A stretch of DNA of 64,000 nucleotides from Candidatus Limnocylindrales bacterium (GTDB taxonomy: Bacteria > Chloroflexota > Limnocylindria > Limnocylindrales > CSP1-4), in contig DASXVG010000141.1 of NCBI GenBank assembly GCA_036504355.1, positions 5,650-69,649 on the forward strand. Reading direction: 5' to 3'. Position numbers and translations under genes: made by a program. The notes beneath the pieces are model-generated. The model had not been told where the DNA came from and did not search any database. It saw nothing but the letters and a program-made list of their open reading frames with translations. Shown here in pieces: positions 1 to 64,000 of the stretch; the first letter of the stretch is position 1, and each line of letters opens with the position of its first letter.

Positions 1-265
1 GCGGGATCAGGAACGGATCTGCGATGTAGCCGCCCGTGATGCTCAGGACGACGATGCACCCGGCGGTCACCCAGTGCGTGAGCCGCACCGGGACCTGCCA
101 GACGTACAGGCGCACGCGCTCGTCGGGGCGGTCGATCTCGTGGGTGTCGTGGGTCTCGATCGCCGCGCCGGGCGTCGGCTCCGGCGAGGCCTGCGGGAGC
201 GGGAGCTGCGGGGCCGCAATCGCCTCGGCCATGGGCACCGCCACGGGCTCCTCGACGGCTGTCAT
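1..265 (-). CDS. hyaC: Ni/Fe-hydrogenase b-type cytochrome subunit, N-terminal part (runs off the window's left edge)
   Basis: Reverse translation gives MTAVEEPV...ERVRLYVWQVPVRLTHWVTAGCIVVLSITGGYIADPFLIP, the HyaC/HupC first-helix motif with the heme His. The ATG overlaps the large-subunit stop (ATGA). Confidence 0.88.
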   Translation of the reverse strand, partial: MTAVEEPVAVPMAEAIAAPQLPLPQASPEPTPGAAIETHDTHEIDRPDERVRLYVWQVPVRLTHWVTAGCIVVLSITGGYIADPFLIP

Positions 266-2031
266 CGGGTCCCCTCCGCCGCGTGGACGCGGATGTCGAA
301 CGGGCCCGTGCCGTCCGGATCGAATGCGTGGACGGCGCAGGTCGGGCAGGGGTTGAAGGAATGGACCACCCGCAGGACCTCGAGCGGCCGGGTTGGATCG
401 GCGACGGGCGTCCCGGCGAGCGCGGTCTCGAGCGGTCCTCGCGTGCCGAGCACGTCGCGCGGCGACAGGTTCCAGGTGGAGCCGTCGACGACCTGGTAGC
501 GCTCCACGACCTTGTTGGCGATGCCCACCCAGTGGGCGACGGACCCGCGCGGGCCCTCGCCGACCGACCAGCCGTCGGCGCCCTGGGGCCACGACTCCGG
601 GTCCCAGCTCGTGATGTCGGCGACGGACACGTCGCCGGTCGCCAGGCTCGACTTCAGCTCCCACACCCAGCTGTCGGCCCGCCTGATCACCGCCTGCGCC
701 TCCACGGCGCGGGCGAGCGTCCGGCCCAGCACGCTCGGCAGCACGTCGACGCCGCGACCGAGCGCGGTGAGCAGCTCGCCGAGCGGGGTCGTCAGCGCGT
801 CGCGGCCATCCGCGTGTGCGATCAGGACCCGGGCGAGCGGCCCCGTCTCCATCGGCTGGCCGTCGTATCGGGCGGCCTTGATCCAGGTGTAGCGGCCGTC
901 GGCCGACAGTTGGCCCAGCGGCAGCGGCGCATCGAACGCCGGCGTCGTCTGACCCTTCGCCGGGACCCGCAGGTCGGCGGCATCGACCTCGTCCCCATAC
1001 CACGCGTGGATCACGGACTCCCCGACGGCATCGGGATCGGCTCCGTTGACCCGGGCGAGGTTTCCGCCAACGAGACGGCCGGCCGGCAGGTAGCGCGGTC
1101 CGTCCAGCTCGTCGCTCTCCGGGAGGTCGCCCCAGGAGAGGTAGTTGCCCGGTCCCGCGCCGATGCTCCCCCACTCCCGGTAGGCCCCCGCGAGCAGGCG
1201 AACGTCCGGCAGGTACACCCCGTTGACGTACGCGGCCGCCGCGCCGATGGACGCGTCAAGGAGGGCGAGCCCGTCCGCGCTCAGCGGGTTGGGGGCGTTG
1301 CGGTCGGGGATCTCCGGGTGGCCCCGGTTGCTGCGGGCAGTGGGGCCGCCCCACGGCGGCGCGAGCGCCATCCCGCCGACGAGGTAGGTCTGCGGGTGCG
1401 GGTCCTTGCCGCCGAGCAGCGCGTGGATCCGCATGAGCTGGCGCTGCCAGTCGAGCGCCTCGACGGCGTGCGCAAGGAGCAGGAGGCTCTGCTCGGGGCT
1501 CAGCGCGTATGCCGGGTGCCCGGACCACGGGCTCGTGAACGGGCCCGGGCCCGACGCCGCCGAGGCGGCGAACCGGTCGCGGGCGGCGGTCATCGCGTCG
1601 GTCGTGGACGACGGCCAGTCCGAGATCGAGCGGCCGAGGCGCGCCGTCGCGGACGGATCCGCCTTGAGCGCCTGCGTGACGTCGACCCAGTCGGGCAGCC
1701 CCGCCTGGTAGAACGTCAGGACGTGGTCGCGGACGAGGCCGGTCGAGGCCAGCAGGTTGCGCAGGATCCGGGCGTTGGCCGGGATGCGCACGCGCAGCGC
1801 CCGCTCCACGGCACGCACGGACGCGAGCCCGTGGACGCCCGTGCACGTCCCGCAGATACGGTTCGCCAGGAGCCACACCTCGCGCGGATCGCGGCCGCGG
1901 AGCACGGTCTCGAGGCCGCGGAACATCGTGGCGGATGCCAGGGCGTCGGTCACGGCGCCGCCGTCGACGTCCACCTCGACCCGCAGCTGGCCGTTGACTC
2001 GGGTGACGGGATCCACGACCAGGCGGCTCAT
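262..2031 (-). CDS. hyaB: [NiFe]-hydrogenase large subunit, group 1-like, with atypical active-site residues
   Basis: L1 RICGTC, L2 NPCPTCAVH plus a C-terminal extension, FRGLE, PHPQ, GPRG..HW, WNLSPRD. Confidence 0.95.
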   Translation of the reverse strand: MSRLVVDPVTRVNGQLRVEVDVDGGAVTDALASATMFRGLETVLRGRDPREVWLLANRICGTCTGVHGLASVRAVERALRVRIPANARILRNLLASTGLVRDHVLTFYQAGLPDWVDVTQALKADPSATARLGRSISDWPSSTTDAMTAARDRFAASAASGPGPFTSPWSGHPAYALSPEQSLLLLAHAVEALDWQRQLMRIHALLGGKDPHPQTYLVGGMALAPPWGGPTARSNRGHPEIPDRNAPNPLSADGLALLDASIGAAAAYVNGVYLPDVRLLAGAYREWGSIGAGPGNYLSWGDLPESDELDGPRYLPAGRLVGGNLARVNGADPDAVGESVIHAWYGDEVDAADLRVPAKGQTTPAFDAPLPLGQLSADGRYTWIKAARYDGQPMETGPLARVLIAHADGRDALTTPLGELLTALGRGVDVLPSVLGRTLARAVEAQAVIRRADSWVWELKSSLATGDVSVADITSWDPESWPQGADGWSVGEGPRGSVAHWVGIANKVVERYQVVDGSTWNLSPRDVLGTRGPLETALAGTPVADPTRPLEVLRVVHSFNPCPTCAVHAFDPDGTGPFDIRVHAAEGTR

Positions 2032-3218
2032 GCGTCCGTCTCCGGCCCGGCGGGCGGCTGGTCGGGGGGCGCCACCTCGGCGGCGTCGACGCCGCCCGTC
2101 ACGACGGTCTCCGCGTCGCCAGCGAGATCGGCGTCTGCGGCGCGTCGTGCGACCCGCTCACGGTACTTCGAGCGCGTCGCCATCCCTGCCCCGTGCGCCA
2201 CGGCGACCGCGCCGATGCCGCCGACCAGCACCGCGCCGACCGTGTCGACGGTGAGGCTCGGGAAGAACGGCACCGGGGATCCGAGACGCCGGTAGGCCGG
2301 CGTGTACCCGTCCCAGAAGTTCGGCGCGAAGCAGCCCACGCACCCGTGGCCCGCCCTCACGTTCCAGCTCACGCCGGCGCCGTAGCGGACCGTCGGGCAG
2401 TTGCCCATCGTCTCCGGGCCCTTGCAGCCGACCTTGTACAGGCACCAGCCCTTCTGGGCGCCCTCGTCGCCCCACGCGAGCGCGAACTCCCCGAACTCGA
2501 AGTGCGGCCGCCGCTCGCACTGGTTGTGGATGAGCGACCCGTAGAACGCGAGCGGCCGGCCCATCATGTCGGCCGGCGGGAAGTCGCCGAACGTGACGTA
2601 GTGGACGATGGTCGCGGCCAGGTTGGCCGCGTTCACCGGGCAGCCGGGCAGCATCACGGTGCGCGAGTCGCCCGTGACGGACCGCACGCCCTCGGCATCG
2701 GTCGTCCCGCCGTTCGCTCCGGGTGCGCCGCCATCGAACGCGCACGAGCCGAGCGCGATCGTCACGATCGCGCCATCGCAGACCTCTCGAGCCACGTCGG
2801 CGAAGGGTCGACCGCCCACGAGGCACGACGACCCGCCACCGGCCTTGGGCACCGACCCCTCGATCACGGCGAGGTAGCCGTTCGGGAACCGCTCCATCGC
2901 CGACTGCATCGCGAGCCCCGCGTCGGCGCCCGTGGCCGTCATCAGGGTCTCGTGGTAGTCGATCGCGAGGACCTCGAGCAGGAGGTTCGCGGTCGTCGGG
3001 TCGGCGGCCCGGAGGAGCGCCTCGGTGTTGCCGCCGCATGCCTGGCCGCGGAGCCAGATCACCGGGATCCGGGGCGCCTGCTCCACGGCCCGGGCGATCG
3101 TCGGCCCGTACGCCGCAGGAAGGGCGAGCGCGGCCGCCATCGCGGAGGAGAACTTGAGGAAGGTGCGACGGGACATCCCGCGGCGCACGAGCGCTGCGTA
3201 CAGCCCATCCTCACCCAT
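2028..3218 (-). CDS. hyaA: [NiFe]-hydrogenase small subunit with Tat signal and C-terminal membrane anchor
   Basis: SRRTFLKF twin-arginine motif, CGGN, GSCA, PGCP, IHNQCERR, CLYKVGCKGP, NCP, GHGCVGC and a C-terminal hydrophobic helix. Confidence 0.95.
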   Translation of the reverse strand: MGEDGLYAALVRRGMSRRTFLKFSSAMAAALALPAAYGPTIARAVEQAPRIPVIWLRGQACGGNTEALLRAADPTTANLLLEVLAIDYHETLMTATGADAGLAMQSAMERFPNGYLAVIEGSVPKAGGGSSCLVGGRPFADVAREVCDGAIVTIALGSCAFDGGAPGANGGTTDAEGVRSVTGDSRTVMLPGCPVNAANLAATIVHYVTFGDFPPADMMGRPLAFYGSLIHNQCERRPHFEFGEFALAWGDEGAQKGWCLYKVGCKGPETMGNCPTVRYGAGVSWNVRAGHGCVGCFAPNFWDGYTPAYRRLGSPVPFFPSLTVDTVGAVLVGGIGAVAVAHGAGMATRSKYRERVARRAADADLAGDAETVVTGGVDAAEVAPPDQPPAGPETDA

Positions 3219-3496
3219 CGCGTCACCATGTGCGGCATGTCACGGTGGGCGGGTGCCGCGGGGGCCCCACATCGGCCGTGACGAGATCGGGGGACGCTGG
3301 TGACCATGATCGGCCACCCCCGGGGGTGCGCCACGGGCCATCCGTCGCTGGCGGGGGTGTCCCCGGGCACCGTCCGAGGGTGCGCTTGGGACCGGGTGGC
3401 CCTCCCTCCGGGCCTCCGCGACCGGGTCCGATGGCCCTCCGCGGGCGTGTCCTCGCCTGGACGGGGGCGGGTGCGGGCGGGTGCGGGATCCCGGCG

Positions 3497-3748
3497 TCAG
3501 TCGCGGGTGCGGTCGCGGTCCCCCGCCGGCGGGCGGTTCGCGAGCGCCTGCTTCGCGTTGAAGTCGATGAACGGGATCAGGAGCGGGACGGCACACAGGC
3601 CGGCCACGAGGAGCGGCAGGAACACGAGCAGGAGGCCGCCAGCGACGCTCGCGAAGCCAAGCTGGATGAGGATCGACCCGGTCAGCAGGTACGCGGCCAG
3701 ACCCACGGGTACTGCGAGCACGAGGAGGAGGATCCGGCCGATGGGCAT
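3497..3748 (-). CDS. Small hypothetical membrane protein (2 TM)
   Basis: MPIGRILLLVLAVPVGLAAYLL... has two long hydrophobic stretches and host-like codon usage. Confidence 0.65.
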   Translation of the reverse strand: MPIGRILLLVLAVPVGLAAYLLTGSILIQLGFASVAGGLLLVFLPLLVAGLCAVPLLIPFIDFNAKQALANRPPAGDRDRTRD

Positions 3749-3774
3749 GGGCCAAGGGTACCCGTCACGTCGGA

Positions 3775-3999
3775 TCAGCCGAACCAGGTCCGCGCGTCCT
3801 CCTCGGTGACCTCGGGCATCAGGAGCAGCGACCGAGTGGCATCGACGGTGAGCGACGTGCGGCGCTCCACCAGCGCCGCGATGCGGTCGGGGTCGTCGCG
3901 GCACCGGCGGAGCGCGGCGCGGTCGATGCGCGGCCACAGGGACAGGGCCCGGCGTTCGAGACGCACGGTGCCGGCCGGGAAGGGGTTCGGGATGCCCAT
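3775..3999 (-). CDS. Small hypothetical protein, possibly CsbD/YjbJ-like helical fold
   Basis: 74 aa; LWPRIDRAAL...DRIAALVERRT pattern; host-like codons. Confidence 0.55.
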   Translation of the reverse strand: MGIPNPFPAGTVRLERRALSLWPRIDRAALRRCRDDPDRIAALVERRTSLTVDATRSLLLMPEVTEEDARTWFG

Positions 4000-4084
4000 G
4001 CGTGCGACCTCCGCTACGTGCCCCGCATGGTCCTCCTGCGGCCGTTACCGTTCAAGCCCGCATTCGATAAAGACCGGTCAACAG

Positions 4085-4135
4085 TTGGCGTGGCGGCGCC
4101 TTCAGGCGCACTTGGCGTGGGGCGCCTTCAGGCGC
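4085..4135. repeat. Two-copy tandem repeat (about 25 bp), each copy carrying a GCGCC-TTCA-GGCGC hairpin
   Basis: ttggcgtggcggcgccttcaggcgc (4085-4109) and ttggcgtggggcgccttcaggcgc (4112-4135). Confidence 0.6.
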
Positions 4136-4517
4136 GCTTGCCGGTGTCGTCGGCTGCGCGCGACGCAGCCTCGCGGTAGCGGTTGTGGGCCTCAAGCTCG
4201 GTCACGTCCGCGACGGCGGAGTCCGACTCGGCATCCGCGGCATCGGCCACGGTCGCCGTGGCAACGACCCGCGCCGCCGCCGCGGTCCTGGCGGCCGACT
4301 CCTGGGCCAGGCTCGCGGCGGCCTGGGCGGCCTTCGCCGCCTCGGCGGTCGCATTGGCGGCGGCGACGGCCTCGCTCGCAGCGGCGACGGCCGCGTCGGC
4401 CGCCACCCTGCCCCGGCGGGCGACCGCCGCAGCCTGCTCGGCGGCCCGCCACTGGGCGAGCGCCTCGGCGGTCGTGGGAAGTCTCTCGCTGGACAATTCG
4501 TCCTCCATCGCAGGCAT
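4128..4517 (-). CDS. Ala-rich predicted coiled-coil hypothetical protein
   Basis: MPAMEDELSSERLPTTAEALAQWRAAEQAAA...; continuous Ala-rich helix. Confidence 0.7.
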   Translation of the reverse strand: MPAMEDELSSERLPTTAEALAQWRAAEQAAAVARRGRVAADAAVAAASEAVAAANATAEAAKAAQAAASLAQESAARTAAAARVVATATVADAADAESDSAVADVTELEAHNRYREAASRAADDTGKRA

Positions 4518-4620
4518 GTCGCGCGGGTTCGCGGGACGCCTGGTCGCGTACAGCCTGACCCTTCTGGCCACGCCGTCAAGGACCGTCGACCGCTCGATCC
4601 CGCGGCGCGGGCAGACGAAA

Positions 4621-4645
4621 GCCCCTCCGGATCGCCCGGAGGGGC
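4621..4645 (-). terminator. Intrinsic terminator downstream of tRNA-Lys
   Basis: gcccctccgg/ccggaggggc stem followed by TTTCGT on the minus strand. Confidence 0.65.
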
Positions 4646-4664
4646 CTGTTCGTGCGTGCAGAGC

Positions 4665-4739
4665 TGGTGAGCCGGGAGGGATTCGAACCCTCAACCTAAT
4701 GATTAAGAGTCATTTGCTCTGCCGTTGAGCTACCGGCCC
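4665..4739 (-). tRNA. tRNA-Lys (CTT)
   Basis: GGGCCGGTAGCTCAACGGCAGAGC...AATGA-CT-CTT-AA-TCATT...GGTTCGAATCC...ACCA cloverleaf. Confidence 0.97.
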
Positions 4740-4801
4740 GCGGGCATTCTACCGAATGACCCGCCCAAGCGCGGCTCGTCGCGTCCGGGCGTCGTCCTGC
4801 G

Positions 4802-5683
4802 TCAGCCGCCGAACGTGTCGCAGGCGGCCGGATCGCCGGACTTGAACCCGGTGTTGAACCACTGGGAGCGCTGGGCGGCCGAGCCGTGGGTCCACGTCTC
4901 GGGATTGACGGTGACGCCCGCGCTCGCCTGGATCCGGTCGTCACCGACGGCCTGGGCCGCGCCGAGGCCCTCCTCGATGTCGCCGGGCTCGAGATCGCCC
5001 TGCTGGTAGACCGACTGGGCCCAGACGCCCGCAAGGCAGTCCGCCTGGAGCTCCATCTTGACGGACAGCTCGTTCTGGCGGCTCGGGTCCTGCTGCTGGA
5101 GCTGGCGGACCTGCTCCTCGATGCCGGTCATCTTCTGGACGTGGTGGCCGATCTCGTGCGCGATGACGTACGCCTGTGCGAAGTCGCCCGGCGCGCCGAA
5201 CCGGTCACGCAGCTCCTGGAAGAAGTCGGTGTCGAGGTAGACCTTCTGGTCCGCCGGGCAGTAGAACGGACCGGTTGCGGCGCTCGCCGGGCCACAGCCC
5301 GACTGGGTCGAGCCGCTGAACAGCACCATATCGGCGCGGACGTACTGCTGCCCCGCGCGCTTGAACGTGTCCGCCCACAGGTCGTTGGCGTCGTTGAGCA
5401 CGTAGCCCATGAACTGGACCAAGTCGCCGTTGTTGGTCAGGTCCACGGACGAGCCCGGGTCCACGGCCGGCTGGCCGCCGAGGCCGTCCAGGCTGCTGCC
5501 GATGGAACCGCCGCCGCCGAAGAACTGGAGGGCAAGGAAGATCAGGAAGATGACGATCCCGCCGCCCCCGAGACCGGCGGGAATGGGGATGCCGCCGCCC
5601 ATCCCGCCCATGCCGAACCCGCCCGAGCTCCCTTGGGCGCGTCGATCCTCGATCCCCGCCGTCCTGCCACGTGACCATCGCAT
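4802..5683 (-). CDS. Neutral zinc metallopeptidase (YpfJ-like)
   Basis: N-terminal EDRR motif and Gly-rich TM, GPFYCPAD, AHEIGHHVQ (HExxH), ELQADCLAG, HGSAAQR. Confidence 0.93.
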   Translation of the reverse strand: MRWSRGRTAGIEDRRAQGSSGGFGMGGMGGGIPIPAGLGGGGIVIFLIFLALQFFGGGGSIGSSLDGLGGQPAVDPGSSVDLTNNGDLVQFMGYVLNDANDLWADTFKRAGQQYVRADMVLFSGSTQSGCGPASAATGPFYCPADQKVYLDTDFFQELRDRFGAPGDFAQAYVIAHEIGHHVQKMTGIEEQVRQLQQQDPSRQNELSVKMELQADCLAGVWAQSVYQQGDLEPGDIEEGLGAAQAVGDDRIQASAGVTVNPETWTHGSAAQRSQWFNTGFKSGDPAACDTFGG

Positions 5684-5791
5684 GGCGTGATGATGCCCGA
5701 TGCCGCGTTGCAGCGACACCCCTGCCAGACCAAGAAGCCATCACAACGTGCAGCGGGCGCGCTGGTGATCGGACCGGATCGTGCCCCGTGG

Positions 5792-6289
5792 TCAGCCCGC
5801 GCGGAGCGGCTTGACCATCGTCTCTGCGACGCGGGCATAGCCCAGGCGCTCGTACAGGCGGCGGCCGCCCTCGTTGGGCGTCGCCACGTCCAGGTCGAGG
5901 ACATCGAGGCCCCGGTCACGGGCCCAGCGCTCCGCGGCCCGCATGAGCGCCGACCCGATCCCCTGCCCGCGCCAGCCCTCCAGCACGGCGATCCCGATCG
6001 ACGCGCTGGCGCGCGGCACCCGCATCGATCCCGGCGAGCGTCGTCGACCGCCGATCGCGTCGAGCTGGCCGACCACGACCCCGTCGACCTCCGCGACGAG
6101 GTGCAGGTCCTCCTCCTCGGCCGCCTCGAGCTCGGCGGCGAACCGGGCGTGCACGGCCGCACGCTCGGGGACGCGGTACTCGGCCGGGTCGAGCGCCGCG
6201 TGATGCCGCGCAAGCGACAGGTAGATCTCCGCGAGCGCGGGGATGTCGCCCGATCGCGTTGACCTGATGAGGAGCGTGTGGTCGGCCAT
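5792..6289 (-). CDS. GNAT family N-acetyltransferase
   Basis: IAVLEGWRGQGIGSALM motif A; RLYERLGY. Confidence 0.9.
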   Translation of the reverse strand: MADHTLLIRSTRSGDIPALAEIYLSLARHHAALDPAEYRVPERAAVHARFAAELEAAEEEDLHLVAEVDGVVVGQLDAIGGRRRSPGSMRVPRASASIGIAVLEGWRGQGIGSALMRAAERWARDRGLDVLDLDVATPNEGGRRLYERLGYARVAETMVKPLRAG

Positions 6290-6290
6290 C

Positions 6291-7799
6291 TCAGGCGGGC
6301 TGATTGTCGATCTGGGCACGCTGGAGCCGGCCTGAGAAGTCGACGTAGATCGCCTTCCACTCGGTGAACGTGTCGAGCGCGACGTGGCCCGCCTCGCGGT
6401 GCCCATTGCCGGTGTCCTTCCAGCCGCCGAACGGCAGGTGCGTCTCGGCGCCGGTCGTGCCGGCATTGATGTACACGATCCCCGTCTCGAAATCGCGCAT
6501 CGCCCGGAATGCCGTGTTGACGTCGCGCGTGAACACGCTCGCCGAGAGGCCGTACTTGACCTGGTTCGCGGCCGTCATCGCCTCGTCGTAGCCGTCGACC
6601 GGGATGACCGAGAGCACGGGCCCGAAGATCTCCTCCTGGGCGATCGTCGCCATCGGCTCGACCCCGTGGAAGATGGTGGGGGCGAAGAAGTGGCCGCGGG
6701 CCAGCTCGCCGTCCGTGGCCCGGACCCCGCCGATGACGAGCTCGCCCTCGCTGCGGCCAATCTCGACGTAGCGCTCGACCTTGTCCGCGGCAGGGGCGTT
6801 GACGAGCGGCCCCACGTCCACGGTCTCGTCGAGGCCCGAGCCGAGCTTGAGGTTGCGTGCGCGCGCCTCCAGTCGAGCGACGAGGTCGTCCGCCACGGCC
6901 CGGTCCACGATGACCCGCGAGCACGCCGTGCAGCGCTGGCCCGTCGTCCCGAACGCGGACCACAGGATCCCGTCCGTCGCGAGGTCGAGGTCGGCGTCCT
7001 TGAGCACCACGACGGCGTTCTTGCCGCCAAGCTCGAGGCTGAGGCGCTTGAGGCGGCGACCCGCGCGCTCCCCGATCGCCCTGCCCGTCGCGGAGCTACC
7101 GGTGAACGAGACGACGCGCACGTCGGGGTTGTCCACGATCGCGTTCCCGACGTCGCTTCCGGCGCCGGTCACCAGGTTGACGACTCCCGGCGGGAAGCCC
7201 GCCTCGTCGATGAGCTCGACGAGCAGCGTCGCGCACAGCGGCGAGTCGGAGCTGGGCTTGAACACGACGGTGTTGCCGGCGACGAGCGCCGGCATCATCT
7301 TCCAGCACGGGATCGCCATCGGGAAGTTCCAGGGCGTGACGATCCCGGCGATGCCCAGCGGCTGGCGGATGCTCATCGCCCACTTGTCGGGGAGCTCCGA
7401 GGGCACCGTGTCCCCCGACATCCGCCGTCCCTCGCCCGCCATGAGGAACGCGATGTCGATTCCCTCCTGGACATCACCGCGCGCCTCAGCGAGGACCTTG
7501 CCCATCTCGCGGGTCATCGCCCGGGCGAGGCGCTCCTTGTGCTGGGCCATCAGCGCGCCGAAGCGGTACAGGACCTCGCCGCGCTTGGGGGCGGGCGTCG
7601 CCTTCCATGCGGGGCTCGCGATGTCGGCGGCGCGGACGGCCATCGCGACGTCCGCCGGGGCCCCCGCCTGGAACCGCCCGACGACGTCGCGCGTGTCGGC
7701 CGGGTTGACGCTCTCGAAGGTGCCGCCGCCCACGGCGTCCACCCAGCGCCCGGCGATGAACAGCTGGTACGTGGTCGGGTCGGCGGCGACCTCGGTCAT
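6291..7799 (-). CDS. NAD(P)-dependent aldehyde dehydrogenase
   Basis: TPWNFP, FTGS, LELGGKN, GQRCTA (catalytic Cys), EEIFGPV, LPFGG. Confidence 0.96.
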   Translation of the reverse strand: MTEVAADPTTYQLFIAGRWVDAVGGGTFESVNPADTRDVVGRFQAGAPADVAMAVRAADIASPAWKATPAPKRGEVLYRFGALMAQHKERLARAMTREMGKVLAEARGDVQEGIDIAFLMAGEGRRMSGDTVPSELPDKWAMSIRQPLGIAGIVTPWNFPMAIPCWKMMPALVAGNTVVFKPSSDSPLCATLLVELIDEAGFPPGVVNLVTGAGSDVGNAIVDNPDVRVVSFTGSSATGRAIGERAGRRLKRLSLELGGKNAVVVLKDADLDLATDGILWSAFGTTGQRCTACSRVIVDRAVADDLVARLEARARNLKLGSGLDETVDVGPLVNAPAADKVERYVEIGRSEGELVIGGVRATDGELARGHFFAPTIFHGVEPMATIAQEEIFGPVLSVIPVDGYDEAMTAANQVKYGLSASVFTRDVNTAFRAMRDFETGIVYINAGTTGAETHLPFGGWKDTGNGHREAGHVALDTFTEWKAIYVDFSGRLQRAQIDNQPA

Positions 7800-7894
7800 C
7801 GGGCGGCTCCTCGGGCGTGCGGCGGCGGGCGGATTGCGGCCATACTCCGGGCACCGCGCCGGGCCGTCAAACCGGTCCCGCCAGCCATCGACCG

Positions 7895-8164
7895 ATGCCC
7901 GAGCCCGTCGTCTCCGCCCCGCTCACGATCATCGAGCCGGCCGTCCCGGCGGCACCGTCCCCGGGCGGCGCCATCGTGCCGGAGCCGGTGCGCGAGGCCG
8001 CGCGGCGGCTCCTTGCCGCCGACGGCCGGGAGTTCGTGCTCCAGCCGTGGCAGGTCGCGTGGCTCGTCGCCACGAGCGAGGGTCGCGAGGGCGTCGTTCC
8101 GCTCGGCTGCGGCGTCGGCAAGGGCTGGCTCCAGGCCCGCCTCGACGAGGTGCTCGAGGGCTGA
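7895..8164 (+). CDS. Small hypothetical protein resembling a helicase/terminase Q-motif plus Walker A fragment
   Basis: LQPWQ...GVVPLGCGVGKG; host-like codon usage. Confidence 0.5.
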   Translation: MPEPVVSAPLTIIEPAVPAAPSPGGAIVPEPVREAARRLLAADGREFVLQPWQVAWLVATSEGREGVVPLGCGVGKGWLQARLDEVLEG

Positions 8165-8177
8165 ACCGGCGGGCTGA

Positions 8178-8336
8178 TCAGGTGGGGTCGGCGCTCACGC
8201 GCAGTCGCTCGAGCAGCGCCTTGACCACCTCCAGCTCGTCGGCTTCGTCCTTGCCCAGGATCGAGCGCAGGAGGCGCAGGGCCGCGGTCACGACCGCACG
8301 CTCGTCGGGGGTCAGGTGGAGGATCGTCTTCGTCAT
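8178..8336 (-). CDS. Small hypothetical protein (52 aa)
   Basis: MTKTILHLTPDERAVVTAALRLLRSILGKDEADELEVVKALLERL; amphipathic helices, strong GC3. Confidence 0.65.
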   Translation of the reverse strand: MTKTILHLTPDERAVVTAALRLLRSILGKDEADELEVVKALLERLRVSADPT

Positions 8337-8453
8337 CGACGTCGCCTCGCAGATGGCTGCCACCCGGTGGTGATAGGGGCCGGCCGCATGGCCGGCGGGG
8401 CCGTGCCCCATCCTCCCGCGGCGCGATGCGCGCCGCCAGTGCCGCTGCGCCCG

Positions 8454-9692
8454 TCAGATCCGTTCGAACGCCATCGCGACCGAGCCGCCGCCGCCCAGGC
8501 ACAGCGTCGCGAGCCCGTACCGGCCGTTGCGACGCGCCAGCTCATGGAGCAGGGTCGCGACGATCCGCGCGCCGCTCGCCCCGATGGGGTGGCCGAGCGC
8601 GATCGCGCCGCCGTTGACGTTGACCTTCAACCAGTCGAAGCCCAGCTCGCGGCCGTCGGCGAGCGTCTGCGCCGCAAACGCCTCGTTGATCTCGATGAGG
8701 TCGAACGCGTCCGGCGAGAGCCCCGTCTTCGCCTCGAGGTTTCGGACACCGGTCACCGGCGCGAGGAACAGCCACCGGGGCGCCACCTCCGCCTGCGCGT
8801 ACCCGACGATCCGGGCCATCGGCGTCAGCCCGTACCGCTCCACGGCGCGCTCCGACACGACGACCGTGGCAGCCGCCCCATCGGTGATGCCCGGCGCGTT
8901 CCCCGCGGTGACGGTCCCGACCGTCGCGTCGCCCCGGTCCGCTCCATCCGGGAGCGGGAACACCGGCGCCAGCCGCGCCAGCGCCTCGATGGTCGTGTCG
9001 CGGCGCGGGCTCTCGTCGACGCTGACCACCGTCTCGCGGCCCTTCGAGTCGCGGATCGTGACCGGCGCCATTTCGGCGTCGAAGCGGCCGCCGTCAGTGG
9101 CGTCGACCGCCCGACGGTGGCTCTCGTACGCCAACGCGTCCTGGTCCTCGCGCGACACGTGGTCATGGATGGCGACGCGCTCGGCGTGGGTGCCCATGTG
9201 ACACCCCTCGATCGCGCACCACAGGCCGTCGAGCACCGCGCTGTCCTCCAGCGTTCCGTTGCCCAGGCGGTAGCCGAAGCGCGCCTTGCGCAGCAGGAAC
9301 GGCGCGTTGTTCATCGACTCCATGCCGCCCGCGACGTAGACCTCGCCGTCGCCGGCACGGATCGACGCCGCGGAGAACATGATCGCCTTGAGCCCCGAGC
9401 CGCAGACACGGTTGATGGTCGTGGCCGAGGTCGTGTCGGCCAGGCCCGCGCCCAGGAGCGCCTGGCGCGCCGGGGCCTGCCCCGCGCCGCCCTGCAGGAC
9501 CTGGCCCATGATGACCTCGTCGACCGGGGCGTCGGACGGGAGGCCGGATCGCTCGACGGCCGCCCGGATCGCGATTGCGCCGAGCTCGGTCGCCGCGACG
9601 GACGCCAGCGCGCCGCCGAACTTGCCGATGGGCGTCCGCGCCGCGCTGACGAGGTAGACGTTGCCGTTGGGTCCGGGTGCCTGCTGCTCCAT
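8454..9692 (-). CDS. Acetyl-CoA C-acyltransferase (thiolase)
   Basis: ARTPIGKFGG, NRVCGSG, GGMESM, EINEAFA, GHPIGASG, CLGGG. Confidence 0.96.
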   Translation of the reverse strand: MEQQAPGPNGNVYLVSAARTPIGKFGGALASVAATELGAIAIRAAVERSGLPSDAPVDEVIMGQVLQGGAGQAPARQALLGAGLADTTSATTINRVCGSGLKAIMFSAASIRAGDGEVYVAGGMESMNNAPFLLRKARFGYRLGNGTLEDSAVLDGLWCAIEGCHMGTHAERVAIHDHVSREDQDALAYESHRRAVDATDGGRFDAEMAPVTIRDSKGRETVVSVDESPRRDTTIEALARLAPVFPLPDGADRGDATVGTVTAGNAPGITDGAAATVVVSERAVERYGLTPMARIVGYAQAEVAPRWLFLAPVTGVRNLEAKTGLSPDAFDLIEINEAFAAQTLADGRELGFDWLKVNVNGGAIALGHPIGASGARIVATLLHELARRNGRYGLATLCLGGGGSVAMAFERI

Positions 9693-9713
9693 CGCCCGAA
9701 TGTACACCCCGCC

Positions 9714-10574
9714 TCAGCGCGGGTAGGCGTGGAACCCCTTGCCCGTCTTCTGGCCAAGGTTGCCGGCCTCCACGAGGTCCACGAGCACACGCGGCGGCGC
9801 GAACTGCGGCTCGCCGATCCCGTCCTCGAGCACGCGCATGATCCCGAGGCACACGTCGAGCCCGATGAAGTCCGCGAGCTCGAGCGGCCCCATCGGGTGG
9901 TTGAGCCCGACCTTTGCGCCCGTGTCGATGTCCTCGGCGGTCCCGAGCCCCTCCTGGTACGCCCGCATCGCCTCGGCCAGGAACGGCATCAGGATCCGGT
10001 TGACGATGAACCCGGGCCGGTCTGCGGAGACGATGACCTGCTTGCCGAGCTGCGCCGCGAGGCCGCGGATCTGCGCCTCGGTGGCGTCGGTCGTCGCCGT
10101 CCCGCGGATGAGCTCGATGAGCGGCATCACGGGGACCGGGCTGAAGAAGTGCATGCCGACGAACCGACCGCGCCGGCCCTCGCCCACCGCGGCCGCGAGC
10201 GTGTCGATGGCGATGGACGACGTGTTCGAGGCGAAGACCGCGTCGGCCGGCGCGATCCCGTCGAGCGCGGTCCACAGCCGGGTCTTGACGTCCACGTCCT
10301 CGAACACGGCCTCCACGACGAGGTCCGCGTCCGCGGCGTCGTCCAGGTCGGCCGTGCCCGTGAGCCGTGCCAGGATTGCCTCCCGCTCTCCGGCGGTCAC
10401 CTTCCCCTTCGCGACGGCGCGCTCCAGGTTGCCCGCGATCCGCGCGATGCCGGCCTCGGCACGCGCGAGGTCGGGCTCGTAGACCACGACCTCCTTGCCG
10501 ATGGCCGCGTGGACCTGGGCGATCCCGTGGCCCATGAGGCCGGCGCCCGCGACGAAGACGCGCTCGATGCTCAC
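9714..10574 (-). CDS. 3-hydroxybutyryl-CoA dehydrogenase
   Basis: GAGLMGHGIA, VEAVFE, SNTSS, GMHFFSPVP, PGFIVNR, HPMGP. Confidence 0.95.
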   Translation of the reverse strand: MSIERVFVAGAGLMGHGIAQVHAAIGKEVVVYEPDLARAEAGIARIAGNLERAVAKGKVTAGEREAILARLTGTADLDDAADADLVVEAVFEDVDVKTRLWTALDGIAPADAVFASNTSSIAIDTLAAAVGEGRRGRFVGMHFFSPVPVMPLIELIRGTATTDATEAQIRGLAAQLGKQVIVSADRPGFIVNRILMPFLAEAMRAYQEGLGTAEDIDTGAKVGLNHPMGPLELADFIGLDVCLGIMRVLEDGIGEPQFAPPRVLVDLVEAGNLGQKTGKGFHAYPR

Positions 10575-11566
10575 GGCTGCTCCTCCCGAAGGGCGGCCAG
10601 CAACCGGTCCGCGGCCGCGTACGGATCATCCTCGTGGGCCGCGACCGCGTCGATCGTGCCCGCGGTCGCCACGTCGAGTGGCGGGGTCGTCAGTCTGGCC
10701 CACAGCCGCTCCACCAGCACGGCTCGTAGCTGGGCGGCCGCTCGTGCCCGACGGGCCTCGCGGGTCGCGCCTTCCACGCCGGCGGCGCGGTGCCGGTCGA
10801 GTGCCGCAAGGAGCTCCGGGATCCCCTCCCCGGTCAGCGCCGTCGTGACGAGGACGTCGGGGCGCTTCGGGGCAGGCCGGTCGGGGTCGCGGTCCTTGCG
10901 CGCAACCGAGGGCACGAGCATCGCCCGCAGCTGGGCCGCGGTCCGCTGGGCCCCGGGCCGGTCGCCCTTGTTGACCACCACGAGGTCAGCCACCTCGAGC
11001 AGCCCGGCCTTGATCGCCTGGACCTCGTCCCCCATCTCGGGCGCCTCGAGGACGACGGTCGTGTCGGCGGCGGCGGCGACCTCGACCTCGCTCTGTCCCG
11101 TGCCCACGGTCTCGAGCAGCACGACGTCGAAGCCCGCGGCGTCGAGGACCGTGGCCGCGGACGTGGACGTGGCCGCGAGGCCGCCGGCATGGCCGCGCGA
11201 CGCCATCGACCGGATGAACACGCCGTCGTCGCTCGCGTACGACTGCATCCGGACCCGGTCACCCAGGAGCGCCCCGCCGGTGATCGGCGACGACGGGTCC
11301 ACGGCGACGACCGCGACGGTCCGTCCCGCGGCCCGCAGCTCCGCGATGAGCGCCGCCACGAGCGTGGACTTGCCCGCGCCCGGCGGCCCCGTGATCCCGA
11401 CCAGGTGGGCGGCCCCGGCGAGCGGATGGATCCGCCGCAGCGCGTGCTCGGCGACGGGGGTGTGGTTCTCGACGGCGGTCAGCAGCCGGGCAAGCGCGCG
11501 ACGGTCCCCGGACCGGGCGGCATCGCAGAGGGCGGCGGCCCGCTCGGCGGGCGTCTGGTCGGCCAT
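10571..11566 (-). CDS. meaB: Acyl-CoA mutase-associated GTPase/chaperone MeaB
   Basis: GITGPPGAGKST, AVDPSSP..GGALLGDRVRM, ETVGTGQSE, QAIKAG, NKGD. Confidence 0.95.
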   Translation of the reverse strand: MADQTPAERAAALCDAARSGDRRALARLLTAVENHTPVAEHALRRIHPLAGAAHLVGITGPPGAGKSTLVAALIAELRAAGRTVAVVAVDPSSPITGGALLGDRVRMQSYASDDGVFIRSMASRGHAGGLAATSTSAATVLDAAGFDVVLLETVGTGQSEVEVAAAADTTVVLEAPEMGDEVQAIKAGLLEVADLVVVNKGDRPGAQRTAAQLRAMLVPSVARKDRDPDRPAPKRPDVLVTTALTGEGIPELLAALDRHRAAGVEGATREARRARAAAQLRAVLVERLWARLTTPPLDVATAGTIDAVAAHEDDPYAAADRLLAALREEQP

Positions 11567-11573
11567 CCGGCCG

Positions 11574-11978
11574 CTACTCGCGCGGCGTCGCGTTGGCGCG
11601 GATGAAGTCGGCGACCTCGCGGATCGTCGTCCCGGGCCCGAACACGGCGGCGACCCCCGCCTCCTGGAGCGGCGCGATGTCGTCGTCCGGGATGATTCCG
11701 CCGACCGTCACGAGGACGTCGTCCAGGCCGCGTTCGCGGAGCTGGGCGCAGACGCGCGGCACGAGCGTCATGTGGGCGCCCGACAGGATCGACAGGCCCA
11801 CGACGTCCACGTCCTCCTGGAGCGCCGCGGTCACGATCATCTCGGGGGTCTGGCGGAGACCCGTGTAGACGACCTCGAAGCCTTCGTCCCGCAGGCCGCG
11901 TGCGAGGACCTTCGCCCCGCGGTCGTGGCCATCGAGGCCGGGCTTCGCGATCAGCACCTTGAGCGGTCGATCGGTCAT
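11574..11978 (-). CDS. Cobalamin-binding small subunit of acyl-CoA mutase (IcmB/MutB-C-like)
   Basis: [13 protein letters not shown] (DxHxxG), [19 protein letters not shown]. Confidence 0.95.
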
Positions 11979-12007
11979 GGCGGGATTGTAGGCCGCGGGG
12001 CGGCGCG

Positions 12008-12745
12008 TCAGGCGCCGGGGCCGGGGCGGCCGATGTGGGCGAAGAACTCCGCGCGGGTCTTGTCGTTGCGCCGGAACAGGCCGAGGACGGCGGCGGTGGT
12101 CATCGTGGTGCCGGGCTTGCGGATGCCGCGCATCGCGGCACACAGGTGCGTGGCATCGAGCACGACACCCACGCCGCGCGGCTCGAGCCGCTCCATGAGG
12201 AAGTCCGCCACCTGCTGCGTCATCCGCTCCTGGACCTGGAGCCGGCGCGCATACATCTCCACGACGCGCGGGATCTTCGACAGCCCGATGACGCGCCCGT
12301 TGGGCACGTAGGCGACGTGCGCGGCCCCGAAGAACGGCAGCAGGTGGTGCTCGCACAGCGAGTAGAACGGGATGTCCTTCACGACGACCATCTCGCTGTA
12401 GTCGACGTCGAAGATGGCCTTGTTGATGAGCCGCTCCGGGTCCACGTGGTAGCCGGCGGTCAGCTCGTGGTACATCCGGTGCACGCGCGCCGGCGTCGCC
12501 GCCAGTCCCTCGCGGGCCGGGTCCTCGCCGATCTCCGTGAGGATCTGGCGCACGGCCTCCTCGATCCCGCCCGTGGCCGGCGTCCGGCCGCGCCTGGACA
12601 GGCGAGCCGGGGACGCGATCTCGGCCGCGCTCGTGACGACGCCCTCGTAGCCGTCGTCGCCGATCTCGTTCTCGATCTCGTCGACGATCCGCCGGACGTC
12701 CTCCGGGAGGTCGCGTGTCTTCGGCTCGTCGGGACGGTCGCTCAT
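12008..12745 (-). CDS. folE: GTP cyclohydrolase I
   Basis: [43 protein letters not shown]. Confidence 0.96.
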
Positions 12746-12769
12746 GGCGGTCGATGGTAGCGCGGGCAC

Positions 12770-13846
12770 TCAATCCACCCGCGAGGACGGGGAGCGGCGT
12801 CCCGCCGCACCGCGGAGCCACGCGCGGGCGTTCTCGCCGATGTCGCCCACGTGGTAGCCACCCTCCTGGAGGATCACGAGCCGCTTGCCGAGGGCGGCCG
12901 TCCGGCGCCCGCACTCGTGGTAGACGGGTGTGGTGAGCGCGAAGTCGCCGATCGGGTCCTTGCCGTAGGTGTCGAAGCCGAGCGAGACCACGACGACGTC
13001 CCCGGCCTCCTCCGCGATCCGCGCGAGCCCGCGGTCGAGCGCCTCGAGGTACGCCTCGTCGTCGGTCCCGGCCGGCAGCGGGATGTTCAGGTTCGCGCCG
13101 GCGCCCGCACCCTCGCCCGTCTCGTCCTCCCGGCCGAGCACGTACGGGTACTGCCGGTCCGGATGCGCGTGGAGGCTGACGTAGAGCACGTCGCCCCGAC
13201 GCCAGAAGATCTGCTCGGTGCCGTTGCCGTGATGGAAGTCGACGTCGAGGATCGAGACGCGCTCGCCGGTCCGACGCACGATCGCCTCGGCGGCGATGGC
13301 GGCGTTGTTGAAGTAGCAGAACCCGCCGTACATCGCTCGGGCCGCGTGGTGGCCGGGCGGGCGGCACAGGCCATACGCGGCCCGTTCCCCGCCAAGGACC
13401 AGGTCGACCGTGGTGAGGGCCACGTCCACGGCTGCTCGCGCCGCCGCGTACGTCCCCTCGAGGATGTACGTGGACGTGTCCAGCGCCCAGTAGCCCGCCC
13501 GCCCGTCGATCTTCGTCGCCTCGCGGCGGGCGCCGGCGGGCATGCCCTCGGTCGCCGCCGCGTTGGTGATCGTCTCGGGCGCCAGGAAGTCGTACGGGTG
13601 GCCCTGGCGGATGGCCTCGTTCCACGCCTCCTCGAGGAAGCGCAGGAGGCCCGGGTCGTGGACCGCGGTGATCGGCTCGGGGCCATGGGTCGCGGGCACG
13701 ACCGCCTCGAATCCGCCGTCGGCCAGGAGCGTCGCCCGGATGACCTCGGCGCGCTCAGCGACCTCGTTCGCCGCGACCTGGACGCCGAGGATCGTCTGGG
13801 TCCTGATGTCGTGGCCGAGGTGGAGCGGCGAGTAGACGAAGCGCAT
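12770..13846 (-). CDS. HDAC-family amidohydrolase (acetylpolyamine amidohydrolase-like)
   Basis: [38 protein letters not shown]. Confidence 0.93.
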
Positions 13847-13903
13847 GGGTCTCCCCGGGTGGCATCGGTTGGGCTCGATGCTAGCGAGCGCGCGCGAGGC
13901 GCG

Positions 13904-14878
13904 TCAGCCGGCTCCGAGGATGGCCGCGGTCACGTCCGCGGGGCGGTAGCGCATGAGGTTGTGGGCGATGCCCGCAAAGCCCGTGATCCGGATCGGCGAG
14001 CGTCCCGCGGCCGCCCGGGCCGTCGCGGTCCGGCGCAGCTCGGCCAGCCGCGCGTCCGGGTCGCCCGCGCCCAGCGCGACGAGCACGGCAACCGGCGCCT
14101 CGACGGCCGCGAGGCCCAGGGCCGGGTCCCACCCGAACATCTCGCGGACGATCGACTCCACGACATGCGGGCGGACCGCACGGACCACGTGGCCCGCGGC
14201 CGTCTCGACGACGGCGTCGCGTGCCGCGCGCTCCTGGTCCGCGTCCCAGGTGGCGGGGTCGAAGCCGCGCCGGTCCGCGAGGTAGGCGTCGATGGTGCGC
14301 AGGACCTCGGGCGGCTCGTCGAGGCCGCGCAGGAACTCCTCGACATCGGTGTCCGTGGTGACCTCGAGGCGCTCCCAGCCGCCGTCGGCGAGCACGATGC
14401 CGGCGCACCGCTCGCCGAGTGCCACGCCCGTCGCCGTCGCCACGATCCCGCCGAACCCGTGCCCCGCGACGACGATCGGGCCGCTGGCGAGCAGCCCGGA
14501 CCCCTCCGCTACGGCGACGGCGTCACCCGCGAGCGTGGCCGGATCGTAGCTGGTCATCGGCGCGTCGGACAGCCCCTGCCCGCGGAGGTCGGCGACGACG
14601 ACCCGTGAGACCGCCGCGAGGCGCCGCGCCACGGGCGCCCATGACCACGCGGGCTGGAGGAGGCCCGGGAGCAGGAGCACGCCCGGCCTGGCGGGGCTGG
14701 CAGCAGGGCGCGCGCCCCACCCCTCGCCGGACGGTCCGCGCCAGTCCAGGAAGTGGAGCCTGGATCCATCGTCCGCGGCGACGACGAAGCCGTCGGGCAC
14801 GCGCGTGGTGTCGGGCGGCGGTGCGAGCGCGACGTCGGGCGCCCATGGCTCGAGCGCGGCAGCCGGATCGGGGGGCAT
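13904..14878 (-). CDS. Alpha/beta hydrolase fold protein
   Basis: LLLPGL, DLRGQGLSD and GHGFGG at the nucleophile elbow (no Ser). Confidence 0.8.
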   Translation of the reverse strand: MPPDPAAALEPWAPDVALAPPPDTTRVPDGFVVAADDGSRLHFLDWRGPSGEGWGARPAASPARPGVLLLPGLLQPAWSWAPVARRLAAVSRVVVADLRGQGLSDAPMTSYDPATLAGDAVAVAEGSGLLASGPIVVAGHGFGGIVATATGVALGERCAGIVLADGGWERLEVTTDTDVEEFLRGLDEPPEVLRTIDAYLADRRGFDPATWDADQERAARDAVVETAAGHVVRAVRPHVVESIVREMFGWDPALGLAAVEAPVAVLVALGAGDPDARLAELRRTATARAAAGRSPIRITGFAGIAHNLMRYRPADVTAAILGAG

Positions 14879-14899
14879 CGCGGCTAGGATACGGGCGCC

Positions 14900-15316
14900 A
14901 TGGTCAAGCGCCGCCGCGGGTCCCGGTTCGCCGATCGGCGTCCGCGCGTCCGGCACGAGCGGTTCGACGTCCTCGTGGACCGTGCCGTCGCCGCCATCCC
15001 GCAGCCGTTCCGGGCGGCCCTCGACGAGATCGCCGTGGTCATCGCCGACGAGCCGGACGCGGACCAGCGGCGCGACAACGGCCTCGGCCCGGACGAGACC
15101 CTTTACGGCCTGTACGAGGGTGTCCCGCTCGACGAGTGGGGCGGCGACTGGCTCCCCGTCCCGACACGGATCGTCCTGTTCCGGCTGCCGCTCGAGGACG
15201 ACTTCCCCGACCCCCACGACCTCGCGGACGAGGTGCGTATCACGATCCTCCACGAGCTCGCCCACCACCTGGGGATCGAGGACGAGGAGCGGCTCCACCA
15301 GCTCGGCATCGACTGA
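14900..15316 (+). CDS. Minimal zincin metallopeptidase (Zincin_1-like)
   Basis: LYGLYEGVPL, RIVLFRLPL, ILHELAHHLG. Confidence 0.9.
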   Translation: MVKRRRGSRFADRRPRVRHERFDVLVDRAVAAIPQPFRAALDEIAVVIADEPDADQRRDNGLGPDETLYGLYEGVPLDEWGGDWLPVPTRIVLFRLPLEDDFPDPHDLADEVRITILHELAHHLGIEDEERLHQLGID

Positions 15317-15335
15317 CGACCCCGACGTCCGGCGA

Positions 15336-16475
15336 TCAGCGCAGCTGCCAGAGCGCCACGACGAGCAGGATCAGCGCCAGCGCCGCACCCGCCCCCAGTC
15401 CCGGCGTGAACCAGGGACTCCAGATCGTCGAGCCCTGCGCCGGCGCCTCGCGTCCCACCTGGAGTCCGTGGGTGTAGTGCGTGAGCGCCTCGAAGGCGTA
15501 GACGGCCGGGGCAGCGGTGATCGCCTCCACGACGAACAGCAGCGTTCCGAACGCGAACACGAGCGCCGCCACGAGGGGGATGACGAGCGCAGGCGGGAAC
15601 GACTCGGCGATCCCGGTCCCGTCGACGACCCTGACGACCACGTCGCCGCCGATGGACACGCCGAACAGGACGATGAACTGGGACAGGATGCCGAACAGCG
15701 CGACGACGACGGCCAGCCGCTTGCGCGCCCGGGCGAGCCGGACCGAGCGCTGGATCGACTCGAACACGCCCACCTCGCCCAGCACGATCCCCGCGGCGAC
15801 GTACGCGAACGGGGCGCTCACGAGCGTCCCCATGACGAGCGAGACGCCGAAGTTGATCGCCTCCCGGTTGCCGAACGCGACCACGAACGGCAGCTGGACC
15901 AGGGTCGAGAGGAGCGCGGCGACGAGCCCGACGAGGAACGTCGCGCCGAACACCCGCCAGAATCGTCGACGCGCCACGGCGATCGACTGCCGCAGCCGGA
16001 GCGGCCGGCCCTCGGCGCGCCCGCCGATGACGACCACCGCGAGCGTCCGCGCCTCCGTGCTCGCGACCAGGTATCCCAGGAACGCGATGCACCCCGCGAG
16101 GAGGATCGGCGCGCCGAGACCCGAGTCGACCGCGGTGTCGAACATCGGCTCCGCCAGCGTCGCGCCCACGCCCACGAGCATCAGCACCGGCGACACGGTC
16201 ACGAGCAGGATCAGCCCGATGTAGAAGCTCGCGGAGCGAAGGCCCGCGTCCGGGCGGGTGAGCAGGTCGAGTACCTGGGCAACGAGCTCCCGGGTGCCGA
16301 GCGGGATGGTTCGAACCGCATCGCTCACGACCAACGGGGCGGCGCCGGCTGATGCAAGCGGCACGAGCCCGGGCGGGAGCATCGGCCCCACGAACGCACC
16401 GTCGTACACGAGGCGCGGCGGGCCGGCGGGCGGCCCGGGTGGATCGGGTGGGATGCCGGCCTCGCCGTCGGTCAT
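15336..16475 (-). CDS. Multi-pass hypothetical membrane protein
   Basis: About 7 hydrophobic segments; ATG overlaps the dehydratase stop. Confidence 0.75.
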   Translation of the reverse strand: MTDGEAGIPPDPPGPPAGPPRLVYDGAFVGPMLPPGLVPLASAGAAPLVVSDAVRTIPLGTRELVAQVLDLLTRPDAGLRSASFYIGLILLVTVSPVLMLVGVGATLAEPMFDTAVDSGLGAPILLAGCIAFLGYLVASTEARTLAVVVIGGRAEGRPLRLRQSIAVARRRFWRVFGATFLVGLVAALLSTLVQLPFVVAFGNREAINFGVSLVMGTLVSAPFAYVAAGIVLGEVGVFESIQRSVRLARARKRLAVVVALFGILSQFIVLFGVSIGGDVVVRVVDGTGIAESFPPALVIPLVAALVFAFGTLLFVVEAITAAPAVYAFEALTHYTHGLQVGREAPAQGSTIWSPWFTPGLGAGAALALILLVVALWQLR

Positions 16476-17500
16476 GCCGCGCCGGCCGCCTCCCCGGGGA
16501 TCGGCCGGGCACGTGCCACGAGGTCCGCGAGCCTGTCCGTGGCCACGTTGCCGCCGGACAGGATGACGCACACGCGATCGCCCTCGCGGACCGGGATCTC
16601 GCCCGTGAGCACGGCCGACAGTGCGGCCGCGCCGGCGGGCTCCAGCACCTGCTTCATCCTTTCGAGCGCGAACCGCAGGCCGCCCAGGATGGTCGCATCG
16701 TCGACGAGGACGACCCCGTCGAGATAGCGCTTCGCGACGTCGAGCGCGAGCCGTCCCACCGACGGCGCGCCCAGGCCGTCGGCAACGCTGACCGGGGTGA
16801 CCCGGACCGGCTCGCCCGCCGCGAGGCCCTGCGTCATCGCCTCCGACCCGCGTGGCTCGACGCCGTAGACACGCACGGACGGCCGCGACTCCTTGAGCGC
16901 CACCGTGACCCCGCCGATGAGCCCGCCGCCGCCGACGCCCACGACGACGACGTCCACGTCCGGCAGGTCCTCGAGGATCTCGAGGCCACAGGAGCCGTTC
17001 CCGAGCAGCACCTCCGGCTGGTCGTACGGGTGGACCAGCGTCAGGCCCCGTTCCACGCGGAGCTCCTCGAGCCGCTCGAGGCTCTCGCCCACGTGCGTGC
17101 CGAACAGCACCACCTCGGCGCCGTACTCGCGGCACGCCGCGACCTTCGACGCCACGGCGTCCTCGGGCATCACGACGGTCACGGGCACGTGCGCCTCGCG
17201 GCCCGCCCACGCGTACGCCTGGCCCGCGTTCCCCGCGGAGATCGTGATCGCGCCCCGCGCCCGCTCGTCCGCCGTCAGCGACTGGATCCTCGCCAGGGCC
17301 GCCCGCGGCTTGAACGAGCCGGTCTTCTGCATGTGCTCGCCCTTGAGGAACAGCCGCCCGCCCTTCGGCCGCGCCCCGGTCGCTGCCCGGGTGACGCGCC
17401 CCGCGGTCTCGGACGACAGCATCGGCGTGTGGTGGACGCGGTCGCCGAGCAGGAGCCGTGTCTCGACGATGCGCGCGAGGGTGACGGATCGGTCGCTCAT
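16472..17500 (-). CDS. PLP-dependent threonine/serine dehydratase family protein
   Basis: KGEHMQKTGSFKPR, SAGNAGQA, HPYD, VGGGGL, EPAGAA, ILSGGN. Confidence 0.93.
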   Translation of the reverse strand: MSDRSVTLARIVETRLLLGDRVHHTPMLSSETAGRVTRAATGARPKGGRLFLKGEHMQKTGSFKPRAALARIQSLTADERARGAITISAGNAGQAYAWAGREAHVPVTVVMPEDAVASKVAACREYGAEVVLFGTHVGESLERLEELRVERGLTLVHPYDQPEVLLGNGSCGLEILEDLPDVDVVVVGVGGGGLIGGVTVALKESRPSVRVYGVEPRGSEAMTQGLAAGEPVRVTPVSVADGLGAPSVGRLALDVAKRYLDGVVLVDDATILGGLRFALERMKQVLEPAGAAALSAVLTGEIPVREGDRVCVILSGGNVATDRLADLVARARPIPGEAAGAA

Positions 17501-17529
17501 CGCCCGGAGGATACGCCGCGTCCGGACGG

Positions 17530-17557
17530 CGCAACTTTGACTTGCGTCCTTGCGCAA
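17530..17557. promoter_or_regulatory. Candidate ArsR operator / divergent promoter palindromes
   Basis: CGCAA-N7-TTGCG (17530-17546) followed by TTGCGCAA (17550-17557), with TTGACT embedded. Confidence 0.4.
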
Positions 17558-17577
17558 CCAGTGAGAAACTGGTCCTC

Positions 17578-17874
17578 GTGATCGACATCCGGGCCACGAC
17601 CGAGGACGACCGGCAGCGGTCCGCTGCCGTCGCTCGCGCCCTCGGTGACCCCAAGCGCCTGTGCGTCCTCGAGTCCCTCGCCGGTGGCGAGGCGTCCGTG
17701 GGCGAGCTCGCGGTGCGGGTCGCGTGCCAGGTGCCGAACATGAGCCAGCACCTGTCGGTGCTCCGCTCGGCCGGGCTCGTCACGGCGCGCCGCGACGGCA
17801 GCACGGTCTACTACCGCCTCTCGGATCCGCGCATCCTGGAGGCGTGCCAGCTACTTCAATCGCTCGCCCGCTGA
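17578..17874 (+). CDS. ArsR/SmtB family transcriptional regulator
   Basis: ARALGDPKRL, SVGELA, MSQHLSVLRSAGLV..RRDG..VYYRL. Confidence 0.93.
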   Translation: MIDIRATTEDDRQRSAAVARALGDPKRLCVLESLAGGEASVGELAVRVACQVPNMSQHLSVLRSAGLVTARRDGSTVYYRLSDPRILEACQLLQSLAR

Positions 17875-17920
17875 TCGGGTCGGGAGGTCCTGCCTGGCGG
17901 CAGGAGAAAGGATCTGCCTC

Positions 17921-18262
17921 GTGGCGGAGATCAAGGCAGCAACGGACGACACCTTCGAGGCGCTCGTCCTGAACAACGACAAGCCGGTCGTGGTCGACTT
18001 CTGGGCCGCCTGGTGCGGGCCGTGCAAGATGGTCGCCCCCGAGATGGAGAAGCTGGCCGAGAAGTACGACGGCGTCGTGGACGTCGTGAAGGTCGACGTG
18101 GATGCCAATCCGCGCCTGTCGCAGGCGTTCGGGATCATGAGCATCCCGACGATCGCGTACTTCAAGCCCGGCGCGCAGCCGCAGGGCGTGGTGGGCTTCC
18201 GGCCGCTCGAGCAGCTCGAGACCGCGTTCCAGCTCACGGGCCTCGCGGTGCCGAAGGCCTGA
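17921..18262 (+). CDS. trxA: Thioredoxin
   Basis: VVDFWAAWCGPCK, IMSIPT. Confidence 0.96.
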   Translation: MAEIKAATDDTFEALVLNNDKPVVVDFWAAWCGPCKMVAPEMEKLAEKYDGVVDVVKVDVDANPRLSQAFGIMSIPTIAYFKPGAQPQGVVGFRPLEQLETAFQLTGLAVPKA

Positions 18263-18295
18263 CCGCTCGCCGGGTCCTCCCGGCAGCCGCATCGA

Positions 18296-18320
18296 CGACC
18301 CCGGTCCCCGACCGGGGTCG
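18296..18320. terminator. Hairpin between convergent genes
   Basis: cgaccccggtc-ccc-gaccggggtcg perfect 11-bp stem. Confidence 0.55.
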
Positions 18321-18364
18321 CTCCGTGTCCGGCAGTCCGTGCCGTCGGGGGCTGCGGCCCCGTG

Positions 18365-18817
18365 TCAGCGGGCGGTCGCCCGCCGGTACGCGAACCTGAC
18401 CCACGCCTCCGCTCGATCCAGCGCGTAGCGGTCGACCGTTGCCGGGGCGAACGTGATCCAGCCCGCGCCACGCGAGGACGGGGCCGTGTCGGGCGTCCGC
18501 AGCGCAGCCTTGAGGACGGTCGCGTCGAGCGCCGCCTCGAGGCCCTCGGAAGCGAGGACGGCGAACAGCGTGCCGTTCGCGGCGAACTCGACCGCCGGGC
18601 CTCCGCGTCGCCGGTCCACCCCGACGAGCTCCCCCACCACCGCCTCCACCCGCTCGTCGAGCGACTCGTCCACGGCGTCCGAGGCCACGGCCGCTCCGGC
18701 GGCAGCCTCATCCGGATCGAGCGGCTCCGAGTCGAGCGCGTCCAGCGCCGCCTCGTCAGCGGGATCGGCGTCGTCCGGGTCCGGGACGTGGCCGTTGGTT
18801 CCGGTAGGTCGTTGCAC
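18365..18817 (-). CDS. Hypothetical protein (acidic N-tail; possibly YjbR/TfoX-like fold)
   Basis: EFAANGTLFAVL...GWITF...AEAWVRFAYR pattern; start uncertain. Confidence 0.6.
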   Translation of the reverse strand: MQRPTGTNGHVPDPDDADPADEAALDALDSEPLDPDEAAAGAAVASDAVDESLDERVEAVVGELVGVDRRRGGPAVEFAANGTLFAVLASEGLEAALDATVLKAALRTPDTAPSSRGAGWITFAPATVDRYALDRAEAWVRFAYRRATAR

Positions 18818-18865
18818 TGCTGCTCTCCGTGATGGCCCGCGGACGGGCGGTGAGGCCGGGCCGCG

Positions 18866-19354
18866 TCAGCTGCGCGCAGCCTCGAGGATCGCGCCGAGCT
18901 GTCCCTGGTGGTCCTCGTAGTGTTCGATCGTCTCGCCGATGAAGAAGCTCATGTGCGTCGTGTGCTTGACCCAGCGGGACTCCGGGACGACCGTGAGGTA
19001 GCCGCGCATCTCGCCGGCCGCGGTCCGGAACCGCCGGCGGACCTCGGCGATCGGCAGTGCCCTGAAGCGGGCGATCGCCTCCGCGTTGATGCGGTCGCCG
19101 GCGTCGGGCGTGGCGTCCCACTCGGCGTTGAACCGGTCCATCGCGGGGCTGCGCTCGCCAACCGCCAGCTCCTTCGCGGCAGCGAGCGCGATCTCCTGGG
19201 CGTCGACGAGGTGCCCCATCAGGTCGCGGCCGCTCCAGCCGTCGGCCGCCTCGACGGGCGTGTCCAGCTGCTCGTCGGTGAGGGCGTCCAGCGCCTCGTA
19301 GGCGCGAAAGGCGTCGCGTTCGTCTTCGAGGAACGAGAGGGCGTCGAGATACAT
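18866..19354 (-). CDS. DinB/DfsB-like four-helix bundle protein
   Basis: GWSGRDLMGHL and C-terminal EHYEDH. Confidence 0.82.
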   Translation of the reverse strand: MYLDALSFLEDERDAFRAYEALDALTDEQLDTPVEAADGWSGRDLMGHLVDAQEIALAAAKELAVGERSPAMDRFNAEWDATPDAGDRINAEAIARFRALPIAEVRRRFRTAAGEMRGYLTVVPESRWVKHTTHMSFFIGETIEHYEDHQGQLGAILEAARS

Positions 19355-19442
19355 GCCGCCATCGTAGTCGCCCGCTTGCCGCATCGGCGTACGATCGGCG
19401 CACGGCTGGCTGTCGGCCGGCCCGCAATTGGGGAACGGCGCC

Positions 19443-19940
19443 ATGACGGACTTCGCGCGGATCGTTGGCGACTGGATGCAGCCGATGTTCAGCCCGCGGG
19501 AACCGAGGCTGGCGGAGTGGTTGCCCATCGCCGTGGCGACCGCGTACTGCCTCGCCATCGCGTTCCTCGTCCACCGGACCCTTGATGGATCCCTCGCCCG
19601 GAGCGAGGCTCGCTGGCGGCATCGCAGCCCCGCGATTCGAGCGCGACTGGGGCACGCGCGGAGTTGGCTCGTCATCGTTCGTCGGACGCCCGGATGGTGG
19701 GCGACGAGGATCGAGTTTGCCGCCGCGATCGCGGCGTTCGCGGCGCTCGCGGTCGTGCTCGGTGCGGCAACGGAGCCCAGCGTTGGCGAGACCGGTGCGC
19801 TGTCACCGCTGCCGGGACTCCTGTTGCCAGCGATCAGCGTCGCCGGAATGCTCGTCGGCCTGGCCTCGATGGTCCGCATCTACCGAGCGCCGCTGCGGCT
19901 CGACTCCAGGGCGTACTGGCGGTATCGCGACGGCGCGTGA
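19443..19940 (+). CDS. Hypothetical membrane protein
   Basis: Three hydrophobic segments; codon usage less typical. Confidence 0.5.
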   Translation: MTDFARIVGDWMQPMFSPREPRLAEWLPIAVATAYCLAIAFLVHRTLDGSLARSEARWRHRSPAIRARLGHARSWLVIVRRTPGWWATRIEFAAAIAAFAALAVVLGAATEPSVGETGALSPLPGLLLPAISVAGMLVGLASMVRIYRAPLRLDSRAYWRYRDGA

Positions 19941-19974
19941 CCCGCTGGGCCGGTCCGTGCGCTAGAGTCCGGCC

Positions 19975-20709
19975 GTGAGCGACGACCTCCCGATCCGCCT
20001 CCCGCCCGTGGACCCCGCCTCGGCCGACGAGGTGCCGGCTGCCTCCCTGTCTCCCGAGCTCCTCGCGGGGCTGCTCGCGGACGGCGACGACGAGCTCGCC
20101 GCCTGGACGCTCCGCCACGCCCTGACCGAGTCCACCCGCGTCGAGGTGTTCGACAGCCTCCTCCGCGATGCCATGACGCTCGTCGGCGAGCGCTGGGAGT
20201 CCGGGCGATGGACGGTCGCGGAGGAGCATCTCGCCTCGCGGACCCTGCTTCGGGCGCTGGAGCGGATCCGCCCCGAGCTGGGTCCCGAGCATCGGATCGG
20301 ACCGGTGGCGGTGCTCGCGGGGGTCGCCGGCGAGCAGCACATGATCGGCCTCGTCTGCCTGGAGCAGGTCCTCGCGGAGGCGGGCTGGACGGTGGCGAAC
20401 CTGGGCGCGGACCTCCCCGCCGGCGACCTCGGGACGTTCGTGAGCCGCAACGACGTGGCGCTCGTCGCGCTCAGCGCGTCGAACCCGGCACGCGTCGGTG
20501 AGCTGGCCGAGAGCATCCGCCGGGTGCGGATCGCCTCGAGCGGCCGCCAGGTTCCCGTCGTGGTGGGCGGGCGGATCGTGTCCCATCCCGGGGTCAGGGA
20601 CGCCGTCGAGGCCGACGCGCTTGCGGCCTCCGTGGCGGACGCGCTCGCATTCGCCCAGGCGCACCGCCCTGCGGAGACCGCCGACGGCGCACCCGAAGCC
20701 GCGGACTAG
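19975..20709 (+). CDS. Stand-alone cobalamin-binding protein, CarH/AerR type, with no DNA-binding domain
   Basis: W-x9-EH (RWESGRWTVAEEHLAS), GEQHMIG (ExH), NLGADLP, LSAS, VVVGG. Confidence 0.88.
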   Translation: MSDDLPIRLPPVDPASADEVPAASLSPELLAGLLADGDDELAAWTLRHALTESTRVEVFDSLLRDAMTLVGERWESGRWTVAEEHLASRTLLRALERIRPELGPEHRIGPVAVLAGVAGEQHMIGLVCLEQVLAEAGWTVANLGADLPAGDLGTFVSRNDVALVALSASNPARVGELAESIRRVRIASSGRQVPVVVGGRIVSHPGVRDAVEADALAASVADALAFAQAHRPAETADGAPEAAD

Positions 20710-20742
20710 ACCGAGCCCCGCCCAGCCGCCCGCCGAACCTGG

Positions 20743-22521
20743 CTAGACGGCGACCGGCTCCCGGTACTCGCCGAAGACCTCACGCAGCACCCGCGTCTGC
20801 TCGCCCAGCGTCGCGTAGCGCTCTGCGCAGCGGATGAAGTGCGGCATCAGGTTCGTCTCGCTCGTGCCCGGCCGGGCGGCAGCCTCGCGGAGCCCCTCGA
20901 GCGCAGCGGCGACGGCCGCGTTGTCGCGCTCGGCCCGTGTTCGCGCGAGCCGGGCGAGGTGCCGCTCCTCCGAGCCCGCCGGGACGGACAGGACGGGCAC
21001 GCGGATGGGCTCCGCGTTGGTGTAGCCGTTGACCCCGACGATGACCCGCTCGCCCGCGTCGAACTCGCGCTGGAAGCGGTAGGCGGCATCCGCGATCTCG
21101 CGCTGCGGGTAGCCCTCGGCGATCGCCCTGACCATCCCGCCGCGGCGGTCGATCTCGTCGAGATAGCGCCACACCTCGCGCTCCACCTTGTTCGTCAGCG
21201 CCTCCACGAACCACGACCCTCCCAGCGGATCGACCGTGGACGCCACGCCCGTCTCCTCGAGCATGACCTGCTGCTGGCGGAGGGCGAGCAGCGCGGCCTC
21301 GGCCGTGGGCACGGCGAGCGCCTCGTCGTAGGCATCGGTATGGAGGCTCTGCGTCCCGCCGAGGATCGCGGCCAGCGCCTGCGTCGCGACACGGGTGAGG
21401 TTGTTGAGCGGCTGCTGCGGCGTGAGCGAGACGCCCGCGGTCTGGGTGTGGAAGCGCATCCACGTCGAGCGCTCGTTCTCGGCCCGGTAGCGCTCGCTCA
21501 TGAGCTTCCACCAGATCCGGCGCGACGCACGGAACTTCGCGATCTCCTCGAAGAAGTCGGAGTGGCTGTTGAAGAAGAACGACAGCCGCGGCGCGAACTC
21601 GTCCACGCGCAGGCCGCGGGCCATCGCCGCCTCGACGTAGGCCATCCCGTCCGCGATCGTGAACGCCAGCTCCTGGACCGCGGTCGAGCCCGCTTCGCGG
21701 ATGTGATAGCCGCTGATCGAGACGGTGTTCCAGCGGGGCAGCTCGCGTGTGCCGAACTCGATCGTGTCCACCACCAGCCGCATCGACGGGTCCGGCGGGT
21801 ACAGGAACTCCTTCTGCGCGACGTACTCCTTGAGGATGTCGTTCTGGGTGGTTCCCTCGAGCGCGGCGCGCGGGACACCCGTCTTCTCCGCGGCGACGAT
21901 GTACATCGCCCAGATCGGCGCGGCCGGGGCGTTGATCGTCATCGACGTGCTGACGCGGTCGAGCGGCAGCCCGGCGAGGAGCAGCTCCATGTCCGCGAGG
22001 CTGCTGACCGCCACGCCGCAGGTGCCGAACTCGCCCTCGGCCTCGGCGTCGTCGGTGTCGTAGCCGTACAGCGTGGGCATGTCGTAGGCGATCGAGAGGC
22101 CGGTCTGCCCGGCGTCGAGGAGCTGGCGGAAGCGGGCGTTCGTGTCCTCGGCGCTGCCGAAGCCCGCGAACATGCGCATGGTCCACGGTCGCGAGCGATA
22201 GCCCGTGGGGTGGACGCCGCGCGTGAACGGCGGCTCGCCGGGCAGGCCGACGTCGCGCGCCGGGTCGAAGTCCGCGTACCGGCCGGCGCCGTCGCGCAGC
22301 GGCTCGCCGTGCTGGTCGACCGCGGTCGGGCCGCCGGGGCCCGCGGGCTCCGGCCCGTCGGCGCGCTCCCAGTCCCACGGGCCGTAAAGGCCGTCGATGG
22401 GGAGGTCGCCGAGCGTGCTGAACTGCGGGCGTCGCTCGGGGAGTCGCTCGAGCGAGGGCGCGTGGCGCTCGATCCGCCAGGCCTGCCGCCGCGGGCCCCA
22501 GGCGTCGGGACGGTCGCTCAT
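20743..22521 (-). CDS. B12-dependent acyl-CoA mutase large subunit, isobutyryl-CoA mutase-like
   Basis: [53 protein letters not shown]. Confidence 0.95.
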
Positions 22522-22589
22522 GGCGCCGACTCTAGCACCTGCATCCGAGCGGACCCACGCTCCGGTACGCCGGCTCGAGCGCCGTCGTG

Positions 22590-23207
22590 CTACGGCGCCG
22601 CGAACGTCTCGAGCGCCGCCGCAACCGCCGCGTCACCCAGGTCAGCGGCGAGCAGGACGTTGACCCGGCCGGCCGCGTCGGGTGCCGGCCACGTGACGAT
22701 GGTCTGCGCGGAACCGTCGCTGCCGAGCACGTCGAGGCGCTTCGCTGCGCCGCCCCGGACCGTCGCGTCCGACACCTGGAGCTTCTCGGTCCGGCGGGCC
22801 GTTCGCGCCCCATCCTCGTAGAACGCCAGGAGGTTTGCCGCATCGAGGCCGTCACCCTCGAACACGGCCACCGTGAGGCCCGACGTGCCACCGAGCGCCC
22901 ACGTCGCGCCCGCGAAGCGGACGCCATCCACGACCGCGCCCGCGAGGTTCCCGAGCGCCGACGGCGTGCAGTTCCGGCCCGAGTCGACGCTGGTGGGAGG
23001 CTGGCCCTCGTACGCCGCCGGCAGGAGCGCCTCGAGGTCGGGGTACGCACCCGGGTAACGGCCGTCGGTGGTGCACGCGCTCGCCGGGTCGAAGCTGGCG
23101 ACGGGGGTCGCTCGGCTGCAACCGGTGACGAGCAGCGCCGTGGCGAGCGCCGCGACGACGACGATGTTGGCGCCCGCGCGGGCGCCGCTTGACGGGTTCC
23201 GGGACAT
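22590..23207 (-). CDS. Putative lipoprotein
   Basis: Signal peptide with lipobox LLVTGC; two further Cys. Confidence 0.75.
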
Positions 23208-23655
23208 GGAACCAGCGTACCGGGAGCCGCCGCACGGTGACGCCGCCGCTGCCGGCGCCGGGCAATCCACGCCGGGACGATGGTCGCAGCCAGGTCGTGG
23301 CCCGATGGTCCGGGCGGTGCCAGGTCGCGCCTGACCATCGCCCACGGTGTGCCCCTGACCCGCGGCCCATTGCCATCCGGGCGGGACGCTCGTACGTTGA
23401 GCCTCGCGTTCGCACGCACCGATCCCGCGACACACCGGGGGACACCTGGGGCGTCGGCCACGGATCATCGGACAGGACGACCCGACCGTCGGGGACGCTC
23501 GACGAGCACGGGGGAACCGGGTTCGCGATCACGAGCCGAGTAACCACGGAGATCCGGCCAGCAGGCCCGAGTCGCGGGTCGGTAGCACTGATCGGGCTTC
23601 ATCCGTGCCTCCGGCGTATCGCCGGGGGCACGTTCATGTGCGCCTCGGGCGGCCC

Positions 23656-24465
23656 CTAGCGGAACGGATTGGACTGCCAGCCGGGTCGCGCCGGCCGGCT
23701 CGTGCGCACGATCCCCTGGCGATCCAGCTCCGCGCGGATGACCCGCGCCGCCAGCGCCAGCTCCGGGTCCCGGGTCACCGTCCCGGCGAGCCAGTCGATG
23801 TACGACGGCTCGAACGCCGCGATCTCTCCCAGCGTATGGCCGTGGAACTTGCCGAAGTCCAGCTCCAGCACGAGCGCGTCGTCGAGTGCGGGCGCCACCG
23901 GCGGCACATAGCTGGGGTCGCGCCGGATCTCCATCGGCCCGGACGGCTGCGACGCCCGGAGCTCAGGCTGCGAGCGACCCCAGCGGAGCGGTGGCTGGCC
24001 GGTCAGCGGGATCCGGGTCCCCGGCGGCGTGACGGTCTGGTTGCGCGGACGGACGTTCCCGGACAGGTCCAGTCGCCCCGTGACCGGCGTCGTCCGGGGT
24101 GGCGGAGGCGGTCCGCCCCGGCGCCCGTCACGCGTCCCCGCGGTGCCGGATCCCGTGTACGCGCGCTGCCCCCGACCGCCCGCATCCTCCTGCCCGAACC
24201 CGGCGCCGCCGCGGGTGCTTCGGCCCGAGCCCGACCTGCCATCGGCTCGGCGCTGGCCCTCGATCGTCTCGCCGGCGCGCGTGAGCGCCGCGTAGGCGGC
24301 GTTGATCTCGGCCATCCGGCGGGTCGCGCGGCGCGCGCTCTCCGGATCGTCACCGGTCAGGTCCGGGTGATGCCGGCGTGCGAGCGCCCGCCAGGCGGCC
24401 TTGATGTCGTCAGGGGATGCGCCGTGATCGATGCCGAGCACGGCGTGCGGGTCCTTTGCAGGCAC
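23656..24465 (-). CDS. J-domain protein with C-terminal FGK-motif (DUF3820/ExoX-C-like) domain
   Basis: DPHAVLGI..IKAAWRALARRHHPD...MAEINAAYAAL; LDFGKFHGHTLGEIAAFEPSYIDWL. Confidence 0.85.
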   Translation of the reverse strand: MPAKDPHAVLGIDHGASPDDIKAAWRALARRHHPDLTGDDPESARRATRRMAEINAAYAALTRAGETIEGQRRADGRSGSGRSTRGGAGFGQEDAGGRGQRAYTGSGTAGTRDGRRGGPPPPPRTTPVTGRLDLSGNVRPRNQTVTPPGTRIPLTGQPPLRWGRSQPELRASQPSGPMEIRRDPSYVPPVAPALDDALVLELDFGKFHGHTLGEIAAFEPSYIDWLAGTVTRDPELALAARVIRAELDRQGIVRTSRPARPGWQSNPFR

Positions 24466-24512
24466 GACCCGAGTGTAGCCCGGGCACCACGCTTGACATC
24501 CCCACGGGCCCG

Positions 24513-25676
24513 ATGTCACCTAGTGCCGTGACCCCCATCCACCGCGCCCGCCGCGCCGGCATCATCGCGGCGCTCGCCGCACTGCCGTTCGCCGCGGCGT
24601 ACCGGTTCGCGCTCGTCTACCGGATCAGGGCCGGCTACCCGAAGCGGCATCCACCGGCGTGGGAGCCGGACGCCGTCGGCCTCGCCTGGGACGCATTCGA
24701 GATCGCGACCAGCGACGGGGTGCGCCTCCAGGCGTGGTTCATGCCCGCGGGCCCGGACCCGGCCCCGGGCGTCGTGCTGATCCACGGCTGGGAGTCGTCG
24801 CGCGACCGGACGCTTCCCCACGCGCAGGTGCTCCACGCGATCGGCATGCACGTCCTCACGATCGACGTCCGCGGTCACGGCGCCAACGCCGCGGAGGTGC
24901 TCCCGATGTCGGTCGGCGAGTACGCGCTCGACACCCGGGCGGCCGTCGCCGCGCTGCGGGCCCGCCCCGAGGTCACCACCATCGGCATCCTGGGTCATTC
25001 GATGGGCGCGGCCGGGTCACTCGTGGCGACGGCGCAGGACCCGGACGTGGACGCGGTCATCGCGGTCGCCGCGCCCGCGGACCCGCACCGGCTCACCCGG
25101 CAGACGTTCCGCCTCGCGAAGCTGCCGATCCCCGACCTCCTCGCGTGGCCGCTCGCCTGGCTCACGACCCGCGTCTATCTCCGGCCGCGGGGCCACTCGG
25201 TCGCCTCGATCAGCGCGACGCACGCGGTCCGAGCGATCCGCGTCCCGGTGATGCTCGTGCACGGGACGGAGGACGGCGTCGTCCCGGTGACGGACCTCGC
25301 CCGGCTCGCCGCGGCTCGACGCGCGGCCCGTCCCGAGGCGGTGACCGAGACGCTCACCGTCAAGGGCGGACGCCACTCGTGGCTGTACGAGTTCCCCGAG
25401 TACCGCGCGGCGATCGGGCGCTTCCTCGCCCGCGAGCTCGGCGGGCCGCTCTCACCCGACGAGGCTGCCCGCGTCGCCGAGGCGGTGCCGTCCGTCCGCC
25501 TCCCCGACCCCGAGCGGCTGGTCACCCTCGACGAGGAGCCCGGTGGCCTGCGCTCCCTGTCGCGGATCGTGCGGCGCAACGAGACCACGGCCCGGCCGAC
25601 CGTCAACCCCGAACCGTCCGATCGCCCGGCCGGCCCACCCATCCCCGTCCTGTCCACGGAGACCGTCGACCGATGA
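24513..25676 (+). CDS. Alpha/beta hydrolase, N-terminally anchored
   Basis: LIHGW, DVRGHG, GHSMG (GxSxG), HGTEDGVVP, GGRHS. Confidence 0.9.
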   Translation: MSPSAVTPIHRARRAGIIAALAALPFAAAYRFALVYRIRAGYPKRHPPAWEPDAVGLAWDAFEIATSDGVRLQAWFMPAGPDPAPGVVLIHGWESSRDRTLPHAQVLHAIGMHVLTIDVRGHGANAAEVLPMSVGEYALDTRAAVAALRARPEVTTIGILGHSMGAAGSLVATAQDPDVDAVIAVAAPADPHRLTRQTFRLAKLPIPDLLAWPLAWLTTRVYLRPRGHSVASISATHAVRAIRVPVMLVHGTEDGVVPVTDLARLAAARRAARPEAVTETLTVKGGRHSWLYEFPEYRAAIGRFLARELGGPLSPDEAARVAEAVPSVRLPDPERLVTLDEEPGGLRSLSRIVRRNETTARPTVNPEPSDRPAGPPIPVLSTETVDR

Positions 25677-26215
25677 GCACCGCCTGGGGCGCCATCCGCA
25701 CGAAGCGCGCCGTTCGCGAGTTCGCCGATCGCCCGATCATGCAGGCCGACCTCGACCGGATCCTCGAGGCCGGGCGCCGGGCCCACAGCTCGAAGAACCA
25801 GCAGCGCTGGGCGTTCATCGTCGTGCGCGAGCGGGAGCGCCTCCGGGCGATGTCGGCGCTCGGCCCGTACTGCGGGCACATCGCCGGTGCGGCAGCCGCG
25901 GTCGCGCTCGTGACGCCAGACCCGGCAGGGCCGGGCCGGCCACTGTCGATCATGTGGGATCTCGGTGGCGCGGCCGCCCAGATGATGGTCGTCGGCTGGG
26001 AGCTGGGCATCGGGTCGTGCCCCGCGACGATCTACGAGCAGGACGCGGCACGCGATCTCCTCGGCTACCCGGCGGACATGCGCTGCGAGTACGTGCTCTC
26101 GTTCGGCTACCCGGCTGACCCCGCGATCCTCACGGCGCCGCTCCGCCCCGGGAGCCGGCGCCCGCAGGACGAGCTCGTGCACGAGAAGAGCTGGGACGGC
26201 GCGGGTCCGTCCTGA
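25673..26215 (+). CDS. Nitroreductase family protein
   Basis: IRTKRAVREF, AHSSKNQQRWAF, AWELGIGSC-like segment, LSFGYP. Confidence 0.92.
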   Translation: MSTAWGAIRTKRAVREFADRPIMQADLDRILEAGRRAHSSKNQQRWAFIVVRERERLRAMSALGPYCGHIAGAAAAVALVTPDPAGPGRPLSIMWDLGGAAAQMMVVGWELGIGSCPATIYEQDAARDLLGYPADMRCEYVLSFGYPADPAILTAPLRPGSRRPQDELVHEKSWDGAGPS

Positions 26216-26492
26216 TCGCGATTCGCTGGTGAGCGGGCGCACCGGCTCATGCGACGGGCGTCGTCCAGCGAACGGCAGCGGTGCCTCTAACCCGCCCGCG
26301 CCGGGCCCATCGGCGGACGATCAGCGAAGGCAGATGTTCCATCCCAGCTCGGTCAGCGTGCGTGCGGGCGCTGCTGCCGGAGTCATCCTGCGGCCGCCCT
26401 CGCTGCTCGCCGGAACGCTGATCTCCGTCGAGGACGTCAACTGACGAGACCACGGTCGTGCCACCGATGACCAACGGGACGCGGTCTTTCCC

Positions 26493-27770
26493 CTAGCTCG
26501 TCCCCCCGCCTGCCCAGTCGAGGTCGTCGGCCTCGACGTCCAGTGCGTCGAGCGCGGTCTCGGTGTCCGGGTCCCGGCGCTCCGGGGCCGGTGCGCCCTC
26601 CGCGACATACGACTCGATGGCGGTCGCGAGGCCCACGTCGCGGCCCGCCTGCTCGGACAGCAGCCACTTGTGCTCCAGCACGTCGCAGTACGCCTGGACC
26701 AGGTCTCGATCCGGGCCCACGAGCCCGGCGATCTGGCGCTGGGTCGGCCGATAGACCTCGCGCAGCCAGCGGTCCCCGGCCTCGGCGGGGTCGACCGCGT
26801 GGCCCTCGTAGTACTCGAGCCACGCCGAGTACTCCCCGAGGTCGTTGAGCAGGATCCGCGCCTGGCCTTCGAGCGTCCGGAGCCTCGTCCGTCGCTCCAG
26901 CTCGTTCGCGTGGTAGCGGCGGGTCGTGACCGACGTCCGCAGCCGCACGGACCCCGCCGGTCCGACCGGGTCCACCTCGAGGTCCACGGAGAAGCCGAGG
27001 TCGTTGAGGCGGCGCAGCCGCGCGCGGATCGCCTGGCGGTCGCCCGGGATGAGCTCGGGCTGGCCGTAGAGCTCGTCCCAGACGGCCTCGTACCGTGCCC
27101 TGACCCACTCCGCCGCGGCGATCGAATCGTCGACCTCGTCGTCGCGACCCTGGTAGGCGGCGAGGTCGGCCAGACCAAACGCGACGTTCTCCACGAGGAT
27201 GTCGAGGTCGAAGGCACGCTGCCCGTCGGACAGCGACACGTGGACCTCCGACGTCTCGGCATCCACGAGGTAGGCCTGGATCCTGTCGCCGTCCCGCCGG
27301 AACAGCGTGTTGGCGAGCGAGCAGTCGCCCCAGTACACGCCGCCGCGGTGGAGGTCGACGAGCAGCAGCGACATCGCGTCGAGCAGGCGGTCGCGGTACG
27401 CCGGGGAGACCTGCCGGAAGCGCATCAGGAGCCGCCGGTACTGCATCGAGTGGCGCAGGTACTCGGTCACGAGGATCGCGTCGCCGCGCGCGGGTCGGGC
27501 CGCGAGCCCCAGGGCGCGGACGGCGGGAAGGCCCGCGTCCTCGAGATGGCGGAGGACGTCGAACTCGGTCTCCGCGACGCCGATCGGCAGCTCCTTGAGC
27601 GCGTACACGACGCCGCCCACCAGGAGGAACCGGACGAGGTGGCGCGACGGCCCGACGGGCAGCTCGTGAAACGCGTGGCCGGTCGAGTCCCAGGTCTTCA
27701 GCGGCTGTTCCCAGGGGAGGTCGAGGAGTCCCGCCACCTCGTCGCGGAGCCGGAGCCTGGGGAAGGTCAC
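26493..27770 (-). CDS. DUF4032 domain / LPS-kinase-like protein
   Basis: LVDLHRGGVYWGDCSLANTLFRRD, AYLVDAET, DVLEHKWLLSE. Confidence 0.88.
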   Translation of the reverse strand: MTFPRLRLRDEVAGLLDLPWEQPLKTWDSTGHAFHELPVGPSRHLVRFLLVGGVVYALKELPIGVAETEFDVLRHLEDAGLPAVRALGLAARPARGDAILVTEYLRHSMQYRRLLMRFRQVSPAYRDRLLDAMSLLLVDLHRGGVYWGDCSLANTLFRRDGDRIQAYLVDAETSEVHVSLSDGQRAFDLDILVENVAFGLADLAAYQGRDDEVDDSIAAAEWVRARYEAVWDELYGQPELIPGDRQAIRARLRRLNDLGFSVDLEVDPVGPAGSVRLRTSVTTRRYHANELERRTRLRTLEGQARILLNDLGEYSAWLEYYEGHAVDPAEAGDRWLREVYRPTQRQIAGLVGPDRDLVQAYCDVLEHKWLLSEQAGRDVGLATAIESYVAEGAPAPERRDPDTETALDALDVEADDLDWAGGGTS

Positions 27771-27803
27771 GGTGGGTGCCGATGCGCGGGACGCGCGGTG
27801 GAC

Positions 27804-28244
27804 TCAGGCGCGCTTGCGCAGGTAGGTCGTGACGGTGGCGTCGTAGCCGACGGACTCGAACAGCTGTCGAGCGTCGGGGCGGTGGTGCCCGGCGGTCACC
27901 TCGAGGAAGGCGTCGCCCTCCTCGCGCGCGACCCGCTCGACGTCGGCCAGGAGCGCCTTCGCGATGCCGCGCTCGCGCGCGCCCGGATCGACCACGACGG
28001 TCACGACCCGGATGAACCAGCCATCGGACTCGAAGCGCGGCACGCGGTGATACGCCACGAAGCCGAGCGCCTCGCCGGCCTGCTCTGCCACGAGGACGCC
28101 TGACGTGGGCGCCGTGAACCGCTCGATCCGGCGCGCGAGGTCGCTTGGGCCGGCCGGGTAGCCCTCGTCCGTGAGGAGGGCGGCGAGCCGGTCCGCGTCC
28201 GCCGCGGTTGCCGAGCGGATCGTGAGGTGTCCTGTGTCGCTCAT
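27804..28244 (-). CDS. GNAT family N-acetyltransferase
   Basis: IRSATAAD, VVVDPGARERGIAKALL. Confidence 0.9.
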   Translation of the reverse strand: MSDTGHLTIRSATAADADRLAALLTDEGYPAGPSDLARRIERFTAPTSGVLVAEQAGEALGFVAYHRVPRFESDGWFIRVVTVVVDPGARERGIAKALLADVERVAREEGDAFLEVTAGHHRPDARQLFESVGYDATVTTYLRKRA

Positions 28245-28966
28245 GGCGCGATGGTACCCGCGGGTGGGTTGCGTTTCGAGGGCCGTGGGGCATCGACGAC
28301 CAGCAGGTGCGGCCCGGCGACCGGGCCACCCAGGAGCAGGGCCTGGGTTCCCAGGGGGCCGGCGCGACGCGCACCAAGGCGGACGCCCCGCTGGCGGGCC
28401 GCGGCCGACCACTCGGTGAGCCCCCCGGCGGGGCGGACGTACAACGCGCACGGTCCCTCGCCGTCCCGGGCAAGCGACGCCGCCAGCCGGCCCTCGGTGC
28501 TCGGCTGGAGGAGCACGAACGCCTCGCCGGGGAGGCTGCCCGCGGACCGGACGCGCGCGAACGCGCCGAGGTGCGGATCCGTCGTGTCGGGCGCCGGGCC
28601 GGCGGGTCCCGCGGTCGGGTCGCCCAGCCACATTCCCAGCTCGTCCTCGGCGCGGTCGAGCTCGACGGTCGACCATCCGATCCCGGCCAGGCGGACCGGG
28701 CGGACCGCGCCGTGATCGGCGTCCTCCGGGGCCGGCTCGCCGGTCGGGACCGGCTCCAGCATCAGGCGGCCGCCGGGCAGCGGGTCGTCCGACGGCGACT
28801 CCCGGACCCACGGCCGGAGCTCGAGCCACGCGGTACCGAGGTCGATGACGCGGGCGCCCGACGCGAGTCCCTCCGCGCGGGTCTCGATCCCCAGCCGATG
28901 CGCGAGCGCCACGGCAAACGGCCCCGGATCCGGCACCTGCCACGTGAGCCTGGCCCAGCGCGTCAT
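28241..28966 (-). CDS. Hypothetical protein, possible VOC/glyoxalase-like fold
   Basis: Coupled between two GNATs; repeated beta-alpha-beta pattern; GPCALYVRP. Confidence 0.6.
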   Translation of the reverse strand: MTRWARLTWQVPDPGPFAVALAHRLGIETRAEGLASGARVIDLGTAWLELRPWVRESPSDDPLPGGRLMLEPVPTGEPAPEDADHGAVRPVRLAGIGWSTVELDRAEDELGMWLGDPTAGPAGPAPDTTDPHLGAFARVRSAGSLPGEAFVLLQPSTEGRLAASLARDGEGPCALYVRPAGGLTEWSAAARQRGVRLGARRAGPLGTQALLLGGPVAGPHLLVVDAPRPSKRNPPAGTIAP

Positions 28967-29790
28967 CCGAGCAGCAGATCCGGCGACTCGCCGAGCGAGA
29001 CGAAGCCCAGCCGCTCGTAGACCTTGAGCGCCGGCTCGTTGCCGCTCCAGACGCCGAGGTACGCCCAGTCGGACGCGCCACCGGCGGCCGCGAGCGCATG
29101 ACGCGTCACGAGCGAGGCAAGACCCCGGCCTCGAAACGGTGCGCGGGTCCCGATCGACGACAGGTACGTGAACCCGTCGAAGGTCGTGGCCTTGGCGACC
29201 GCAGCCGGCTCCCCGTCGACGCGCGCGAGCGCCAGCAGGACCCGCTCGTCGTCGAGGGTCAGCCCGAGGTCGGCGGCAAGCTCCGGGCCGCGTGACGGCG
29301 GAGCGCCGAACGACGCTGCGAGCACGCTGCCGATGTCGTCGAGGTCGCCGTCGCGTGCGTCGGCGGCGGTCCGGATCGCGGACAGCGTCACGCCCGCGCC
29401 GAGCTCCGTCGGCCGAACCGCGGGCACCGACGCCGGGTCGGGCAGGACCATGACGTGCCCGCTGCCGACGTCGCCGAACCCGTTGGCCTGCAGCCGCGCG
29501 ACCAGGTCGGCGGGCTGGGAGTGGACCGGCGACGGCCACACGTGTGGCGTCCGCGACAGGAGCGCGAACAACGCGAGCGCCTCGGTGAGCCGGTGATCGA
29601 ACGCCGACTGCTCTGCCGGCCAACGGAGGCTGACCATCCGGTTCCAGAACGGCTCGGTGTCCCGCGGGTCGTACAACAGGTACGCGTCGCCCAGGTCGCG
29701 CACGTCCCGCCGCGGGATCGCGTGCGCGATCGTCTCGTGGCGCTCGAGGGCGCGCAGCGTCTCGTCGTCGATGGCCAGGTGGCGGGTCAC
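28963..29790 (-). CDS. GNAT family N-acetyltransferase (tandem GNAT fold)
   Basis: SIGTRAPFRGRGLAS, NEPALKVYERLGF. Confidence 0.88.
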   Translation of the reverse strand: MTRHLAIDDETLRALERHETIAHAIPRRDVRDLGDAYLLYDPRDTEPFWNRMVSLRWPAEQSAFDHRLTEALALFALLSRTPHVWPSPVHSQPADLVARLQANGFGDVGSGHVMVLPDPASVPAVRPTELGAGVTLSAIRTAADARDGDLDDIGSVLAASFGAPPSRGPELAADLGLTLDDERVLLALARVDGEPAAVAKATTFDGFTYLSSIGTRAPFRGRGLASLVTRHALAAAGGASDWAYLGVWSGNEPALKVYERLGFVSLGESPDLLLG

Positions 29791-29884
29791 GCGGCCAACT
29801 CTAGCCCGAGCACCGCGACCGGCCCGGCTGGCGAAACCCGAGTGGGAGGACCGTCCCCATCGGCGACCGGCCGTCCGCGACGCG

Positions 29885-30892
29885 TCAGCGGCGCGCGATG
29901 ATCGCCGTGGCGCCTGACGGCAGGTCGATCAGCTCGGGCGTCGAGATGCCCGCGGTCTCGAACCAGCCGAGCGCCTCGGTCCGGGACACGAGCCGCGTGC
30001 CCTGGACCAGCTCGTCGAGCTGGATGCCCGCGATCAGCTCGCCGTGACGGCTTCGCAGCTCGTCCGGGTCCGACGGGATGTACCAGTCGAGCGTCACGAG
30101 CCAGCCGCCCTCGGCGATCGCGGCCCACGCCGAGCGCAGCGCGGCCGGCGCGTCGGGCAGCTGGTGGAGCGCGTACTGGAAGTATCCCAGGTCGTACTCG
30201 CCCGGGTGCCCGACCGCCTCGACGGAGCCCTGCTCGATCGTGATTCGCTCGGAGAGCACGGCCGCGGCCACGTTGGCGCGCGCGCGAGCCACCGAATCGG
30301 GCTCGAACTCGACGCCGGTCAGTGTCGTTCCCGGGAACCGGCGCGCCATCGCGATGAGCCAGCGTCCGCCCCCGCAGTGGATGTCGAGGATCCGCGTCCC
30401 GGGCCTGAGGCTCACGACGAGCTCCGGGACCGAGGCGAGCACCTCCTGGAAGAACACCGCGATGTCCTGGACGGTGAGCCGCTCGATCGCCGCGCGGTAG
30501 CGGTCCGGGCGCTCGGTCACCGGCGTGCCCGACCGGAACACCTCGAGCAGGTGGGCATAGTCGAGGCTGCCGACGGCGGCATGGAGGAACTGCCCGCCGA
30601 GATACTCGGATCGGTCGGCCTCGAGGAGCACGATCGCGATGTCGTCCGGGATCGCGATCCGGCCGTCCCCGATCGTCACCAGGTCGTGCGCATCGGCGCC
30701 CCACGCCCAGTCGGACACGAGCCTGGGCTCCGTCCCCGTCCGGCCCGCGAGCTCGGCCGGCGTGAGCCCCTGTGGCCCGGAATCGCGCAACCGCTGGAGC
30801 AGGCCCAGCTCCAGCCCGACGAACACGTACCACGTCCGGTAGAAGCCCCCGAGGCTGGCGACCAGGTCGTCGAATCGGTCGTCTGTGCGCAT
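29885..30892 (-). CDS. Class I SAM-dependent methyltransferase with N-terminal winged helix
   Basis: LTPAELAGRTG helix-turn-helix; ILDIHCGGG; GVEF; ALHQLPD. Confidence 0.88.
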   Translation of the reverse strand: MRTDDRFDDLVASLGGFYRTWYVFVGLELGLLQRLRDSGPQGLTPAELAGRTGTEPRLVSDWAWGADAHDLVTIGDGRIAIPDDIAIVLLEADRSEYLGGQFLHAAVGSLDYAHLLEVFRSGTPVTERPDRYRAAIERLTVQDIAVFFQEVLASVPELVVSLRPGTRILDIHCGGGRWLIAMARRFPGTTLTGVEFEPDSVARARANVAAAVLSERITIEQGSVEAVGHPGEYDLGYFQYALHQLPDAPAALRSAWAAIAEGGWLVTLDWYIPSDPDELRSRHGELIAGIQLDELVQGTRLVSRTEALGWFETAGISTPELIDLPSGATAIIARR

Positions 30893-31004
30893 GGCCGGAT
30901 TGTGACACGCGCCGGACGGCGTCCGGGTGTCCGCGGGGAGGCGATAGGATCGCGATCGGGCGGCGGATGCAACCGGATCCCGCCGCACCGGGTTGTGGTA
31001 CCTG

Positions 31005-31583
31005 ATGGACGACACCGAGCTCACCGAACGCCTCGCGCGCGACCTCGACGAGTCGTTCGAGACGCTCGTCCGCGCGCATGTCGACCGCTGCTACGCGATC
31101 GCCCTGCGCGTCCTCGGGGACCCGCACGACGCCGAGGAGGTCGCCCAGGACGCCCTCGTCCGGGCCTATCGGGCGCTCGCCGGGTACGACGCCCAGCGAA
31201 TCCGCGAGCTGCGACTCCGCGCCTGGCTCGCCACGATCGTCGTGAACCTGTGCCGCAACCGCGTCCGGCGCCACCCGCTCCCGACGACGCCGCTCGGGCC
31301 GCTTGTCGAGGCCGGGCACGAGCCGTCCGCGGACGGGACCACAGACCCGGCCACCCTCGCGCTGGCCGGCGCCGACCGGGAGCGCCTGGCGGCGCTGCTG
31401 GCGACGCTCCCCGACCGCTACCGGATCCCCGTGGTCCTGCGTCACGTCGACGACCTGTCCTACGCCGAGCTCGCCGAGGTCCTCGGCAGGCCCGAGGGCA
31501 CGCTCAAGGCCCAGGTCTCCCGGGGGCTCGCGATGCTCCGCGCCGCACTCCCCGCACACGAGCTCGAGGAGCTGACCGCATGA
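31005..31583 (+). CDS. ECF RNA polymerase sigma factor
   Basis: DAEEVAQDAL, LRAWLATIVVNLCRN, LPDRYR, LSYAELAEVLGRPEGTLKAQVSRG. Confidence 0.93.
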   Translation: MDDTELTERLARDLDESFETLVRAHVDRCYAIALRVLGDPHDAEEVAQDALVRAYRALAGYDAQRIRELRLRAWLATIVVNLCRNRVRRHPLPTTPLGPLVEAGHEPSADGTTDPATLALAGADRERLAALLATLPDRYRIPVVLRHVDDLSYAELAEVLGRPEGTLKAQVSRGLAMLRAALPAHELEELTA

Positions 31584-32386
31584 CCCGGATCCGCCTCACC
31601 GATGACACTCCCGGCGGGCTCGCGCCCGCGCTGCTGGAGCCCGCCCCGGTCCACGTCGCGGAGCACGTCCTCGTCCAGACGGGCCTGGCCGACCGGATGG
31701 CGCCGATGGCGTCCCCGCTGGGCACGCTGTGGGTCGCCTGGAATGGCCGCGGGATCTCCGAGGTCGAGCTCGCCACCGACGGTCCCGAGGCCGCCGCGCG
31801 CCACGAGGCGCGCACCGGTCGCCGCACGACCCTGGCCGAGGCCCTGCCTGCTTCGCTCGCCGCCGCGATCGGCCGCCGGCTCGCCGGCGAGACCCGTGTG
31901 CGCATCCCGCTCGACCTTCGCGACCGCACGACATTCGAGGTCGCGGTCTGGACGAAGGCGCTCGAGATCCCGCGCGGCGAGGTGCGCCCGTACGGCTGGA
32001 TCGCGGCCGAGATCGGCCGGCCGAAGGCCGTCCGTGCCGTCGGCACGGCGCTGGGCCACAACCCGGTGCCGCTCATCGTCCCGTGCCATCGCGTCGTGCG
32101 GACGGACGGAACGATCGGGCAGTACAGCCTCGGCGGGCCGCGCAACAAGCGGACCATCCTCGCCGCCGAGGGCCTCGACCCCGACGGGCTCGAGGCCGCA
32201 GCCCGGCGCGGCGAGCGCCTGTCCGGGTCCACGACCACGAAGATCGTGTGCTGGCCGACGTGCCGCCACGCCCGTCGGGTCCAGGACCGCTACCGCGTCT
32301 CGTTCCGCTCGCTCCGCGAGGCCGGCGCGAAGGGGTATCGACCGTGCAAGGTCTGCCGGCCGACTGCGGTGGACGCCGCCGCCTGA
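31580..32386 (+). CDS. O6-alkylguanine-DNA alkyltransferase fused to a C-terminal Ada Zn-binding domain
   Basis: IPRGEVRPYG, RAVG, NPVPLIVPCHRVV; then STTTKIVCWPTC...GYRPCKVCRP. Confidence 0.92.
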   Translation: MTRIRLTDDTPGGLAPALLEPAPVHVAEHVLVQTGLADRMAPMASPLGTLWVAWNGRGISEVELATDGPEAAARHEARTGRRTTLAEALPASLAAAIGRRLAGETRVRIPLDLRDRTTFEVAVWTKALEIPRGEVRPYGWIAAEIGRPKAVRAVGTALGHNPVPLIVPCHRVVRTDGTIGQYSLGGPRNKRTILAAEGLDPDGLEAAARRGERLSGSTTTKIVCWPTCRHARRVQDRYRVSFRSLREAGAKGYRPCKVCRPTAVDAAA

Positions 32387-32510
32387 GCCTCGCAGGGCGC
32401 CGCCACGCCCGGCCGCAACCGGGCGGCAACTTGGCCTACCGGGCTAGCGCAAGTCGGCCGGCTCCCGCTACACTCCGCCAATTCCACCCCTCGCTGGAGC
32501 GTCCCCCGCG

Positions 32511-33485
32511 ATGAGCCGACCGCACGTCAATCCCCTGGCCATCTGGATCGGGATCCTCGTGCTGTGGGTCGTCTGGGGCTCCACGTACCTGGGCATGAAG
32601 CTCGCGATGGACAGCCTGCCGCCGTTCATCATGGGCGCGGCCCGGTTCGTTCCCGCGGGCGTCCTGCTCTCGGTCCTCGTCATCGCGTGGAACCGCGGCC
32701 GCGTGCCGATGCCCACGGGGCGCCAGCTGCTCGATGCCACGATCGTCGGCACGCTGCTGCTCGTCGGCGGGACCGGGCTCGTCGCCTGGGGCGAGCAGAC
32801 GATCGCGACGGGCATCGCGGCCCTGCTCATCGCCCTCGTGCCGATGTGGCTCGCGATCTTCGGGCGCGTCCTGTTCCGCGAGGCGGTCCCCGGCATCGTC
32901 GCCGCGGGGATCGTGGTCGGCCTCGTGGGCGTCGCGATCCTCGCCTGGCCTGCGGGCGGCGTCGGGGACCTCGACCCGGCGGGCCTCGCGGCGCTGCTCG
33001 TGTCCCCGATCCTGTGGTCGCTGGGCACGCTCTACGCCGCGCGACGCGCCGTCCTGCCCGCGCCCGCGCTGCTCGCGAGCGGCTTCGAGATGGTCGCCGC
33101 CGGCCTGGCGTTCGTCGTCCTCGCGTCGATCTCCGGGGAGTGGTCGGGCTTCGACGTCGCCGCCGTGACGGCCACGAGCTGGCTGGGGATCGGGTACCTC
33201 GTCGTCATCGGAAGCCTCGTCGGCTACACGACGTTCGCGTGGCTCATCCAGGTCGCGCCCCTGTCGCGCGTGTCCACGTATGCGTACGTGAACCCGGTGG
33301 TGGCAGTCGTCCTGGGCTCGCTGTTCCTCGCGGAGCCGTTCACCGCGCGGACGATCGTGGCGTCGATCGTGATCGTGGCGGCGGTCGTGCTCATCGTGAC
33401 GGGCCGCGGCCGTGCCGCCGGCTCGGCGGCTGGAGACCGGGAGCCGGTCGCGGTTCCCAGTCCCGCGGCAGCCCCGAGCCGCTGA
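32511..33485 (+). CDS. EamA/DMT family transporter
   Basis: WGSTY, about 10 TM, YAYVNPVVAV. Confidence 0.93.
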   Translation: MSRPHVNPLAIWIGILVLWVVWGSTYLGMKLAMDSLPPFIMGAARFVPAGVLLSVLVIAWNRGRVPMPTGRQLLDATIVGTLLLVGGTGLVAWGEQTIATGIAALLIALVPMWLAIFGRVLFREAVPGIVAAGIVVGLVGVAILAWPAGGVGDLDPAGLAALLVSPILWSLGTLYAARRAVLPAPALLASGFEMVAAGLAFVVLASISGEWSGFDVAAVTATSWLGIGYLVVIGSLVGYTTFAWLIQVAPLSRVSTYAYVNPVVAVVLGSLFLAEPFTARTIVASIVIVAAVVLIVTGRGRAAGSAAGDREPVAVPSPAAAPSR

Positions 33486-33492
33486 CCGCGGC

Positions 33493-35586
33493 TCAGCCCT
33501 CGGCCAGCACCGTGCGCGACACACGACGCGCCCATGCCATCGTCGTGACCATGGGGTTGACGCCGAGCGCGCTCGGGAACGCGGACGCGTCGCCGACGTA
33601 GAGCCCCCGCACGATCCGGTCGCTCCCCGCTCGTGCGTCCGCGGCGCGCACACGGCCGGCGGGGTCCGCCGTGTAGCCCGCCGGATCGCCACCCGCGCGA
33701 GCCGAGCCCATCTGGTGGGCCGAGACCACGGTCCCGCGGTTGGGCTCGAACGAGAACCCGCGCAGGCCTGCCTGCCACGCGTCGAACGCGCGCCCGTCGC
33801 CCGGCCCGCCCTCGGCGCGGAACCAGCGCGGCGGGGCACCGACCGCGACCATCTCGCGCGAGCCGCCCTCCCACGCGATCCGCGCCCCCTCCGCGAGCAT
33901 CGCGCCGAGCGTCTGGCGATCCTCGGGCGAGACGGTGTAGTCGATCCGAGGCCGCCCGGCCCGCGACAGGTGCACGCGTCCGGACCCCTTCTCGCGCACG
34001 ATGCCGATGATCGGCGCGACGTGCCGGATCCGGCGCATCAGGCCTTCGAAGGCGTCGCGACCCTCCCACGGGAAGACGAGCGCGATGAGCCCGGGCGTCC
34101 CCGGCGCCGACTCCACGATGAACCCGCCCGGGGCGTCGTTCGGTCCGTCGCCACGCCCGTCGCCACGCCCGTCGCCATTTATGTCGAGGTGGTGGAGCGC
34201 CCGAGCGGCCTGCATCGTGCCGCGCCACATCGCGACGTCCTCGTCGAGGAACGCCCCGATGACGCCCACCGGGTGCAGGCGCAGGTGGCGGCCCGTCGCG
34301 GGATGGTCGATGCCCGAGCGCTCGAGCACGATCGGCGTCCGCAGGGCGCCGGCCGCAAGGACGACCTGCGGCGCCCGCACGACGAGGCGCCAGGGCCGGC
34401 CTTCGACGGTCGTGACCGCCTCCACGCCGGTTGCCCGGTCGCCGTCAAGCAGCACCCGCGACACCGCCGCGTCCGGGACGATCCGCGCGCCGGCCCGCCA
34501 GGCCTGCGCGAGGTGGACCCGCAGTCCGGACTGCTTGGCGCCGCGCCGGCACCCGAACCCGCAACGCCCGCAATCGCCGCAGCCGACGCCGTTGCGCTGG
34601 ATCTCGCCGACCTCCTGGCGCAGCTCGGTGCAGCCGCGGAGGATCAGCGCGTCCTTGGGTGGCACGTTGTGCGGGGGCGACACGGCGATCTCGGCCATGA
34701 CCGTGGCGATGTCCGCGTCGAGCTCCGGGCCATCGAACCCGTCGAGGCCGTGCGCGGACATCCAGTGGCGGCGCGTGGACGCGGGCGGCGCGATGCAGGT
34801 CATCCAGTTCACGGTCGTGCCGCCGCCGACGCCGGCGCCGGCGAGCGTCATGATCGAGGCATCCCAGGACACGTTGAACCCGTGGTTCAGGTACAGCCGG
34901 TCGAACGCCGCTAGCTCGTCGACGGGCATCTCGGGCTCGGGAAGGAACGGCCCAGCCTCGAGGACCACCACCGATCGACCCGCACGCGCCGCCTCGGCGG
35001 CGATCACGCCGCCGCCCGCCCCCGAGCCGACGATCACGATGTCCGCATCGAGGACCAGCGCCTGGCCAGGCGGGGTCGTCGCGGCGACGCCCGCGAGGTC
35101 GGACGGCCGGATCGGCGTCGGGTCCGGGGTGACGGGCTCGGGCTCGTCGTCGTAGCCGATGGCCCGCAGCCTCGGGTTGTCGCCCGTCGCTCCGGGATCG
35201 GCATAGGCGAGGAACGCGAGCAGGCGCTTGAGCCCCTGGTACGCGGTCCGGCGCTGCGGGACCCGGGAGGTCGCCCACCTGAGCAGGTATGCCTCGCGGC
35301 CCGCCAGGTCGAGGTCGCGGAAGCGCGTGGGGCGGCCGATGAGCAGGAGGTTCGCGGCCCGTGACTCGAAGGCGCGGAGCACGAGCTTGAGCTGGAGGAC
35401 CTGGGCGGGGTCGGCCGCGAGGTCCAGCGCCGCCGCCGCCAGGCGCGCGCGCCGCTCCCCGTCGCCGGCCGAGATCGTCTCGGCGACGAGCGTGAGCGTC
35501 CGGAGCGCCGCCACGGACCAGCCGGTCGGGTCGGGCGTCGGCGGACCCACAGGTCGGACCGGTGCCGGGGGGAGGTCGGTGGTCAT
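33493..35586 (-). CDS. GMC family oxidoreductase (long-chain alcohol oxidase-like)
   Basis: IVGSGAGGG, GVGGGTTVNW, LAAGALRTP, SAHQMGSAR, GVNPMVT. Confidence 0.92.
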   Translation of the reverse strand: MTTDLPPAPVRPVGPPTPDPTGWSVAALRTLTLVAETISAGDGERRARLAAAALDLAADPAQVLQLKLVLRAFESRAANLLLIGRPTRFRDLDLAGREAYLLRWATSRVPQRRTAYQGLKRLLAFLAYADPGATGDNPRLRAIGYDDEPEPVTPDPTPIRPSDLAGVAATTPPGQALVLDADIVIVGSGAGGGVIAAEAARAGRSVVVLEAGPFLPEPEMPVDELAAFDRLYLNHGFNVSWDASIMTLAGAGVGGGTTVNWMTCIAPPASTRRHWMSAHGLDGFDGPELDADIATVMAEIAVSPPHNVPPKDALILRGCTELRQEVGEIQRNGVGCGDCGRCGFGCRRGAKQSGLRVHLAQAWRAGARIVPDAAVSRVLLDGDRATGVEAVTTVEGRPWRLVVRAPQVVLAAGALRTPIVLERSGIDHPATGRHLRLHPVGVIGAFLDEDVAMWRGTMQAARALHHLDINGDGRGDGRGDGPNDAPGGFIVESAPGTPGLIALVFPWEGRDAFEGLMRRIRHVAPIIGIVREKGSGRVHLSRAGRPRIDYTVSPEDRQTLGAMLAEGARIAWEGGSREMVAVGAPPRWFRAEGGPGDGRAFDAWQAGLRGFSFEPNRGTVVSAHQMGSARAGGDPAGYTADPAGRVRAADARAGSDRIVRGLYVGDASAFPSALGVNPMVTTMAWARRVSRTVLAEG

Positions 35587-35704
35587 CTGCGGGGGATGAT
35601 ATCGACACCCGCCCGCCACTTGTCCCGCTTCCGGTCGTCCCGGAGCATCCACCGGGGAGCGTCGGTCGGGCCTGCCAGCCCGGCGACGCGAAGGGAGGAA
35701 CGCG

Positions 35705-37705
35705 ATGGTGCATGCGTGGGACCCGGCGGCACGCGCTCCCGCCACCGGCGCCGCGCGACTGCCCGGGCCCTCCCTTCCGACCCCCGATCCGCGTCCGCTC
35801 GTTGACGCGACCCGCCCGGCCGCGCACGCGACGGAGCCCCACATCCCCCCGTCGGACTCGCCCGTCCTGTCGTTCCTGCGCCGTGTCCACGAGCGCCATC
35901 GCCTCGACGGCTCGGGTGCCGTGGCGAGCTACATTCCCGAGCTCGCCCTCGCGGACCCGACCGCGTTCGGGATCGTGGTGGCGACGGTCGACGGCGCGGT
36001 GTACGAGGTGGGGGACTCGCGCACGCCGTTCACGATCCAGTCGATGGCGAAGCCGCTGACCTATGCGTCGATCCTCGACCGGCTGGGTCCCGCGGCGGTC
36101 CGCGCTCGGATCGGCGTGGAGCCGACGGGCGATGCGTTCAACGCGATCTCGCTCGGCGCCGGGACGGGCATGCCACTCAACCCGATGGTGAACGCGGGCG
36201 CGATCACCGCGGTCGGGCTCATGCCCGAGCGTGCCGCCGGCGAGACCGCGGAGTCGCGGCTCGACGCCCTCGTCGCGGCGATCGGCCGGTTCGCCGGGCG
36301 GGAGCTCGGGCTCGACGAGGGGGTCTACGCGTCGGAGCGCGACACCGGCCACCGCAACCGCGCGATCGCACACCTGCTGCGAGGGACCGGGGCGATCGCG
36401 GACGACCCGGACGGCGTCGTGGACGCGTACTTCAGGGTGTGTGCCGTGTCGGTGACCGCGCGCGACCTGGCGCTCATCGCGGCGACCCTCGCCAACGGCG
36501 GCCGGCATCCGCTCACCGGCGAGCTCGCCGCGTCCGACGCGACGGTGCGCGACACGCTCTCGGTCATGGCGACCTGTGGCATGTACGACGGCGCCGGCGA
36601 GTGGATGTACGAGGTCGGCCTGCCCGCGAAGAGCGGCGTGTCGGGCGGGATCTTCGCGGTGCTCCCGGGGCAGCTCGGGATCGGCGTGTGGTCGCCACCG
36701 CTCGACGGGCGCGGGAACAGCGTCCGGGGTGTCGCCGTCTGCCGTGACCTCGCCCGCGAGCTCGACCTGCACCTGGTCCGGGGAGCGCGCCCGCCGTCGC
36801 CGGTCCGCACCCGGGCGAGCGTGGCCATCCTGCCCTCGAAGCGGTCGCGTGGCGCCCACGAGCGTGAACGGATCTCGAGCGACGGGGATCGCTCGCTCGT
36901 CATCGAGCTGCAGGGCAGCCTCGGGTTCGTCGCCGCGGAGACCCTCGCTCGAGAGGCCCTGCCGACCGAGGGCGCGGCCGATGCCGTGGTCGTCGACCTG
37001 CGTCGGGTGCACTCCATCGATCCGGCCGTGTCGAGCCTGCTCGCCGATCTCGTGGCCGCCCTCGGCGGTCGTGGCGCGGCCGTCGCGTGGAGCGGGACCG
37101 GTCCGCACGGCGAGGTGCTGTCGCTCGTCGACGAGGCGCTCACCGAGCGTCGGCTCGGGCCGCCACGCCGGTTCGTCGAGCTGGATCTCGCGCTCGAGTG
37201 GGCCGAGGACGTGGTGCTCAGCCGGTTCAAGGGTCCGCCGAAGGACGCGCGCCCAGCGCGGCTCCACGTCCCGCTCGAGGAGCATCCGGCGTTCGTGGGC
37301 CTGAGCGCGGCGGTCGTCGACTGCCTGAAGGCCGTGATGGACCGGCGCCAGTTCCGGGCCGGCGACACGCTCGTGCGTCACGGCCAGGCGGCCGACGAGC
37401 TGTTCGTCATCACGGGCGGCCGGCTGTCGGTGTGGGTGCCGGTCGGCGTCCAGGACACCCGCCGCCTGGCGACGCTCGAGGCCGGGCAGCTCGTGGGCGA
37501 GCTCGCATTCCTCGGTCGCGAGCGCCGGACCGCGGACGTCTCCTGCGACACCGAGGTCGAGGCCTGGGTGCTCACGACCGACGCTTTCGAGGAGCTGGCG
37601 CGCTCGGACCCTGCGACAACCACGGTGTTCCTGGCCACGCTGCTCCGGATCGTGTCCGGCATCGCCCGCCGCATGACCCTCGAGGTGGCGCACCTCGCGA
37701 GCTGA
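35705..37705 (+). CDS. glsA: Glutaminase fused to STAS and cNMP-binding domains
   Basis: QSMAKP (SxxK), PLNPMVNAGAI, CGMYD, PAKSGVSGG; STAS (VDLRRVHSID); cNMP domain (GELAFL...RTADV). Confidence 0.92.
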   Translation: MVHAWDPAARAPATGAARLPGPSLPTPDPRPLVDATRPAAHATEPHIPPSDSPVLSFLRRVHERHRLDGSGAVASYIPELALADPTAFGIVVATVDGAVYEVGDSRTPFTIQSMAKPLTYASILDRLGPAAVRARIGVEPTGDAFNAISLGAGTGMPLNPMVNAGAITAVGLMPERAAGETAESRLDALVAAIGRFAGRELGLDEGVYASERDTGHRNRAIAHLLRGTGAIADDPDGVVDAYFRVCAVSVTARDLALIAATLANGGRHPLTGELAASDATVRDTLSVMATCGMYDGAGEWMYEVGLPAKSGVSGGIFAVLPGQLGIGVWSPPLDGRGNSVRGVAVCRDLARELDLHLVRGARPPSPVRTRASVAILPSKRSRGAHERERISSDGDRSLVIELQGSLGFVAAETLAREALPTEGAADAVVVDLRRVHSIDPAVSSLLADLVAALGGRGAAVAWSGTGPHGEVLSLVDEALTERRLGPPRRFVELDLALEWAEDVVLSRFKGPPKDARPARLHVPLEEHPAFVGLSAAVVDCLKAVMDRRQFRAGDTLVRHGQAADELFVITGGRLSVWVPVGVQDTRRLATLEAGQLVGELAFLGRERRTADVSCDTEVEAWVLTTDAFEELARSDPATTTVFLATLLRIVSGIARRMTLEVAHLAS

Positions 37706-38251
37706 GCCAGGGCCCCTCGTGGTCCGCTCGCAGCTGGGCATCCGTGCGGACTGTTCGATCGACATCGAACTCGATCGCGCGGTTTGCGCGGTTCGCGCGG
37801 TTCGCCTGGAACCCCGCGCAGCCCCTCGCCGCCGCTGTGAGTCGGCTGTGCGTCGGCGATGCGTCAGCAGTGAGATCGCTGCGCAGCGCGCGACGACCGC
37901 TGGCTGGGCAGCGCAGGTAGGTCGTCCCATGCGTCGCGGGCGAACCGGCCGCGCACGGTGCGACTGTCCTGCGGTGGCCGTGTCGAGGCCTGCGCGGGCC
38001 CGGGAGCGTTCACGGCACGCGGCACGGCGAGACCGGGGCATAGCGAGACCGGGGCACGGCCACACGTGATGCCTCGTCCCCCGGTCGAGGGGACGTGTTC
38101 GATGGCCATCGAACCAACTGCGTTGACAGGCTCGTGCGCAGGGATGTCGACCACCGCACGCCAGGGCCGTTGTGCTTCCGCGCGCCCGGGGCTGGGGCTC
38201 TTCCGCGCGGCCGGCGCCGGGGCGCTCCTGCGCGCTCAGGCGCGGTGCGGG

Positions 38252-39460
38252 TCAGGCCGGCGGAGGCTCGAACCCCTGGGCGGGCACCGGCTCGCAGCGC
38301 AGCGGCCGGTCGTGCCGATAGCCCAGCGCGTAGTCGGCCTGGATGAGCGTGTGGAGCTGGCTCGTGCCCTCGTAGATGACGGCCGCCTTCGAGTTGCGCA
38401 GGTAGCGCTCCACCGGGAACTCGTTGGAGTAGCCGTTGGCGCCGTGGATCTGGATCGCGTCCAGCGCCGCCTGGACCGAGTGGTCCGTCGCATGCCACTT
38501 CGCGAGCGAGGTCTCGCGGGTGTTGCGCAGTCCCCGGTTCTTGAGCCACGCGGCCTGGAGCACGAGCAGCCGCCCGATCTCCGTCCCCTTGGCCATGTTC
38601 GCCAGCATCTGCTTGACCAGCTGGTGCTCGCCGATCTCCTGGCCGAACGTGTGCCGCTCGTGCGCATACCGCAGCGACGCGTCGAGGCATGCCTGCGCGA
38701 GCCCCACCGCCCCGGCGGCGACCGTGAACCGGCCCTGGTCGATCGCGCTCATCGCGATGAGGAAGCCCTCGCCCTCCTCGCCGATCCGGTTCTCGACCGG
38801 TACCCGCACGTCCTCGAATTCGATCAGGCCCGTGTTGCCCGCGCGGATGCCGAGCTTGCCGTGGAGCGTGCCGGTCGAGAGGCCGGGCGTCCCCCGCTCC
38901 ACCACGAACGCGGTCACGCCCCTGTGCTTCTTCGCGCGGTCGACCGACGCGAACACGAGGAAGTGGTCTGCGAGGTCGGCAAGCGAGATCCAGATCTTGT
39001 GCCCGTTGAGGACGTACGAGTCGCCGTCGCGGCGGGCGGTCGACTCGAGCGCGCCGGCATCCGTCCCGACGCCTGGCTCCGTGAGCCCGAACGTCGCGAG
39101 CTTCTCGCCCTTCGCCTGGGGCACGAGCCAGCGCTGCTTCTGCTCCTCGGTCCCCCACTGGAGCAGGGTCAGCGAGTTCAGGCCCACGTGGACGCTCTGC
39201 ACCACGCGGAACGCGGTGTCGGCGCGCTCGAGCTCCTCGCACAGGAGGGCGAACGAGACGTAGTCCATGCCAGAGCCGCCATAGCGCTCCGGGATCGGCG
39301 CGCCCAGGAACCCGAGCTCGCCCATCTTCGCGAAGATCTCGCGGTGGACCTCGCCTTTCTCGTCCCAGTCCCTGATGTTCGGGAGGATCTCGGCCTCCAC
39401 GAAGGCGCGGGCGGCGTCCCGGACGAGCCGGTTCTCCTCGGTCAGTGCGAAGTCGACCAC
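38252..39460 (-). CDS. Acyl-CoA dehydrogenase (short/branched-chain type)
   Basis: FGLTEPGVGTD, NGHKIWIS, KLGIRA, RHTFG, QIHGANGY, IYEGTSQ. Confidence 0.95.
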   Translation of the reverse strand: MVDFALTEENRLVRDAARAFVEAEILPNIRDWDEKGEVHREIFAKMGELGFLGAPIPERYGGSGMDYVSFALLCEELERADTAFRVVQSVHVGLNSLTLLQWGTEEQKQRWLVPQAKGEKLATFGLTEPGVGTDAGALESTARRDGDSYVLNGHKIWISLADLADHFLVFASVDRAKKHRGVTAFVVERGTPGLSTGTLHGKLGIRAGNTGLIEFEDVRVPVENRIGEEGEGFLIAMSAIDQGRFTVAAGAVGLAQACLDASLRYAHERHTFGQEIGEHQLVKQMLANMAKGTEIGRLLVLQAAWLKNRGLRNTRETSLAKWHATDHSVQAALDAIQIHGANGYSNEFPVERYLRNSKAAVIYEGTSQLHTLIQADYALGYRHDRPLRCEPVPAQGFEPPPA

Positions 39461-39546
39461 GGGCGGGTCCTCACGGGGGCGGAGTGTCGGGTGGAGTGCC
39501 CGCATCCTACCGGGTCGCCGGGTGCCCGCTGCCTATACTCGACCGC

Positions 39547-40845
39547 GTGAACACGACCGACGACGACGACCTCGACCTCGCGGCCCTCGCCGCGCCCCAC
39601 ATGTCCCCCGTGCTCGGGCGGTACATGGACCGCAGCTGGTCGCACGGGATCGGCCACCGCCTCTACGACACCGACGGTAACGCCTTCCTCGACTTTGCGA
39701 ACGGCATCGCGGTCACGTCCCTGGGGCACACGCACCCCCGCGTGACGGCCGCGATCCACGCCCAGGTCGACAGGCTCATCGGCCCGGTCCACGCGATCGG
39801 CTTTGCGGAGCGCACGGTCACGCTCGCGAGGATGCTCGCCGCGACGTTCCCAGAGCCGCTGGACACGGTGATGTTCCTCAACTCGGGCTCGGAGACGATC
39901 GACGGCGCGATCAAGCTCGCGCGGCGCGTCACCGGCCGGCCGGCGATCCTCGCCTTCCGTGGGGCGTTCCACGGCCGGACGATCGGGGCGACGAGCGTCA
40001 CGAGCTCCAGCCTCAACTACCGGCGCGGCTACGAGCCGCTGCTTCCGTCCGTCTACCAGCTGCCGTTCCCCGCGGCGTATCGCGACTTCGGCGGCGACGA
40101 GGACCTCGCGACCCGGCGCTGCATCCAGCACCTCCGCGACACGCTCGAGTCGACTGTCGCGCCCTCCGAGGTCGCGGCCGTGCTGATCGAGCCGGTCCAG
40201 GGCGAGGGCGGCTACTACCCGGCCCCGGTCGAGTTCATGCGCCAGCTCCGCGCGCTGTGCGACGAGCACGGGATCCTGCTCATTGCCGACGAGGTCCAGT
40301 CGGGCTTCGGGAGGACCGGCGAGATGTGGGCCTTCCAGCACTCGGGCATCGTCCCGGACGTGGTCGTGACGGCCAAGGCGATCGCGAACGGCCTGCCGCT
40401 GTCCGCGATCATCACCAGCCGCGAGCTGCAGGAACGCTGGGGCCGAGGCGCACACGGCACGACGTACGGTGGCAACCCGGTGGCGTGCGCGGCCGGGGTC
40501 GCCGTGCTCGAGACGATCGCGGACGAGGACCTCGTCGCGAACGCGCGGGTGCGCGGCGCCGAGCTTTCAGGCGGGCTGCGCGAGCTGATGGCCGAGCACC
40601 CCGCCATCGGCGACGTGCGCGGACCCGGGCTCATGATCGGCGTGGAGTTCGTGACCGACCGGGCGACGCGGGAGCCGGACGGCGCCCGGTCCGAGGCGGT
40701 GGCGGCGCGCGCGAGCGACGCCGGGCTGCTGCTGCTGAACTGCGGCGTGCACCACCAGGTCATCCGGTGGATCCCGCCGCTCGACGTCACCGTGCCCGAG
40801 ATCGAGGAGGCCCTCTCGATCTTCGAGCGGGCCCTCAAGGGCTGA
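39547..40845 (+). CDS. Class III PLP aminotransferase (4-aminobutyrate/putrescine aminotransferase-like)
   Basis: AFHGRT, EPVQGEGG, DEVQSGFGRTG, TAKAIANG, TYGGNP. Confidence 0.93.
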   Translation: MNTTDDDDLDLAALAAPHMSPVLGRYMDRSWSHGIGHRLYDTDGNAFLDFANGIAVTSLGHTHPRVTAAIHAQVDRLIGPVHAIGFAERTVTLARMLAATFPEPLDTVMFLNSGSETIDGAIKLARRVTGRPAILAFRGAFHGRTIGATSVTSSSLNYRRGYEPLLPSVYQLPFPAAYRDFGGDEDLATRRCIQHLRDTLESTVAPSEVAAVLIEPVQGEGGYYPAPVEFMRQLRALCDEHGILLIADEVQSGFGRTGEMWAFQHSGIVPDVVVTAKAIANGLPLSAIITSRELQERWGRGAHGTTYGGNPVACAAGVAVLETIADEDLVANARVRGAELSGGLRELMAEHPAIGDVRGPGLMIGVEFVTDRATREPDGARSEAVAARASDAGLLLLNCGVHHQVIRWIPPLDVTVPEIEEALSIFERALKG

Positions 40846-40881
40846 TGCTGGCGGGCCGCGCGTGCGGTCCCGCCGGTCGGA

Positions 40882-41076
40882 TCAGCGGTTGCGGGCCAGG
40901 AAGGCCATGACGTCCTCGAGGCGGAACCGCCGGTCGCCGCGCTTGCACACGCGGTAGAACGGGAGCTCGCCGCGATCGCCGAGGCGCTTCACGGTGTTCA
41001 CGTGGAGGTGGAGCATCTCGGCGACCTCGCTCGCGGTGAGCATGGGACCGAGATCGTTGAGGGCCATTGACGCCAT
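40882..41076 (-). CDS. Small HTH_17 (excisionase/BldC-like) DNA-binding protein
   Basis: MLTASEVAEMLHLHVNTVKRLGDRGELPFYRVCKRGDRRFRLEDVMAFL. Confidence 0.85.
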   Translation of the reverse strand: MASMALNDLGPMLTASEVAEMLHLHVNTVKRLGDRGELPFYRVCKRGDRRFRLEDVMAFLARNR

Positions 41077-41707
41077 GTGCGGATTGCCTCTGCTGTAAGA
41101 CGAGCCCGGCCGCCGCGGAGGGCACTGCGGTGCGGTCCGGCTCGCTGCTGAGGGGAGTGTCGGGTTGAAGGGTGGCTTTGCGTAGCCGTACTCTCGATTA
41201 CCCGGTGGTACCAGAGGGGTCGGGTCCCGCAGGGAGGCCTGGGGTGCGGTCGGTGCCGGTGACGATGCGCGCGGTTGCACCCGGTGCGGTCATGACGGGA
41301 GCCCGATCGGGCCGGCGCCGCTCGACGGCGCTTGGGGGCACAACCATGCGTCGATCGGTCGCGATCGCCGGCCCCCGGGCATCGCGCGCGTGGCGGGCAG
41401 ACCCGACTCGCGTGACGCTCGGCATTGTGCGGTGCGGACGGGTCGGACGCACGCCCGCGGCGCAGGTTGCGGTGCGCCGCGGCACCGGGCCGTGGCGTCA
41501 GTGGTGGTGTGGCTGCGCCTCCGCGGCCCCGGCACCGGCGGGGAGGTCCCGGCTCACGATCCTGTCACCGGCACGCACGCCTCACCGTCATGGTGCGGGG
41601 GTCGGGACAACGGGCAGTCAAGTCACCACAATGCCCGGATTCCGGGGGCCCCTCGCGGCGTCCGCGCTCCGCCGTCAGGCGGTCCAGCAGCACGGGGAGG
41701 ATCGCGA

Positions 41708-42196
41708 ATGCGTCCTGTCAGGATCCTGCGAACGTTGCTGATCGGCGGCCTGCTGGCCGCTAACAGTCTCTTGGCGTCGGCGCCTGGTGTCGCTGCCTAC
41801 GGCAAGGCAGCCCAGCCGCTCGCCCAGATCGAGTTCTCGGCGAACTGCAACAACCCCGGCTTCGGCCTGTGCCAGGAGGTCGGCCTCGGCGGGATCTGGT
41901 TCTGGGTCGAGATCGACGGCAGGAACCAGAGGGGTGACATCGCCGGGGCGGGCTGCGGCCACGTCCGCGGTGACGGTGGCGGTGGTGGATCGATCCGCGG
42001 AGAGATCAGCTGGTGGTGGTCCGCCTCCCCCCAGGGCCTGCCGGCCGTGGTCTTCGCACCCGACCCGGACGGCTACTACAACTTCGCGCTCCCTGGTCCT
42101 GGGGGTCCCGAGTACTTCTCGTTCCCCGTGACGGTCGGTCACCACTCCGCACATCCCGCCGCCGGCGTGGCAATCGAGGTCCAGGTCGCCCCGTAG
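41708..42196 (+). CDS. Secreted hypothetical protein
   Basis: GGGGAGG RBS; signal peptide ending ...APGVAA; three Cys; Trp/Gly-rich. Confidence 0.75.
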   Translation: MRPVRILRTLLIGGLLAANSLLASAPGVAAYGKAAQPLAQIEFSANCNNPGFGLCQEVGLGGIWFWVEIDGRNQRGDIAGAGCGHVRGDGGGGGSIRGEISWWWSASPQGLPAVVFAPDPDGYYNFALPGPGGPEYFSFPVTVGHHSAHPAAGVAIEVQVAP

Positions 42197-42259
42197 GTCG
42201 CACCCCGGTCCCGGCTGCGTCGCGGGCACATGCCGTTCGCGGTGATGCACGACTCGATC

Positions 42260-42284
42260 GAGGCCCCGGCGTCGCCGGGGCCTC
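42260..42284. terminator. Hairpin between the secreted-protein gene and tRNA-Arg
   Basis: gaggccccggc-gtc-gccggggcctc followed by tt. Confidence 0.55.
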
Positions 42285-42392
42285 TTGCCTGCCCCGTCCC
42301 TCCCGACGTCGCCTGGCGCGCGATGTCGCGTCGACGTGAACGGGCGCTCGATCGGCATGTCCGGCACGCGCGACGGATGGGCGCCTGGGGGT

Positions 42393-42468
42393 TGGCGCCC
42401 CCGGCAGGAATCGAACCTGCGACCAACCGCTTAGAAGGCGGCTGCTCTATCCGCTGAGCTACGGGGGC
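42393..42468 (-). tRNA. tRNA-Arg (TCT)
   Basis: GCCCCCGTAGCTCAGCGGATAGAGC...GCCGC-CT-TCT-AA-GCGGT...GGTTCGATTCC...GCCA. Confidence 0.97.
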
Positions 42469-42967
42469 GCAGTTGCGCGCTCTTCGGCCACGAAACGAGC
42501 ATCTGGCACCTGGTTGGTTGCTCGCATCCGCAAGACGCCCACCAGTGAGCGCCTGAACAAGGTGCGGGTATTCCCACCAAAATGCGGGTCCCCTGACCTC
42601 GACGAGAGTCTACGCGACTCGTCGGCCCTCAATCTCGAGGCGACCGGGCACATCGACGAACCGCAGACACCTGGATGCGCTCGATGGGCTGGACCGCGAC
42701 CTAGAGGCGAAGGGGAGGCTTCTGGGGTTCAGGCGATCCGCTGGGGCACCTCGCGAGTCACCGCCGCCAAGGCCGGCTCGAACTCGGAGAGCCGGCCACC
42801 CTCGCAATCGAGTCGAGCTCTCGGCACTGGCAGACGCAATCCTCGGCCTCACTGCGAGATCGCGGGGGGCGGGCCGTTGCGGTCGGCCGCAACCCCCGGT
42901 CCGGAGGCCGGTTGCCCACAGGCAGGCAGAGGCCGGGCGGTCCGGAGGCGCCTGGCCATCTGAGTGG

Positions 42968-43681
42968 CTAGTTGGCCTTGATCTGGAAGGCGGGGTAATA
43001 ACCGCTGTATTCGGACTGCGGATCGCCGCCAAAGAGGAGGTCGCCAATCGCCGACCCACTCGCGGACGGGACCTGGGCGAGCGCGACGTTGAGCGAGTCG
43101 TACCCGCAGCCGCCCGACGTTGTGTAGCAGTCGGTTGCCTCCCCGATCGGAGACGGACCGTAGTGGCTCGTGCTGTAGGCGATGACGACGCCGAACGTCG
43201 TCGGAAGCGCTTGCGCACTCCGCGGGAACGTGACGTTCAGCGCGTAGCCGTTGAAGCAGCCCTTGAGGGCATTATCGAACCACTTGCCCGCGTCCTCGCC
43301 GAGGCATTTCGGACTCGCCGAAGGGCGGTATGGGATGTCGAAGGTGCGAGTGGTTGCGACGCCAGCGACTGTCAGCGTGATCGGGACGGAGAAGGTCGCG
43401 CCCGGTGTGGTCACACAGTCGCCGGCATACCAAGAGCCGGACTCGCAGCCCCAGCTGCTCATCGTCACGACGACGTTGCTAAGGCTCTTGCCGGCCGCGA
43501 TGGTGACGTTCTGGCCGATCGAGACGAAACCATATGCCTCGGCGCCAAGGCTCGGCATGTTGCCGTGCAGCGGGTTGGGGGCAAGGGTGCTGTAGACAAT
43601 CGGCTTGTCGGGTCCCGCTAGCACCGAACCGGAGAGGGTAAGGCTCGCCACGATGGCGAGCAGGATGGACAGACGCTTCAT
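42968..43681 (-). CDS. Secreted Cys-containing hypothetical protein, atypical codon usage
   Basis: MKRLSILLAIVASLTLSGSVLA signal peptide; 6 Cys; more A/T-ending codons than the flanks. Confidence 0.8.
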   Translation of the reverse strand: MKRLSILLAIVASLTLSGSVLAGPDKPIVYSTLAPNPLHGNMPSLGAEAYGFVSIGQNVTIAAGKSLSNVVVTMSSWGCESGSWYAGDCVTTPGATFSVPITLTVAGVATTRTFDIPYRPSASPKCLGEDAGKWFDNALKGCFNGYALNVTFPRSAQALPTTFGVVIAYSTSHYGPSPIGEATDCYTTSGGCGYDSLNVALAQVPSASGSAIGDLLFGGDPQSEYSGYYPAFQIKAN

Positions 43682-44052
43682 GGGCTCCCCTTGCGTACGG
43701 CCGTGCCACCGAGGAACCGGCAGCAGACGGGCGTCGCTCCATCTCCGACCATTGCAGGTGCCAGGACCCTTGGCGTAGTCCGAATGGCCCCAAGTCGGTG
43801 CTGACCCGCAACGCCAGCCGCCTGCGGAGTGCGCCACCAAGTGCCAGTTGGATGAGCGCGAGACTCCTTGGTCAGAATTTGTCCGCGGCCATGTCGCGCT
43901 GGCCCGGGTTGACCCTCGCCATCGGCGCGATGCCTGCCGACAAGCCCGTCGGAATGGGGCATCTGCCCCATAGCGGAGCCCCGAATCCCTGGTGCTATGC
44001 TCCGGGCCCCTCGCGCGGGGAGCCCACGCCCGCGCGGCCGTCGAGCCCGGGA

Positions 44053-45441
44053 ATGCCCGACCGAATCATCGACAAGGGACAGCTCGCACTCGAGCTGCCC
44101 AGCACCCTGCCCGCGATCGCGATCGAGCCCGAATGGAAGGGCCAGCCCCGGCTGTGGGGCCACAGCCTCCACCCGATGTGCTCCTACCTCGCGAGCTTTC
44201 CGGCCGCCCTCGCGCACGCGTTCATCGCGCGCTACAGCCGACCGGGCGACGTCGTCCTGGACCCCTTTGCCGGGCGTGGCACGGCGCCGCTCCAGGCACT
44301 CGCGGAGGGACGCATCGGCGTCGGCAACGACCTCAACCCACTCGCCCAGGTCCTGACCGCGGCAAAGGTGGAGCCGGGGCTGTCCGCCGAGACGCGAACC
44401 CGCCTCGCGGCACTCCGTCTCGCGTGGAACGCGGATGCCCCGGCGTGGCTCGCGCTTGGCGAGCGCGTCGTCGCGCACCCTGAGGATCCCGGCGCCGGCG
44501 TGCCCGCCCCCGGTTCGGGCCACGGCCCCGACGCCCGCGAGGAGCCGGTCCCCACCGAGGTCGCGCTCGCGTTCCACCCGCGGACGCTCGGCCAGCTGCT
44601 GTTCCTGCGCAGCCGGCTCGACCTCGAGGACCGCGTTGACCGCTTCCTCGCAGGGGCGCTCGCGGGCATCCTGCACGGGAAGACGCCGAGCTACCTGTCC
44701 ACGATCATGCCCAACACGTTCAGCATGGCGCCGCGGTACGTGCGCGACTTCGTGGCGCTCCACGGCTACGAGCCCCCCGACCGCGACGCCTTCGACGCGC
44801 TCACTGCCAAGCTGGACCGCCTCTACCGCCAGCCGCTGCCCGGCGCCACCGGGATCGCCCTCGCGGGCGACGCGCGGACCGCGGGGGCCCGGGCACGCGC
44901 CGCCCTCCGCTCCCGCGGGCTCCCGGACAGGGCGCGCCTCGTGCTCACGTCGCCACCCTATCTTCGGGTGCTCAAGTACGGCTACTACAACTGGCTGCGG
45001 ACCTGGCTCCTCGGGTTCGACGCCCGCGCCATCGACGCCGAGCTCGACGACGCGCACCACCGCGAGCCCTGGATGGCCTTCATGCGCGAGGTCCTCGCCG
45101 ACCTGCGACCCGCCGTGACGGACGACGGGATCGCGGTCCTCGTCATCGGCGATGTCGAGATGGACCGCGGTAAGCCGTCCGCCAGCGGCCACCTCCTCGC
45201 TGAGCGCGTGTGGGAGGAAGCCGCATACCCGGCGGGATATCGGCTCGCAGGACTCGTTCGTGACGAGGTGGCCGCGAACCGCAAGATGACCCGCCTGTGG
45301 GGTGAGGAGGCGGGCAAGGCGACGAAGACCGATCGCATCCTCGTCCTCGGCGCCACCGACGCCGGTCGACGCCGCGCGCTCGCCGGAGCCGACCTCCCGC
45401 TCGACTGGACCTGGCCGCCGACGCGACTGCGCCCGCTGTAA
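44053..45441 (+). CDS. Orphan amino-DNA methyltransferase (likely N4-cytosine, alpha motif order)
   Basis: LHPMCSYLASFP, VLDPFAGRGT (motif I) before VLTSPPY (motif IV), VIGD. Confidence 0.88.
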   Translation: MPDRIIDKGQLALELPSTLPAIAIEPEWKGQPRLWGHSLHPMCSYLASFPAALAHAFIARYSRPGDVVLDPFAGRGTAPLQALAEGRIGVGNDLNPLAQVLTAAKVEPGLSAETRTRLAALRLAWNADAPAWLALGERVVAHPEDPGAGVPAPGSGHGPDAREEPVPTEVALAFHPRTLGQLLFLRSRLDLEDRVDRFLAGALAGILHGKTPSYLSTIMPNTFSMAPRYVRDFVALHGYEPPDRDAFDALTAKLDRLYRQPLPGATGIALAGDARTAGARARAALRSRGLPDRARLVLTSPPYLRVLKYGYYNWLRTWLLGFDARAIDAELDDAHHREPWMAFMREVLADLRPAVTDDGIAVLVIGDVEMDRGKPSASGHLLAERVWEEAAYPAGYRLAGLVRDEVAANRKMTRLWGEEAGKATKTDRILVLGATDAGRRRALAGADLPLDWTWPPTRLRPL

Positions 45442-45514
45442 CCTCCGGCCCGCGATCGGGGGCCGCCGGGCCCGGGTTCCGACACCGCACCGGGGTACGA
45501 TCATCGCGACACCG

Positions 45515-47728
45515 ATGGCCGATCGACTCCCCCGCTCCCGACCCGGCGCAGCCAGTCCCCGCGCGCTCGCGATCGCCCTCGCGCTCGTCGCCCTCGCCAC
45601 CGCGGCTGCCCTGGGCGCGGCGCCCGCCCTCGCCCTGAGCGCGGCGCCGCATCTGCAGGACCGCGTGACGGACCAGGCGAACGTCCTGTCGGGAGCAGAC
45701 GTGGACCGGATCTCGTCCGCCCTCAAGCAGCTCGAGAGCGACAGGGCGATCCAGCTGTTCGTGGCGTTCATCGACACGACCGGCGACACGAACGTGACGA
45801 CCTTCGCGGCGGACACGGCCGCGGCCAGCTCCCTGGGCGGCAACGACGCGCTGCTGCTGGTCGCCATCGAGGATCGCTCCGACGCCATGTGGGTGGGCGA
45901 TGCGCTCGATGAGGTCACGAACGACGAGATCGACGCCATCCTCACCGGCGGCGTCGAGCCGCGGCTCGCGGACGGCGACTTCGCGGCTGCGGCCATCTCG
46001 GGCGCGGAGGGTCTGGGGCAGGCCGCGACCGCGACCGTCGTGTCCACCGTCCCGCCGGCACAGCCGCAGGAGACGACAGTGCCGGCCAACGGCGGATCGG
46101 GTGCAGGCTCATCCGCCGGCGGGTTCAACCTCACCCCCGTCATCGCCGTGCTGCTGCTGCTTGGCGGCGGGTTCCTCGTGGTGCGCAGCATCGTCGACCG
46201 CCGCCGGCGAGATGCACAGGCAAAGGCGACCCACGACACCCTGAGCAGGGATGCCAATCGGGCCCTGCTCGCCTCCGACGAGGCGCTCAAGGATGCAGCC
46301 AACGACGTCGACTTCGCGGCCGCCCAGTGGGGCGAGCAAGAGGTCACGGCATACCGCCGCGCCATCGCCACTGCCACGGGCGAGCTCCGGGCGGCGTTCG
46401 AGATCCGCCAGCGGCTGGACGACGCGGAGCCAGAGACCCCGCCCGAGCAGGCGTCGATGCTCCAGGAGATCCTCGCCCGCACGGCGACCGTGAAGCGGCT
46501 GCTCGACGAGCAGGAGCAGCGCTTCGACCAGCTGCGGGACCTCGAGCAGACCGCGCCCGCCCAGCTGGACGCGCTCGTCCCGGCACTCGCGGCGCTCGGG
46601 TCACGGCAGGCCGCGGCCGCCGCCGAGGCCCAACGCATCGCGGCCGCCTACGCGCCGTCCGCCGTGACGTCCGTTGCCGGCAACGCGGCGGAGGCTGCGA
46701 AGGCGCTGGCATCGGCGAGCGCCGAGACGAGCCGGGGGCAGGGCATCGCGGCGACCAGGCGCTCGGAGGCGGTGGTCGCGCTGCGCAGGGCCCAGGACGG
46801 TGCCGCGCGTGCGACGCAGCTCATCGAAGCCGTCGAGCGGCTCGGTGCACGCCTCGACGACGCCGCCGCGCGGCTCCCCGCCGAGCTCGACGCCGCGGCG
46901 GCAGACGTCGCCACGGCAGGCGCTGCGGTCCGTGACGGGCGCAGCCTGCCCCCGCTTGCGCCCGGCACGAGCCTCGTCCCGCCGGTCGCACCCGGCGCCC
47001 CGATGCCGGCACCCACCGACCCGGCGATCGCCCTCGCCCAGGCGGAGCGGCTGCTCGGCGAGGCGCAGCGGGCGGCCGAGGCGCGGCCCATGGACCCGCT
47101 GGCGGCACTCGAGCGCGCGACGCAGGCGAACAACGCCGCCGACGCGATCATCGCCGGCATCCGCGAGGCCGAGACACAGCGGGCCCGTCGGCTCCAGGTC
47201 GCGGCCACGGCGGTCGCGTCCGCGCACGGGCACGTGACCCGGGCCACCGACTACATCACCACGCGTCGACATGGCGTGGGACGCGAGGCACGCACACGGG
47301 CCGCCGAGGCCCAGCTGCGTCTCGAGGAGGCGCAGCGTCTCGCCGCAACCGACCCAGACGCCTCCATCGCCTCCGCCCAGCGGGCCACCCAGCTCGCCGA
47401 CGAGGCATACCGCCTCGCCTCATCCGAGTTCGATGGGTGGGACCAGGGTGGCGGCCCGGTCGCCGGGCCCTACACGCGCGGGAGCGGCGACGCGCAGGTC
47501 ATCGGGGCAGTGATCGGCGGCGTGCTGGGCAGCATCCTGTCGGGCGCCGGCCGCGGCTCCGGCTGGGGTGGATCGCCGTGGGGCGGGCCGACGGGCGGGT
47601 CACGCGGGGGCGGCGGGTTCGGGATGCCGGGTGGCTTCGGGGGCGGCGGGGGCGGGATCGGTCTTCCGGGCCCGTTCGGTGGAGGTGGAGGTGGCGGTGG
47701 AGGTCGCGTGCGCGGCGGGCGCTGGTAG
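45515..47728 (+). CDS. TPM-domain membrane protein with long cytoplasmic coiled coil and Gly-rich tail
   Basis: Signal peptide; VTDQANVLS...LLLVAIEDR TPM domain; TM helix; Ala/Glu coiled coil; ...GGGGRVRGGRW. Confidence 0.88.
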   Translation: MADRLPRSRPGAASPRALAIALALVALATAAALGAAPALALSAAPHLQDRVTDQANVLSGADVDRISSALKQLESDRAIQLFVAFIDTTGDTNVTTFAADTAAASSLGGNDALLLVAIEDRSDAMWVGDALDEVTNDEIDAILTGGVEPRLADGDFAAAAISGAEGLGQAATATVVSTVPPAQPQETTVPANGGSGAGSSAGGFNLTPVIAVLLLLGGGFLVVRSIVDRRRRDAQAKATHDTLSRDANRALLASDEALKDAANDVDFAAAQWGEQEVTAYRRAIATATGELRAAFEIRQRLDDAEPETPPEQASMLQEILARTATVKRLLDEQEQRFDQLRDLEQTAPAQLDALVPALAALGSRQAAAAAEAQRIAAAYAPSAVTSVAGNAAEAAKALASASAETSRGQGIAATRRSEAVVALRRAQDGAARATQLIEAVERLGARLDDAAARLPAELDAAAADVATAGAAVRDGRSLPPLAPGTSLVPPVAPGAPMPAPTDPAIALAQAERLLGEAQRAAEARPMDPLAALERATQANNAADAIIAGIREAETQRARRLQVAATAVASAHGHVTRATDYITTRRHGVGREARTRAAEAQLRLEEAQRLAATDPDASIASAQRATQLADEAYRLASSEFDGWDQGGGPVAGPYTRGSGDAQVIGAVIGGVLGSILSGAGRGSGWGGSPWGGPTGGSRGGGGFGMPGGFGGGGGGIGLPGPFGGGGGGGGGRVRGGRW

Positions 47729-47803
47729 CGGCGACGACACGAGGCTCGACGGCATTCCGTGCGAGCATCAAGGCAGCCACGGACGTACCGGGAGGACATG
47801 CAC

Positions 47804-48556
47804 ATGGCACAGACCTCGATCCTTGGACGCATCGGCCAGCTCGTGCGGGCGAATGTGAACGCCATGCTGGACCAGGCCGAGGACCCGGAGAAGATGCTCG
47901 ACCAGCTCATCCGGGACTTCACGAACAACATCGCCGAGGCGGAGGAGGCGGTCGCCCAGACCGTCGGCAACCTGCGCCTGCTCGAGGACGACGCTCGCGA
48001 GGCGCGCGACGCGTCGGGCGAGTGGCTGAGCAAGGCGAAGGCCGCGTCCGATCGTGCCGAGGCGCTGCGCGGCCAGGGCAACGCCGCCGAGGCCGACCGC
48101 TTCGATGGCCTCGCCAAGCTCGCGCTCCGTCGCGAGCTGTCGTTCGAGGACCAGGTGCGGACGTTCGACACCCAGATCAGCCAGCAGACCGAGCTGACCG
48201 ACAAGCTCAAGGACGGGCTCAACAAGCTGCGCCTCAAGCGCGAGGAGCTGGTCCAGAAGCGCGACGAGCTCGTGAGCCGCGCGAAGATGGCCCAGGCGCA
48301 GATGCAGGTCCAGCAGACCCTCAAGGAAGTCTCCGTTCTCGACCCCACGTCGGAGCTGAACCGCTTCGAGGAGCGCATCCGGCGCCAGGAAGCCCAGGCC
48401 CGCGGGATGGAGGAGGTCGGGATGTCCTCGCTGGAGGACCAGTTCGCCGAGCTGGAGAGCGGCGAGGACGAGGATGAGGTCGAGGCACGCCTCGCCGAGC
48501 TCAAGAACAAGGCGCTCCCGAGTGGCGCGCCCTCGCTCGGGTCTGGCCAGGGCTGA
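47804..48556 (+). CDS. pspA: PspA/IM30 family protein
   Basis: SILGRIGQLVRANVNAMLDQAEDPEKMLDQLIRD; SLEDQFAELE; EVEARLAELK. Confidence 0.94.
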   Translation: MAQTSILGRIGQLVRANVNAMLDQAEDPEKMLDQLIRDFTNNIAEAEEAVAQTVGNLRLLEDDAREARDASGEWLSKAKAASDRAEALRGQGNAAEADRFDGLAKLALRRELSFEDQVRTFDTQISQQTELTDKLKDGLNKLRLKREELVQKRDELVSRAKMAQAQMQVQQTLKEVSVLDPTSELNRFEERIRRQEAQARGMEEVGMSSLEDQFAELESGEDEDEVEARLAELKNKALPSGAPSLGSGQG

Positions 48557-48644
48557 GGCGTCCGGTGCCGGCACCTTGCCGGCGGTCATGACGCAGAGAC
48601 GGGGCGTCGCGCGAGCGCCGCCCCGTCCCGATTCCCGGCAGTTG

Positions 48645-49457
48645 CTATCCCGCGAGGGCGATCCAGACGGGGTCGCCGCGGGTCACGCCCATCCCGGCCG
48701 CCGCGCTCGCCTCGTAGCGGATGATCGAGACCCAGTCCCACGCGTCCACGAGCATCCCGTACTCGCCGGGGCGCACGTCGCTGTAGGCGACGATCCGGCG
48801 CGCCCGGATCGACGTCGCGGTCGTCGCGATCTCCACCATCGTCCCCACGCGGAAGCCCGCCCGCTCGAGGTCCGCGGGCCGCGCCGAGAGGCGGATGTTC
48901 CCGAAGCGGTCGACGTCCACGACGGCGCCGTGGATGCGCCCGGGCTCAACCTCGGCGTCCTCGAGCTCGAGCGTCTGCAGCAGCGCCGGATCGACGGGCG
49001 TGCCGACCTTCTCGAGCGGCATCCCCGAGGCGATGTGGGCGGCGGCCGGGGCGAACACGTCGCGCCCGTGGAACACCGCGGAGACGTTCGTGGAGCCGAC
49101 CGCGGCAGGGTCGATCTCCATCGCCAGCGTGATCCCGCCGAGCGCCGCCCAGGCGAGCGACAGGAGGCCATTGTCCGGCCCGACGAGGCGCGGCCCGGCG
49201 GCCGTCTCCACCGCGATCGCCCGGCGGGCGGTCCCCACGCCCGGGTCCACGATGCCCAGCGCCACCGAGTACGGCCCCGCATGCGCCATGCCGTTGGCCA
49301 GCATCATCGCGCCGGCCTGGATGTCGTGGGGCGGGACGCCGTGGCTGAGATCGACGATGTGGACCTCGGGGGCGATGCGTGTGATCACCAGGTGGCACAC
49401 GCCGACGAACTCGTCCCGAAGCCCGAGGTCCGAGACGAAGACGACCGGACCGCTCAC
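48645..49457 (-). CDS. SAM hydroxide adenosyltransferase / chlorinase-fluorinase family (DUF62)
   Basis: FVSDLG, DLSHGV, VDPGVGT.RR, GPDNGLL, FHGRDVFAP, DRFGN. Confidence 0.92.
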   Translation of the reverse strand: MSGPVVFVSDLGLRDEFVGVCHLVITRIAPEVHIVDLSHGVPPHDIQAGAMMLANGMAHAGPYSVALGIVDPGVGTARRAIAVETAAGPRLVGPDNGLLSLAWAALGGITLAMEIDPAAVGSTNVSAVFHGRDVFAPAAAHIASGMPLEKVGTPVDPALLQTLELEDAEVEPGRIHGAVVDVDRFGNIRLSARPADLERAGFRVGTMVEIATTATSIRARRIVAYSDVRPGEYGMLVDAWDWVSIIRYEASAAAGMGVTRGDPVWIALAG

Positions 49458-49534
49458 GCGACTTCCTCCATCCGCGTCCGCGTCGCCGCCGGAGCCGGCC
49501 GCGACCGCCGCGCTTCCGCTAGCATGACGAATCG

Positions 49535-49762
49535 ATGAGCCAGATGTATCCCCCCTCCGACCTCGCCTCGATGGATCCGCTGGTCCTGATGAAGAACCTG
49601 GATCACGTGCGGATGACGAGCCGCCGGCTGTCGTACATCCTGCAGCAGCAGGTCCACCTGTACACGCCCGAGGCGAACCAGCTGCGCGAGCAGATCGACC
49701 GCTACGTCGAGGCCGAGCGGCAGCTGGAGGGCGAGATGGCCCGGCGGAAGATCCGGGCCTGA
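49535..49762 (+). CDS. Small hypothetical helical protein
   Basis: 75 aa, strong GC3 bias, heptad-like C-terminus. Confidence 0.75.
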   Translation: MSQMYPPSDLASMDPLVLMKNLDHVRMTSRRLSYILQQQVHLYTPEANQLREQIDRYVEAERQLEGEMARRKIRA

Positions 49763-49810
49763 CCGGTCGCGCTCCGGCTCTCCGAGCCGGTCATCGCCGG
49801 CGACCGGCGC

Positions 49811-50107
49811 TCAGGCCGCGGCGGTGACCTGGCATGCGGCGGCCTTGGCCGCCTTGCGCGCCGCCTGGTCCTCGGCCACGATGCGGGTGACAAGCTGGGC
49901 CAGGCGCGGGGTCTCGAACAGGCTGAACCCGACGCCGATCGCGGCCAGGGCGTCCGCGCCCATCCCCTGGAACAGGCCCCGGGTCGCGACCGCGCACATC
50001 TCGTCGTAGAGCTCCGGCCAGCCCACCCGTCGACGCTGGTAGCAGAACCGCACGAAGGCCTCGGCTTCGGGCGTGGGCGTGCTGACGGCAGGGCCGGCGG
50101 ACAGCAT
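49811..50107 (-). CDS. Small hypothetical protein
   Basis: GAGAGGA RBS; FVRFCYQRRRVGWPELYDEMCAVA; host-like codons. Confidence 0.75.
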   Translation of the reverse strand: MLSAGPAVSTPTPEAEAFVRFCYQRRRVGWPELYDEMCAVATRGLFQGMGADALAAIGVGFSLFETPRLAQLVTRIVAEDQAARKAAKAAACQVTAAA

Positions 50108-50285
50108 CGATACGGGTCCTCTCTCCCAGCGGGCGCGCGGGGTCGAGCCGGAGATCGGGCGGGTCGTTCCCGTCCACCGGCGGTGGTGAAAGCCTCGTGA
50201 TTCCGGCGCGCCTCCCTCTGCCTCAGCGCGGCCGCCGTCCTCGTCGCACTATGCTACGGGCTGAGCCCGCGTTGCCGGAAGGGGC

Positions 50286-50371
50286 TTCTCCACGATCTTT
50301 CCCACCGAGTTGTCCACACGCCCCGGCGGTCGGTGGACAGCCCCGCGAACCGCCTCGAAAGCTGTGGACGT
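50286..50371. promoter_or_regulatory. Cluster of DnaA-box-like 9-mers
   Basis: TTCTCCACG, TTTCCCACC and TTGTCCACA at 12-bp period, then inverted GGTGGACAG and TGTGGACGT. Confidence 0.45.
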
Positions 50372-50433
50372 ACGGGCGCGGATCCGTGCGCAGGGCCCTT
50401 GACGGCGACACCGCCGGGCCGTACCCAGGCCAC

Positions 50434-51522
50434 CTACGGGGCGACGGCGGGATCGAGGACGAGCCCGAGCCCCGGGGCATCCGTCAGCTGCCAGCGCTTC
50501 TCCGGCCCGAGCACGAGCCCGCTGACCGGGTCTTCACCGAGCAGCAGGCAGCCGTCGAGGTCGACCCACTCGGCGAGCGGCGAGACGGCCGCCGACGCTG
50601 CGATCCCGATCGACGTCTCCTCCATGCAACCGAGGAACGTCCTGAACCCGAGGGACCGTGCGCGCTCGAGCATCCGCTTCGCCGGTCCCACCCCGCCGCA
50701 CTTGGCGAGCTTGACGTTGACCCCGGCCGTGACCCCGGCGAGCGCGTCGAGATCCTCGATCGTCACCGCGCTCTCGTCCGCGACGATCGGCAGCTCGGAC
50801 CGCTCCTGGAGCCAGCGCAGCTGGTCGAGGCGGCGCGCGGGGAACGGCTGCTCGATCAGCTCCACGCCCAGTCGGACGAGCGCCGGCAGCAGGGCGAGCG
50901 CGCCGTCGGGGGTCCATCCGGTGTTCGCGTCCACGCGGATCGGCCCTGCGTACACCGCCCGCACGGCCTCGAGTGTCTCGATGTCGGCCGCGCCGCCAAC
51001 CTTGATCTTGAGCGCCGGGAAGTCGGCAGCGCGGCGCGCGCGCTCGGCGACGACCGCGGGCTCGTCCAGGCCCAGCGTGAAGTCGGTCGGTGGCACCTCG
51101 CCATCGACGCCCAGCAGTGCCCTGACCGGCATCCCGAGCCGTCTCCCCGCGAGGTCGTGGAGCGCGATGTCGAGCGCGCACTTGATCGCGCCGTGATGCG
51201 CGATCGCGGCGGCCATCAGCCCTTCGGCGTCCTCGAGCGCGGCGCGCACGTCGTCGAGCGACCCGCGGAGGTCCCCCGTGATCGGGTCGAGCGAGGAGAG
51301 CAGGAGCGGCGCGACCGCGGCCATCGTCTCCGGTGTGTCGCCGTAGTACGGGTCCGGGTAGCCCTCGCCGATGCCGATCGGGCCGTCGGGTCCGTCGGCG
51401 TCGTCGCGGAGCGTGGCGATGACCGTCGTGACCGCCCGGCCCTCGCCGTGCGACGCCCGCGCGATGACGAACGGGTCCCGCAGCGGCAGGCGCAGTGCTC
51501 GCAGCCGGAGGACGAATGTCAT
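50434..51522 (-). CDS. Dipeptide epimerase (L-Ala-D/L-Glu epimerase, enolase superfamily)
   Basis: DIALHDL, LKIKVG, RVDANTGW, IEQP, ADES, NVKLAKCGG, DLDG. Confidence 0.93.
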   Translation of the reverse strand: MTFVLRLRALRLPLRDPFVIARASHGEGRAVTTVIATLRDDADGPDGPIGIGEGYPDPYYGDTPETMAAVAPLLLSSLDPITGDLRGSLDDVRAALEDAEGLMAAAIAHHGAIKCALDIALHDLAGRRLGMPVRALLGVDGEVPPTDFTLGLDEPAVVAERARRAADFPALKIKVGGAADIETLEAVRAVYAGPIRVDANTGWTPDGALALLPALVRLGVELIEQPFPARRLDQLRWLQERSELPIVADESAVTIEDLDALAGVTAGVNVKLAKCGGVGPAKRMLERARSLGFRTFLGCMEETSIGIAASAAVSPLAEWVDLDGCLLLGEDPVSGLVLGPEKRWQLTDAPGLGLVLDPAVAP

Positions 51523-52652
51523 CCGCCGACCCCGGAGCTGGAGCCCGACTCGTCCGCGAGGGTGACCCACGGCAGCCCGTCGACGGCTGCCTCGATCTCG
51601 CGCCACAGCGGGTCGCCGCCGAAGCGCACCGGGTCGTCGCACGGCAGGCCGGTCTCGGCGGCGGTCGCGGCGACGATGCGGCGTGCCTCCGCCTCGTCGG
51701 GGATGAGCGACGTGTTGAGCGCGACGGCAACGACCTTCGACGGCGCGACGAGGGCGGCCACCTGCTCGTGGAGCGCGATGAACGGCGGCAGCTGCGCGAT
51801 CGGGAAGTGGACGTCCGGCCCGTGGTCGAAGTCGTGGTCGGCCATGCCCGGCTTGTGGACCATGACCATCGCGTGCGGGGTCGTGCCGTGCATGAGCCCG
51901 AGGGTCACGGAGCTGTAGGCCGGATGGTCGAGGCTCCCCTGCCCCTCGACGATGACCCAGTCGCCGCGCCGCTCGCCTTCGGCCGCCAGCCACTCCGCGG
52001 TCCCCTGGACGAAGTCGGCGATGACCCGGTCGACCGCGACACCCCAGCCCTCGACCATCATCCCGGTCTGTCCGGTGGCCACGAACGACGCGTTCCGGCC
52101 GGCCGCCGTCGCCGCGCGCCGGAGCTCGAGGGCGACCGACATCTTGCCGATGGCGCAGTCCGTGCCGACCGTGAGGATGACCCGCTTGCCGGGCGCGTGA
52201 CGGCGGCCCACCGCGGTCTCGAAGCGGTCCGGGACCCGGCGGTAGTCGACGATCCGGACACCCGAGCTGCGGGCCGCATCGGCGAACTCCGGGTCGTCGC
52301 CGAGGAAGGTGTGCAACCCCGAGTGGATGTCGAGCCCGGAGCGGATCGCGGCCAGGATCACCGCCCGCCAGTCTCCCGGAAGACGCCCTCCGGTCGGCGC
52401 GATCCCGATCAGCAGCCCGTTCGCCCGCGGCAGGAACCCCAGCGCCTCGTTGAGGCTCGCCACGATCGGGATGTCATAGCGGCCGGAGTCGCCGAGCCAC
52501 TCGCGCACGTTGCGCCCGGCCTGGGTCGAGTCGATGACCGCCACCACCCTGTCGGTGCCGAACCGGATCACGCCCATCGCAGTCTTGCCGTGGTGGAAGC
52601 CGAAGTTCCCCTCGGCGAGGATCACGAGACGGCGATCTGCGGACGACGGCAT
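51519..52652 (-). CDS. DUF1611 family protein (DgcN-like)
   Basis: GIAPTGG, SGLH, VGTDCAIGKM, TGQTG, EGQGSL.HPAYS. Confidence 0.92.
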   Translation of the reverse strand: MPSSADRRLVILAEGNFGFHHGKTAMGVIRFGTDRVVAVIDSTQAGRNVREWLGDSGRYDIPIVASLNEALGFLPRANGLLIGIAPTGGRLPGDWRAVILAAIRSGLDIHSGLHTFLGDDPEFADAARSSGVRIVDYRRVPDRFETAVGRRHAPGKRVILTVGTDCAIGKMSVALELRRAATAAGRNASFVATGQTGMMVEGWGVAVDRVIADFVQGTAEWLAAEGERRGDWVIVEGQGSLDHPAYSSVTLGLMHGTTPHAMVMVHKPGMADHDFDHGPDVHFPIAQLPPFIALHEQVAALVAPSKVVAVALNTSLIPDEAEARRIVAATAAETGLPCDDPVRFGGDPLWREIEAAVDGLPWVTLADESGSSSGVGG

Positions 52653-52785
52653 GGGGTGTCCCTGCAGCGTGGATTGGCCCCCACCCGAGGATAGGCCATC
52701 GGCCGCCCCGGACGTGGGCTCCACGGGGGCGCCCGCCTGGGTGCAGTTCCGCCTCCGTGGAGATCGGCCATCGTGGAGATCCTGT

Positions 52786-55700
52786 TCAGCTGGACCCCGG
52801 CGTCGACAGCACCGGGCCGCCAGCGATCGGCCCCGTCATCTCGTCTCCCTCGGCGCTGTCGGGCACGAGGCCGAGACGCACCGCGATCGCGGCGATCTCC
52901 GCGCGGCCGTTCGCCCCCAGCTTGGACTTGATGTTCGACACGTGCACGCTCGCCGTCTTCTCGCTGATGAACAGGTCGGTGGCGATCTCGCGGTTCGTGC
53001 GCCCGACGGTGAGGCGCTCCAGGACGTCCAGCTCGCGTGGCGTCAGCCTGAACGGGACCGCACGGCCGGCAGGCACGGCGCCGGTCGCCGCTGCGGGCAT
53101 GACCGCGGCGGGTCGCGCGAGGTCGAGCCGGGAGCGCAGGGCGAGCCGTTCGATCTCGCGCTTGAGGGGAGCGGCCCCCAGCTCGCTCGCGATCTGGTGC
53201 GCCTCCACCGCGGCCGCCTGCGCGGCGGCCCGCGACCCTCGACCCAGCAGCAGCGCCTCGGCCTGGCGGAAACGGCTGTAGGCCACCTCGTACGGATGCC
53301 GCAGGTCATCGGCGGCGGCTGCCGCGATGGCCCAAGCCGTGGCGCTCGAGGCACCCGTGAGCCGGCTCAGCTCGGCCTTGACGAGGGCGGCGTCGAGCGT
53401 GAGGTGCGCGTCGCCGCCGCCGGGCAACGCGCGGACGAGCTGCGCGTGCTCGTCGAACCGCCCGTCGAACTCGCGTCCGATCGCAAGCGCCTCGGCCAGC
53501 CCCGCCGCATCGGCGATCGGGCGAGCCACCTGGGCAAGGTCTGCCGCCGCACGGATTGCGAGGCGATGGCACACGCGCATGTGAACGTCGCGTGCGGGCT
53601 CGGCCGAGCGCGCCAGGCTGTCTCTGACCGAGTCGATGGCGTCGGACGGCTGGCCGCGCGCGATCGACAGCAGGGCGATGCTCGAGTACAGGTCGGTCCA
53701 TCCGTAGGCCGTCGCGGTGAAGGCCCTGCACATCAGCAGCACGATCTCGAGGTGCTCCGCCGCCGAGTCCAGGCTGCCGCGGCCGAGATCGAGCAGCGCA
53801 CGGGCTCCGTGCGCCAGGACGCCATGCGATCCCACGGGGTCCCGCTCGAGCGCGCCCGCGATCCACTCGTCCGCCTCCGACCACCGTCCCAGGTGGAAGG
53901 CCGATACACCCCGGATTGCCCGCAACGCGCTCCCGAACCCCTCGGCTCCCCAGCGGCCGCTCTCGGCGATCCCCTCGTCGGCCACGCGACACGCCTGATC
54001 CAGGTCTCCGGCCCAGTGCAACGCCAGCGCCAGCTCGACGCAGATCTCGGCAGCGCCCGGGAAGTCCCCAACGGACCGCGCCAGCGCCAGCGCCTCGCGC
54101 AGGGTGCGAACGCCCTCGTCGGCCTCGCCCACCGCCGTGGCGTTGCGGCCGATGCAGCCCAGCGCGCGGATCTCGGCGGTTGACGATCCAACTGTCCGGG
54201 CGGTCGACAGGGCCTCCTCGGCGATCCGGTTCGATTCGGTGAAGTGGCACTTCAAGCCCAGCGCCTGGGCCAGCACGCCCAGCACCTGGGCACGCTCGAC
54301 GGACGGCGGGTCGACCGGCAGGAGGTCGAGCGCTCGGAGCGCGGCTGGCTGTGCGGCGTCGGGGTTGCCCGAGCCGAGGTGGTACACGGCGAGGCGTTCG
54401 AGCAGCTTCCCGGCGAGGATTGGGTCGAGCGCGACCGTGGACTCGGCGTCGAGCGCCGCCTGGACCAGCTCGATCGCTCGGCGGTATGCGCCGGTCAGGG
54501 CGGCCGATTCGGCGGCGCGCATCGTCAGGTCGAGGCGCGTCAGCCCATCGACGGTGTCCGCCGTGGCCGGCCACAGGTCCAGCGCGAGGTGGTAGTGGGC
54601 ATACGCATTGCCGAACGCGAACATCCCCTCCGCGGCACGGCCGGCGTGCACCAGGGCGGGCAGCGCCCTGCCCCCATCGCGCGCCTGGTGCCAGTGGTGC
54701 GCCAGCTCGGATGCGACGGCCGCATCGACATCGAGCCCGGCATGCACCGTCTCGACGGCCGCGGCGACCGCGGCGTGCAGCGTCAGCCGCTCGCCCGGCA
54801 GCAGCTCGTCATACGCCGCTTCCCGCAGCAGGCCGTGGCGAAACCGCATCACCTCGTCCTCGCCTGCCAGCAGCAGGTTGCGGTCGATCGTCTCGCGCAG
54901 TGCGGCAGCCATCTCGGCCTGGTCCATCCGGGTGACGAGGGCAAGCACGTCGTAGCGCGCGGACTGACCGGCGACGGCGACCACGCGGAGCACAGCTCGG
55001 GCCGCGGTCGAGAGGCCACCGACCCGCGAACGGAGCGTCTCGTGAAGGGTCAGGCCAAGACGCTGTTCGCCGCGCTGCTCCACGGCAAGCAGCTCCTCCG
55101 TGAAGAAGGCGTTGCCACCGCCGCGCGCGTGGAGGCGATCCACGAGCGCGCGGCCCGGCGGCCTGCCGAGGATGCCCGCGAGCTGGTCGTGCACCTCGTC
55201 GGGCGTGAACGGGGTCAGCTCGACCCGCTCCACCTGCCCGCTGCGGCCGAGCTCGGCGAGCAGGGTGAGGAACGGATGGCGCTCGGTGAGCTCGTCCGTG
55301 CGATACGTCCCGATCAGCACGACCCTGGCATCGGTGAGGTTCCGGACCAGGAACCGGAGCATGTCGCGGGTCGATCGATCCGACCAGTGCAGGTCCTCCA
55401 GCGCGATCACGGTGGGGGCGTCCGCGGCAATGCGCTCGATCAACCCGAGCACCTGGAGGTAGAGGGTCGACTGGCTTGCGGAGGCGGCGGGGTCGGTCGG
55501 CGACTCGCCCTGACCGTCGGGCTCGAGGTCCGGGATCAGCTGGAGGACGGCCGATCGCGCCGGTCCGACGATGCGCCCGAAGTCCGCCGCGGACATGGCC
55601 TTCAGCCACGGACGGAGTGCCGCGACGAGCGGGTCATACGGCGGCGCTCCGTCTCCGAGGTCGACACAGGCACCCCCGAGAACGCGCAGTCCACCGGCCT

Positions 55701-55869
55701 CGGCGCGCGCTCGAAGCTCCGAGAGCAGCCGGGTCTTGCCGACGCCGGCTTCGCCGCCGACGATGACCGTGCCGGCGACCCCGGCGCGGGCGCGCTCGAG
55801 CACGGCCTGCAGCCGTTGGAGCTCGTCTCCGCGTCCGACGAACACGGGACTCGAGATGCGCGCCGCCAT
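52786..55869 (-). CDS. STAND ATPase-TPR-LuxR (MalT/LAL-type) transcriptional regulator
   Basis: FVGR, GEAGVGKTRL, LEDLHWSD, GGNAFF; C-terminal LTPRELDVL..TNREIATDLFISEKTASVHVSNI. Confidence 0.95.
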   Translation of the reverse strand: MAARISSPVFVGRGDELQRLQAVLERARAGVAGTVIVGGEAGVGKTRLLSELRARAEAGGLRVLGGACVDLGDGAPPYDPLVAALRPWLKAMSAADFGRIVGPARSAVLQLIPDLEPDGQGESPTDPAASASQSTLYLQVLGLIERIAADAPTVIALEDLHWSDRSTRDMLRFLVRNLTDARVVLIGTYRTDELTERHPFLTLLAELGRSGQVERVELTPFTPDEVHDQLAGILGRPPGRALVDRLHARGGGNAFFTEELLAVEQRGEQRLGLTLHETLRSRVGGLSTAARAVLRVVAVAGQSARYDVLALVTRMDQAEMAAALRETIDRNLLLAGEDEVMRFRHGLLREAAYDELLPGERLTLHAAVAAAVETVHAGLDVDAAVASELAHHWHQARDGGRALPALVHAGRAAEGMFAFGNAYAHYHLALDLWPATADTVDGLTRLDLTMRAAESAALTGAYRRAIELVQAALDAESTVALDPILAGKLLERLAVYHLGSGNPDAAQPAALRALDLLPVDPPSVERAQVLGVLAQALGLKCHFTESNRIAEEALSTARTVGSSTAEIRALGCIGRNATAVGEADEGVRTLREALALARSVGDFPGAAEICVELALALHWAGDLDQACRVADEGIAESGRWGAEGFGSALRAIRGVSAFHLGRWSEADEWIAGALERDPVGSHGVLAHGARALLDLGRGSLDSAAEHLEIVLLMCRAFTATAYGWTDLYSSIALLSIARGQPSDAIDSVRDSLARSAEPARDVHMRVCHRLAIRAAADLAQVARPIADAAGLAEALAIGREFDGRFDEHAQLVRALPGGGDAHLTLDAALVKAELSRLTGASSATAWAIAAAAADDLRHPYEVAYSRFRQAEALLLGRGSRAAAQAAAVEAHQIASELGAAPLKREIERLALRSRLDLARPAAVMPAAATGAVPAGRAVPFRLTPRELDVLERLTVGRTNREIATDLFISEKTASVHVSNIKSKLGANGRAEIAAIAVRLGLVPDSAEGDEMTGPIAGGPVLSTPGSS

Positions 55870-55939
55870 CCGCGGATTATCGGGTCCTGCGCGAGCGCTG
55901 GTCAGGGCCTCGCGCGGGTCGTGCTGGCCATTGCCGGCC

Positions 55940-55971
55940 TAAGGAACTGCCCGGGCAGGAATTAAGGACCG
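55940..55971 (+). promoter_or_regulatory. Bipartite direct-repeat motif upstream of tusA-dsrE
   Basis: TAAGGAA-N16-TAAGGACCG, matching a second site at 56680-56711. Confidence 0.6.
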
Positions 55972-56038
55972 CCCCATTGCCTGAGCGCGGCGTCCAGGCC
56001 TACCCTCCGCGCAACGAGCCCTCGAACCGGAGCTTCCA

Positions 56039-56290
56039 ATGACCGATGCGTCGAGTGTCCCGGCAGCCGACGTGCGCATGGACCTCGTCGGGGAAGCCTG
56101 CGCCACGTTGACCCCGATGATCGCGTTCCAGATGCGCCAGCTGCGTGCCGGCCAGGTCCTGGAGGTCATCTCCGATGACCCAACGGCGCGCAGCGGCCTT
56201 GCCTCGTGGTCGAGGCTGACCGGCAATCCCATCGTGGCCATCGTCGAGGAGGGGGCAGCGCGGACCCGCTACTACCTGCGTCGGAAGTAG
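56039..56290 (+). CDS. TusA/SirA-like protein, non-canonical Cys motif
   Basis: DLVGEACATLTP...LRAGQVLEVISDDP.A...W..LTGN...YYLRRK. Confidence 0.85.
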   Translation: MTDASSVPAADVRMDLVGEACATLTPMIAFQMRQLRAGQVLEVISDDPTARSGLASWSRLTGNPIVAIVEEGAARTRYYLRRK

Positions 56291-56308
56291 GCCTGGAGGA
56301 ACAGATCG

Positions 56309-56668
56309 GTGGCGAGATTCATGGCGCAGGTCACCCACGGTCGCGACGATCCGGAGCGAGCCACCCTGCCGTTGATCGTGGCGAACGTCGCCGCGTCGGC
56401 CGACCAGGAGGTGATCGTCCTGCTCACAATCGAGGGTGTGTGGCTGGCGACGAAGGGCTACGCGGACGACATCCATCACGAGGGCATGCAGCCGCTGCGC
56501 GAGGTCCTTGCCGCGCTGCTCGCCAACGGTGGGCAGATCTGGGCCTGCGGCGCGTGCACGAAGCCGCGCGGCATCACCGACGAGGACCTGATCGACGGCG
56601 CGCGGATCATCTCTGCGGTGGACTTCGTGGCCGAGCTCGCGAGCGGAACCCCGCTCTATACCTGCTGA
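56309..56668 (+). CDS. DsrE/DsrF family protein
   Basis: THGRDDPERA, LTIEGV, IWACGACTKPRG. Confidence 0.88.
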   Translation: MARFMAQVTHGRDDPERATLPLIVANVAASADQEVIVLLTIEGVWLATKGYADDIHHEGMQPLREVLAALLANGGQIWACGACTKPRGITDEDLIDGARIISAVDFVAELASGTPLYTC

Positions 56669-56679
56669 GCCGCGATAAA

Positions 56680-56711
56680 TGAGGAATCCCGGGCCGGCCG
56701 TCTAAGGACCG
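56680..56711 (+). promoter_or_regulatory. Second copy of the bipartite motif, upstream of the cupin gene
   Basis: TGAGGAA-N16-TAAGGACCG. Confidence 0.6.
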
Positions 56712-56800
56712 ATCCGATGTGGTGCGCCGACCCGAGGATCACGCTCTCCCCTGGATGAAGCGGGGCATGCGCCCCGCCGCAGCAGATGGAGAGGCATGCC

Positions 56801-57280
56801 ATGACCCGCCTGATCCCGCGCGCGCTGGCCCTGGGCGTCATCGCGACCCTGCTCGCCATCGGCGCCGCCAGCGCCACCCCCGGTGCAGGCGCGTCGCCCT
56901 CGACGCTCGGCCGGGGGACGGTGGCCGCCGGCGACAAGATCAAGACCGACCAGCTCAAGCTCGAGGTGCGTGACGACCTCGACGTCGTCACCCAGACGAT
57001 CACGATCACGCCGGGCGGCCATACCGGCTGGCACAGCCACCCGGGACCGGTGTTCGTCACCATCAAGGCGGGCACGATGACGTTCTACGACGGCGACGAT
57101 CCCACCTGCACGCCGGTCCAGTACGCGACCGGCGACGCGTTCATCGACGCGGGCCTGGGCCATGTGCACATCGCCCGCAACGAGGGCACGACCAACCTCG
57201 TGTTGTACGCGACCTACCTGCTGCCTGTGGGTGCGCCCCTCCGCACGGACGAGCCCGCTCCCGGCAACTGCCCGTTCTAA
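56801..57280 (+). CDS. Secreted cupin domain protein
   Basis: GGAGAGG RBS; signal peptide; GWHSHPGP and HVHIARN cupin motifs; two Cys. Confidence 0.88.
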   Translation: MTRLIPRALALGVIATLLAIGAASATPGAGASPSTLGRGTVAAGDKIKTDQLKLEVRDDLDVVTQTITITPGGHTGWHSHPGPVFVTIKAGTMTFYDGDDPTCTPVQYATGDAFIDAGLGHVHIARNEGTTNLVLYATYLLPVGAPLRTDEPAPGNCPF

Positions 57281-57341
57281 GCGCGAGCCGGTCGATCATG
57301 CGGCGGGTCGGCATCGTGCCACCCGCCGCGGGAACGAGAAG

Positions 57342-57372
57342 AACGCCCCCGGGGCGCGGTTCCGGGGGCGTT
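57342..57372. terminator. Hairpin at the 3' end of tRNA-Glu (a second hairpin lies at 57301-57328)
   Basis: aacgcccccgg...ccgggggcgtt. Confidence 0.6.
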
Positions 57373-57388
57373 CGAGTGGAAGCGATCT

Positions 57389-57465
57389 TGGTACCGCATA
57401 CCGGATTCGAACCGGTGATCTCCGCCTTGAGAGGGCGGTGTCCTGGGCCTCTAGACGAATGCGGC
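57389..57465 (-). tRNA. tRNA-Glu (CTC)
   Basis: GCCGCATTCGTCTAGAGGCCCAGGAC...CCGCC-CT-CTC-AA-GGCGG...GGTTCGAATCC...ACCA. Confidence 0.97.
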
Positions 57466-57548
57466 AGGGGCTGGACGATGCCGTCCGACGGTGGCGGAGG
57501 ATACCAGAGGGGCCGCAAACCCCGCAATCGCGGCGACCCCCGCCGCCG

Positions 57549-58424
57549 CTACAGCCGGTTGGTCTCGAGGAACGCGCGCAGCGTCTCCGCGACCTGGAGG
57601 TAGCTCTGCTCGCCCAGCACCAGGCCATAGTGCGAGTGGGCACCGAACGGCTCGTACGGCGCGTCGAGCCACTCCGCGAGGTGCTCGACCTCGGGCTCTG
57701 GGACATACGCGTCCAGGCCTGCCCCGATGACGAGGCGCGGGACGTCCGGCAGGGCGGAGCGGTCCACGGGCACGCCCTGGAGGACCTGGCGCTTCATCCT
57801 GCCCGACTCGAACGCCTTCTGGCCGAGGAGATGCTGGACGCGCAGGACGTCAGCCAGCGACAGGTCGCGGTGCTCGCGCTGGAGCTTCTCGGGGAGCGTC
57901 TCCCAGCCGAGCGCCGCGCGGCCGTAGGCGTCGGGAATGTCGCGGACGACGTGCGGCCGGACCGTCCCCCGCACCTCCTTGGGCAGCTCGGGCGCGATCA
58001 GCACGTAGGCGGACACGGGGACCCGCTCGATCGCCTTGAGCACGAGCAGCCCGCCCAGGCCGTGGCCTACGGCCACCGTGCCCGGGCCCAGCCGCTCCGC
58101 CGCGGCGACCACGTCCTCGGTGTACGTCCCCACGTCGAGCGTGTCCGGGTCCGCGGTCTGGCTCCAGAAGTGGTTGCGCAGGTTGAGGGCGTGGCCTTCC
58201 CACCCCCGGCCGGCGAAGTGGTGGAGGTACCGCTCCCAGACCCACGACCCGCCGAGCTCGCCATGGACGAACAGGATCGGCTTGCGGCGCGAACGCCGCT
58301 CGGGCAGCCACGACTCGATGTAGAGGCCGCGTTCGGTGATCTCGATCTCGTCCTTGCGGACCGGCCGGCCGTGGAGGGCCGGGGTTCTCGAGAGCAGGCG
58401 GTCGGAGGAGCTGAGATCGGTCAT
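57549..58424 (-). CDS. Alpha/beta hydrolase fold protein (no canonical Ser)
   Basis: LFVHGELGGSWVW, LNLRNH, GHGLGG, GAGLD, HSHYG. Confidence 0.82.
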   Translation of the reverse strand: MTDLSSSDRLLSRTPALHGRPVRKDEIEITERGLYIESWLPERRSRRKPILFVHGELGGSWVWERYLHHFAGRGWEGHALNLRNHFWSQTADPDTLDVGTYTEDVVAAAERLGPGTVAVGHGLGGLLVLKAIERVPVSAYVLIAPELPKEVRGTVRPHVVRDIPDAYGRAALGWETLPEKLQREHRDLSLADVLRVQHLLGQKAFESGRMKRQVLQGVPVDRSALPDVPRLVIGAGLDAYVPEPEVEHLAEWLDAPYEPFGAHSHYGLVLGEQSYLQVAETLRAFLETNRL

Positions 58425-58440
58425 CGGGATGGGCTCCGGC

Positions 58441-59760
<1,320 letters not shown>

Positions 59761-59961
59761 GGAGTCCTCGAGAGACGCGGGTGACGGGCGCGATGCGCCG
59801 GGCGACGCGTGCGGACCTGGGGCACCCGCATCGTACGATAGGCGCCGTCGGACGGCCACTCGTCGAGCGGTCCGCACGCCGCACTGCGGGGGGCACGCGT
59901 GCAACTTTTCGATCCGCCGGCGCGTCGTTGCTCCGACCACCTCGCCGCACCTGGAGCCCGC

Positions 59962-62415
59962 GTGCCCCGTCGCCCGTCACGCACGACCCGCACCGTCCTC
60001 CGCCTCGCCGCGGCCACCCTCGCGCTGCTGGCGCTGCTGCCGGTCGCCGCGACCCCCGTCGCGGCCGAGGGCAGCCTCACGATGACGGCGCGGGCGCTGC
60101 TCCAGGGCCACGTCCGGGCGGGCTCGTGGTTCGCCGTGGCGGTGGACGTCGCCAACGCCGGGCCGACGGTCACGGGCGAGCTCCGGATCACCGGCGGCGC
60201 GGACTCACGGACCCGGTTCGGCACGCCCGCGGAGCTGGCCACGGGCTCCCGCAAGCAGTACCTGCTGTACGCGCTCCCGCCGTCGTTCGGCGGCAACATG
60301 AAGGTCCAGCTCATCGCCGGCGACAGGATCATCGTGGAGGCGCCGGTCGCGATCGCGCTCCATGACCAGACGCAGCTCGTCGTGGGCGTGGTGGCCGAGA
60401 ACCCGGCGAAGATCGTCGGCCAGCTGGACCTCCTCCCCAACCAGAACGCCATCCCGCCGGTCATCGTGCCGCTGACGCCCGCGGACCTGCCGGAACGGAT
60501 CCAGGCCTGGGCCCCGCTCGACCGGCTGATCTGGCAGGACACCGACACGGCGTCGCTCACGACGGCCCAGCTCGCCGCGCTGCGGACATGGATCGCCGGG
60601 GGCGGGCGCCTCGTGATCGTGGGAGGCACGGCGGGCGCGGACATCCTCTCGGCCCTGCCCGACGAGCTGCTCCCCTATCGCCCGAGCGCCATCCTCGACG
60701 TCGACCCGGCCTCGCTCCGCCCCATCCTCGGCGGCGTGCCCGACGGTGCGGCGACGCTCACCGCGTACGCGGGTGACCGAGGCGCGGGGCACGTGCTCGC
60801 GACCTCGGGCGACCGCGTCATCGCGGGCGACCTCACGTTCGGGACCGGGTCCGTGACGCTCCTCGGCTTCGACCCGACGACCGGCTGGATCGCCGACGGC
60901 GACGCCTGGGACGCGCCGCTGTGGAAGAAGCTGCTGCCGCAGCGCTCGACCGGGACCGTGTCCCTCGCGGACGACAACCAGATCGTCGGAGCGGTCTCGA
61001 ACCTGCCGAGCCTCGCGCTGCCGCCGATCACCGGGCTGCTCGTGCTGCTGTTCGGCTACATCGTGCTCGTCGGGCCCGTGAACTACCTCGTCCTGAGCCG
61101 GCTCGACCGGCGCGAGTGGGCGTGGGTCACGGTGCCGGCGCTCATCGGCGTGTTCGCGGTCGGCGCCCTCGGGATCGGGTCGCTGCTCCGCGGCTCGGAC
61201 GTCATCATCCACCAGGTCGCGATCGTCCGCGGCGCCCCGGGTACCGACCAGGCGACCACGCAGGCCTATCTCGGCATCTTCAGCCCCTCGCGCGCGACGT
61301 TCCAGCTCAGGGTCGAGGGCGACGCGCTGCTCGCGTCCCCGATGAACGGCGACATCGTCGGGGGTGGCACGGGGGCCGGCCTCGACGTCCTCGAGGGCGA
61401 TCCGTCGCGCATCCGCGACCTCCAGGTCGGCTTCGGGTCGCTTCGCACCATCCGCGCCGAGGGCAGCGCCACCGGCCCCGTCGTCGATGCCTCCCTCCGG
61501 CTCGAGGGTGGCCGGATCACGGGCACGCTCACCAACCGCTCGCCGCGGACGCTCGAGTCGCCCGCGCTCGTGCTCGGGGGGTCAGCCGTCAAGCTCGACG
61601 ACATCCCGGCGGGCGCCACCGCGGACGTGAGCTTCACGATCGCGCTCAACGCGAACGTGAACGGCGTTCCGCTGTCCGAGCGCGTCGTCGGCCCGATGTC
61701 GTTCGACGGCTCGAGCCTCAGCGAGACCGAGCAGCGCCGCCTCGTGCGTCGCTCGATCATCGACCAGCTGAGCTTCGACCCGTTGACCGGCGCCCAGTGG
61801 GCACTGCCGGGTGACAGCATCCAGCTCCTCACCTGGGGCACCGACGCGGTCCTCCCGGCGGTCATCGAGGGACAGGTCGTCCGCCAGGTGGCCAACGTCC
61901 TGTACGAGGTGCCGCTGCCGTTCACGATCGGCGGTACGACGACGTTCTCCGGCGACCTCCTGCGGAGCAGCGTCGTGGAGACCGACGCGAACTTCTTCGC
62001 GCGCGACCCGTGGTCGATCCAGCTGGGCACGGGGAAGGCACGGATCGCGTGGCGACCGCTGCCCTTCGACGGGTCGTTCGGGGCGTCCAGGGTTGTCGTC
62101 GCCCTGTCCCTCAACGGGGAGACGACGATGCCCGGCGGCAACCCGGTCGCCGCGACCGAGAAGCCGCGCTGCGACCCGGCCACCGAGGGTTGCGTCCTGC
62201 CGCAGGATGCGCTCCCGGATCTCGAGGTCCTCGACGTCGCGACTGGGGCGTGGGTCCAGCTGGCGCACCTGGCCGCGAGCCGCCCCTACGAGCTCTCGGA
62301 CGCCGCACGCTGGGTGAACCCCACGAGCGGCGAGGTCCAGGTCCGGTTCGTCAACGAGCGCCCCGACCCTGTCTACTTCCAGTTCCTCATCTCGATCATG
62401 GGGGCCGTCAGGTGA
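59962..62415 (+). CDS. Large exported/membrane accessory protein of an ABC-2 system
   Basis: Signal peptide, Ig-like and GATase-like stretches, LVGPVNYLVL..LDRREWAWVTVP TM pair, large C-terminal region. Confidence 0.82.
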   Translation: MPRRPSRTTRTVLRLAAATLALLALLPVAATPVAAEGSLTMTARALLQGHVRAGSWFAVAVDVANAGPTVTGELRITGGADSRTRFGTPAELATGSRKQYLLYALPPSFGGNMKVQLIAGDRIIVEAPVAIALHDQTQLVVGVVAENPAKIVGQLDLLPNQNAIPPVIVPLTPADLPERIQAWAPLDRLIWQDTDTASLTTAQLAALRTWIAGGGRLVIVGGTAGADILSALPDELLPYRPSAILDVDPASLRPILGGVPDGAATLTAYAGDRGAGHVLATSGDRVIAGDLTFGTGSVTLLGFDPTTGWIADGDAWDAPLWKKLLPQRSTGTVSLADDNQIVGAVSNLPSLALPPITGLLVLLFGYIVLVGPVNYLVLSRLDRREWAWVTVPALIGVFAVGALGIGSLLRGSDVIIHQVAIVRGAPGTDQATTQAYLGIFSPSRATFQLRVEGDALLASPMNGDIVGGGTGAGLDVLEGDPSRIRDLQVGFGSLRTIRAEGSATGPVVDASLRLEGGRITGTLTNRSPRTLESPALVLGGSAVKLDDIPAGATADVSFTIALNANVNGVPLSERVVGPMSFDGSSLSETEQRRLVRRSIIDQLSFDPLTGAQWALPGDSIQLLTWGTDAVLPAVIEGQVVRQVANVLYEVPLPFTIGGTTTFSGDLLRSSVVETDANFFARDPWSIQLGTGKARIAWRPLPFDGSFGASRVVVALSLNGETTMPGGNPVAATEKPRCDPATEGCVLPQDALPDLEVLDVATGAWVQLAHLAASRPYELSDAARWVNPTSGEVQVRFVNERPDPVYFQFLISIMGAVR

Positions 62416-63407
62416 GCATCGTCAGGGCGACCGGCCTCGTGAAGCGCTACGACCGCACGCTCGCCGTGGGCGGCCTCGACCTGGACGTCGCGGAGGGCGA
62501 GATCTTCGGCCTCGTCGGGCCCAACGGCGCGGGCAAGACGACGACCCTGCGCATCCTGGCGACGCTGCTCGTCCCGGATGCCGGCGACGCCGAGATCGCG
62601 GGCGCCAGCGTGCGCCGGAACCCCAACGACGTGCGACGCGTCCTCGGCTTCATGCCGGACAGCTTCGGCGTCTACGACGACATGAAGGTGTGGGAGTACC
62701 TGGACTTCTTCGCCCGTTGCTACGGGATCCCCGCCGCGCGACGGCGCCGGATGATCGGCGATCTGCTCGACCTCGTGGACCTCGGCTCGAAGCGCGACAC
62801 GTACGTCCAGGGCCTGTCGCGCGGCATGCAGCAGCGGTTGTGCCTCGCCCACACGCTCGTCCATGACCCGCAGGTGCTCCTGCTCGACGAGCCCGCGTCC
62901 GGCCTCGACCCGCGGGCGCGGGTCGAGCTGCGGGAGCTCCTGCGCGAGCTCCGCTCGCTGGGCAAGACGATCCTCGTCTCGTCGCACATCCTCCCCGAGC
63001 TCGAGGAGCTGTGCACCTCGGTGGCGATCATCGACCGCGGCCAGGTTCTTGCCCACGGCCGTGTCGCGGACATCGAGCGACGGCTGCGGGTGGGCGCCGT
63101 GTTCCGGGTGCGGGTGCTCGGCGACGACGACGCGCACGAGACGGCGCGCGCATGGTTCGGGACGCAACCCGAGGTCGTGACGGCCGAGCTGCTCGACGAT
63201 CGCACGATCGAGCTGGGCTTCCACGGCGATGACGACGGGTCGGCTCGGCTGCTCGCGGCTGCGGTCGGCGAAGGCCTCCGGATCGCGACGTTCTCCCGCG
63301 CCGCGAGCGACCTCGAGGAGCTGTTCCTGCAGGTCACCGCGCAGGAACCCACCGCCGTCGCCCAGACCCCGCCGCCCGCCTCGCCCACCGGATGGATCCC
63401 CCTGTGA
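62412..63407 (+). CDS. ABC transporter ATP-binding protein
   Basis: GPNGAGKTT, LSRGMQQR, LLLDEP, SSH. Confidence 0.96.
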   Translation: MSIVRATGLVKRYDRTLAVGGLDLDVAEGEIFGLVGPNGAGKTTTLRILATLLVPDAGDAEIAGASVRRNPNDVRRVLGFMPDSFGVYDDMKVWEYLDFFARCYGIPAARRRRMIGDLLDLVDLGSKRDTYVQGLSRGMQQRLCLAHTLVHDPQVLLLDEPASGLDPRARVELRELLRELRSLGKTILVSSHILPELEELCTSVAIIDRGQVLAHGRVADIERRLRVGAVFRVRVLGDDDAHETARAWFGTQPEVVTAELLDDRTIELGFHGDDDGSARLLAAAVGEGLRIATFSRAASDLEELFLQVTAQEPTAVAQTPPPASPTGWIPL

Positions 63408-64000
63408 CCGCCACGACAGCCCGTTCCCGCCGGCTCGGGGCGATCCGCGACGTCTTCGGCGGCGTGGCCGCGATCTCCGTCAAGGAGCTTCGGGGCCGGA
63501 TGCGCGGCCGTCGTGCATTCGTGATCATCACGATCCACCTGCTGCTCGTGGCCGGGTTCGCGTGGATGGTCGAGACGCTCATGGAGCGCACCTACACGAG
63601 TGGCTTCGGCTCCACGTTCTCGGCCTCGGCGGACATCGGCCGCGCGCTGTTCATCGCGATGCTCATCCTGCTCACCCTGATCGTGCTCGTGCTGGCCCCG
63701 GCGTCGACGGCGGGGGCGATCAGCCTCGAGCGCGAGAAGCAGACGCTCGACCTCCTCGCGACCACGCCGATCTCGTCGCTCGCGATCGTGCTGGGCAAGC
63801 TGCTCTCCGCCCTGAGCTGGATCCTCCTGCTGCTGCTCGCCTCGATCCCGGTCACGGCGCTCGTGTTCACGTTCGGCGGGGTCGGCCCGGACGACATGGT
63901 GAAGGGCTACGTCGTGCTGCTCGTCTCGGCGCTCTTCTTCGGCTCGGTCGGCCTGTTCGTGTCCGCCCTAGTCAAGCGCACCCAGGCCGCCACGGTCATC
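63404..64000 (+). CDS. ABC-2 type permease (partial, runs off the right edge)
   Basis: KELRGRMRGRRAF, AISLEREKQTLDLLATTP, IVLGKL. Confidence 0.92.
   Translation, partial: MTATTARSRRLGAIRDVFGGVAAISVKELRGRMRGRRAFVIITIHLLLVAGFAWMVETLMERTYTSGFGSTFSASADIGRALFIAMLILLTLIVLVLAPASTAGAISLEREKQTLDLLATTPISSLAIVLGKLLSALSWILLLLLASIPVTALVFTFGGVGPDDMVKGYVVLLVSALFFGSVGLFVSALVKRTQAATVI

Follow-up and report, generated by a model that had tools for sequence, protein, structure and literature searches.

A group-1f-related [NiFe]-hydrogenase lineage of Limnocylindria-type Chloroflexota in which the proton-gate glutamate is replaced

The hydrogenase operon and its two subunits

The window, that is, the whole 64-kb stretch of DNA that was analysed, begins inside a [NiFe]-hydrogenase operon read from the minus strand. 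The genes follow one another in the order small subunit (hupS), large subunit (hupL), cytochrome b, maturation protease and heptahaem cytochrome. The window edge cuts the cytochrome b gene, which is complete on contig L001 (11767-12600). The features of the locus are as follows.

1..265, minus strand: cytochrome b gene, first 88 codons (complete product 277 aa), truncated at the window edge
262..2031, minus strand: hupL-like [NiFe]-hydrogenase large subunit, 589 aa
265..327, minus strand: C-terminal extension A569-R589 of the large subunit, 21 residues, sequence conserved across the clade
328..354, minus strand: L2 motif N560-P-C562-P-T-C565-A-V-H568, with Cys ligands and Asn for canopy Asp574
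478..486, minus strand: D516-G517-S518, in place of canonical V-P-[ST]
547..549, minus strand: canopy Arg495 (Hyd-1 R509)
1306..1356, minus strand: clade-specific insertion of 17 residues, P226-W-G-G-P...H238-P...P242
1699..1728, minus strand: remnant of the L3 His-rich motif, D102-H103 kept
1831-1833, minus strand: His67, a residue of the 'His pathway', flanking L1 and invariant in alignment A1
1843..1860, minus strand: L1 motif R58-I-C60-G-T62-C63, with Ni/Fe Cys ligands and Thr for gas-gate Val78
1861-1863, minus strand: N57, flanking the L1 motif
1993..1995, minus strand: Asn13 codon AAC at the site of the proton-gate Glu (Hyd-1 E28, DvMF E34), from sequence and alignment
2028..3218, minus strand: hupS-like small subunit, 396 aa (Pfam Oxidored_q6, NiFe_hyd_SSU_C and TAT_signal; PDB alignment)
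3027..3041, minus strand: small-subunit motif A60-C61-G62-G63-N64 (canonical E16-C17-T18-G19-C20)
3153-3173, minus strand: Tat signal S16-RRTFLK of the small subunit (Pfam TAT_signal, E 1.4e-5; TIGR01409)

The large subunit matches Pfam NiFeSe_Hases (PF00374) over residues 38-568 with an E value of 1e-158, and it carries the RxCGxC and PCxxCxxH motifs of [NiFe] large subunits. Its top relatives of solved structure in a PDB search were Allochromatium vinosum 3MYR (3MYR_B, E 7e-137) followed by E. coli/Salmonella Hyd-1/Hyd-5, and the same search returned no group-1f structure. An AF2 monomer model, with a pLDDT of 77 overall and values below 50 at residues 10-14, 208-244 and 563-589, has the group-1 fold (Foldseek TM 0.88/0.92 to 3MYR). 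Residue equivalences were taken from an alignment to E. coli HyaB and are given in Hyd-1 numbering. Where canonical enzymes have TRIEGH, RICGVC, HFYHLH and FDPC, the window protein reads TRVNGQ, RICGTC, TFYQAG and FNPC. The replaced positions are N13 (E28), Q15 (H30), N57 (E73), T62 (V78), T106 (H122), A110 (L126) and N560 (D574); within L3, residues H122, H125, L126 and H127 correspond to T106, Q109, A110 and G111. Asn13 therefore occupies the place of the 'universal proton gate' Glu of the R-x-E-G-H motif, and the second canopy acid, D574, is also Asn. Retained are C60, C63, C562 and C565, canopy R495 (R509), D102/H103 (D118/H119, the former being the Asp partner of the canopy Arg), the Mg ligand E41 and, at the cleavage site, H568, the C-terminal His/Mg ligand. 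The maturation protease is expected to cut off the 21-residue tail beyond it. A preliminary description of this DNA, made from sequence alone, had reported intact metal Cys, canopy Arg and maturation tail side by side with the TRVNGQ, RICGTC, FNPC and Thr changes, and the alignment to HyaB bears this out; the small-subunit losses, Asp516, the insertion and the heptahaem gene lay beyond its view.

The small subunit scores 359.6 bits against TIGR00391 (cutoff 179.5) and has a C-terminal membrane helix in addition to its Tat signal. Both small-subunit partners of the Glu gate in the proton relay, the acid at position 16 and Thr18, are gone. Position 16 is T, A, S or G in 19 of 21 clade loci and Asp in 42 of 43 canonical 1f loci, and position 18 is Gly in 20 of 21 clade loci. 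The second proximal-cluster Cys (Cys20) is replaced by Asn, and the positions of the supernumerary Cys19 and Cys120 are both Gly, so that the protein does not have the six-Cys proximal cluster of the O2-tolerant group 1d. The environment of the medial cluster is altered as well as that of the proximal one.

The operon is translationally coupled, as had been proposed: 4-nt ATGA start/stop overlaps join hupS to hupL (2028-2031) and hupL to the cytochrome b gene (262-265). The cytochrome b scores 133.3 bits against TIGR02125 (cutoff 121.5) and also matches Pfam Ni_hydr_CYTB, and the gene downstream encodes a protease of the HyaD/HybD type (TIGR00072, 109.7 bits; cutoff 47.45). The locus thus has the make-up of group 1 uptake enzymes, with a Tat-bearing small subunit beside the large subunit, a C-terminal tail with its endopeptidase, and a cytochrome b. 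A gene for a membrane-anchored heptahaem cytochrome c was found in all 22 clade loci with sufficient sequence and in none of the canonical loci; its product bears a weak similarity to cytochromes of the DmsE/Mtr and NrfB/NrfH types, with scores far below the family cutoffs. The flanks of the hydrogenase operon showed no gene for a kinase or regulator, and tblastn detected neither a second hydrogenase nor hyp genes within the 64-kb window. Unlike many canonical 1f loci, where hypA/hypC are close by, no clade locus has these genes within 10 kb, nor are they present in the window.

Phylogeny, clade-wide residue states and selection

The large-subunit tree called for in the preliminary description was built by neighbour-joining only, with few outgroups, and its group-1f anchor was Silvibacterium bohemicum, published as 1f. 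The 130 sequences from Limnocylindria-type Chloroflexota were monophyletic in 100/100 bootstraps with the diagnostic columns removed. Group 1f and the clade together were monophyletic against the 1c/1d/1e references in 98/100 bootstraps, and the canonical 1f sequences were never monophyletic by themselves, which places the clade inside 1f. Its neighbours in the tree are S. bohemicum and other Acidobacteriota and Chloroflexota sequences, and the 52 other 1f members sampled are fully canonical. On this phylogenetic and alignment evidence the clade is a divergent hydrogenase subclass, as had been anticipated, and an offshoot of HydDB group 1f. All of its members come from MAGs or metagenomes. A search of the open-access literature returned no prior description of a Glu-less [NiFe] lineage, which does not prove that none exists.

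The closest known enzymes are those of group 1f (S. bohemicum, Acidobacterium ailaaui, Roseiflexus, Frankia synton-3), at 45-50% identity. They share the adjacent hupS-hupL genes, the Tat signal, the cytochrome b and the protease, and the proximal-cluster Cys-to-Asn change is common among Chloroflexota 1f. Canonical 1f enzymes differ in possessing E28, H30, V78, the full His motif, L126, D574 and V-P-[ST], and in having neither the insertion nor the heptahaem cytochrome. Groups 1h, 1l and 1m, the high-affinity 'atmospheric' enzymes also present in Limnocylindria/Ellin6529, resemble the clade in phylum, soil habitat and non-standard proximal ligation, which in groups 1h and 2a is 3Cys+Asp. However, 1l loci have five TM genes between the subunit genes, 1m is an actinobacterial group whose gene set differs, and none of the three has the cytochrome b. 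Here the subunit genes are adjacent, a cytochrome b gene lies downstream, and the 1h structure 5AA5 is a weak match (7e-24 for the large subunit, 1.5e-15 for the small subunit). Assignment to 1l, reported to be exclusive to Limnocylindria/'Eulabeiota', or to 1m was rejected on gene order and relatedness.

Glu28 is absent from 130/130 clade sequences, which carry Gly (107), Asn (17), Ser (3) or Asp (3), and is present in 52/52 canonical group-1f sequences sampled. Among 80 diverse representatives at 50% identity with an N-terminus, 72 have the Glu and six of the eight exceptions belong to this clade. P0193 represents a separate lineage without the Glu. Since E28, H30, V78, H122, L126 and D574 are all present in the 52 canonical 1f sequences and in three reference enzymes, the pattern of replacement, as read from the alignment, is far beyond chance. 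At the gas gate, 120 of 130 members have Thr vs Val in 52/52 canonical 1f, and L126 has given way to Ala, Arg or Ser (also Glu) across the clade; altered gas access is a possible consequence of these substitutions. The L3 His other than H103, four of five, are gone throughout, with D102-H103 retained. The preliminary description had read the changes as a concerted acid-to-Asn signature. A count of its two elements, TRxNG and FNPC, points to loss of the carboxylates instead: Gly at 28 and Ala at 574 are the majority states, and Asn (17/130 and 23/130, respectively) is secondary and belongs to the sub-branch of the window protein. Little significance attaches to E73, which that description had also stressed; canonical 1f sequences without exception have Gln in this column, as do Hyd-2 and A. 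vinosum, and within the clade the column varies between E, Q and D.

Other columns mark the clade by what it has gained or kept. D516 is Asp in 130/130 members and Val in 51/52 canonical sequences, and the Pro that follows the Val, invariant in canonical enzymes, is replaced by G/A. The 17-residue insertion directly follows the GGKDPHP loop (Hyd-1 numbering: N227D), and no canonical 1f or reference enzyme has it; the inserted residues W227, G229, P230, H238 and P239 are invariant in the 130 clade sequences. Both D516 and the insertion are already present in basal members. The metal ligands C60, C63, C562, C565 and H568 are invariant across the clade, as are H103 and E444, and canopy R495 and D102 (Asp118) are each kept in 128/130. 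Alignment A1 (28 sequences) shows no variation at R495, D102, H103, E444, R401, E492 or H67. Two basal members, L017 and L062, have neither the canopy Arg nor Asp118, a hint that H2 catalysis may be inefficient in parts of the clade. The MAG MFD02416.bin.2.65 encodes a canonical 1f enzyme in addition to a Glu-less one.

Purifying selection is evident throughout the operon. Against an 87%-identical ortholog, the large subunit has a dN/dS of 0.148 at dS 0.55, and omega is 0.157 for the small subunit, 0.169 for cytochrome b and 0.170 for the heptahaem cytochrome. Three orthologous contigs show conserved synteny; at 87%, 72% and 69% identity, orthologs have the same residue states and the same AAC codons, and an identical protein occurs in two independent assemblies, JGI and Logan. 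The suspicion that close orthologs might all carry E/D, with only this assembly departing from them, is dispelled by the lack of Glu in every clade member. A pseudogene, recent decay or a sequencing or assembly artefact would have only the unusual residues in its favour. Against it are the two assemblies, residue states common to a 130-member clade, an omega of 0.15 and intact, translationally coupled frames, and we regard it as ruled out for practical purposes. The earlier judgement that the changes were selected, not decayed, is supported by the low dN/dS, the clade-wide states and the conserved synteny.

Proton routes in related enzymes

Glu28 has been called a 'universal proton gate' (PMC8020662), and in the DvMF neutron structure its hydrogen-bond partners are Thr18 and Glu16 of the small subunit (PMC10498676). 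Nevertheless, E28Q Hyd-1 is rescued on entry of water or OH- (PMC8020662; PMC10430524), and the Glu is therefore not absolutely required. The Hyd-1 variants E28Q/E28D (5LMM, 5LRY) and D574N (5A4I) are altered at positions that have changed naturally here, D574N in the identical way. These variants are single substitutions made in the laboratory in a group-1d enzyme, and their catalysis is impaired, whereas the clade is a natural one with many co-adapted changes.

A route through Arg487-Asp103-His104-Glu436 in A. vinosum is backed by mutagenesis, and among the L3 His, activity of that enzyme depends only on H104, the one retained in the clade; a tetra-His mutant keeps much activity (PMC3325256). 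All four residues of this route are conserved in the window protein. The A. vinosum / Thiocapsa roseopersicina Hyn-type enzyme (group 1e, 3MYR), although the best solved match, differs in its Glu gate (E14), full His motif, V/L gas gate, canopy Asp, four-Cys proximal cluster and electron partners. D574, named as a canopy acid in the preliminary description, is present in all canonical 1f but not in every hydrogenase: [NiFeSe] enzymes (group 1a) have Ser at this position (PMC8020662).

The new Asp516 lies two residues past the position of the backbone-carbonyl Mg ligand (HybC A498, equivalent to HyaB C528; PMC5902676). The x-P-T triplet at this site is within the first/second coordination sphere, and Pyrococcus furiosus Mbh (group 4) has a Glu there (PMC11228991). 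Mbh and the [NiFeSe] enzymes both keep the Glu gate, and they differ from the clade in hydrogenase group and in partner proteins. An acid at x-P-T is not a general group-4 trait, however: E. coli HycE has Ala at this position, and the parallel with Mbh Glu343 is not general.

Function and alternative readings

The Tat signal, the cytochrome b and the maturation protease indicate a respiratory uptake enzyme and not a sensor. We infer that the operon encodes a Tat-exported, membrane-anchored, cytochrome-b-linked uptake hydrogenase, an offshoot of 1f that would be active on H2 and have its proton exit rerouted, and we assign this reading a probability of roughly 0.6. The ancestor of the offshoot would have given up the canonical exit from the terminal Cys through Glu28 of the large subunit to Thr18 and Glu16 of the small subunit. 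Glu28 may have changed to Gly first and to Asn later in the window's branch, with further loss of the small-subunit partners, four of the five L3 His, both hydrophobic residues of the gas gate and, in most cases, canopy Asp574. Three gains would fall on this same node: the invariant Asp516 of the x-P-T strand, next to the Ni-Fe site; the insertion beside the proximal-cluster loop; and the co-transcribed, membrane-anchored heptahaem cytochrome c. The enzyme would be matured normally and would retain H2 oxidation. Protons might then leave by way of Asp516 and water in the space freed by Gly/Asn13, and/or through the invariant Arg495-Asp102-His103-Glu444 chain and His67, the neighbour of the bridging Cys. 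From the three-Cys-plus-Asn proximal cluster, electrons would pass to cytochrome b and on to the heptahaem cytochrome. A more specific proposal, which we put forward tentatively and with some doubt, is that the clade constitutes a new group-1 subgroup in which the catalytic carboxylate has left the beta1-beta2 loop, where Glu28 carried it, for Asp516 in the x-P-T strand, the small-subunit relay has been dismantled and electron output has been extended by a dedicated heptahaem cytochrome c.

Having lost the Glu gate and the small-subunit residues that partner it, and in many members the canopy Asp as well, the enzyme could instead bind and split H2 very slowly, serving as a sensor or 'trickle' scavenger and not in energy conservation. 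Engineered Glu-less variants are nearly inactive; loss of the Glu is said, from the work of Dementin in 2004 and Evans in 2018, to abolish activity or to lower it ~100-fold in every enzyme tested. The two basal members without even the canopy Arg, and the MAG in which a canonical 1f enzyme stands alongside the Glu-less one, would fit such a role, and altered proton paths are likewise described in putatively sensory [FeFe] hydrogenases (PMC10407848). The architecture of the operon is nonetheless respiratory, with Tat signal, membrane anchor, a cytochrome b above the equivalog cutoff, tail and protease, and heptahaem cytochrome, all of which conflicts with the sensor-like role entertained in the preliminary description. 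Group 2b H2 sensors are cytoplasmic, have no Tat signal or C-terminal extension and are paired with a histidine kinase. An analogy with one of them, Ralstonia eutropha HoxBC, which signals through a kinase, would be possible if turnover were very low, but here Tat signal and tail are present and the flanks contain no visible kinase or regulator. The invariant new Asp and the strong purifying selection on the operon genes also fit a working redox complex, and we consider a low-turnover enzyme unlikely.

Less likely still is a change of chemistry, in which the Ni-Fe site and the heptahaem cytochrome would have been recruited beyond simple H2 uptake, for example to O2/ROS detoxification, to an extracytoplasmic acceptor for H2 oxidation or to other small-molecule redox reactions. 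Group 1f is labelled 'oxygen-protecting' and its physiological role is unsettled; the gas-gate residues have become Thr and Ala/Arg/Ser/Glu, the surroundings of the proximal and medial clusters are altered, and the clade-specific heptahaem protein recalls, if weakly, the DmsE/Mtr-type and NrfB/NrfH-type cytochromes. That similarity is nevertheless far under the family cutoffs, the window protein keeps its four Cys, Arg, Asp118 and Mg site, and we know of no precedent for a different substrate at a group-1 [NiFe] site. The least probable of these three alternatives is an ordinary 1f enzyme in which water replaces the Glu carboxylate and the other changes are neutral drift, with no rewiring. The occurrence of Gly, Ser, Asn and Asp at position 28 suggests a tolerant, solvent-lined site, and the rescue of Hyd-1 E28Q by water entry is consistent with this. 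On the other hand, concerted changes in two subunits were fixed at one node, together with an invariant insertion and a new gene, and an invariant Asp stands near the active site in place of an invariant Val-Pro. Drift is unlikely because it does not yield 130/130 conservation.

The route of proton exit has been debated for two decades between the terminal Cys-Glu pair, the Arg/Asp canopy and the His pathway, on the basis of point mutants of a few model enzymes. A large, selectively maintained lineage that has lost the Glu and its partners, has kept the metal site, the Arg-Asp-His-Glu chain and the L1 His, and has fixed a new Asp near the Ni-Fe site offers a natural test of these routes and of the elements that suffice to activate H2. 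If the rerouted uptake enzyme is active, the 'universal' Cys-Glu gate would be dispensable in nature, and the lineage could explain the tuning of bias, affinity or O2 resistance. The enzyme is probably filed as 'group 1f' in metagenomic surveys, and as its hosts are widespread soil Chloroflexota, it may matter for H2 cycling in soil.

The large subunit and its substitutions

The hydrogenase genes lie on the minus strand. The features considered here are:

262..2031 (-): hydrogenase large subunit, an intact ORF of 589 codons
2028..3218 (-): hydrogenase small subunit, with a twin-arginine signal (SRRTFLK) and a C-terminal membrane helix; precedes the large-subunit gene
3497-3748 (-): small ORF just upstream of hupS, 83 aa, predicted membrane helices
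3775-3999 (-): small ORF just upstream of hupS, 74 aa
13139-13864 of L001 (the contig with the full operon), outside the window, ~1.4 kb beyond its position 1: heptahaem cytochrome c, 241 aa, seven CxxCH, N-terminal membrane helix; translationally coupled to the hydrogenase protease gene

The large-subunit ORF, in DNA of ~73% G+C, gives a full-length match to Pfam NiFeSe_Hases (E 1e-158). Its closest solved structures are group-1 enzymes, namely A. vinosum 3MYR (E 7e-137), Salmonella Hyd-5 and E. coli Hyd-1, and an AF2 model superimposes on 3MYR with TM 0.88/0.92. Alignment to E. coli HyaB (Hyd-1) confirmed each substitution listed in the preliminary description: TRVNGQ for TRIEGH (N13 = E28, codon AAC; Q15 = H30), ANRICGTC for xERICGVC (N57 = E73, T62 = V78), T106 for H122, the His of HFY, and FNPC for FDPC (N560 = D574). 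We also observed Ala110 at the second gas-gate position, L126, which was absent from that list. The four Cys, the canopy Arg (R495 = R509), D102/H103 (Asp118/His119) and the Mg ligands are kept, and the C-terminal extension comprises 21 residues, in agreement with the intact metal site and maturation tail described before. The premise that E73 is near-invariant was mistaken, as Hyd-2, A. vinosum and every sampled group-1f enzyme have Gln there.

The earlier proposal that these changes are selected rather than decayed is borne out. Comparison with an 87%-identical ortholog gave a dN/dS of 0.148 at dS 0.55, far from 1, with similar values for the small subunit (0.157), cytochrome b (0.169) and the heptahaem protein (0.170). 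Orthologs likewise lack the Glu; four of them, to as low as 69% identity, share the AAC codon for both Asn13 and Asn560, and flanking genes are syntenic among orthologous contigs. The dN/dS value, shared codons and synteny exclude decay and assembly error.

A Glu-less clade within group 1f

The best 120 protein clusters in a collection of 5.8 billion proteins (54-100% identity) all lack the proton-gate Glu. A one-genome-per-species scan returned ~20 Glu-less loci, every one from Chloroflexota/Limnocylindrales MAGs, and ~55 loci at 43-50% identity (Acidobacteriota, other Chloroflexota, Acidimicrobiia and others), all fully canonical. When 15 billion proteins are clustered at 50%, the entire clade is one representative; Glu is found in 72 of 80 diverse representatives that have the N-terminus, and of the eight without it, six belong to the Glu-less clade, as fragments or basal members.

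Residues were counted in a 185-sequence alignment with 130 clade members and 52 canonical others. The signatures, which the preliminary description proposed to seek in relatives, recur there: position 28 is Gly (107), Asn (17), Asp (3) or Ser (3) in the clade, with Glu absent from all 130, whereas it is Glu in 52/52 others. Position 574 is Ala in 71, Asn (FNPC-type) in 23, Asp in 19 and Ser in 12. V78 is replaced by Thr in 120/130, and H122, H125, L126 and H127 are lost.

A neighbour-joining tree (100 bootstraps, diagnostic columns removed) provided the large-subunit phylogeny that had also been suggested. The clade, which includes the window protein, was monophyletic (100/100), with a Chloroflexota-type canonical 1f branch as sister (100/100); group 1f plus the clade separated from 1c/1d/1e references (98/100), and canonical 1f without the clade was monophyletic in no bootstrap. 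The Silvibacterium bohemicum enzyme, assigned to HydDB group 1f (PMC5900883), falls among the canonical sequences. Since the clade is monophyletic and nested in 1f, the Glu was lost once, inside this group. Gene order and relatedness rule out groups 1l, 1m and 1h for the window hydrogenase, and the absence of the supernumerary Cys rules out 1d.

Two further proteins among the representatives were noted. P0193 (529 aa, 37% identity) has TRAGGN together with canonical VTPTTWN and FDPC, lacks the insertion described below, and appears to represent a separate Glu-less [NiFe] lineage. P0216 (517 aa) has neither the Glu nor the Arg nor the C-terminal His and looks degenerate.

Gains in the clade accompany this loss. 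In x-P-[ST] triplets the [ST] hydrogen-bonds to a cyanide ligand; at HyaB 530-532 the triplet is V-P-[ST], and in the clade it is D-[GA]-[ST]. The Asp (Asp516) is present in 130/130 members, whereas 51/52 canonical sequences have Val. The triplet lies two residues after the one whose carbonyl binds Mg (HybC Ala498; PMC5902676), and PDB titles give D. fructosovorans S499 as an active-site mutagenesis target. By motif correspondence, Asp516 may be the counterpart of Glu343 in P. furiosus Mbh, where Glu343-Pro344-Thr345 are among first-/second-coordination-sphere residues in a QM model on the structure of DvMF hydrogenase (PMC11228991). The clade also has N227D (88%), Arg at HyaB position 117 (96%) and, after the proximal-cluster His loop, a 17-residue insertion whose W, G, P and H do not vary. 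Even the most basal members (L023, L020, L027, L017, L062, P0112, P0121) have all these gains and the heptahaem gene; the His-rich motif was lost, and V78T, D574A and the small-subunit changes were acquired, later. Two basal Chloroflexota MAG loci, L017 and L062, have GPGG/SPGG for GPRG, and Ser at the partner Asp118, and retain the four Cys, Asp516, the insertion and the heptahaem gene; these enzymes may be catalytically very different or inactive.

Small subunit and operon

In the neutron structure of the DvMF enzyme, hydrogen bonds link the Glu carboxylate to the terminal Cys and to small-subunit Thr18, which faces Glu16 (PMC10498676). The motif E16-C17-T18-G19-C20 reads A-C-G-G-N in the window small subunit (residues 60-64, window 3027-3041 (-)). 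Position 16 is Thr, Ala, Ser or Gly in 19/21 clade members, compared with Asp in 42/43 canonical 1f, and position 18 is Gly in 20/21. Basal L017 and L020 keep Asp16, which shows that the large-subunit Glu was lost before its small-subunit partner. Cys20, the second proximal-cluster Cys ligand, is replaced by Asn, or in some members by Asp or Glu. This change, common to most Chloroflexota-type canonical 1f and found in 30/44 canonical group-1f small subunits, is therefore older than the Glu loss. It appears to be an undescribed feature across a large part of group 1f, and would imply a 3-Cys (+Asn/Asp) or 3Fe proximal cluster. At the medial cluster, Pro242 is kept in 44/44 canonical sequences, whereas 17/22 clade members have Asn.

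Successive ATGA overlaps join the small-subunit gene, the large-subunit gene and a third gene, whose first 88 codons end at the window edge. The identical large-subunit protein occurs in an independent Logan assembly and on a 112-kb JGI contig, which carries the remaining operon, including a hydrogenase-type cytochrome b (TIGR02125, above the equivalog cutoff) and a HyaD/HybD-type maturation protease. Every clade locus that extends far enough downstream (22/22) carries the heptahaem gene, which no canonical group-1f locus has; the encoded protein resembles DmsE-, NrfB- and NrfH-type cytochromes only at scores below threshold. Many canonical 1f loci are adjoined by hypA/hypC homologs. None lies within 10 kb of any fetched Glu-less locus or in the 64-kb window, so the maturation genes of these organisms must be elsewhere. 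The two small ORFs upstream of hupS have no family match on record; ORFs matching in size and position occur on an ortholog contig (L085, 87% identical).

Proton exit and possible function

Since it bears every hallmark of a respiratory uptake hydrogenase that is matured, exported and bound to the membrane, the enzyme is taken as an H2 oxidiser. From this architecture, we infer that H2 would be oxidized on the outer membrane face, and that the modified FeS chain would feed electrons to cytochrome b and on to the heptahaem cytochrome or through it. The canonical exit, Cys-Glu-Thr(S)-Glu(S), would be unable to operate. Protons would most plausibly leave by one of two routes: Asp516 and water in the space vacated by Gly/Asn13, acting as a relocated carboxylate, or the canopy or His routes, which are retained. 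With Thr and Ala/Arg/Ser/Glu in place of the hydrophobic gate pair, a polar channel to the site may also open.

The Arg495-Asp102-His103-Glu444-Arg401-Glu492 chain is invariant in a 28-sequence alignment, and Arg495 and Asp102 are found in 128/130 of the full set. The same chain in A. vinosum/T. roseopersicina (Arg487-Asp103-His104-Glu436-Arg393-Glu484) is backed by mutagenesis as an alternative proton route; in the His-rich motif, activity depended only on the His retained here, and the effect of E14Q was less pronounced (PMC3325256). His67, invariant in the 28-sequence alignment, corresponds to R. eutropha MBH His82 and DvMF His88 of the 'histidine pathway' (PMC11228991). In Hyd-1, the first deprotonation step is independent of the Glu, and the E28Q block can be relieved by H2O/OH- entry (PMC10430524, PMC8020662).

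Analogy with Glu-less mutants, and two basal members without even the canopy Arg and Asp118, would fit the sensor-like or very slow enzyme envisaged in the preliminary description. This seems doubtful given the respiratory architecture, which also rules out a 2b sensor, and the lack of signalling genes at the loci. A changed reaction, for example protection from O2 or extracytoplasmic electron transfer via the cytochrome, draws on the fact that group 1f itself has no settled role, and we regard it as improbable. Neutral drift, with water substituting for the Glu, is unlikely in view of invariant gains in two subunits and a new gene.

Our search of the open-access literature found neither this gene cluster nor a naturally Glu-less [NiFe] lineage described. 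In one Chloroflexia MAG (MFD02416.bin.2.65), a Glu-less enzyme (L005) and a canonical group-1f enzyme (L030) are encoded on separate contigs; thus, the two types can coexist in one genome, presumably with different jobs. By phylogeny, the window protein is a member of group 1f, with all the structural attributes of group-1 membrane-bound hydrogenases except the Glu gate, the feature regarded as universal.

Follow-up and report, generated by a model that had tools for sequence, protein, structure and literature searches.

Can a [NiFe]-hydrogenase keep its function when Asn stands in for a Cys ligand of its proximal iron-sulfur cluster and for the Pro at its medial cluster? Textbook mechanisms for these enzymes rest on residues held to be universal, namely the proton-gate Glu, the canopy Asp and Arg, an all-Cys proximal cluster and a Pro-capped medial cluster. 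In the enzyme lineage described here, from an abundant and uncultured class of soil bacteria, several of these supposedly universal residues are replaced together, in a co-ordinated manner and under purifying selection. The window (the whole 64-kb stretch of DNA analysed) carries one member of this lineage, and its small subunit gene is laid out as follows, with equivalent residues given in the mature numbering of E. coli Hyd-1.

2028..3218, minus strand: hupS, [NiFe]-hydrogenase small subunit (open reading frame, 396 aa)
3084..3218, minus strand: Tat signal peptide region, residues 1-45, with the twin-arginine motif SRRTFLK (PF10518 and TIGR01409)
3027..3041, minus strand: proximal motif A60-C61-G62-G63-N64, with Asn for the second Cys ligand (gap-free alignments)
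2742..2744, minus strand: C159 (GSC), proximal ligand equivalent to E. coli C115, invariant (59/59)
2640..2642, minus strand: C193 (PGCP), proximal ligand equivalent to E. coli C149, Cys in 56/59
2424..2528, minus strand: distal set H231, C234, C259, C265, invariant, equivalent to E. coli H187, C190, C215, C221
2331..2399, minus strand: medial set C274, C293, C296, with N286 (codon 2361-2363) for the Pro equivalent to E. coli P242
2178..2252, minus strand: C-terminal hydrophobic membrane anchor, about residues 323-347 (HoxK alignment)

The hupS product was recognized by small subunit profiles (PF01058, 70.7 bits, cut-off 27; PF14720, 100.5 bits, cut-off 27; TIGR00391 hydA, 359.6 bits, cut-off 179.5) and aligned with the solved chain 1h2a_S at 272 bits. 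Both Tat models exceeded their curated cut-offs (PF10518, 25.2 against 22.7 bits; TIGR01409, 20.9 against 16.7 bits), and the N-terminus is kept throughout the lineage, as is a TxDxVG...H...GM pattern at the C-terminus. The anchor aligns with that of R. eutropha HoxK as far as residue 350. The distal set, Tat signal and membrane anchor, which the original prediction had called normal, are indeed so. The Tat signal and anchor, with the operon's b-type cytochrome gene, are the features of membrane-bound uptake enzymes of group 1, and hupS most likely provides the electron-transfer subunit for an uptake [NiFe]-hydrogenase that lies in the periplasm, anchored to the membrane.

Gap-free HMMER alignments to solved small subunits bore out both Asn substitutions. 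At the proximal site, A60/C61/G62/G63/N64 correspond to E16/C17/T18/C19/C20 of E. coli Hyd-1, and the segment 'rgqACGGNteall' pairs with 'hnaECTGCsesvl' of 1h2a_S and with 'hglECTGC/ECTCC' of R. eutropha HoxK, with no gaps near the motif. Contigs from an independent public DNA run matched the window with no differences over 2427-3400 and with three (at 436, 442 and 445) over 1-2456, so both Asn codons were reproduced unchanged. The lineage spans more than 80 species known from metagenome-assembled genomes (MAGs) and is represented by 80 genome loci, all but one of them titled Chloroflexota or Chloroflexi and many labelled Ca. Limnocylindrales or Limnocylindria; as far as sampled, the enzyme appears confined to Chloroflexota MAGs. 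Within the lineage, position 20 is Asn in 39, Asp in 11 and Glu in 10, and Cys in none, while 120 metagenome proteins divide into 88 with Asn, 15 with Glu and 13 with Asp. The C193 position is Ser in three loci (L032, L050 and L059).

Three Cys plus Asn had been predicted at the proximal site, and we looked for a Cys that might substitute as fourth ligand. The hupS product contains only two further Cys, C132 and C147. The former is the equivalent of E. coli Cys88, which is not known to be a cluster ligand in Hyd-1 structures, and the latter occupies a position that varies in the lineage (Cys in 33, Ala in 12, Ser in 9, Ile in 4); a nearby Cys thus does not supply the fourth ligand, and we rejected this possibility. 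The predicted proximal ligand set is three Cys plus Asn64. Since position 20 takes only Asn, Asp or Glu, all with oxygen-donor side chains, this residue probably still ligates the fourth Fe of a [4Fe-4S] cluster. The ACGGN motif also removes Glu16 and Thr18 of Hyd-1. Assignment to the O2-tolerant group 1d, to which Hyd-1 belongs with its six-Cys [4Fe-3S] proximal cluster, was rejected, given that both supernumerary Cys positions (Cys19 and Cys120) are Gly in the window protein (ACGGN; GSCAFDGG).

Non-Cys proximal residues occur in several other hydrogenase groups. Group 2a, which includes cyanobacterial HupS and Mycobacterium smegmatis Huc (PDB 7UTD), is reported to have Asn at the proximal position (PMC5364354), and Huc has [3Fe-4S] clusters at all three sites, its non-Cys 'fourth residues' accompanying high-potential clusters of this type (PMC10017518). 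If HucS has the proximal Asn, then by analogy Asn64 may mean a 3Fe proximal cluster and not an Asn-ligated 4Fe one. Group 2a enzymes are cytosolic, are not Tat-exported and lack a cytochrome b, unlike the window enzyme, whose small subunit scores 87 bits against group 2a (7utd_B) versus 250-270 bits against group 1; we rejected membership in this group. The actinobacterial-type hydrogenase of Cupriavidus necator (group 1h, PDB 5AA5) combines a proximal Asp with three Cys (PMC5364354), Asp being the residue used by 11 members of our lineage, but it has no Tat signal, anchor or cytochrome b and resembles the window enzyme only weakly (60 bits for the small and 87 bits for the large subunit). Group 1l, reported as the hydrogenase type of this bacterial class, is 1h-like with genes for short transmembrane proteins between the subunits. 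Groups 1l and 1h were both rejected on these scores and on the 4-nt overlap of hupS and hupL.

The nearest canonical family, found in Acidobacteriia, Nitrolancea and Solirubrobacteraceae, has [D/E]CAGN at the proximal site in 119/119 scorable small subunits. This sister family looks like group 1f, which in Roseiflexus, Geobacter and Frankia has Asn or Asp at the proximal site (Mohammadi et al. 2017, PMC5364354); N64 of the window protein agrees with this feature. The view that a proximal Asn is out of place in group 1 enzymes that are Tat-exported and linked to cytochrome b thus finds no support. The residue by itself is already known for group 1f, and it was inherited from a wider group-1f-like family. 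The window protein has 10 of the 11 ligands of a full small subunit set (four Cys proximal, three Cys medial, His and three Cys distal), keeping nine Cys (C61, C159 and C193; C234, C259 and C265; C274, C293 and C296) and the distal H231. Since the missing second proximal Cys is also missing throughout the sister family, its absence does not exclude the protein from the small subunits.

The medial Asn has a different distribution. The segment 'vSWNvraGHgCvGC' pairs without gaps with 'tNWPvdaGHpCiGC' and 'tSFPiqsGHgCiGC' of solved small subunits. Position 242 is Asn in 45 of 60 lineage members (Pro in 11, Ala in 2, Ser and Thr in 1 each) and in 96 of the 120 metagenome proteins (Pro in 16, Thr in 7, Ser in 1), while the sister family has SWP or GWP in 116/116. 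The original prediction allowed that CGGN and SWN might be common in ordinary group 1 enzymes; this proved true of the proximal Asn and untrue of SWN. The medial set comprises three Cys, with Asn286 at the 'fourth corner'. Because position 242 accepts Pro, Ala, Ser and Thr besides Asn, Asn286 is more likely to adjust the properties of a [3Fe-4S] medial cluster than to bind iron. Shifted potentials along the Fe-S relay are plausible.

The relay was also predicted to have co-evolved with the large subunit, whose gene and neighbour are as follows.

262..2031, minus strand: hupL, [NiFe]-hydrogenase large subunit, 589 aa (PF00374, 529.9 bits)
1987..1995, minus strand: N13-G14-Q15 in place of the L0 motif E-G-H (E. 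coli E28, H30; alignment)
1843..1860, minus strand: RICGTC with Ni ligands C60 and C63 (E. coli C76, C79) and Thr for the intervening Val
484..486, minus strand: D516 (E. coli V530), in the VVPTTWN segment, here VVDGSTWN
328..354, minus strand: N560-P-C562-P-T-C565-A-V-H568, with Ni ligands kept and Asn for the canopy Asp (E. coli D574)
265..327, minus strand: 21-residue C-terminal extension past H568, the expected maturation endopeptidase substrate (sequence)
1..265, minus strand: 5' part of the Ni/Fe-hydrogenase b-type cytochrome gene, which runs off the window

Five Asn substitutions were confirmed over the two subunits: N64 and N286 in the small, and N13 (E28), N57 (E73) and N560 (D574) in the large. 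Altogether H30, E73, V78, P531 and D574 are changed in the hupL product, and the HxHxxHxxHxH motif is mostly gone. Across roughly 40 loci with both subunits, the medial residue co-varied with positions 574 and 30, in agreement with the predicted co-evolution. Loci with medial Asn have Ala or Asn for D574 in 27/31 and a replaced H30 (mostly by Gln) in 29/32; those with medial Pro retain Asp574 in 5/6 and His30 in 6/6. The medial Asn is a derived residue that co-varies with the large-subunit changes.

The window reads RVNGQ where the L0 motif is R-x-E-G-H, and the proton-gate Glu at position 28 is absent from all 53 large subunits of the lineage (Gly in 44, Asn in 7, Asp and Ser in 1 each). The lineage-wide loss of this residue, together with the removal of small-subunit Glu16 and Thr18 by ACGGN, is seemingly a larger anomaly than the Asn residues and was missed in the original prediction. 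Our literature search found no paper on proton-gate Glu loss in group 1f. Position 530, Val in E. coli and in three sister enzymes, is Asp in 51/51 lineage sequences, and the canopy Asp574 is frequently Ala or Asn. A Ser/Thr of the active-site segment hydrogen-bonds a cyanide ligand of the Fe, and D516 lies two residues away from it. With the canopy Asp lost and a new Asp so placed, the surroundings of the active site may have changed past simple retuning. The four Ni-ligand Cys (C60, C63, C562 and C565), the 21-residue extension and a HycI-family protease gene (59.8 bits) are all present, as in a maturing heterodimer.

These changes suggest that the canonical proton exit is lost, through Glu28 across the lineage and through Glu16 and Thr18 also in the subtype to which the window belongs. 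The closest solved large subunit is that of Hyn from Allochromatium vinosum and Thiocapsa roseopersicina (PDB 3MYR; 3myr_B, 460 bits), which we take to be group 1e; it has the canonical ligands and Glu, unlike the window enzyme, and works with Isp proteins, not cytochrome b. In E. coli Hyd-1, Evans et al. in 2018 reportedly found that changing the gate Glu to Gln leaves about 1% activity. The same change abolishes activity in D. fructosovorans, as cited in PMC3325256, and the corresponding E14Q variant of T. roseopersicina Hyn keeps ~50% of its in vitro activity (PMC3325256). Hyn instead needs Arg487-Asp103-His104-Glu436, which carries protons (PMC3325256), and all four residues are kept in the hupL product. 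Their equivalents are well conserved in the lineage (R509 in 47/51, D118 in 49/53, H119 in 53/53, E458 in 52/53). Protons probably exit by this Arg-Asp-His-Glu route, possibly aided by the invariant Asp516.

The operon runs hupS-hupL-cytochrome b-HupD (HycI-family) protease-heptahaem cytochrome c. On the source contig, the full cytochrome b product (277 aa; PF01292, 89.2 bits) is encoded directly downstream of hupL, and in 58/59 loci the gene after the maturation protease encodes the heptahaem cytochrome c. Cytochrome b with quinone, the dedicated heptahaem cytochrome, or both would receive the electrons. No hyp genes adjoin the operon, and a motif search of the window detected none, although 64 kb is too short a span for this absence to be informative. 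Three sister loci (L083-L085; Nitrolancea sp., Acidobacteriia and Solirubrobacteraceae) share the order small subunit-large subunit-cytochrome b-HycI protease and the Asn for proximal Cys20; unlike the lineage, they are without the heptahaem cytochrome gene and keep RIEGH, VVPST, FDPC and medial SWP. Their small subunits are 42-44% identical to that of the window, and their large subunits at most ~50%. The medial Asn, absent gate Glu, invariant Asp at 530, altered canopy Asp574 and heptahaem cytochrome are specific to the lineage, as is an APPWGGP insertion, and we found no description of its features in the literature on Limnocylindria/Ellin6529 hydrogenases.

We consider it probable that the operon encodes an uptake hydrogenase that works, its electron and proton relays having been retuned. 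In favour of this, the Ni-ligand Cys, the equivalents of Arg509, Asp118 and His119, the C-terminal extension and the operon's protease gene have all been kept. An active enzyme would be nature's own test of other ways for protons to leave and of how Asn, Asp or Glu ligation sets cluster type and potential; its heptahaem partner would suggest that electrons from H2 take a path not yet recognised in aerobic soils. More tentatively, the enzyme could go beyond a variant of group 1f and represent a mechanistically distinct class, with another proton route and electron outlet and possibly a different bias, O2 behaviour or substrate. This possibility draws on the loss of the gate Glu and of Glu16 and Thr18, the invariant Asp, Asn at two of the three clusters and the membrane-anchored heptahaem cytochrome c. 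That the gene is a pseudogene in decay, or that assembly or sequencing produced an artefact, is extremely improbable, and we rejected both on the ratios of dN/dS (0.16 for the small and 0.11 for the large subunit, against the 89%-identical locus L001), which indicate purifying selection on both genes, and on the independent run. The reading frames are also intact and overlap as in operons, and their motifs recur across 80 genome loci and 120 metagenome proteins. Recurrence of the Asn pattern in dozens of species under purifying selection means that it is neither chance nor error.

Two further explanations accept the genes as functional. A hydrogenase-derived complex that no longer oxidises H2 normally and serves as some other redox module (very slow, sensing, acting on another small substrate or running electrons in another direction) seems rather unlikely, though much of the anomaly could be read this way: the gate Glu is missing in 53/53 large subunits and model enzymes mutated at the gate have almost no activity, Glu16 and Thr18 have given way to other residues, the five large-subunit positions and the His-rich motif have changed around a new invariant Asp, and the heptahaem cytochrome is lineage-specific. 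If the enzyme were inactive, metagenomic surveys tallying these genes would overestimate H2-oxidising capacity. Yet it retains its Ni ligands and residues equivalent to Arg509, Asp118, His119 and Glu458, and the presence of a protease gene and a C-terminal extension implies that the NiFe centre matures normally. It also shares the distal His/Cys3 cluster and cytochrome b with respiratory enzymes, and a group 1e enzyme provides a natural precedent for a dispensable gate Glu. An ordinary group 1f uptake hydrogenase, its substitutions being lineage drift without functional effect, is quite improbable. The universal proximal Asn of the canonical sister, also reported for group 1f, the tolerance of the medial position for Asn, Pro, Ala, Ser and Thr, and the identical gene order would suit it, but the changes, far from being spread at random, fall on named functional residues, have reached fixation or come close to it in more than 50 species, co-vary between subunits and go with an extra conserved cytochrome gene. 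The large subunit is moreover at most 50% identical to its nearest Glu-containing relatives, forms its own representative at 50% clustering, and has neighbours in the 50%-identity library that come from MAGs and are named merely 'hydrogenase large subunit'.

Short contigs 85-99% alike were present in one rice-paddy metatranscriptome; as evidence of transcription they are weak, being contigs of related sequences for which DNA carry-over is possible. The subunits resemble in size those of Frankia synton-3 (HupL3, ~573 aa; HupS3, 410-420 aa). The natural residues of the window enzyme also mimic changes engineered in the laboratory variants E28Q, D574N and P242C of E. coli Hyd-1, and the top-scoring E. 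coli chain for hupL was 5a4i_L ('hsfnpclac', Asn at 574), which we take to be the D574N variant.

In HMMER alignments against solved small subunits, the proximal motif ACGGN of the window small subunit aligned with ECTGC of D. vulgaris and ECTGC/ECTCC of R. eutropha, while SWNVRAGHGCVGC aligned with NWPVDAGHPCIGC and SFPIQSGHGCIGC at the medial motif, and there were no gaps around either motif. E. coli HyaA was included for residue numbering: A60-C61-G62-G63-N64 correspond to E. coli E16-C17-T18-C19-C20, and N286 to P242. Both asparagine codons were unchanged in contigs of an independent public DNA run. Together with the gap-free alignments, this bears out the original prediction of asparagine at a proximal ligand and at the medial proline. 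The predicted total of five asparagines across the subunits also stood (N64 and N286 in the small subunit; N13, N57, and N560 in the large), as did a normal distal His/Cys3 set, Tat signal, and membrane anchor. The other ligands all remain: three at the proximal cluster, three at the medial one, and four at the distal one. A check for a substitute cysteine yielded none: the sole extras are C132, equivalent to E. coli Cys88, which we take to be a non-ligand from established knowledge of Hyd-1 structures, and C147, which varies among relatives, so a neighbouring cysteine does not rescue the fourth proximal ligand.

The operon beyond the window was read on the source contig L081 (Ga0376481_000264, JGI metagenome 3300035523, 112 kb), where a HycI/HupD-type maturation protease gene comes next after cytochrome b.
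2028-3218, minus strand: hupS, small subunit, intact 396-codon open reading frame; PF01058, PF14720, Tat signal, and TIGR00391 hydA all exceed curated cut-offs
262-2031, minus strand: large-subunit gene, 589 codons, PF00374 at 530 bits; shares four bases with the small-subunit gene
Start overlapped by the large-subunit gene and leaving the window, minus strand: b-type cytochrome gene
L081:14326-15051, just past window position 1, after the protease gene: heptahaem cytochrome c, 241 aa, last gene of the operon

The 241-aa cytochrome carries seven CxxCH motifs for haem binding and a membrane helix at its N-terminus, and its scores exceed the cut-offs of the Pfam families Cytochrome_C7, Cytochrom_c3_2, and Paired_CXXCH_1. 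Its gene lies behind the protease in 58 of the 59 lineage loci with enough downstream sequence and was not found at three canonical sister loci. Between hupS and a Zn-peptidase gene, three small genes are called (83, 74, and 126 aa; window 3497-4508, minus strand). Pfam gives no match for any of them; one product is hydrophobic and another Ala-rich. Upstream of hupS, at about 5800-12700 (minus strand), aldehyde dehydrogenase, thiolase, 3-hydroxyacyl-CoA dehydrogenase, MeaB GTPase, and B12-binding domain protein genes form an acyl-CoA mutase-type cluster; these neighbours also adjoin the hydrogenase operon in locus L082.

The proximal asparagine had been regarded as foreign to group 1 enzymes that are Tat-exported and linked to cytochrome b, a premise that proved wrong given both the sister family and the literature on group 1f. 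Among large subunits that retain the glutamate, the nearest (569-575 aa) come from Solirubrobacteraceae, Nitrolancea, Thermomicrobiales, other Chloroflexota, and Acidobacteriia. Three loci of this sister family share the window operon's order of small subunit, large subunit, cytochrome b, and protease, and their small subunits carry DCAGN and SWP. A search seeded with an Acidobacteriia small subunit returned [D/E]CAGN in 119/119 scorable matches and the medial proline in 116/116. In group 1f, the enzymes from Roseiflexus, Geobacter, and Frankia carry asparagine or aspartate where the proximal cysteine would stand, and likewise in group 2a (Mohammadi et al. 2017, PMC5364354); the Frankia group 1f subunits are also of matching size (PMC11879354). 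Aerobic H2 oxidation has been credited to group 1f enzymes (e.g., Acidobacterium ailaaui). The sister family resembles HydDB group 1f. The proximal asparagine is an already described hallmark of this neighbouring family.

Sequence comparisons indicate that the asparagine pattern runs through a whole lineage instead of being an isolated case. Over 1000 relatives were recovered when 5.8 billion proteins were searched; among the best 120 (60-92% identical), the second proximal position was Asn in 88, Glu in 15, Asp in 13, and Cys in none, and the medial position was Asn in 96, Pro in 16, Thr in 7, and Ser in 1. Scanning one genome per GTDB species gave 140 matching stretches. Of the 80 best, 79 bear the titles of Chloroflexota/Chloroflexi lineages, and many of these go under the label Ca. 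Limnocylindrales/Limnocylindria (alias Ellin6529 or Edaphomicrobia). The remaining one, L054, carries the label Ca. Sulfomarinibacteraceae, which could reflect a binning error or horizontal transfer. Against the nearest locus, L001 (95% identity in the best tblastn segment, 89% across the whole small subunit), the small subunit has a dN/dS of 0.16 and the large subunit one of 0.11, indicating that both genes are kept by selection. Gene decay or artefact is excluded by these values, the independent DNA run, and lineage-wide recurrence. Short contigs 85-99% alike in one rice-paddy metatranscriptome give a thin sign of expression.

Residue counts were taken from alignments of the subunits encoded at the genome loci (60 small, 53 large), in E. 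coli Hyd-1 numbering. In the small subunit (n = 60), E16 is replaced by Ala (19), Thr (18), Asp (11), Ser (6), or Gly (6), T18 by Gly in 50/60, and C20 by Asn (39), Asp (11), or Glu (10), while position 242 is Asn (45), Pro (11), Ala (2), Ser (1), or Thr (1). In the large subunit (n = 53), Glu28 of L0 gives way to Gly (44), Asn (7), Asp (1), or Ser (1), with Glu in none. V530 is Asp in 51/51 members (VVPTTWN becoming VVDGSTWN; window D516, codon 484-486), P531 gives way to Gly or Ala, Thr mostly takes the place of V78 (the residue that separates the two N-terminal Ni ligands), and D574 is Ala (19), Asp (19), or Asn (10). Two subtypes emerge: one, including the window, combines xCGG[N/D] and SWN with Q/S/N at 30 and [N/A]PC at 574, and the other combines xC[G/A]GE and SWP with GGH and FDPC. 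Medial Asn occurs with Ala/Asn574 in 27/31 loci and medial Pro with Asp574 in 5/6, a pairing that supports the predicted co-evolution of the subunits.

The four Ni-ligand cysteines, the Arg509, Asp118, and His119 equivalents, a 21-residue C-terminal extension with its cognate protease gene, the distal His/Cys3 cluster, the membrane anchor, and cytochrome b are all kept, which argues that the complex is most likely a matured, working NiFe enzyme. A departure from ordinary H2 catalysis seems unlikely, though many residues of the active-site shell are altered and a new cytochrome partner has been gained. That a group 1f enzyme has simply drifted, with no effect on function, is more doubtful still, because the changes are fixed, co-vary, and sit at functional sites.

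The proton-gate glutamate is thought essential in Desulfovibrio, a view cited in PMC3325256. In T. roseopersicina Hyn, however, the E14Q variant still showed about half the activity in vitro, and it is the Arg487-Asp103-His104-Glu436 route that is required (PMC3325256); among solved structures, the window large subunit best matches A. vinosum 3MYR, which is closely related to Hyn. Since all four residues are conserved in the lineage (47/51, 49/53, 53/53, and 52/53, respectively), protons probably exit by the Arg-Asp-His-Glu route, and the invariant Asp516, a candidate helper, may compensate for the missing gate glutamate.

Restriction of the proximal position to Asn, Asp, and Glu, each of which could ligate through oxygen, suggests a ligated fourth Fe and recalls the Asp at the proximal cluster of the group 1h enzyme. 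A 3Fe cluster is an equally good possibility for an Asn-bearing proximal site, since all three clusters of Huc (group 2a) are [3Fe-4S] (PMC10017518). The medial position also tolerates Pro, Ala, Ser, and Thr, which suggests that Asn tunes the surroundings of a [3Fe-4S] cluster rather than ligating iron. In D. fructosovorans, Pro-to-Cys exchange converted the medial cluster to [4Fe-4S] and lowered its potential from +65 to -250 mV (PMC4463661); surveys list Asn as one of the alternative ligands. In L032, L050, and L059, PGSP replaces PGCP (Ser at E. coli C149) and position 20 is Glu, leaving two cysteines at the proximal cluster. Twelve loci (L012, L015, L027, L028, L033, L035, L039, L040, L044, L045, L056, and L062) have GSCACDGG, with an additional Cys two residues past the C115 equivalent (Phe in the window), often with Asp at 20; this Cys could be an alternative ligand.

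We found no description of the medial asparagine, the co-varying canopy (574) change, clade-wide loss of the proton-gate glutamate, the invariant Asp516, or the heptahaem partner in the literature searched, and the lineage merits biochemical follow-up.

When a protein library is clustered at 50% identity, the window large subunit stands as its own representative. The next full-length protein, P0122, is 49% identical with RVGGH, and the remaining large subunits are about 40-43% identical with RIEGH. P0122 terminates exactly at the C-terminal His, without an extension for protease cleavage. The more distant P0194 (529 aa) also lacks the gate glutamate (RAGGN), so the glutamate may have been lost more than once. 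A lineage-specific insertion, LAPPWGGPTARSNRGHPEIPDRNAPNPLSADG, at large-subunit residues of about 215-246 (window about 1290-1390), is also found in P0122 and has no counterpart in solved large subunits. At residues 99-113 (window 1720-1765), the His-rich HxHxxHxxHxH of membrane-bound enzymes is reduced to one His (VRDHVLTFYQAGLPDW), and the Asp-His pair that belongs to the alternative route proposed for protons is all that is kept.

What the first reader, a model, noticed from the sequence alone, without database searches (positions are those of the whole stretch)
31005..32386. ECF sigma coupled to an Ogt with a C-terminal Ada Zn domain: candidate alkylation-sensing sigma switch
Seen in sequence: the sigma stop overlaps the next start (ATGA). 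The partner has a short N-terminal leader, an alkyltransferase with intact PCHR, and a C-terminal Ada metal-binding domain with all four Cys (CWPTC...PCKVC). It has no AraC HTH and no separate anti-sigma gene lies nearby. Established: in E. coli Ada the Zn domain is N-terminal, and its methylation activates transcription through AraC. Inference: here the reversed, HTH-less protein may act as an anti-sigma that releases the ECF on self-methylation, giving an alternative adaptive response.
Basis: partly seen in the sequence, partly recalled or inferred. Interest (0 to 1): 0.64.

Follow-up and report, generated by a model that had tools for sequence, protein, structure and literature searches.

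The report
Sigma factor coupled to alkylation-repair sensor
A soil Chloroflexota bacterium pairs a small alternative sigma factor with a single-use DNA-methyl-damage repair protein, and the same promoter also drives two more alkylation-repair genes, so this is probably an untested, Ada-independent way of switching on alkylation repair; the gene pairing itself is already catalogued.

Summary
An ECF sigma gene (31005-31583) overlaps by ATGA a 268-aa protein (31580-32386). That protein has a 44-aa leader, a complete O6-alkylguanine alkyltransferase (PCHR) and a C-terminal Ada-type Cys4 zinc domain. It has no AraC HTH.

- **Conservation:** the pair and the 4-nt overlap hold in 76 of 78 Limnocylindria loci. 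They recur in an Actinomycetota locus and in metagenomic lineages.
- **Promoter:** an invariant ECF-type promoter (GCAAC-N17-GTT) sits 10-11 nt before the sigma ATG, which implies a leaderless mRNA.
- **Predicted regulon:** in the window's own genome this motif followed by a start codon occurs three times only. The sites are this operon, a stand-alone ogt and an AlkA-like glycosylase. Relatives repeat this.
- **Anti-sigma ancestry:** longer homologues carry a genuine zinc anti-sigma domain (zf-HC2, HxxxCxxC) in front of the same Ogt-Ada-Zn body, next to orthologous sigmas with the same promoter. The window's protein keeps only a remnant of that domain.

An ECF-driven adaptive response is therefore well supported in silico. 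The idea that self-methylation releases sigma is plausible but untested, and weaker for this truncated form. The association is already listed as ECF122, mechanism unknown.

The parts
30968..30994 (+). ECF-type promoter: -35 TGCAACC (GCAAC at 30969-30973), 17-nt spacer, -10-like GGTT (GTT at 30992-30994). The sigma ATG follows 10 nt after GTT, which implies a leaderless or near-leaderless transcript.
   Evidence: GCAAC and GTT are invariant in 79 of 79 loci. The ATG lies 36-37 nt after the G of GCAAC in 74 of 79. The same motif occurs in ZAS-form locus L250 and Actinomycetota locus L251. The TSS is inferred, not measured.
31005..31583 (+). ECF sigma factor (192 aa, sigma2 + sigma4 only), ECF122-like by genomic context
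   Evidence: Pfam and NCBIfam. About 16 ECF paralogues in the genome are at most 39% identical to it. Sigmas next to Ogt-type partners elsewhere hit this gene best in 33 of 45 cases.
31580..32386 (+). Partner protein (268 aa): leader + Ogt + Ada-type zinc domain, translationally coupled to sigma (ATGA at 31580-31583)
   Evidence: AF2 model pLDDT 88, pTM 0.80. Foldseek matches OGT, Ada-C and N-Ada.
31580..31711 (+). N-terminal leader (aa 1-44): remnant of an anti-sigma domain (helix 3 end and helix 4 equivalent); the HxxxCxxC part is absent
   Evidence: In alignment A1 it aligns to the region after the ZAS motif of long homologues. hhalign places leader 8-37 against ASD 41-70, P 7.4e-5, probability 62%. 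In the AF2 model residues 1-20 are disordered and 28-33 form a helix.
31712..32173 (+). Complete O6-alkylguanine-DNA alkyltransferase (N-domain plus DNA_binding_1). The acceptor Cys169 lies in PCHR (nt 32081-32092).
   Evidence: Pfam 6.6e-30. Y138, R152, N161, C169, H170, R171 and E197 are invariant in 24 diverse homologues. Foldseek TM 0.74-0.84 to OGT structures.
32219..32362 (+). Ada-type Cys4 zinc domain (aa 214-261). Cys224 (nt 32249-32251) corresponds to Ada Cys38; the other ligands are C228, C256 and C259.
   Evidence: Pfam Ada_Zn_binding 1e-8. 1adn, 1u8b and 1wpk match. All four Cys are invariant in A1. It is the only Ada_Zn domain in the genome.
32511..33485 (+). EamA/DMT transporter 124 nt downstream on the same strand. 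Co-transcription is possible but not shown.
   Evidence: Pfam EamA. It lies downstream in about 70 of 80 loci. No terminator-like site was found between the genes, and no GCAAC-N17-GTT motif lies in the gap.

Best explanation
This is a self-contained alkylation-damage regulon run by an ECF sigma factor. It is a functional analogue of the Ada adaptive response without an AraC-type regulator.

The sigma recognises GCAAC-N17-GTT promoters. These drive three leaderless transcription units: its own operon (sigma plus partner), a stand-alone Ogt, and an AlkA-like 3-methyladenine-type glycosylase.

The partner is made 1:1 with sigma through the ATGA overlap. It most likely holds sigma inactive through what remains of an anti-sigma domain, perhaps with further surfaces. 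It carries two irreversible methyl-acceptor sites: Cys169 (O6-meG and O4-meT) and zinc-bound Cys224 (methylphosphotriesters).

Methyl transfer from damaged DNA would inactivate, destabilise or re-target the partner and free sigma. Newly made unmethylated partner would re-silence sigma once the damage is gone.

Shown here: the domain content, the conservation, the promoter and the predicted regulon. Inferred: sigma recognises that promoter, the partner binds sigma, and methylation releases it.
For: 1. The pair, the ATGA overlap and the promoter are conserved across Limnocylindria. They also occur in an Actinomycetota locus and a ZAS-form locus.

2. In the own genome the motif followed by a start codon 8-10 nt downstream occurs exactly three times: the sigma operon, Ogt2 and the AlkA-like gene.

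3. In 24 same-genus genomes the 40 pattern hits were 22 sigma operons, 9 Ogt2, 4 DMT transporters, 1 AlkA-like gene and 4 others. The reversed-pattern control gave 1 hit in those same-genus genomes (3 across all 41 genomes). A pattern with the spacer one base too long gave 3 unrelated hits.

4. 15 of 26 AlkA-like orthologues carry the motif. The chance expectation is about 0.002 per locus, by my own estimate from base composition.

5. Homologues have zf-HC2 above the Pfam cut-off plus Ogt plus Ada_Zn, and HxxxCxxC is visible in 12 long forms. Their upstream sigmas hit the window's sigma best among about 16 paralogues.

6. The leader is homologous to the post-ZAS part of that domain.

7. All catalytic and zinc residues are invariant.

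8. The genome has no other Ada_Zn domain, so it has no classical Ada. A third Ogt lacks the motif, which is consistent with a constitutive plus inducible pair.

9. In 10 metagenomic loci a PF09859 DNA-repair oxygenase follows the partner.
Against: No experiment exists for any member, and none of the library searches run here found one; ECF122 is listed as 'mechanism unknown'.

The window's partner lacks helices 1-3 and the zinc motif of the anti-sigma domain, which in known class I anti-sigmas provide much of the sigma contact.

The leader match is modest (probability 62%). In the monomer model residues 25-44 pack on the Ogt N-domain and could simply be structural.

The whole neighbourhood (GNAT, SAM-MT, sigma, partner, EamA, GMC) is syntenic in this class, so adjacency alone is weak evidence within Limnocylindria.

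That this sigma reads the GCAAC-N17-GTT promoter is inferred from autoregulation logic only. No RNA data were available.
Confidence: 0.5

Rival explanations
1. The partner is only a bifunctional repair enzyme and first regulon member. In this truncated lineage it no longer controls sigma. Sigma activity would be set by transcription, by turnover, or by an unlinked factor.
For: No Pfam anti-sigma domain is found in P0002. The HxxxCxxC helices are absent. Residues 1-20 are disordered and the rest of the leader packs on the Ogt N-domain. The ECF classification lists ECF122 as lacking an anti-sigma.
Against: A positively autoregulated ECF with no inhibitor would tend to lock on. The ATGA coupling is kept in 76 of 78 loci. 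Leader positions are conserved across phyla in short forms. Relatives of the same sigma lineage use the same body fused to a real anti-sigma domain.
Confidence: 0.27
2. The partner is an Ada-like positive co-factor. Once Cys224 is methylated, the zinc domain gains DNA affinity and helps the ECF holoenzyme at its promoters, so it would act as an activator and not as an inhibitor.
For: The zinc domain is a true N-Ada homologue with the Cys38 equivalent. From established knowledge of E. coli Ada, methylation of Cys38 switches on DNA binding, and methylated Ada contacts sigma70 region 4.
Against: There is no HTH for sequence-specific binding. Some sigma-linked homologues lack the Ada-Zn domain altogether (ZAS+Ogt forms). 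Fusion to an anti-sigma (inhibitory) domain in relatives points to negative control.
Confidence: 0.15
3. The adjacency is an accident of conserved synteny, with no functional link between the sigma and alkylation repair.
For: The whole block of neighbouring genes is syntenic within the class.
Against: The pairing recurs in unrelated contexts and phyla. The promoter is shared with ogt2 and the alkA-like gene at unlinked sites.
Confidence: 0.02

Closest known systems
ECF122 group of the ECF sigma classification (Casas-Pastor et al. 2021, as summarised in PMC8999054)
   Same: An ECF sigma without a recognisable anti-sigma gene, and with a conserved neighbouring 6-O-methylguanine DNA methyltransferase. 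The mechanism is listed as unknown.
   Different: Group membership could not be checked with the ECF Hub models. The cited example is actinobacterial (Cellulomonas), whereas this one is Chloroflexota (Limnocylindria). The source read here, the review PMC8999054, does not describe the promoter, the predicted regulon, the Ada-Zn domain or the ZAS-fused relatives; the original description's group text and supplements were not available.
E. coli Ada (adaptive response regulator; N-Ada 1adn/1u8b, C-Ada 1sfe)
   Same: The same two suicide methyl-acceptor modules: a Cys4 zinc site with the Cys38 equivalent, and an AGT domain with PCHR. The predicted output also parallels the Ada regulon, with its own operon and alkA.
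   Different: The domain order is reversed. There is no AraC/XylS HTH. The transcriptional output would go through a dedicated ECF sigma. The regulatory logic is probably release of inhibition, not activator gain of function.
Zinc-containing anti-sigma factors (ZAS, e.g. RsrA-SigR, ChrR, RslA)
   Same: A cytoplasmic partner encoded directly downstream of, and overlapping, its ECF sigma. Relatives carry the HxxxCxxC zf-HC2 domain. The sensing would be covalent cysteine chemistry.
   Different: The window's protein lacks the ZAS motif and most of the domain. The proposed input is irreversible methyl transfer from DNA lesions, not reversible thiol oxidation.
Stand-alone Ogt/AGT (e.g. M. tuberculosis OGT 4bhb)
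   Same: The full two-domain fold and all catalytic residues.
   Different: It has an extra N-terminal leader and a C-terminal zinc domain, and it is obligatorily coupled to a sigma factor.

Membership tests
ECF sigma factor (group 4 sigma70) | Only regions sigma2 and sigma4, about 190 aa | tested here: met
   Sigma70_r2 at 21-90 and Sigma70_r4_2 at 125-178; TIGR02937 scores 85 bits against a cut-off of 42.9.
ECF122 | Conserved 6-O-methylguanine DNA methyltransferase in the neighbourhood and no canonical anti-sigma gene | tested here: met
   The definition is taken from PMC8999054.
ECF122 | Assignment by the ECF Hub group HMM or phylogeny | not testable with these tools
   No ECF Hub models are held here. 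Indirect evidence only: an Actinomycetota locus (L251) has a sigma 45.5% identical with the same promoter and partner.
Ada / AdaA transcriptional regulators | Cys4 zinc methylphosphotriester-acceptor domain with the Cys38 equivalent | tested here: met
   Ada_Zn_binding 1e-8; CxxxC...CxxC; 1adn 5e-5. It is C-terminal and lacks profile positions 1-17.
Ada / AdaA transcriptional regulators | AraC/XylS-type helix-turn-helix DNA-binding domain | tested here: not met
   No HTH_AraC or HTH_18 hit at E <= 0.1. The AF2 model shows only the Ogt and zinc domains.
O6-alkylguanine-DNA alkyltransferase (Ogt/AGT) | PCHR acceptor motif with the Tyr, Arg-finger, Asn-hinge and Glu network, in a two-domain fold | tested here: met
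   Invariant Y138, R152, N161, C169, H170, R171 and E197. Foldseek gives 4wxd 1e-11 and 1sfe. Activity was not assayed.
Class I / ZAS anti-sigma factor | Four-helix anti-sigma domain with HxxxCxxC (zf-HC2) | tested here: not met
   No zf-HC2 in P0002. Only residues 8-37 align to the post-ZAS part of the domain found in homologues. The homologues P0155, P0164 and P0261 do meet this feature.
Class I / ZAS anti-sigma factor | Encoded directly downstream of, and co-transcribed with, its ECF sigma | tested here: met
   ATGA overlap in 76 of 78 loci.
Class I / ZAS anti-sigma factor | Binds and inhibits its sigma | not testable with these tools
   No complex prediction or experiment was available.

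The most novel reading that the evidence does not exclude
A consumable anti-sigma factor. Each methyl group taken from damaged DNA (O6-meG at Cys169 or a methylphosphotriester at Cys224) would irreversibly use up one inhibitor molecule and free one sigma molecule. The cell would then count alkylation damage stoichiometrically. It would reset automatically as new sigma and partner are made 1:1 from a leaderless, translationally coupled operon. This would be an adaptive response independent of the AraC-type Ada regulator, found in Chloroflexota, Actinomycetota and other soil lineages.
Probability: 0.4. Interest if true: 0.8.

Novelty: new variant of a known kind. Interest (0 to 1): 0.6.

Why it matters
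The Ada response is the textbook case of DNA damage being turned directly into a transcriptional signal, and it is known only with AraC-type regulators. This locus suggests that many uncultured soil bacteria wire the same two suicide acceptor modules to an ECF sigma instead.

If the partner is the inhibitor, it would be a sigma/anti-sigma switch whose input is an irreversible covalent transfer of the lesion itself. It would also explain the 'mechanism unknown' ECF122 group.

The work here makes the idea directly testable. It provides a defined promoter (GCAAC-N17-GTT, leaderless), three predicted target genes, and two cysteines to mutate.

Tried and rejected
- **Single-sequence AF2 model:** the partner model was useless (pLDDT 32). 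It was replaced by a run based on alignment A2.
- **First genome pattern search:** the spacer was one base too long. It found none of the known sites and served only as an accidental spacing control.
- **PWM scan:** a PWM trained on sigma promoters missed the alkA-like site in the own genome. The site was found later through an orthologue in a relative and a core-motif scan.
- **Terminator and sigma70 promoter scan:** nothing was found around the operon.
- **Transcript evidence:** only soil DNA metagenomes hold this sequence, so there is no RNA to map the transcription start.
- **Literature:** the ECF classification paper holds no text on ECF122 in the main body and no supplements. The 2023 alkyltransferase review does not mention sigma or anti-sigma fusions.
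- **Apparent sigma-Ogt fusion proteins:** P0143, P0255 and P0258 were not used as evidence, because a one-base error at the ATGA overlap would create them.
- **Chance adjacency and a separate anti-sigma gene nearby:** both rejected.
- **Complex prediction:** sigma plus partner was not possible with the tools.

Full report
**Observation**

The window encodes an ECF sigma factor at 31005-31583 (192 aa; Sigma70_r2 and Sigma70_r4_2; NCBIfam sigma70-ECF above cut-off). Its TGA stop overlaps the ATG of the next gene as ATGA.

The next gene, at 31580-32386, encodes a 268-aa protein. It begins with a 44-residue leader. A complete O6-alkylguanine alkyltransferase follows (DNA_binding_1, E 6.6e-30, PCHR at 168-171). 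The protein ends with an Ada-type zinc domain (Ada_Zn_binding, E 1e-8, profile positions 18-64 of 65) whose cysteines are C224-x3-C228 and C256-x2-C259. No AraC-type HTH is detected.

The PDB sequence search matches M. tuberculosis OGT, E. coli Ada-C and N-Ada residues 25-76. An AlphaFold2 model built on 76 homologues (pLDDT 88, pTM 0.80) shows both folds. Foldseek returns OGT and Ada-C (E about 1e-11) and N-Ada 1u8b and 1wpk.

The neighbours are a divergent SAM-methyltransferase and a downstream EamA transporter. There is no room for a separate anti-sigma gene.

**Organism and conservation**

Homologue names and contig titles place the window in Chloroflexota, class Limnocylindria, from soil.

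In 79 of 79 related genome loci with upstream DNA, a sigma orthologue lies immediately upstream of the partner. The ATGA overlap is kept in 76 of 78; the two exceptions look like frame errors.

Within this class the whole block GNAT, SAM-MT, sigma, partner, EamA, GMC oxidoreductase is syntenic. Adjacency alone is therefore weak evidence there.

The pairing also recurs in quite different contexts:
- In metagenomic loci, 30 of 30 Ogt+Ada-Zn genes with usable upstream DNA have an ECF sigma in front.
- An Actinomycetota MAG (L251) and a ZAS-form contig (L250) show the same 4-nt overlap.

**Promoter**

Upstream of the sigma gene, GCAAC(C/G) and GTT are invariant in all 79 loci and separated by 17 variable bases. 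The ATG lies exactly 36-37 nt after the G of GCAAC in 74 of 79. In the window these are GCAAC at 30969-30973 and GTT at 30992-30994.

This has the layout of an ECF promoter (-35 GCAAC-like, short -10). It leaves only about 10 nt between the -10 element and the start codon, so the mRNA is probably leaderless. That is an inference; no RNA runs hold this sequence.

L250 and L251 carry the same motif. The promoter specificity therefore travels with the sigma lineage across phyla. This is what is expected of an autoregulated ECF.

**Predicted regulon**

In the window's own 3.4-Mb assembly, the core motif followed 8-10 nt later by a start codon that opens a real ORF occurs exactly three times. The 11 other core-motif matches are mostly inside genes, and none is followed at that distance by such a start codon. 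The three sites are:
- this operon;
- a stand-alone 177-aa Ogt with PCHR, on contig C134;
- an HhH-GPD AlkA-like glycosylase, on contig C44.

A third Ogt on C87 has no motif.

Across 24 genomes of the same genus, a strict pattern gave 40 hits: 22 sigma operons, 9 Ogt2 orthologues, 4 copies of one DMT/EamA transporter, 1 AlkA-like gene and 4 others. The reversed-pattern control gave 1 hit in the same-genus genomes and 3 across all 41 genomes searched. A version with the spacer one base too long gave only three unrelated hits.

Fifteen of 26 AlkA-like orthologues in the genus carry the motif directly in front of their start codon. The chance expectation is about 0.002 per locus, which is my own estimate from base composition.

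In ten more distant metagenomic loci, the gene after the partner is a PF09859 oxygenase. Pfam describes that family as acting on methyl-damaged DNA.

The genome has no other Ada_Zn domain and therefore no classical Ada.

Taken together, this sigma almost certainly heads an alkylation-repair regulon. It resembles E. coli in having one apparently constitutive Ogt plus an inducible set.

**Is the partner an anti-sigma?**

A search of 1.8 billion representative proteins found many homologues of 297-319 aa whose extra 40-60 N-terminal residues precede the same Ogt-Ada-Zn body.
- Three of the ten scanned reach the Pfam cut-off for zf-HC2, the zinc anti-sigma motif.
- Precomputed annotations show the same architecture in further relatives.
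- HxxxCxxC is visible in twelve long forms.
- The sigmas upstream of such ZAS forms hit the window's sigma best, with a clear margin, among the roughly 16 ECF paralogues of this genome.
- L250 has both the overlap and the promoter.

So in relatives of the same sigma lineage, the Ogt-Ada-Zn module is the C-terminal part of a genuine anti-sigma factor.

The window's protein, like most short forms (257-270 aa), lacks the first three helices. Its residues 8-37 align to the end of helix 3 and to helix 4 of the domain (alignment A1; hhalign P 7.4e-5, probability 62%). In the monomer model residues 1-20 are disordered and residues 25-44 pack on the Ogt N-domain.

This is compatible with a remnant sigma-binding element. 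It is equally compatible with a purely structural linker.

**Mechanism proposed**

The steps below are inferred, not shown.
- Sigma and partner are made in equal amounts.
- Unmethylated partner sequesters sigma.
- Methyl transfer to Cys169, to zinc-bound Cys224, or to both inactivates the partner. From established knowledge, alkylated AGTs are destabilised, and methylation of Ada Cys38 changes charge and DNA affinity.
- Sigma is released. It transcribes its own operon, ogt2 and the alkA-like gene.
- Fresh partner then re-silences it.

All acceptor and catalytic residues are invariant across 24 diverse homologues, as expected if both chemistries matter. Some sigma-linked relatives lack the Ada-Zn domain (ZAS+Ogt forms). 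The Ogt domain is therefore the constant sensor candidate and the zinc domain an added input.

**Rivals**

- The partner may now be only a repair enzyme and regulon member, with sigma controlled elsewhere. This fits the missing anti-sigma helices and the ECF122 label 'no anti-sigma'. It leaves a positively autoregulated sigma without a brake, and it leaves the strict coupling unexplained.
- The partner may be an Ada-like positive co-factor after methylation. The absence of an HTH, the existence of Zn-less relatives and the fusion to an inhibitory domain all argue against this.
- Chance synteny is excluded by the cross-phylum recurrence and by the shared promoter at unlinked genes.

**Comparison with what is known, and novelty**

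[quoted passage not shown] The pairing is therefore catalogued.

Searches of the held literature found no experimental work. The 2023 alkyltransferase review has no mention of sigma or anti-sigma fusions.

Earlier notes of this scan describe the same kind of locus in at least eight other genomes, with the same tentative reading. I re-tested their central claim, that relatives carry a real anti-sigma domain, and confirmed it here.

- the invariant leaderless promoter;
- a three-gene predicted regulon including ogt2 and an alkA-like gene;
- the finding that this lineage carries a truncated, ZAS-less version.

I rate it a new variant of a known kind: an ECF sigma/anti-sigma switch with a new, covalent, damage-derived input. 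Interest is moderate to high, and the mechanism is unproven.

Noticed in passing
L153, L158, L162, L163, L170, L171, L173-L175 (metagenome loci): A second, more distant sigma lineage (30-35% identical) is also paired with Ogt+Ada-Zn partners. It has a different conserved upstream motif, TTCCACCC-N~17-CGTATA. It is usually followed by a PF09859 DNA-repair oxygenase.
   Followed up: partly
L107, L109, L219, L223 (same-genus genomes G008, G006, G014, G016): One DMT/EamA transporter family (about 310 aa) carries a closely similar leaderless promoter, CGCAACC-N-GGTAGGGTTC-N9-ATG. The closest homologue in the window's genome is only 36% identical (C50), and its upstream region was not examined.
   Followed up: partly
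window 32511-33485: A different EamA transporter sits 124 nt downstream of the partner in about 70 of 80 loci, with no terminator-like site between them. Co-transcription with the sigma operon is possible but untested.
   Followed up: partly
P0143, P0255, P0258 (representative proteins): Predicted proteins of 435-554 aa combine sigma regions with the Ogt domain. These may be real sigma-partner fusions. They may equally be one-base frame errors at the ATGA overlap.
   Followed up: no
genomes G025-G040 (same order, family f2, about 1.1 Mb): The small-genome sister family gave only scattered pattern matches (5 hits in 16 genomes, against 1 control hit), and none of the five lies upstream of a sigma-like ORF. 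The system may be absent from that streamlined lineage, but a direct protein search was not run there.
   Followed up: no
G000 contig C87 about 9439-10000 (-), outside the window: A third Ogt (about 190 aa, PCHR) has no GCAAC-N17-GTT motif. It is a candidate constitutive alkyltransferase.
   Followed up: partly
L082 5542-6273 (G000 C134): A DUF2461 protein is encoded 430 nt downstream of Ogt2 on the same strand. Whether it belongs to that transcription unit is unknown.
   Followed up: no
window 29885-30892 (-): A divergent SAM-dependent methyltransferase starts 112 nt from the sigma ATG. It is syntenic in about 65 of 80 loci. Any link between a SAM methyltransferase and alkylation stress is speculative.
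   Followed up: no
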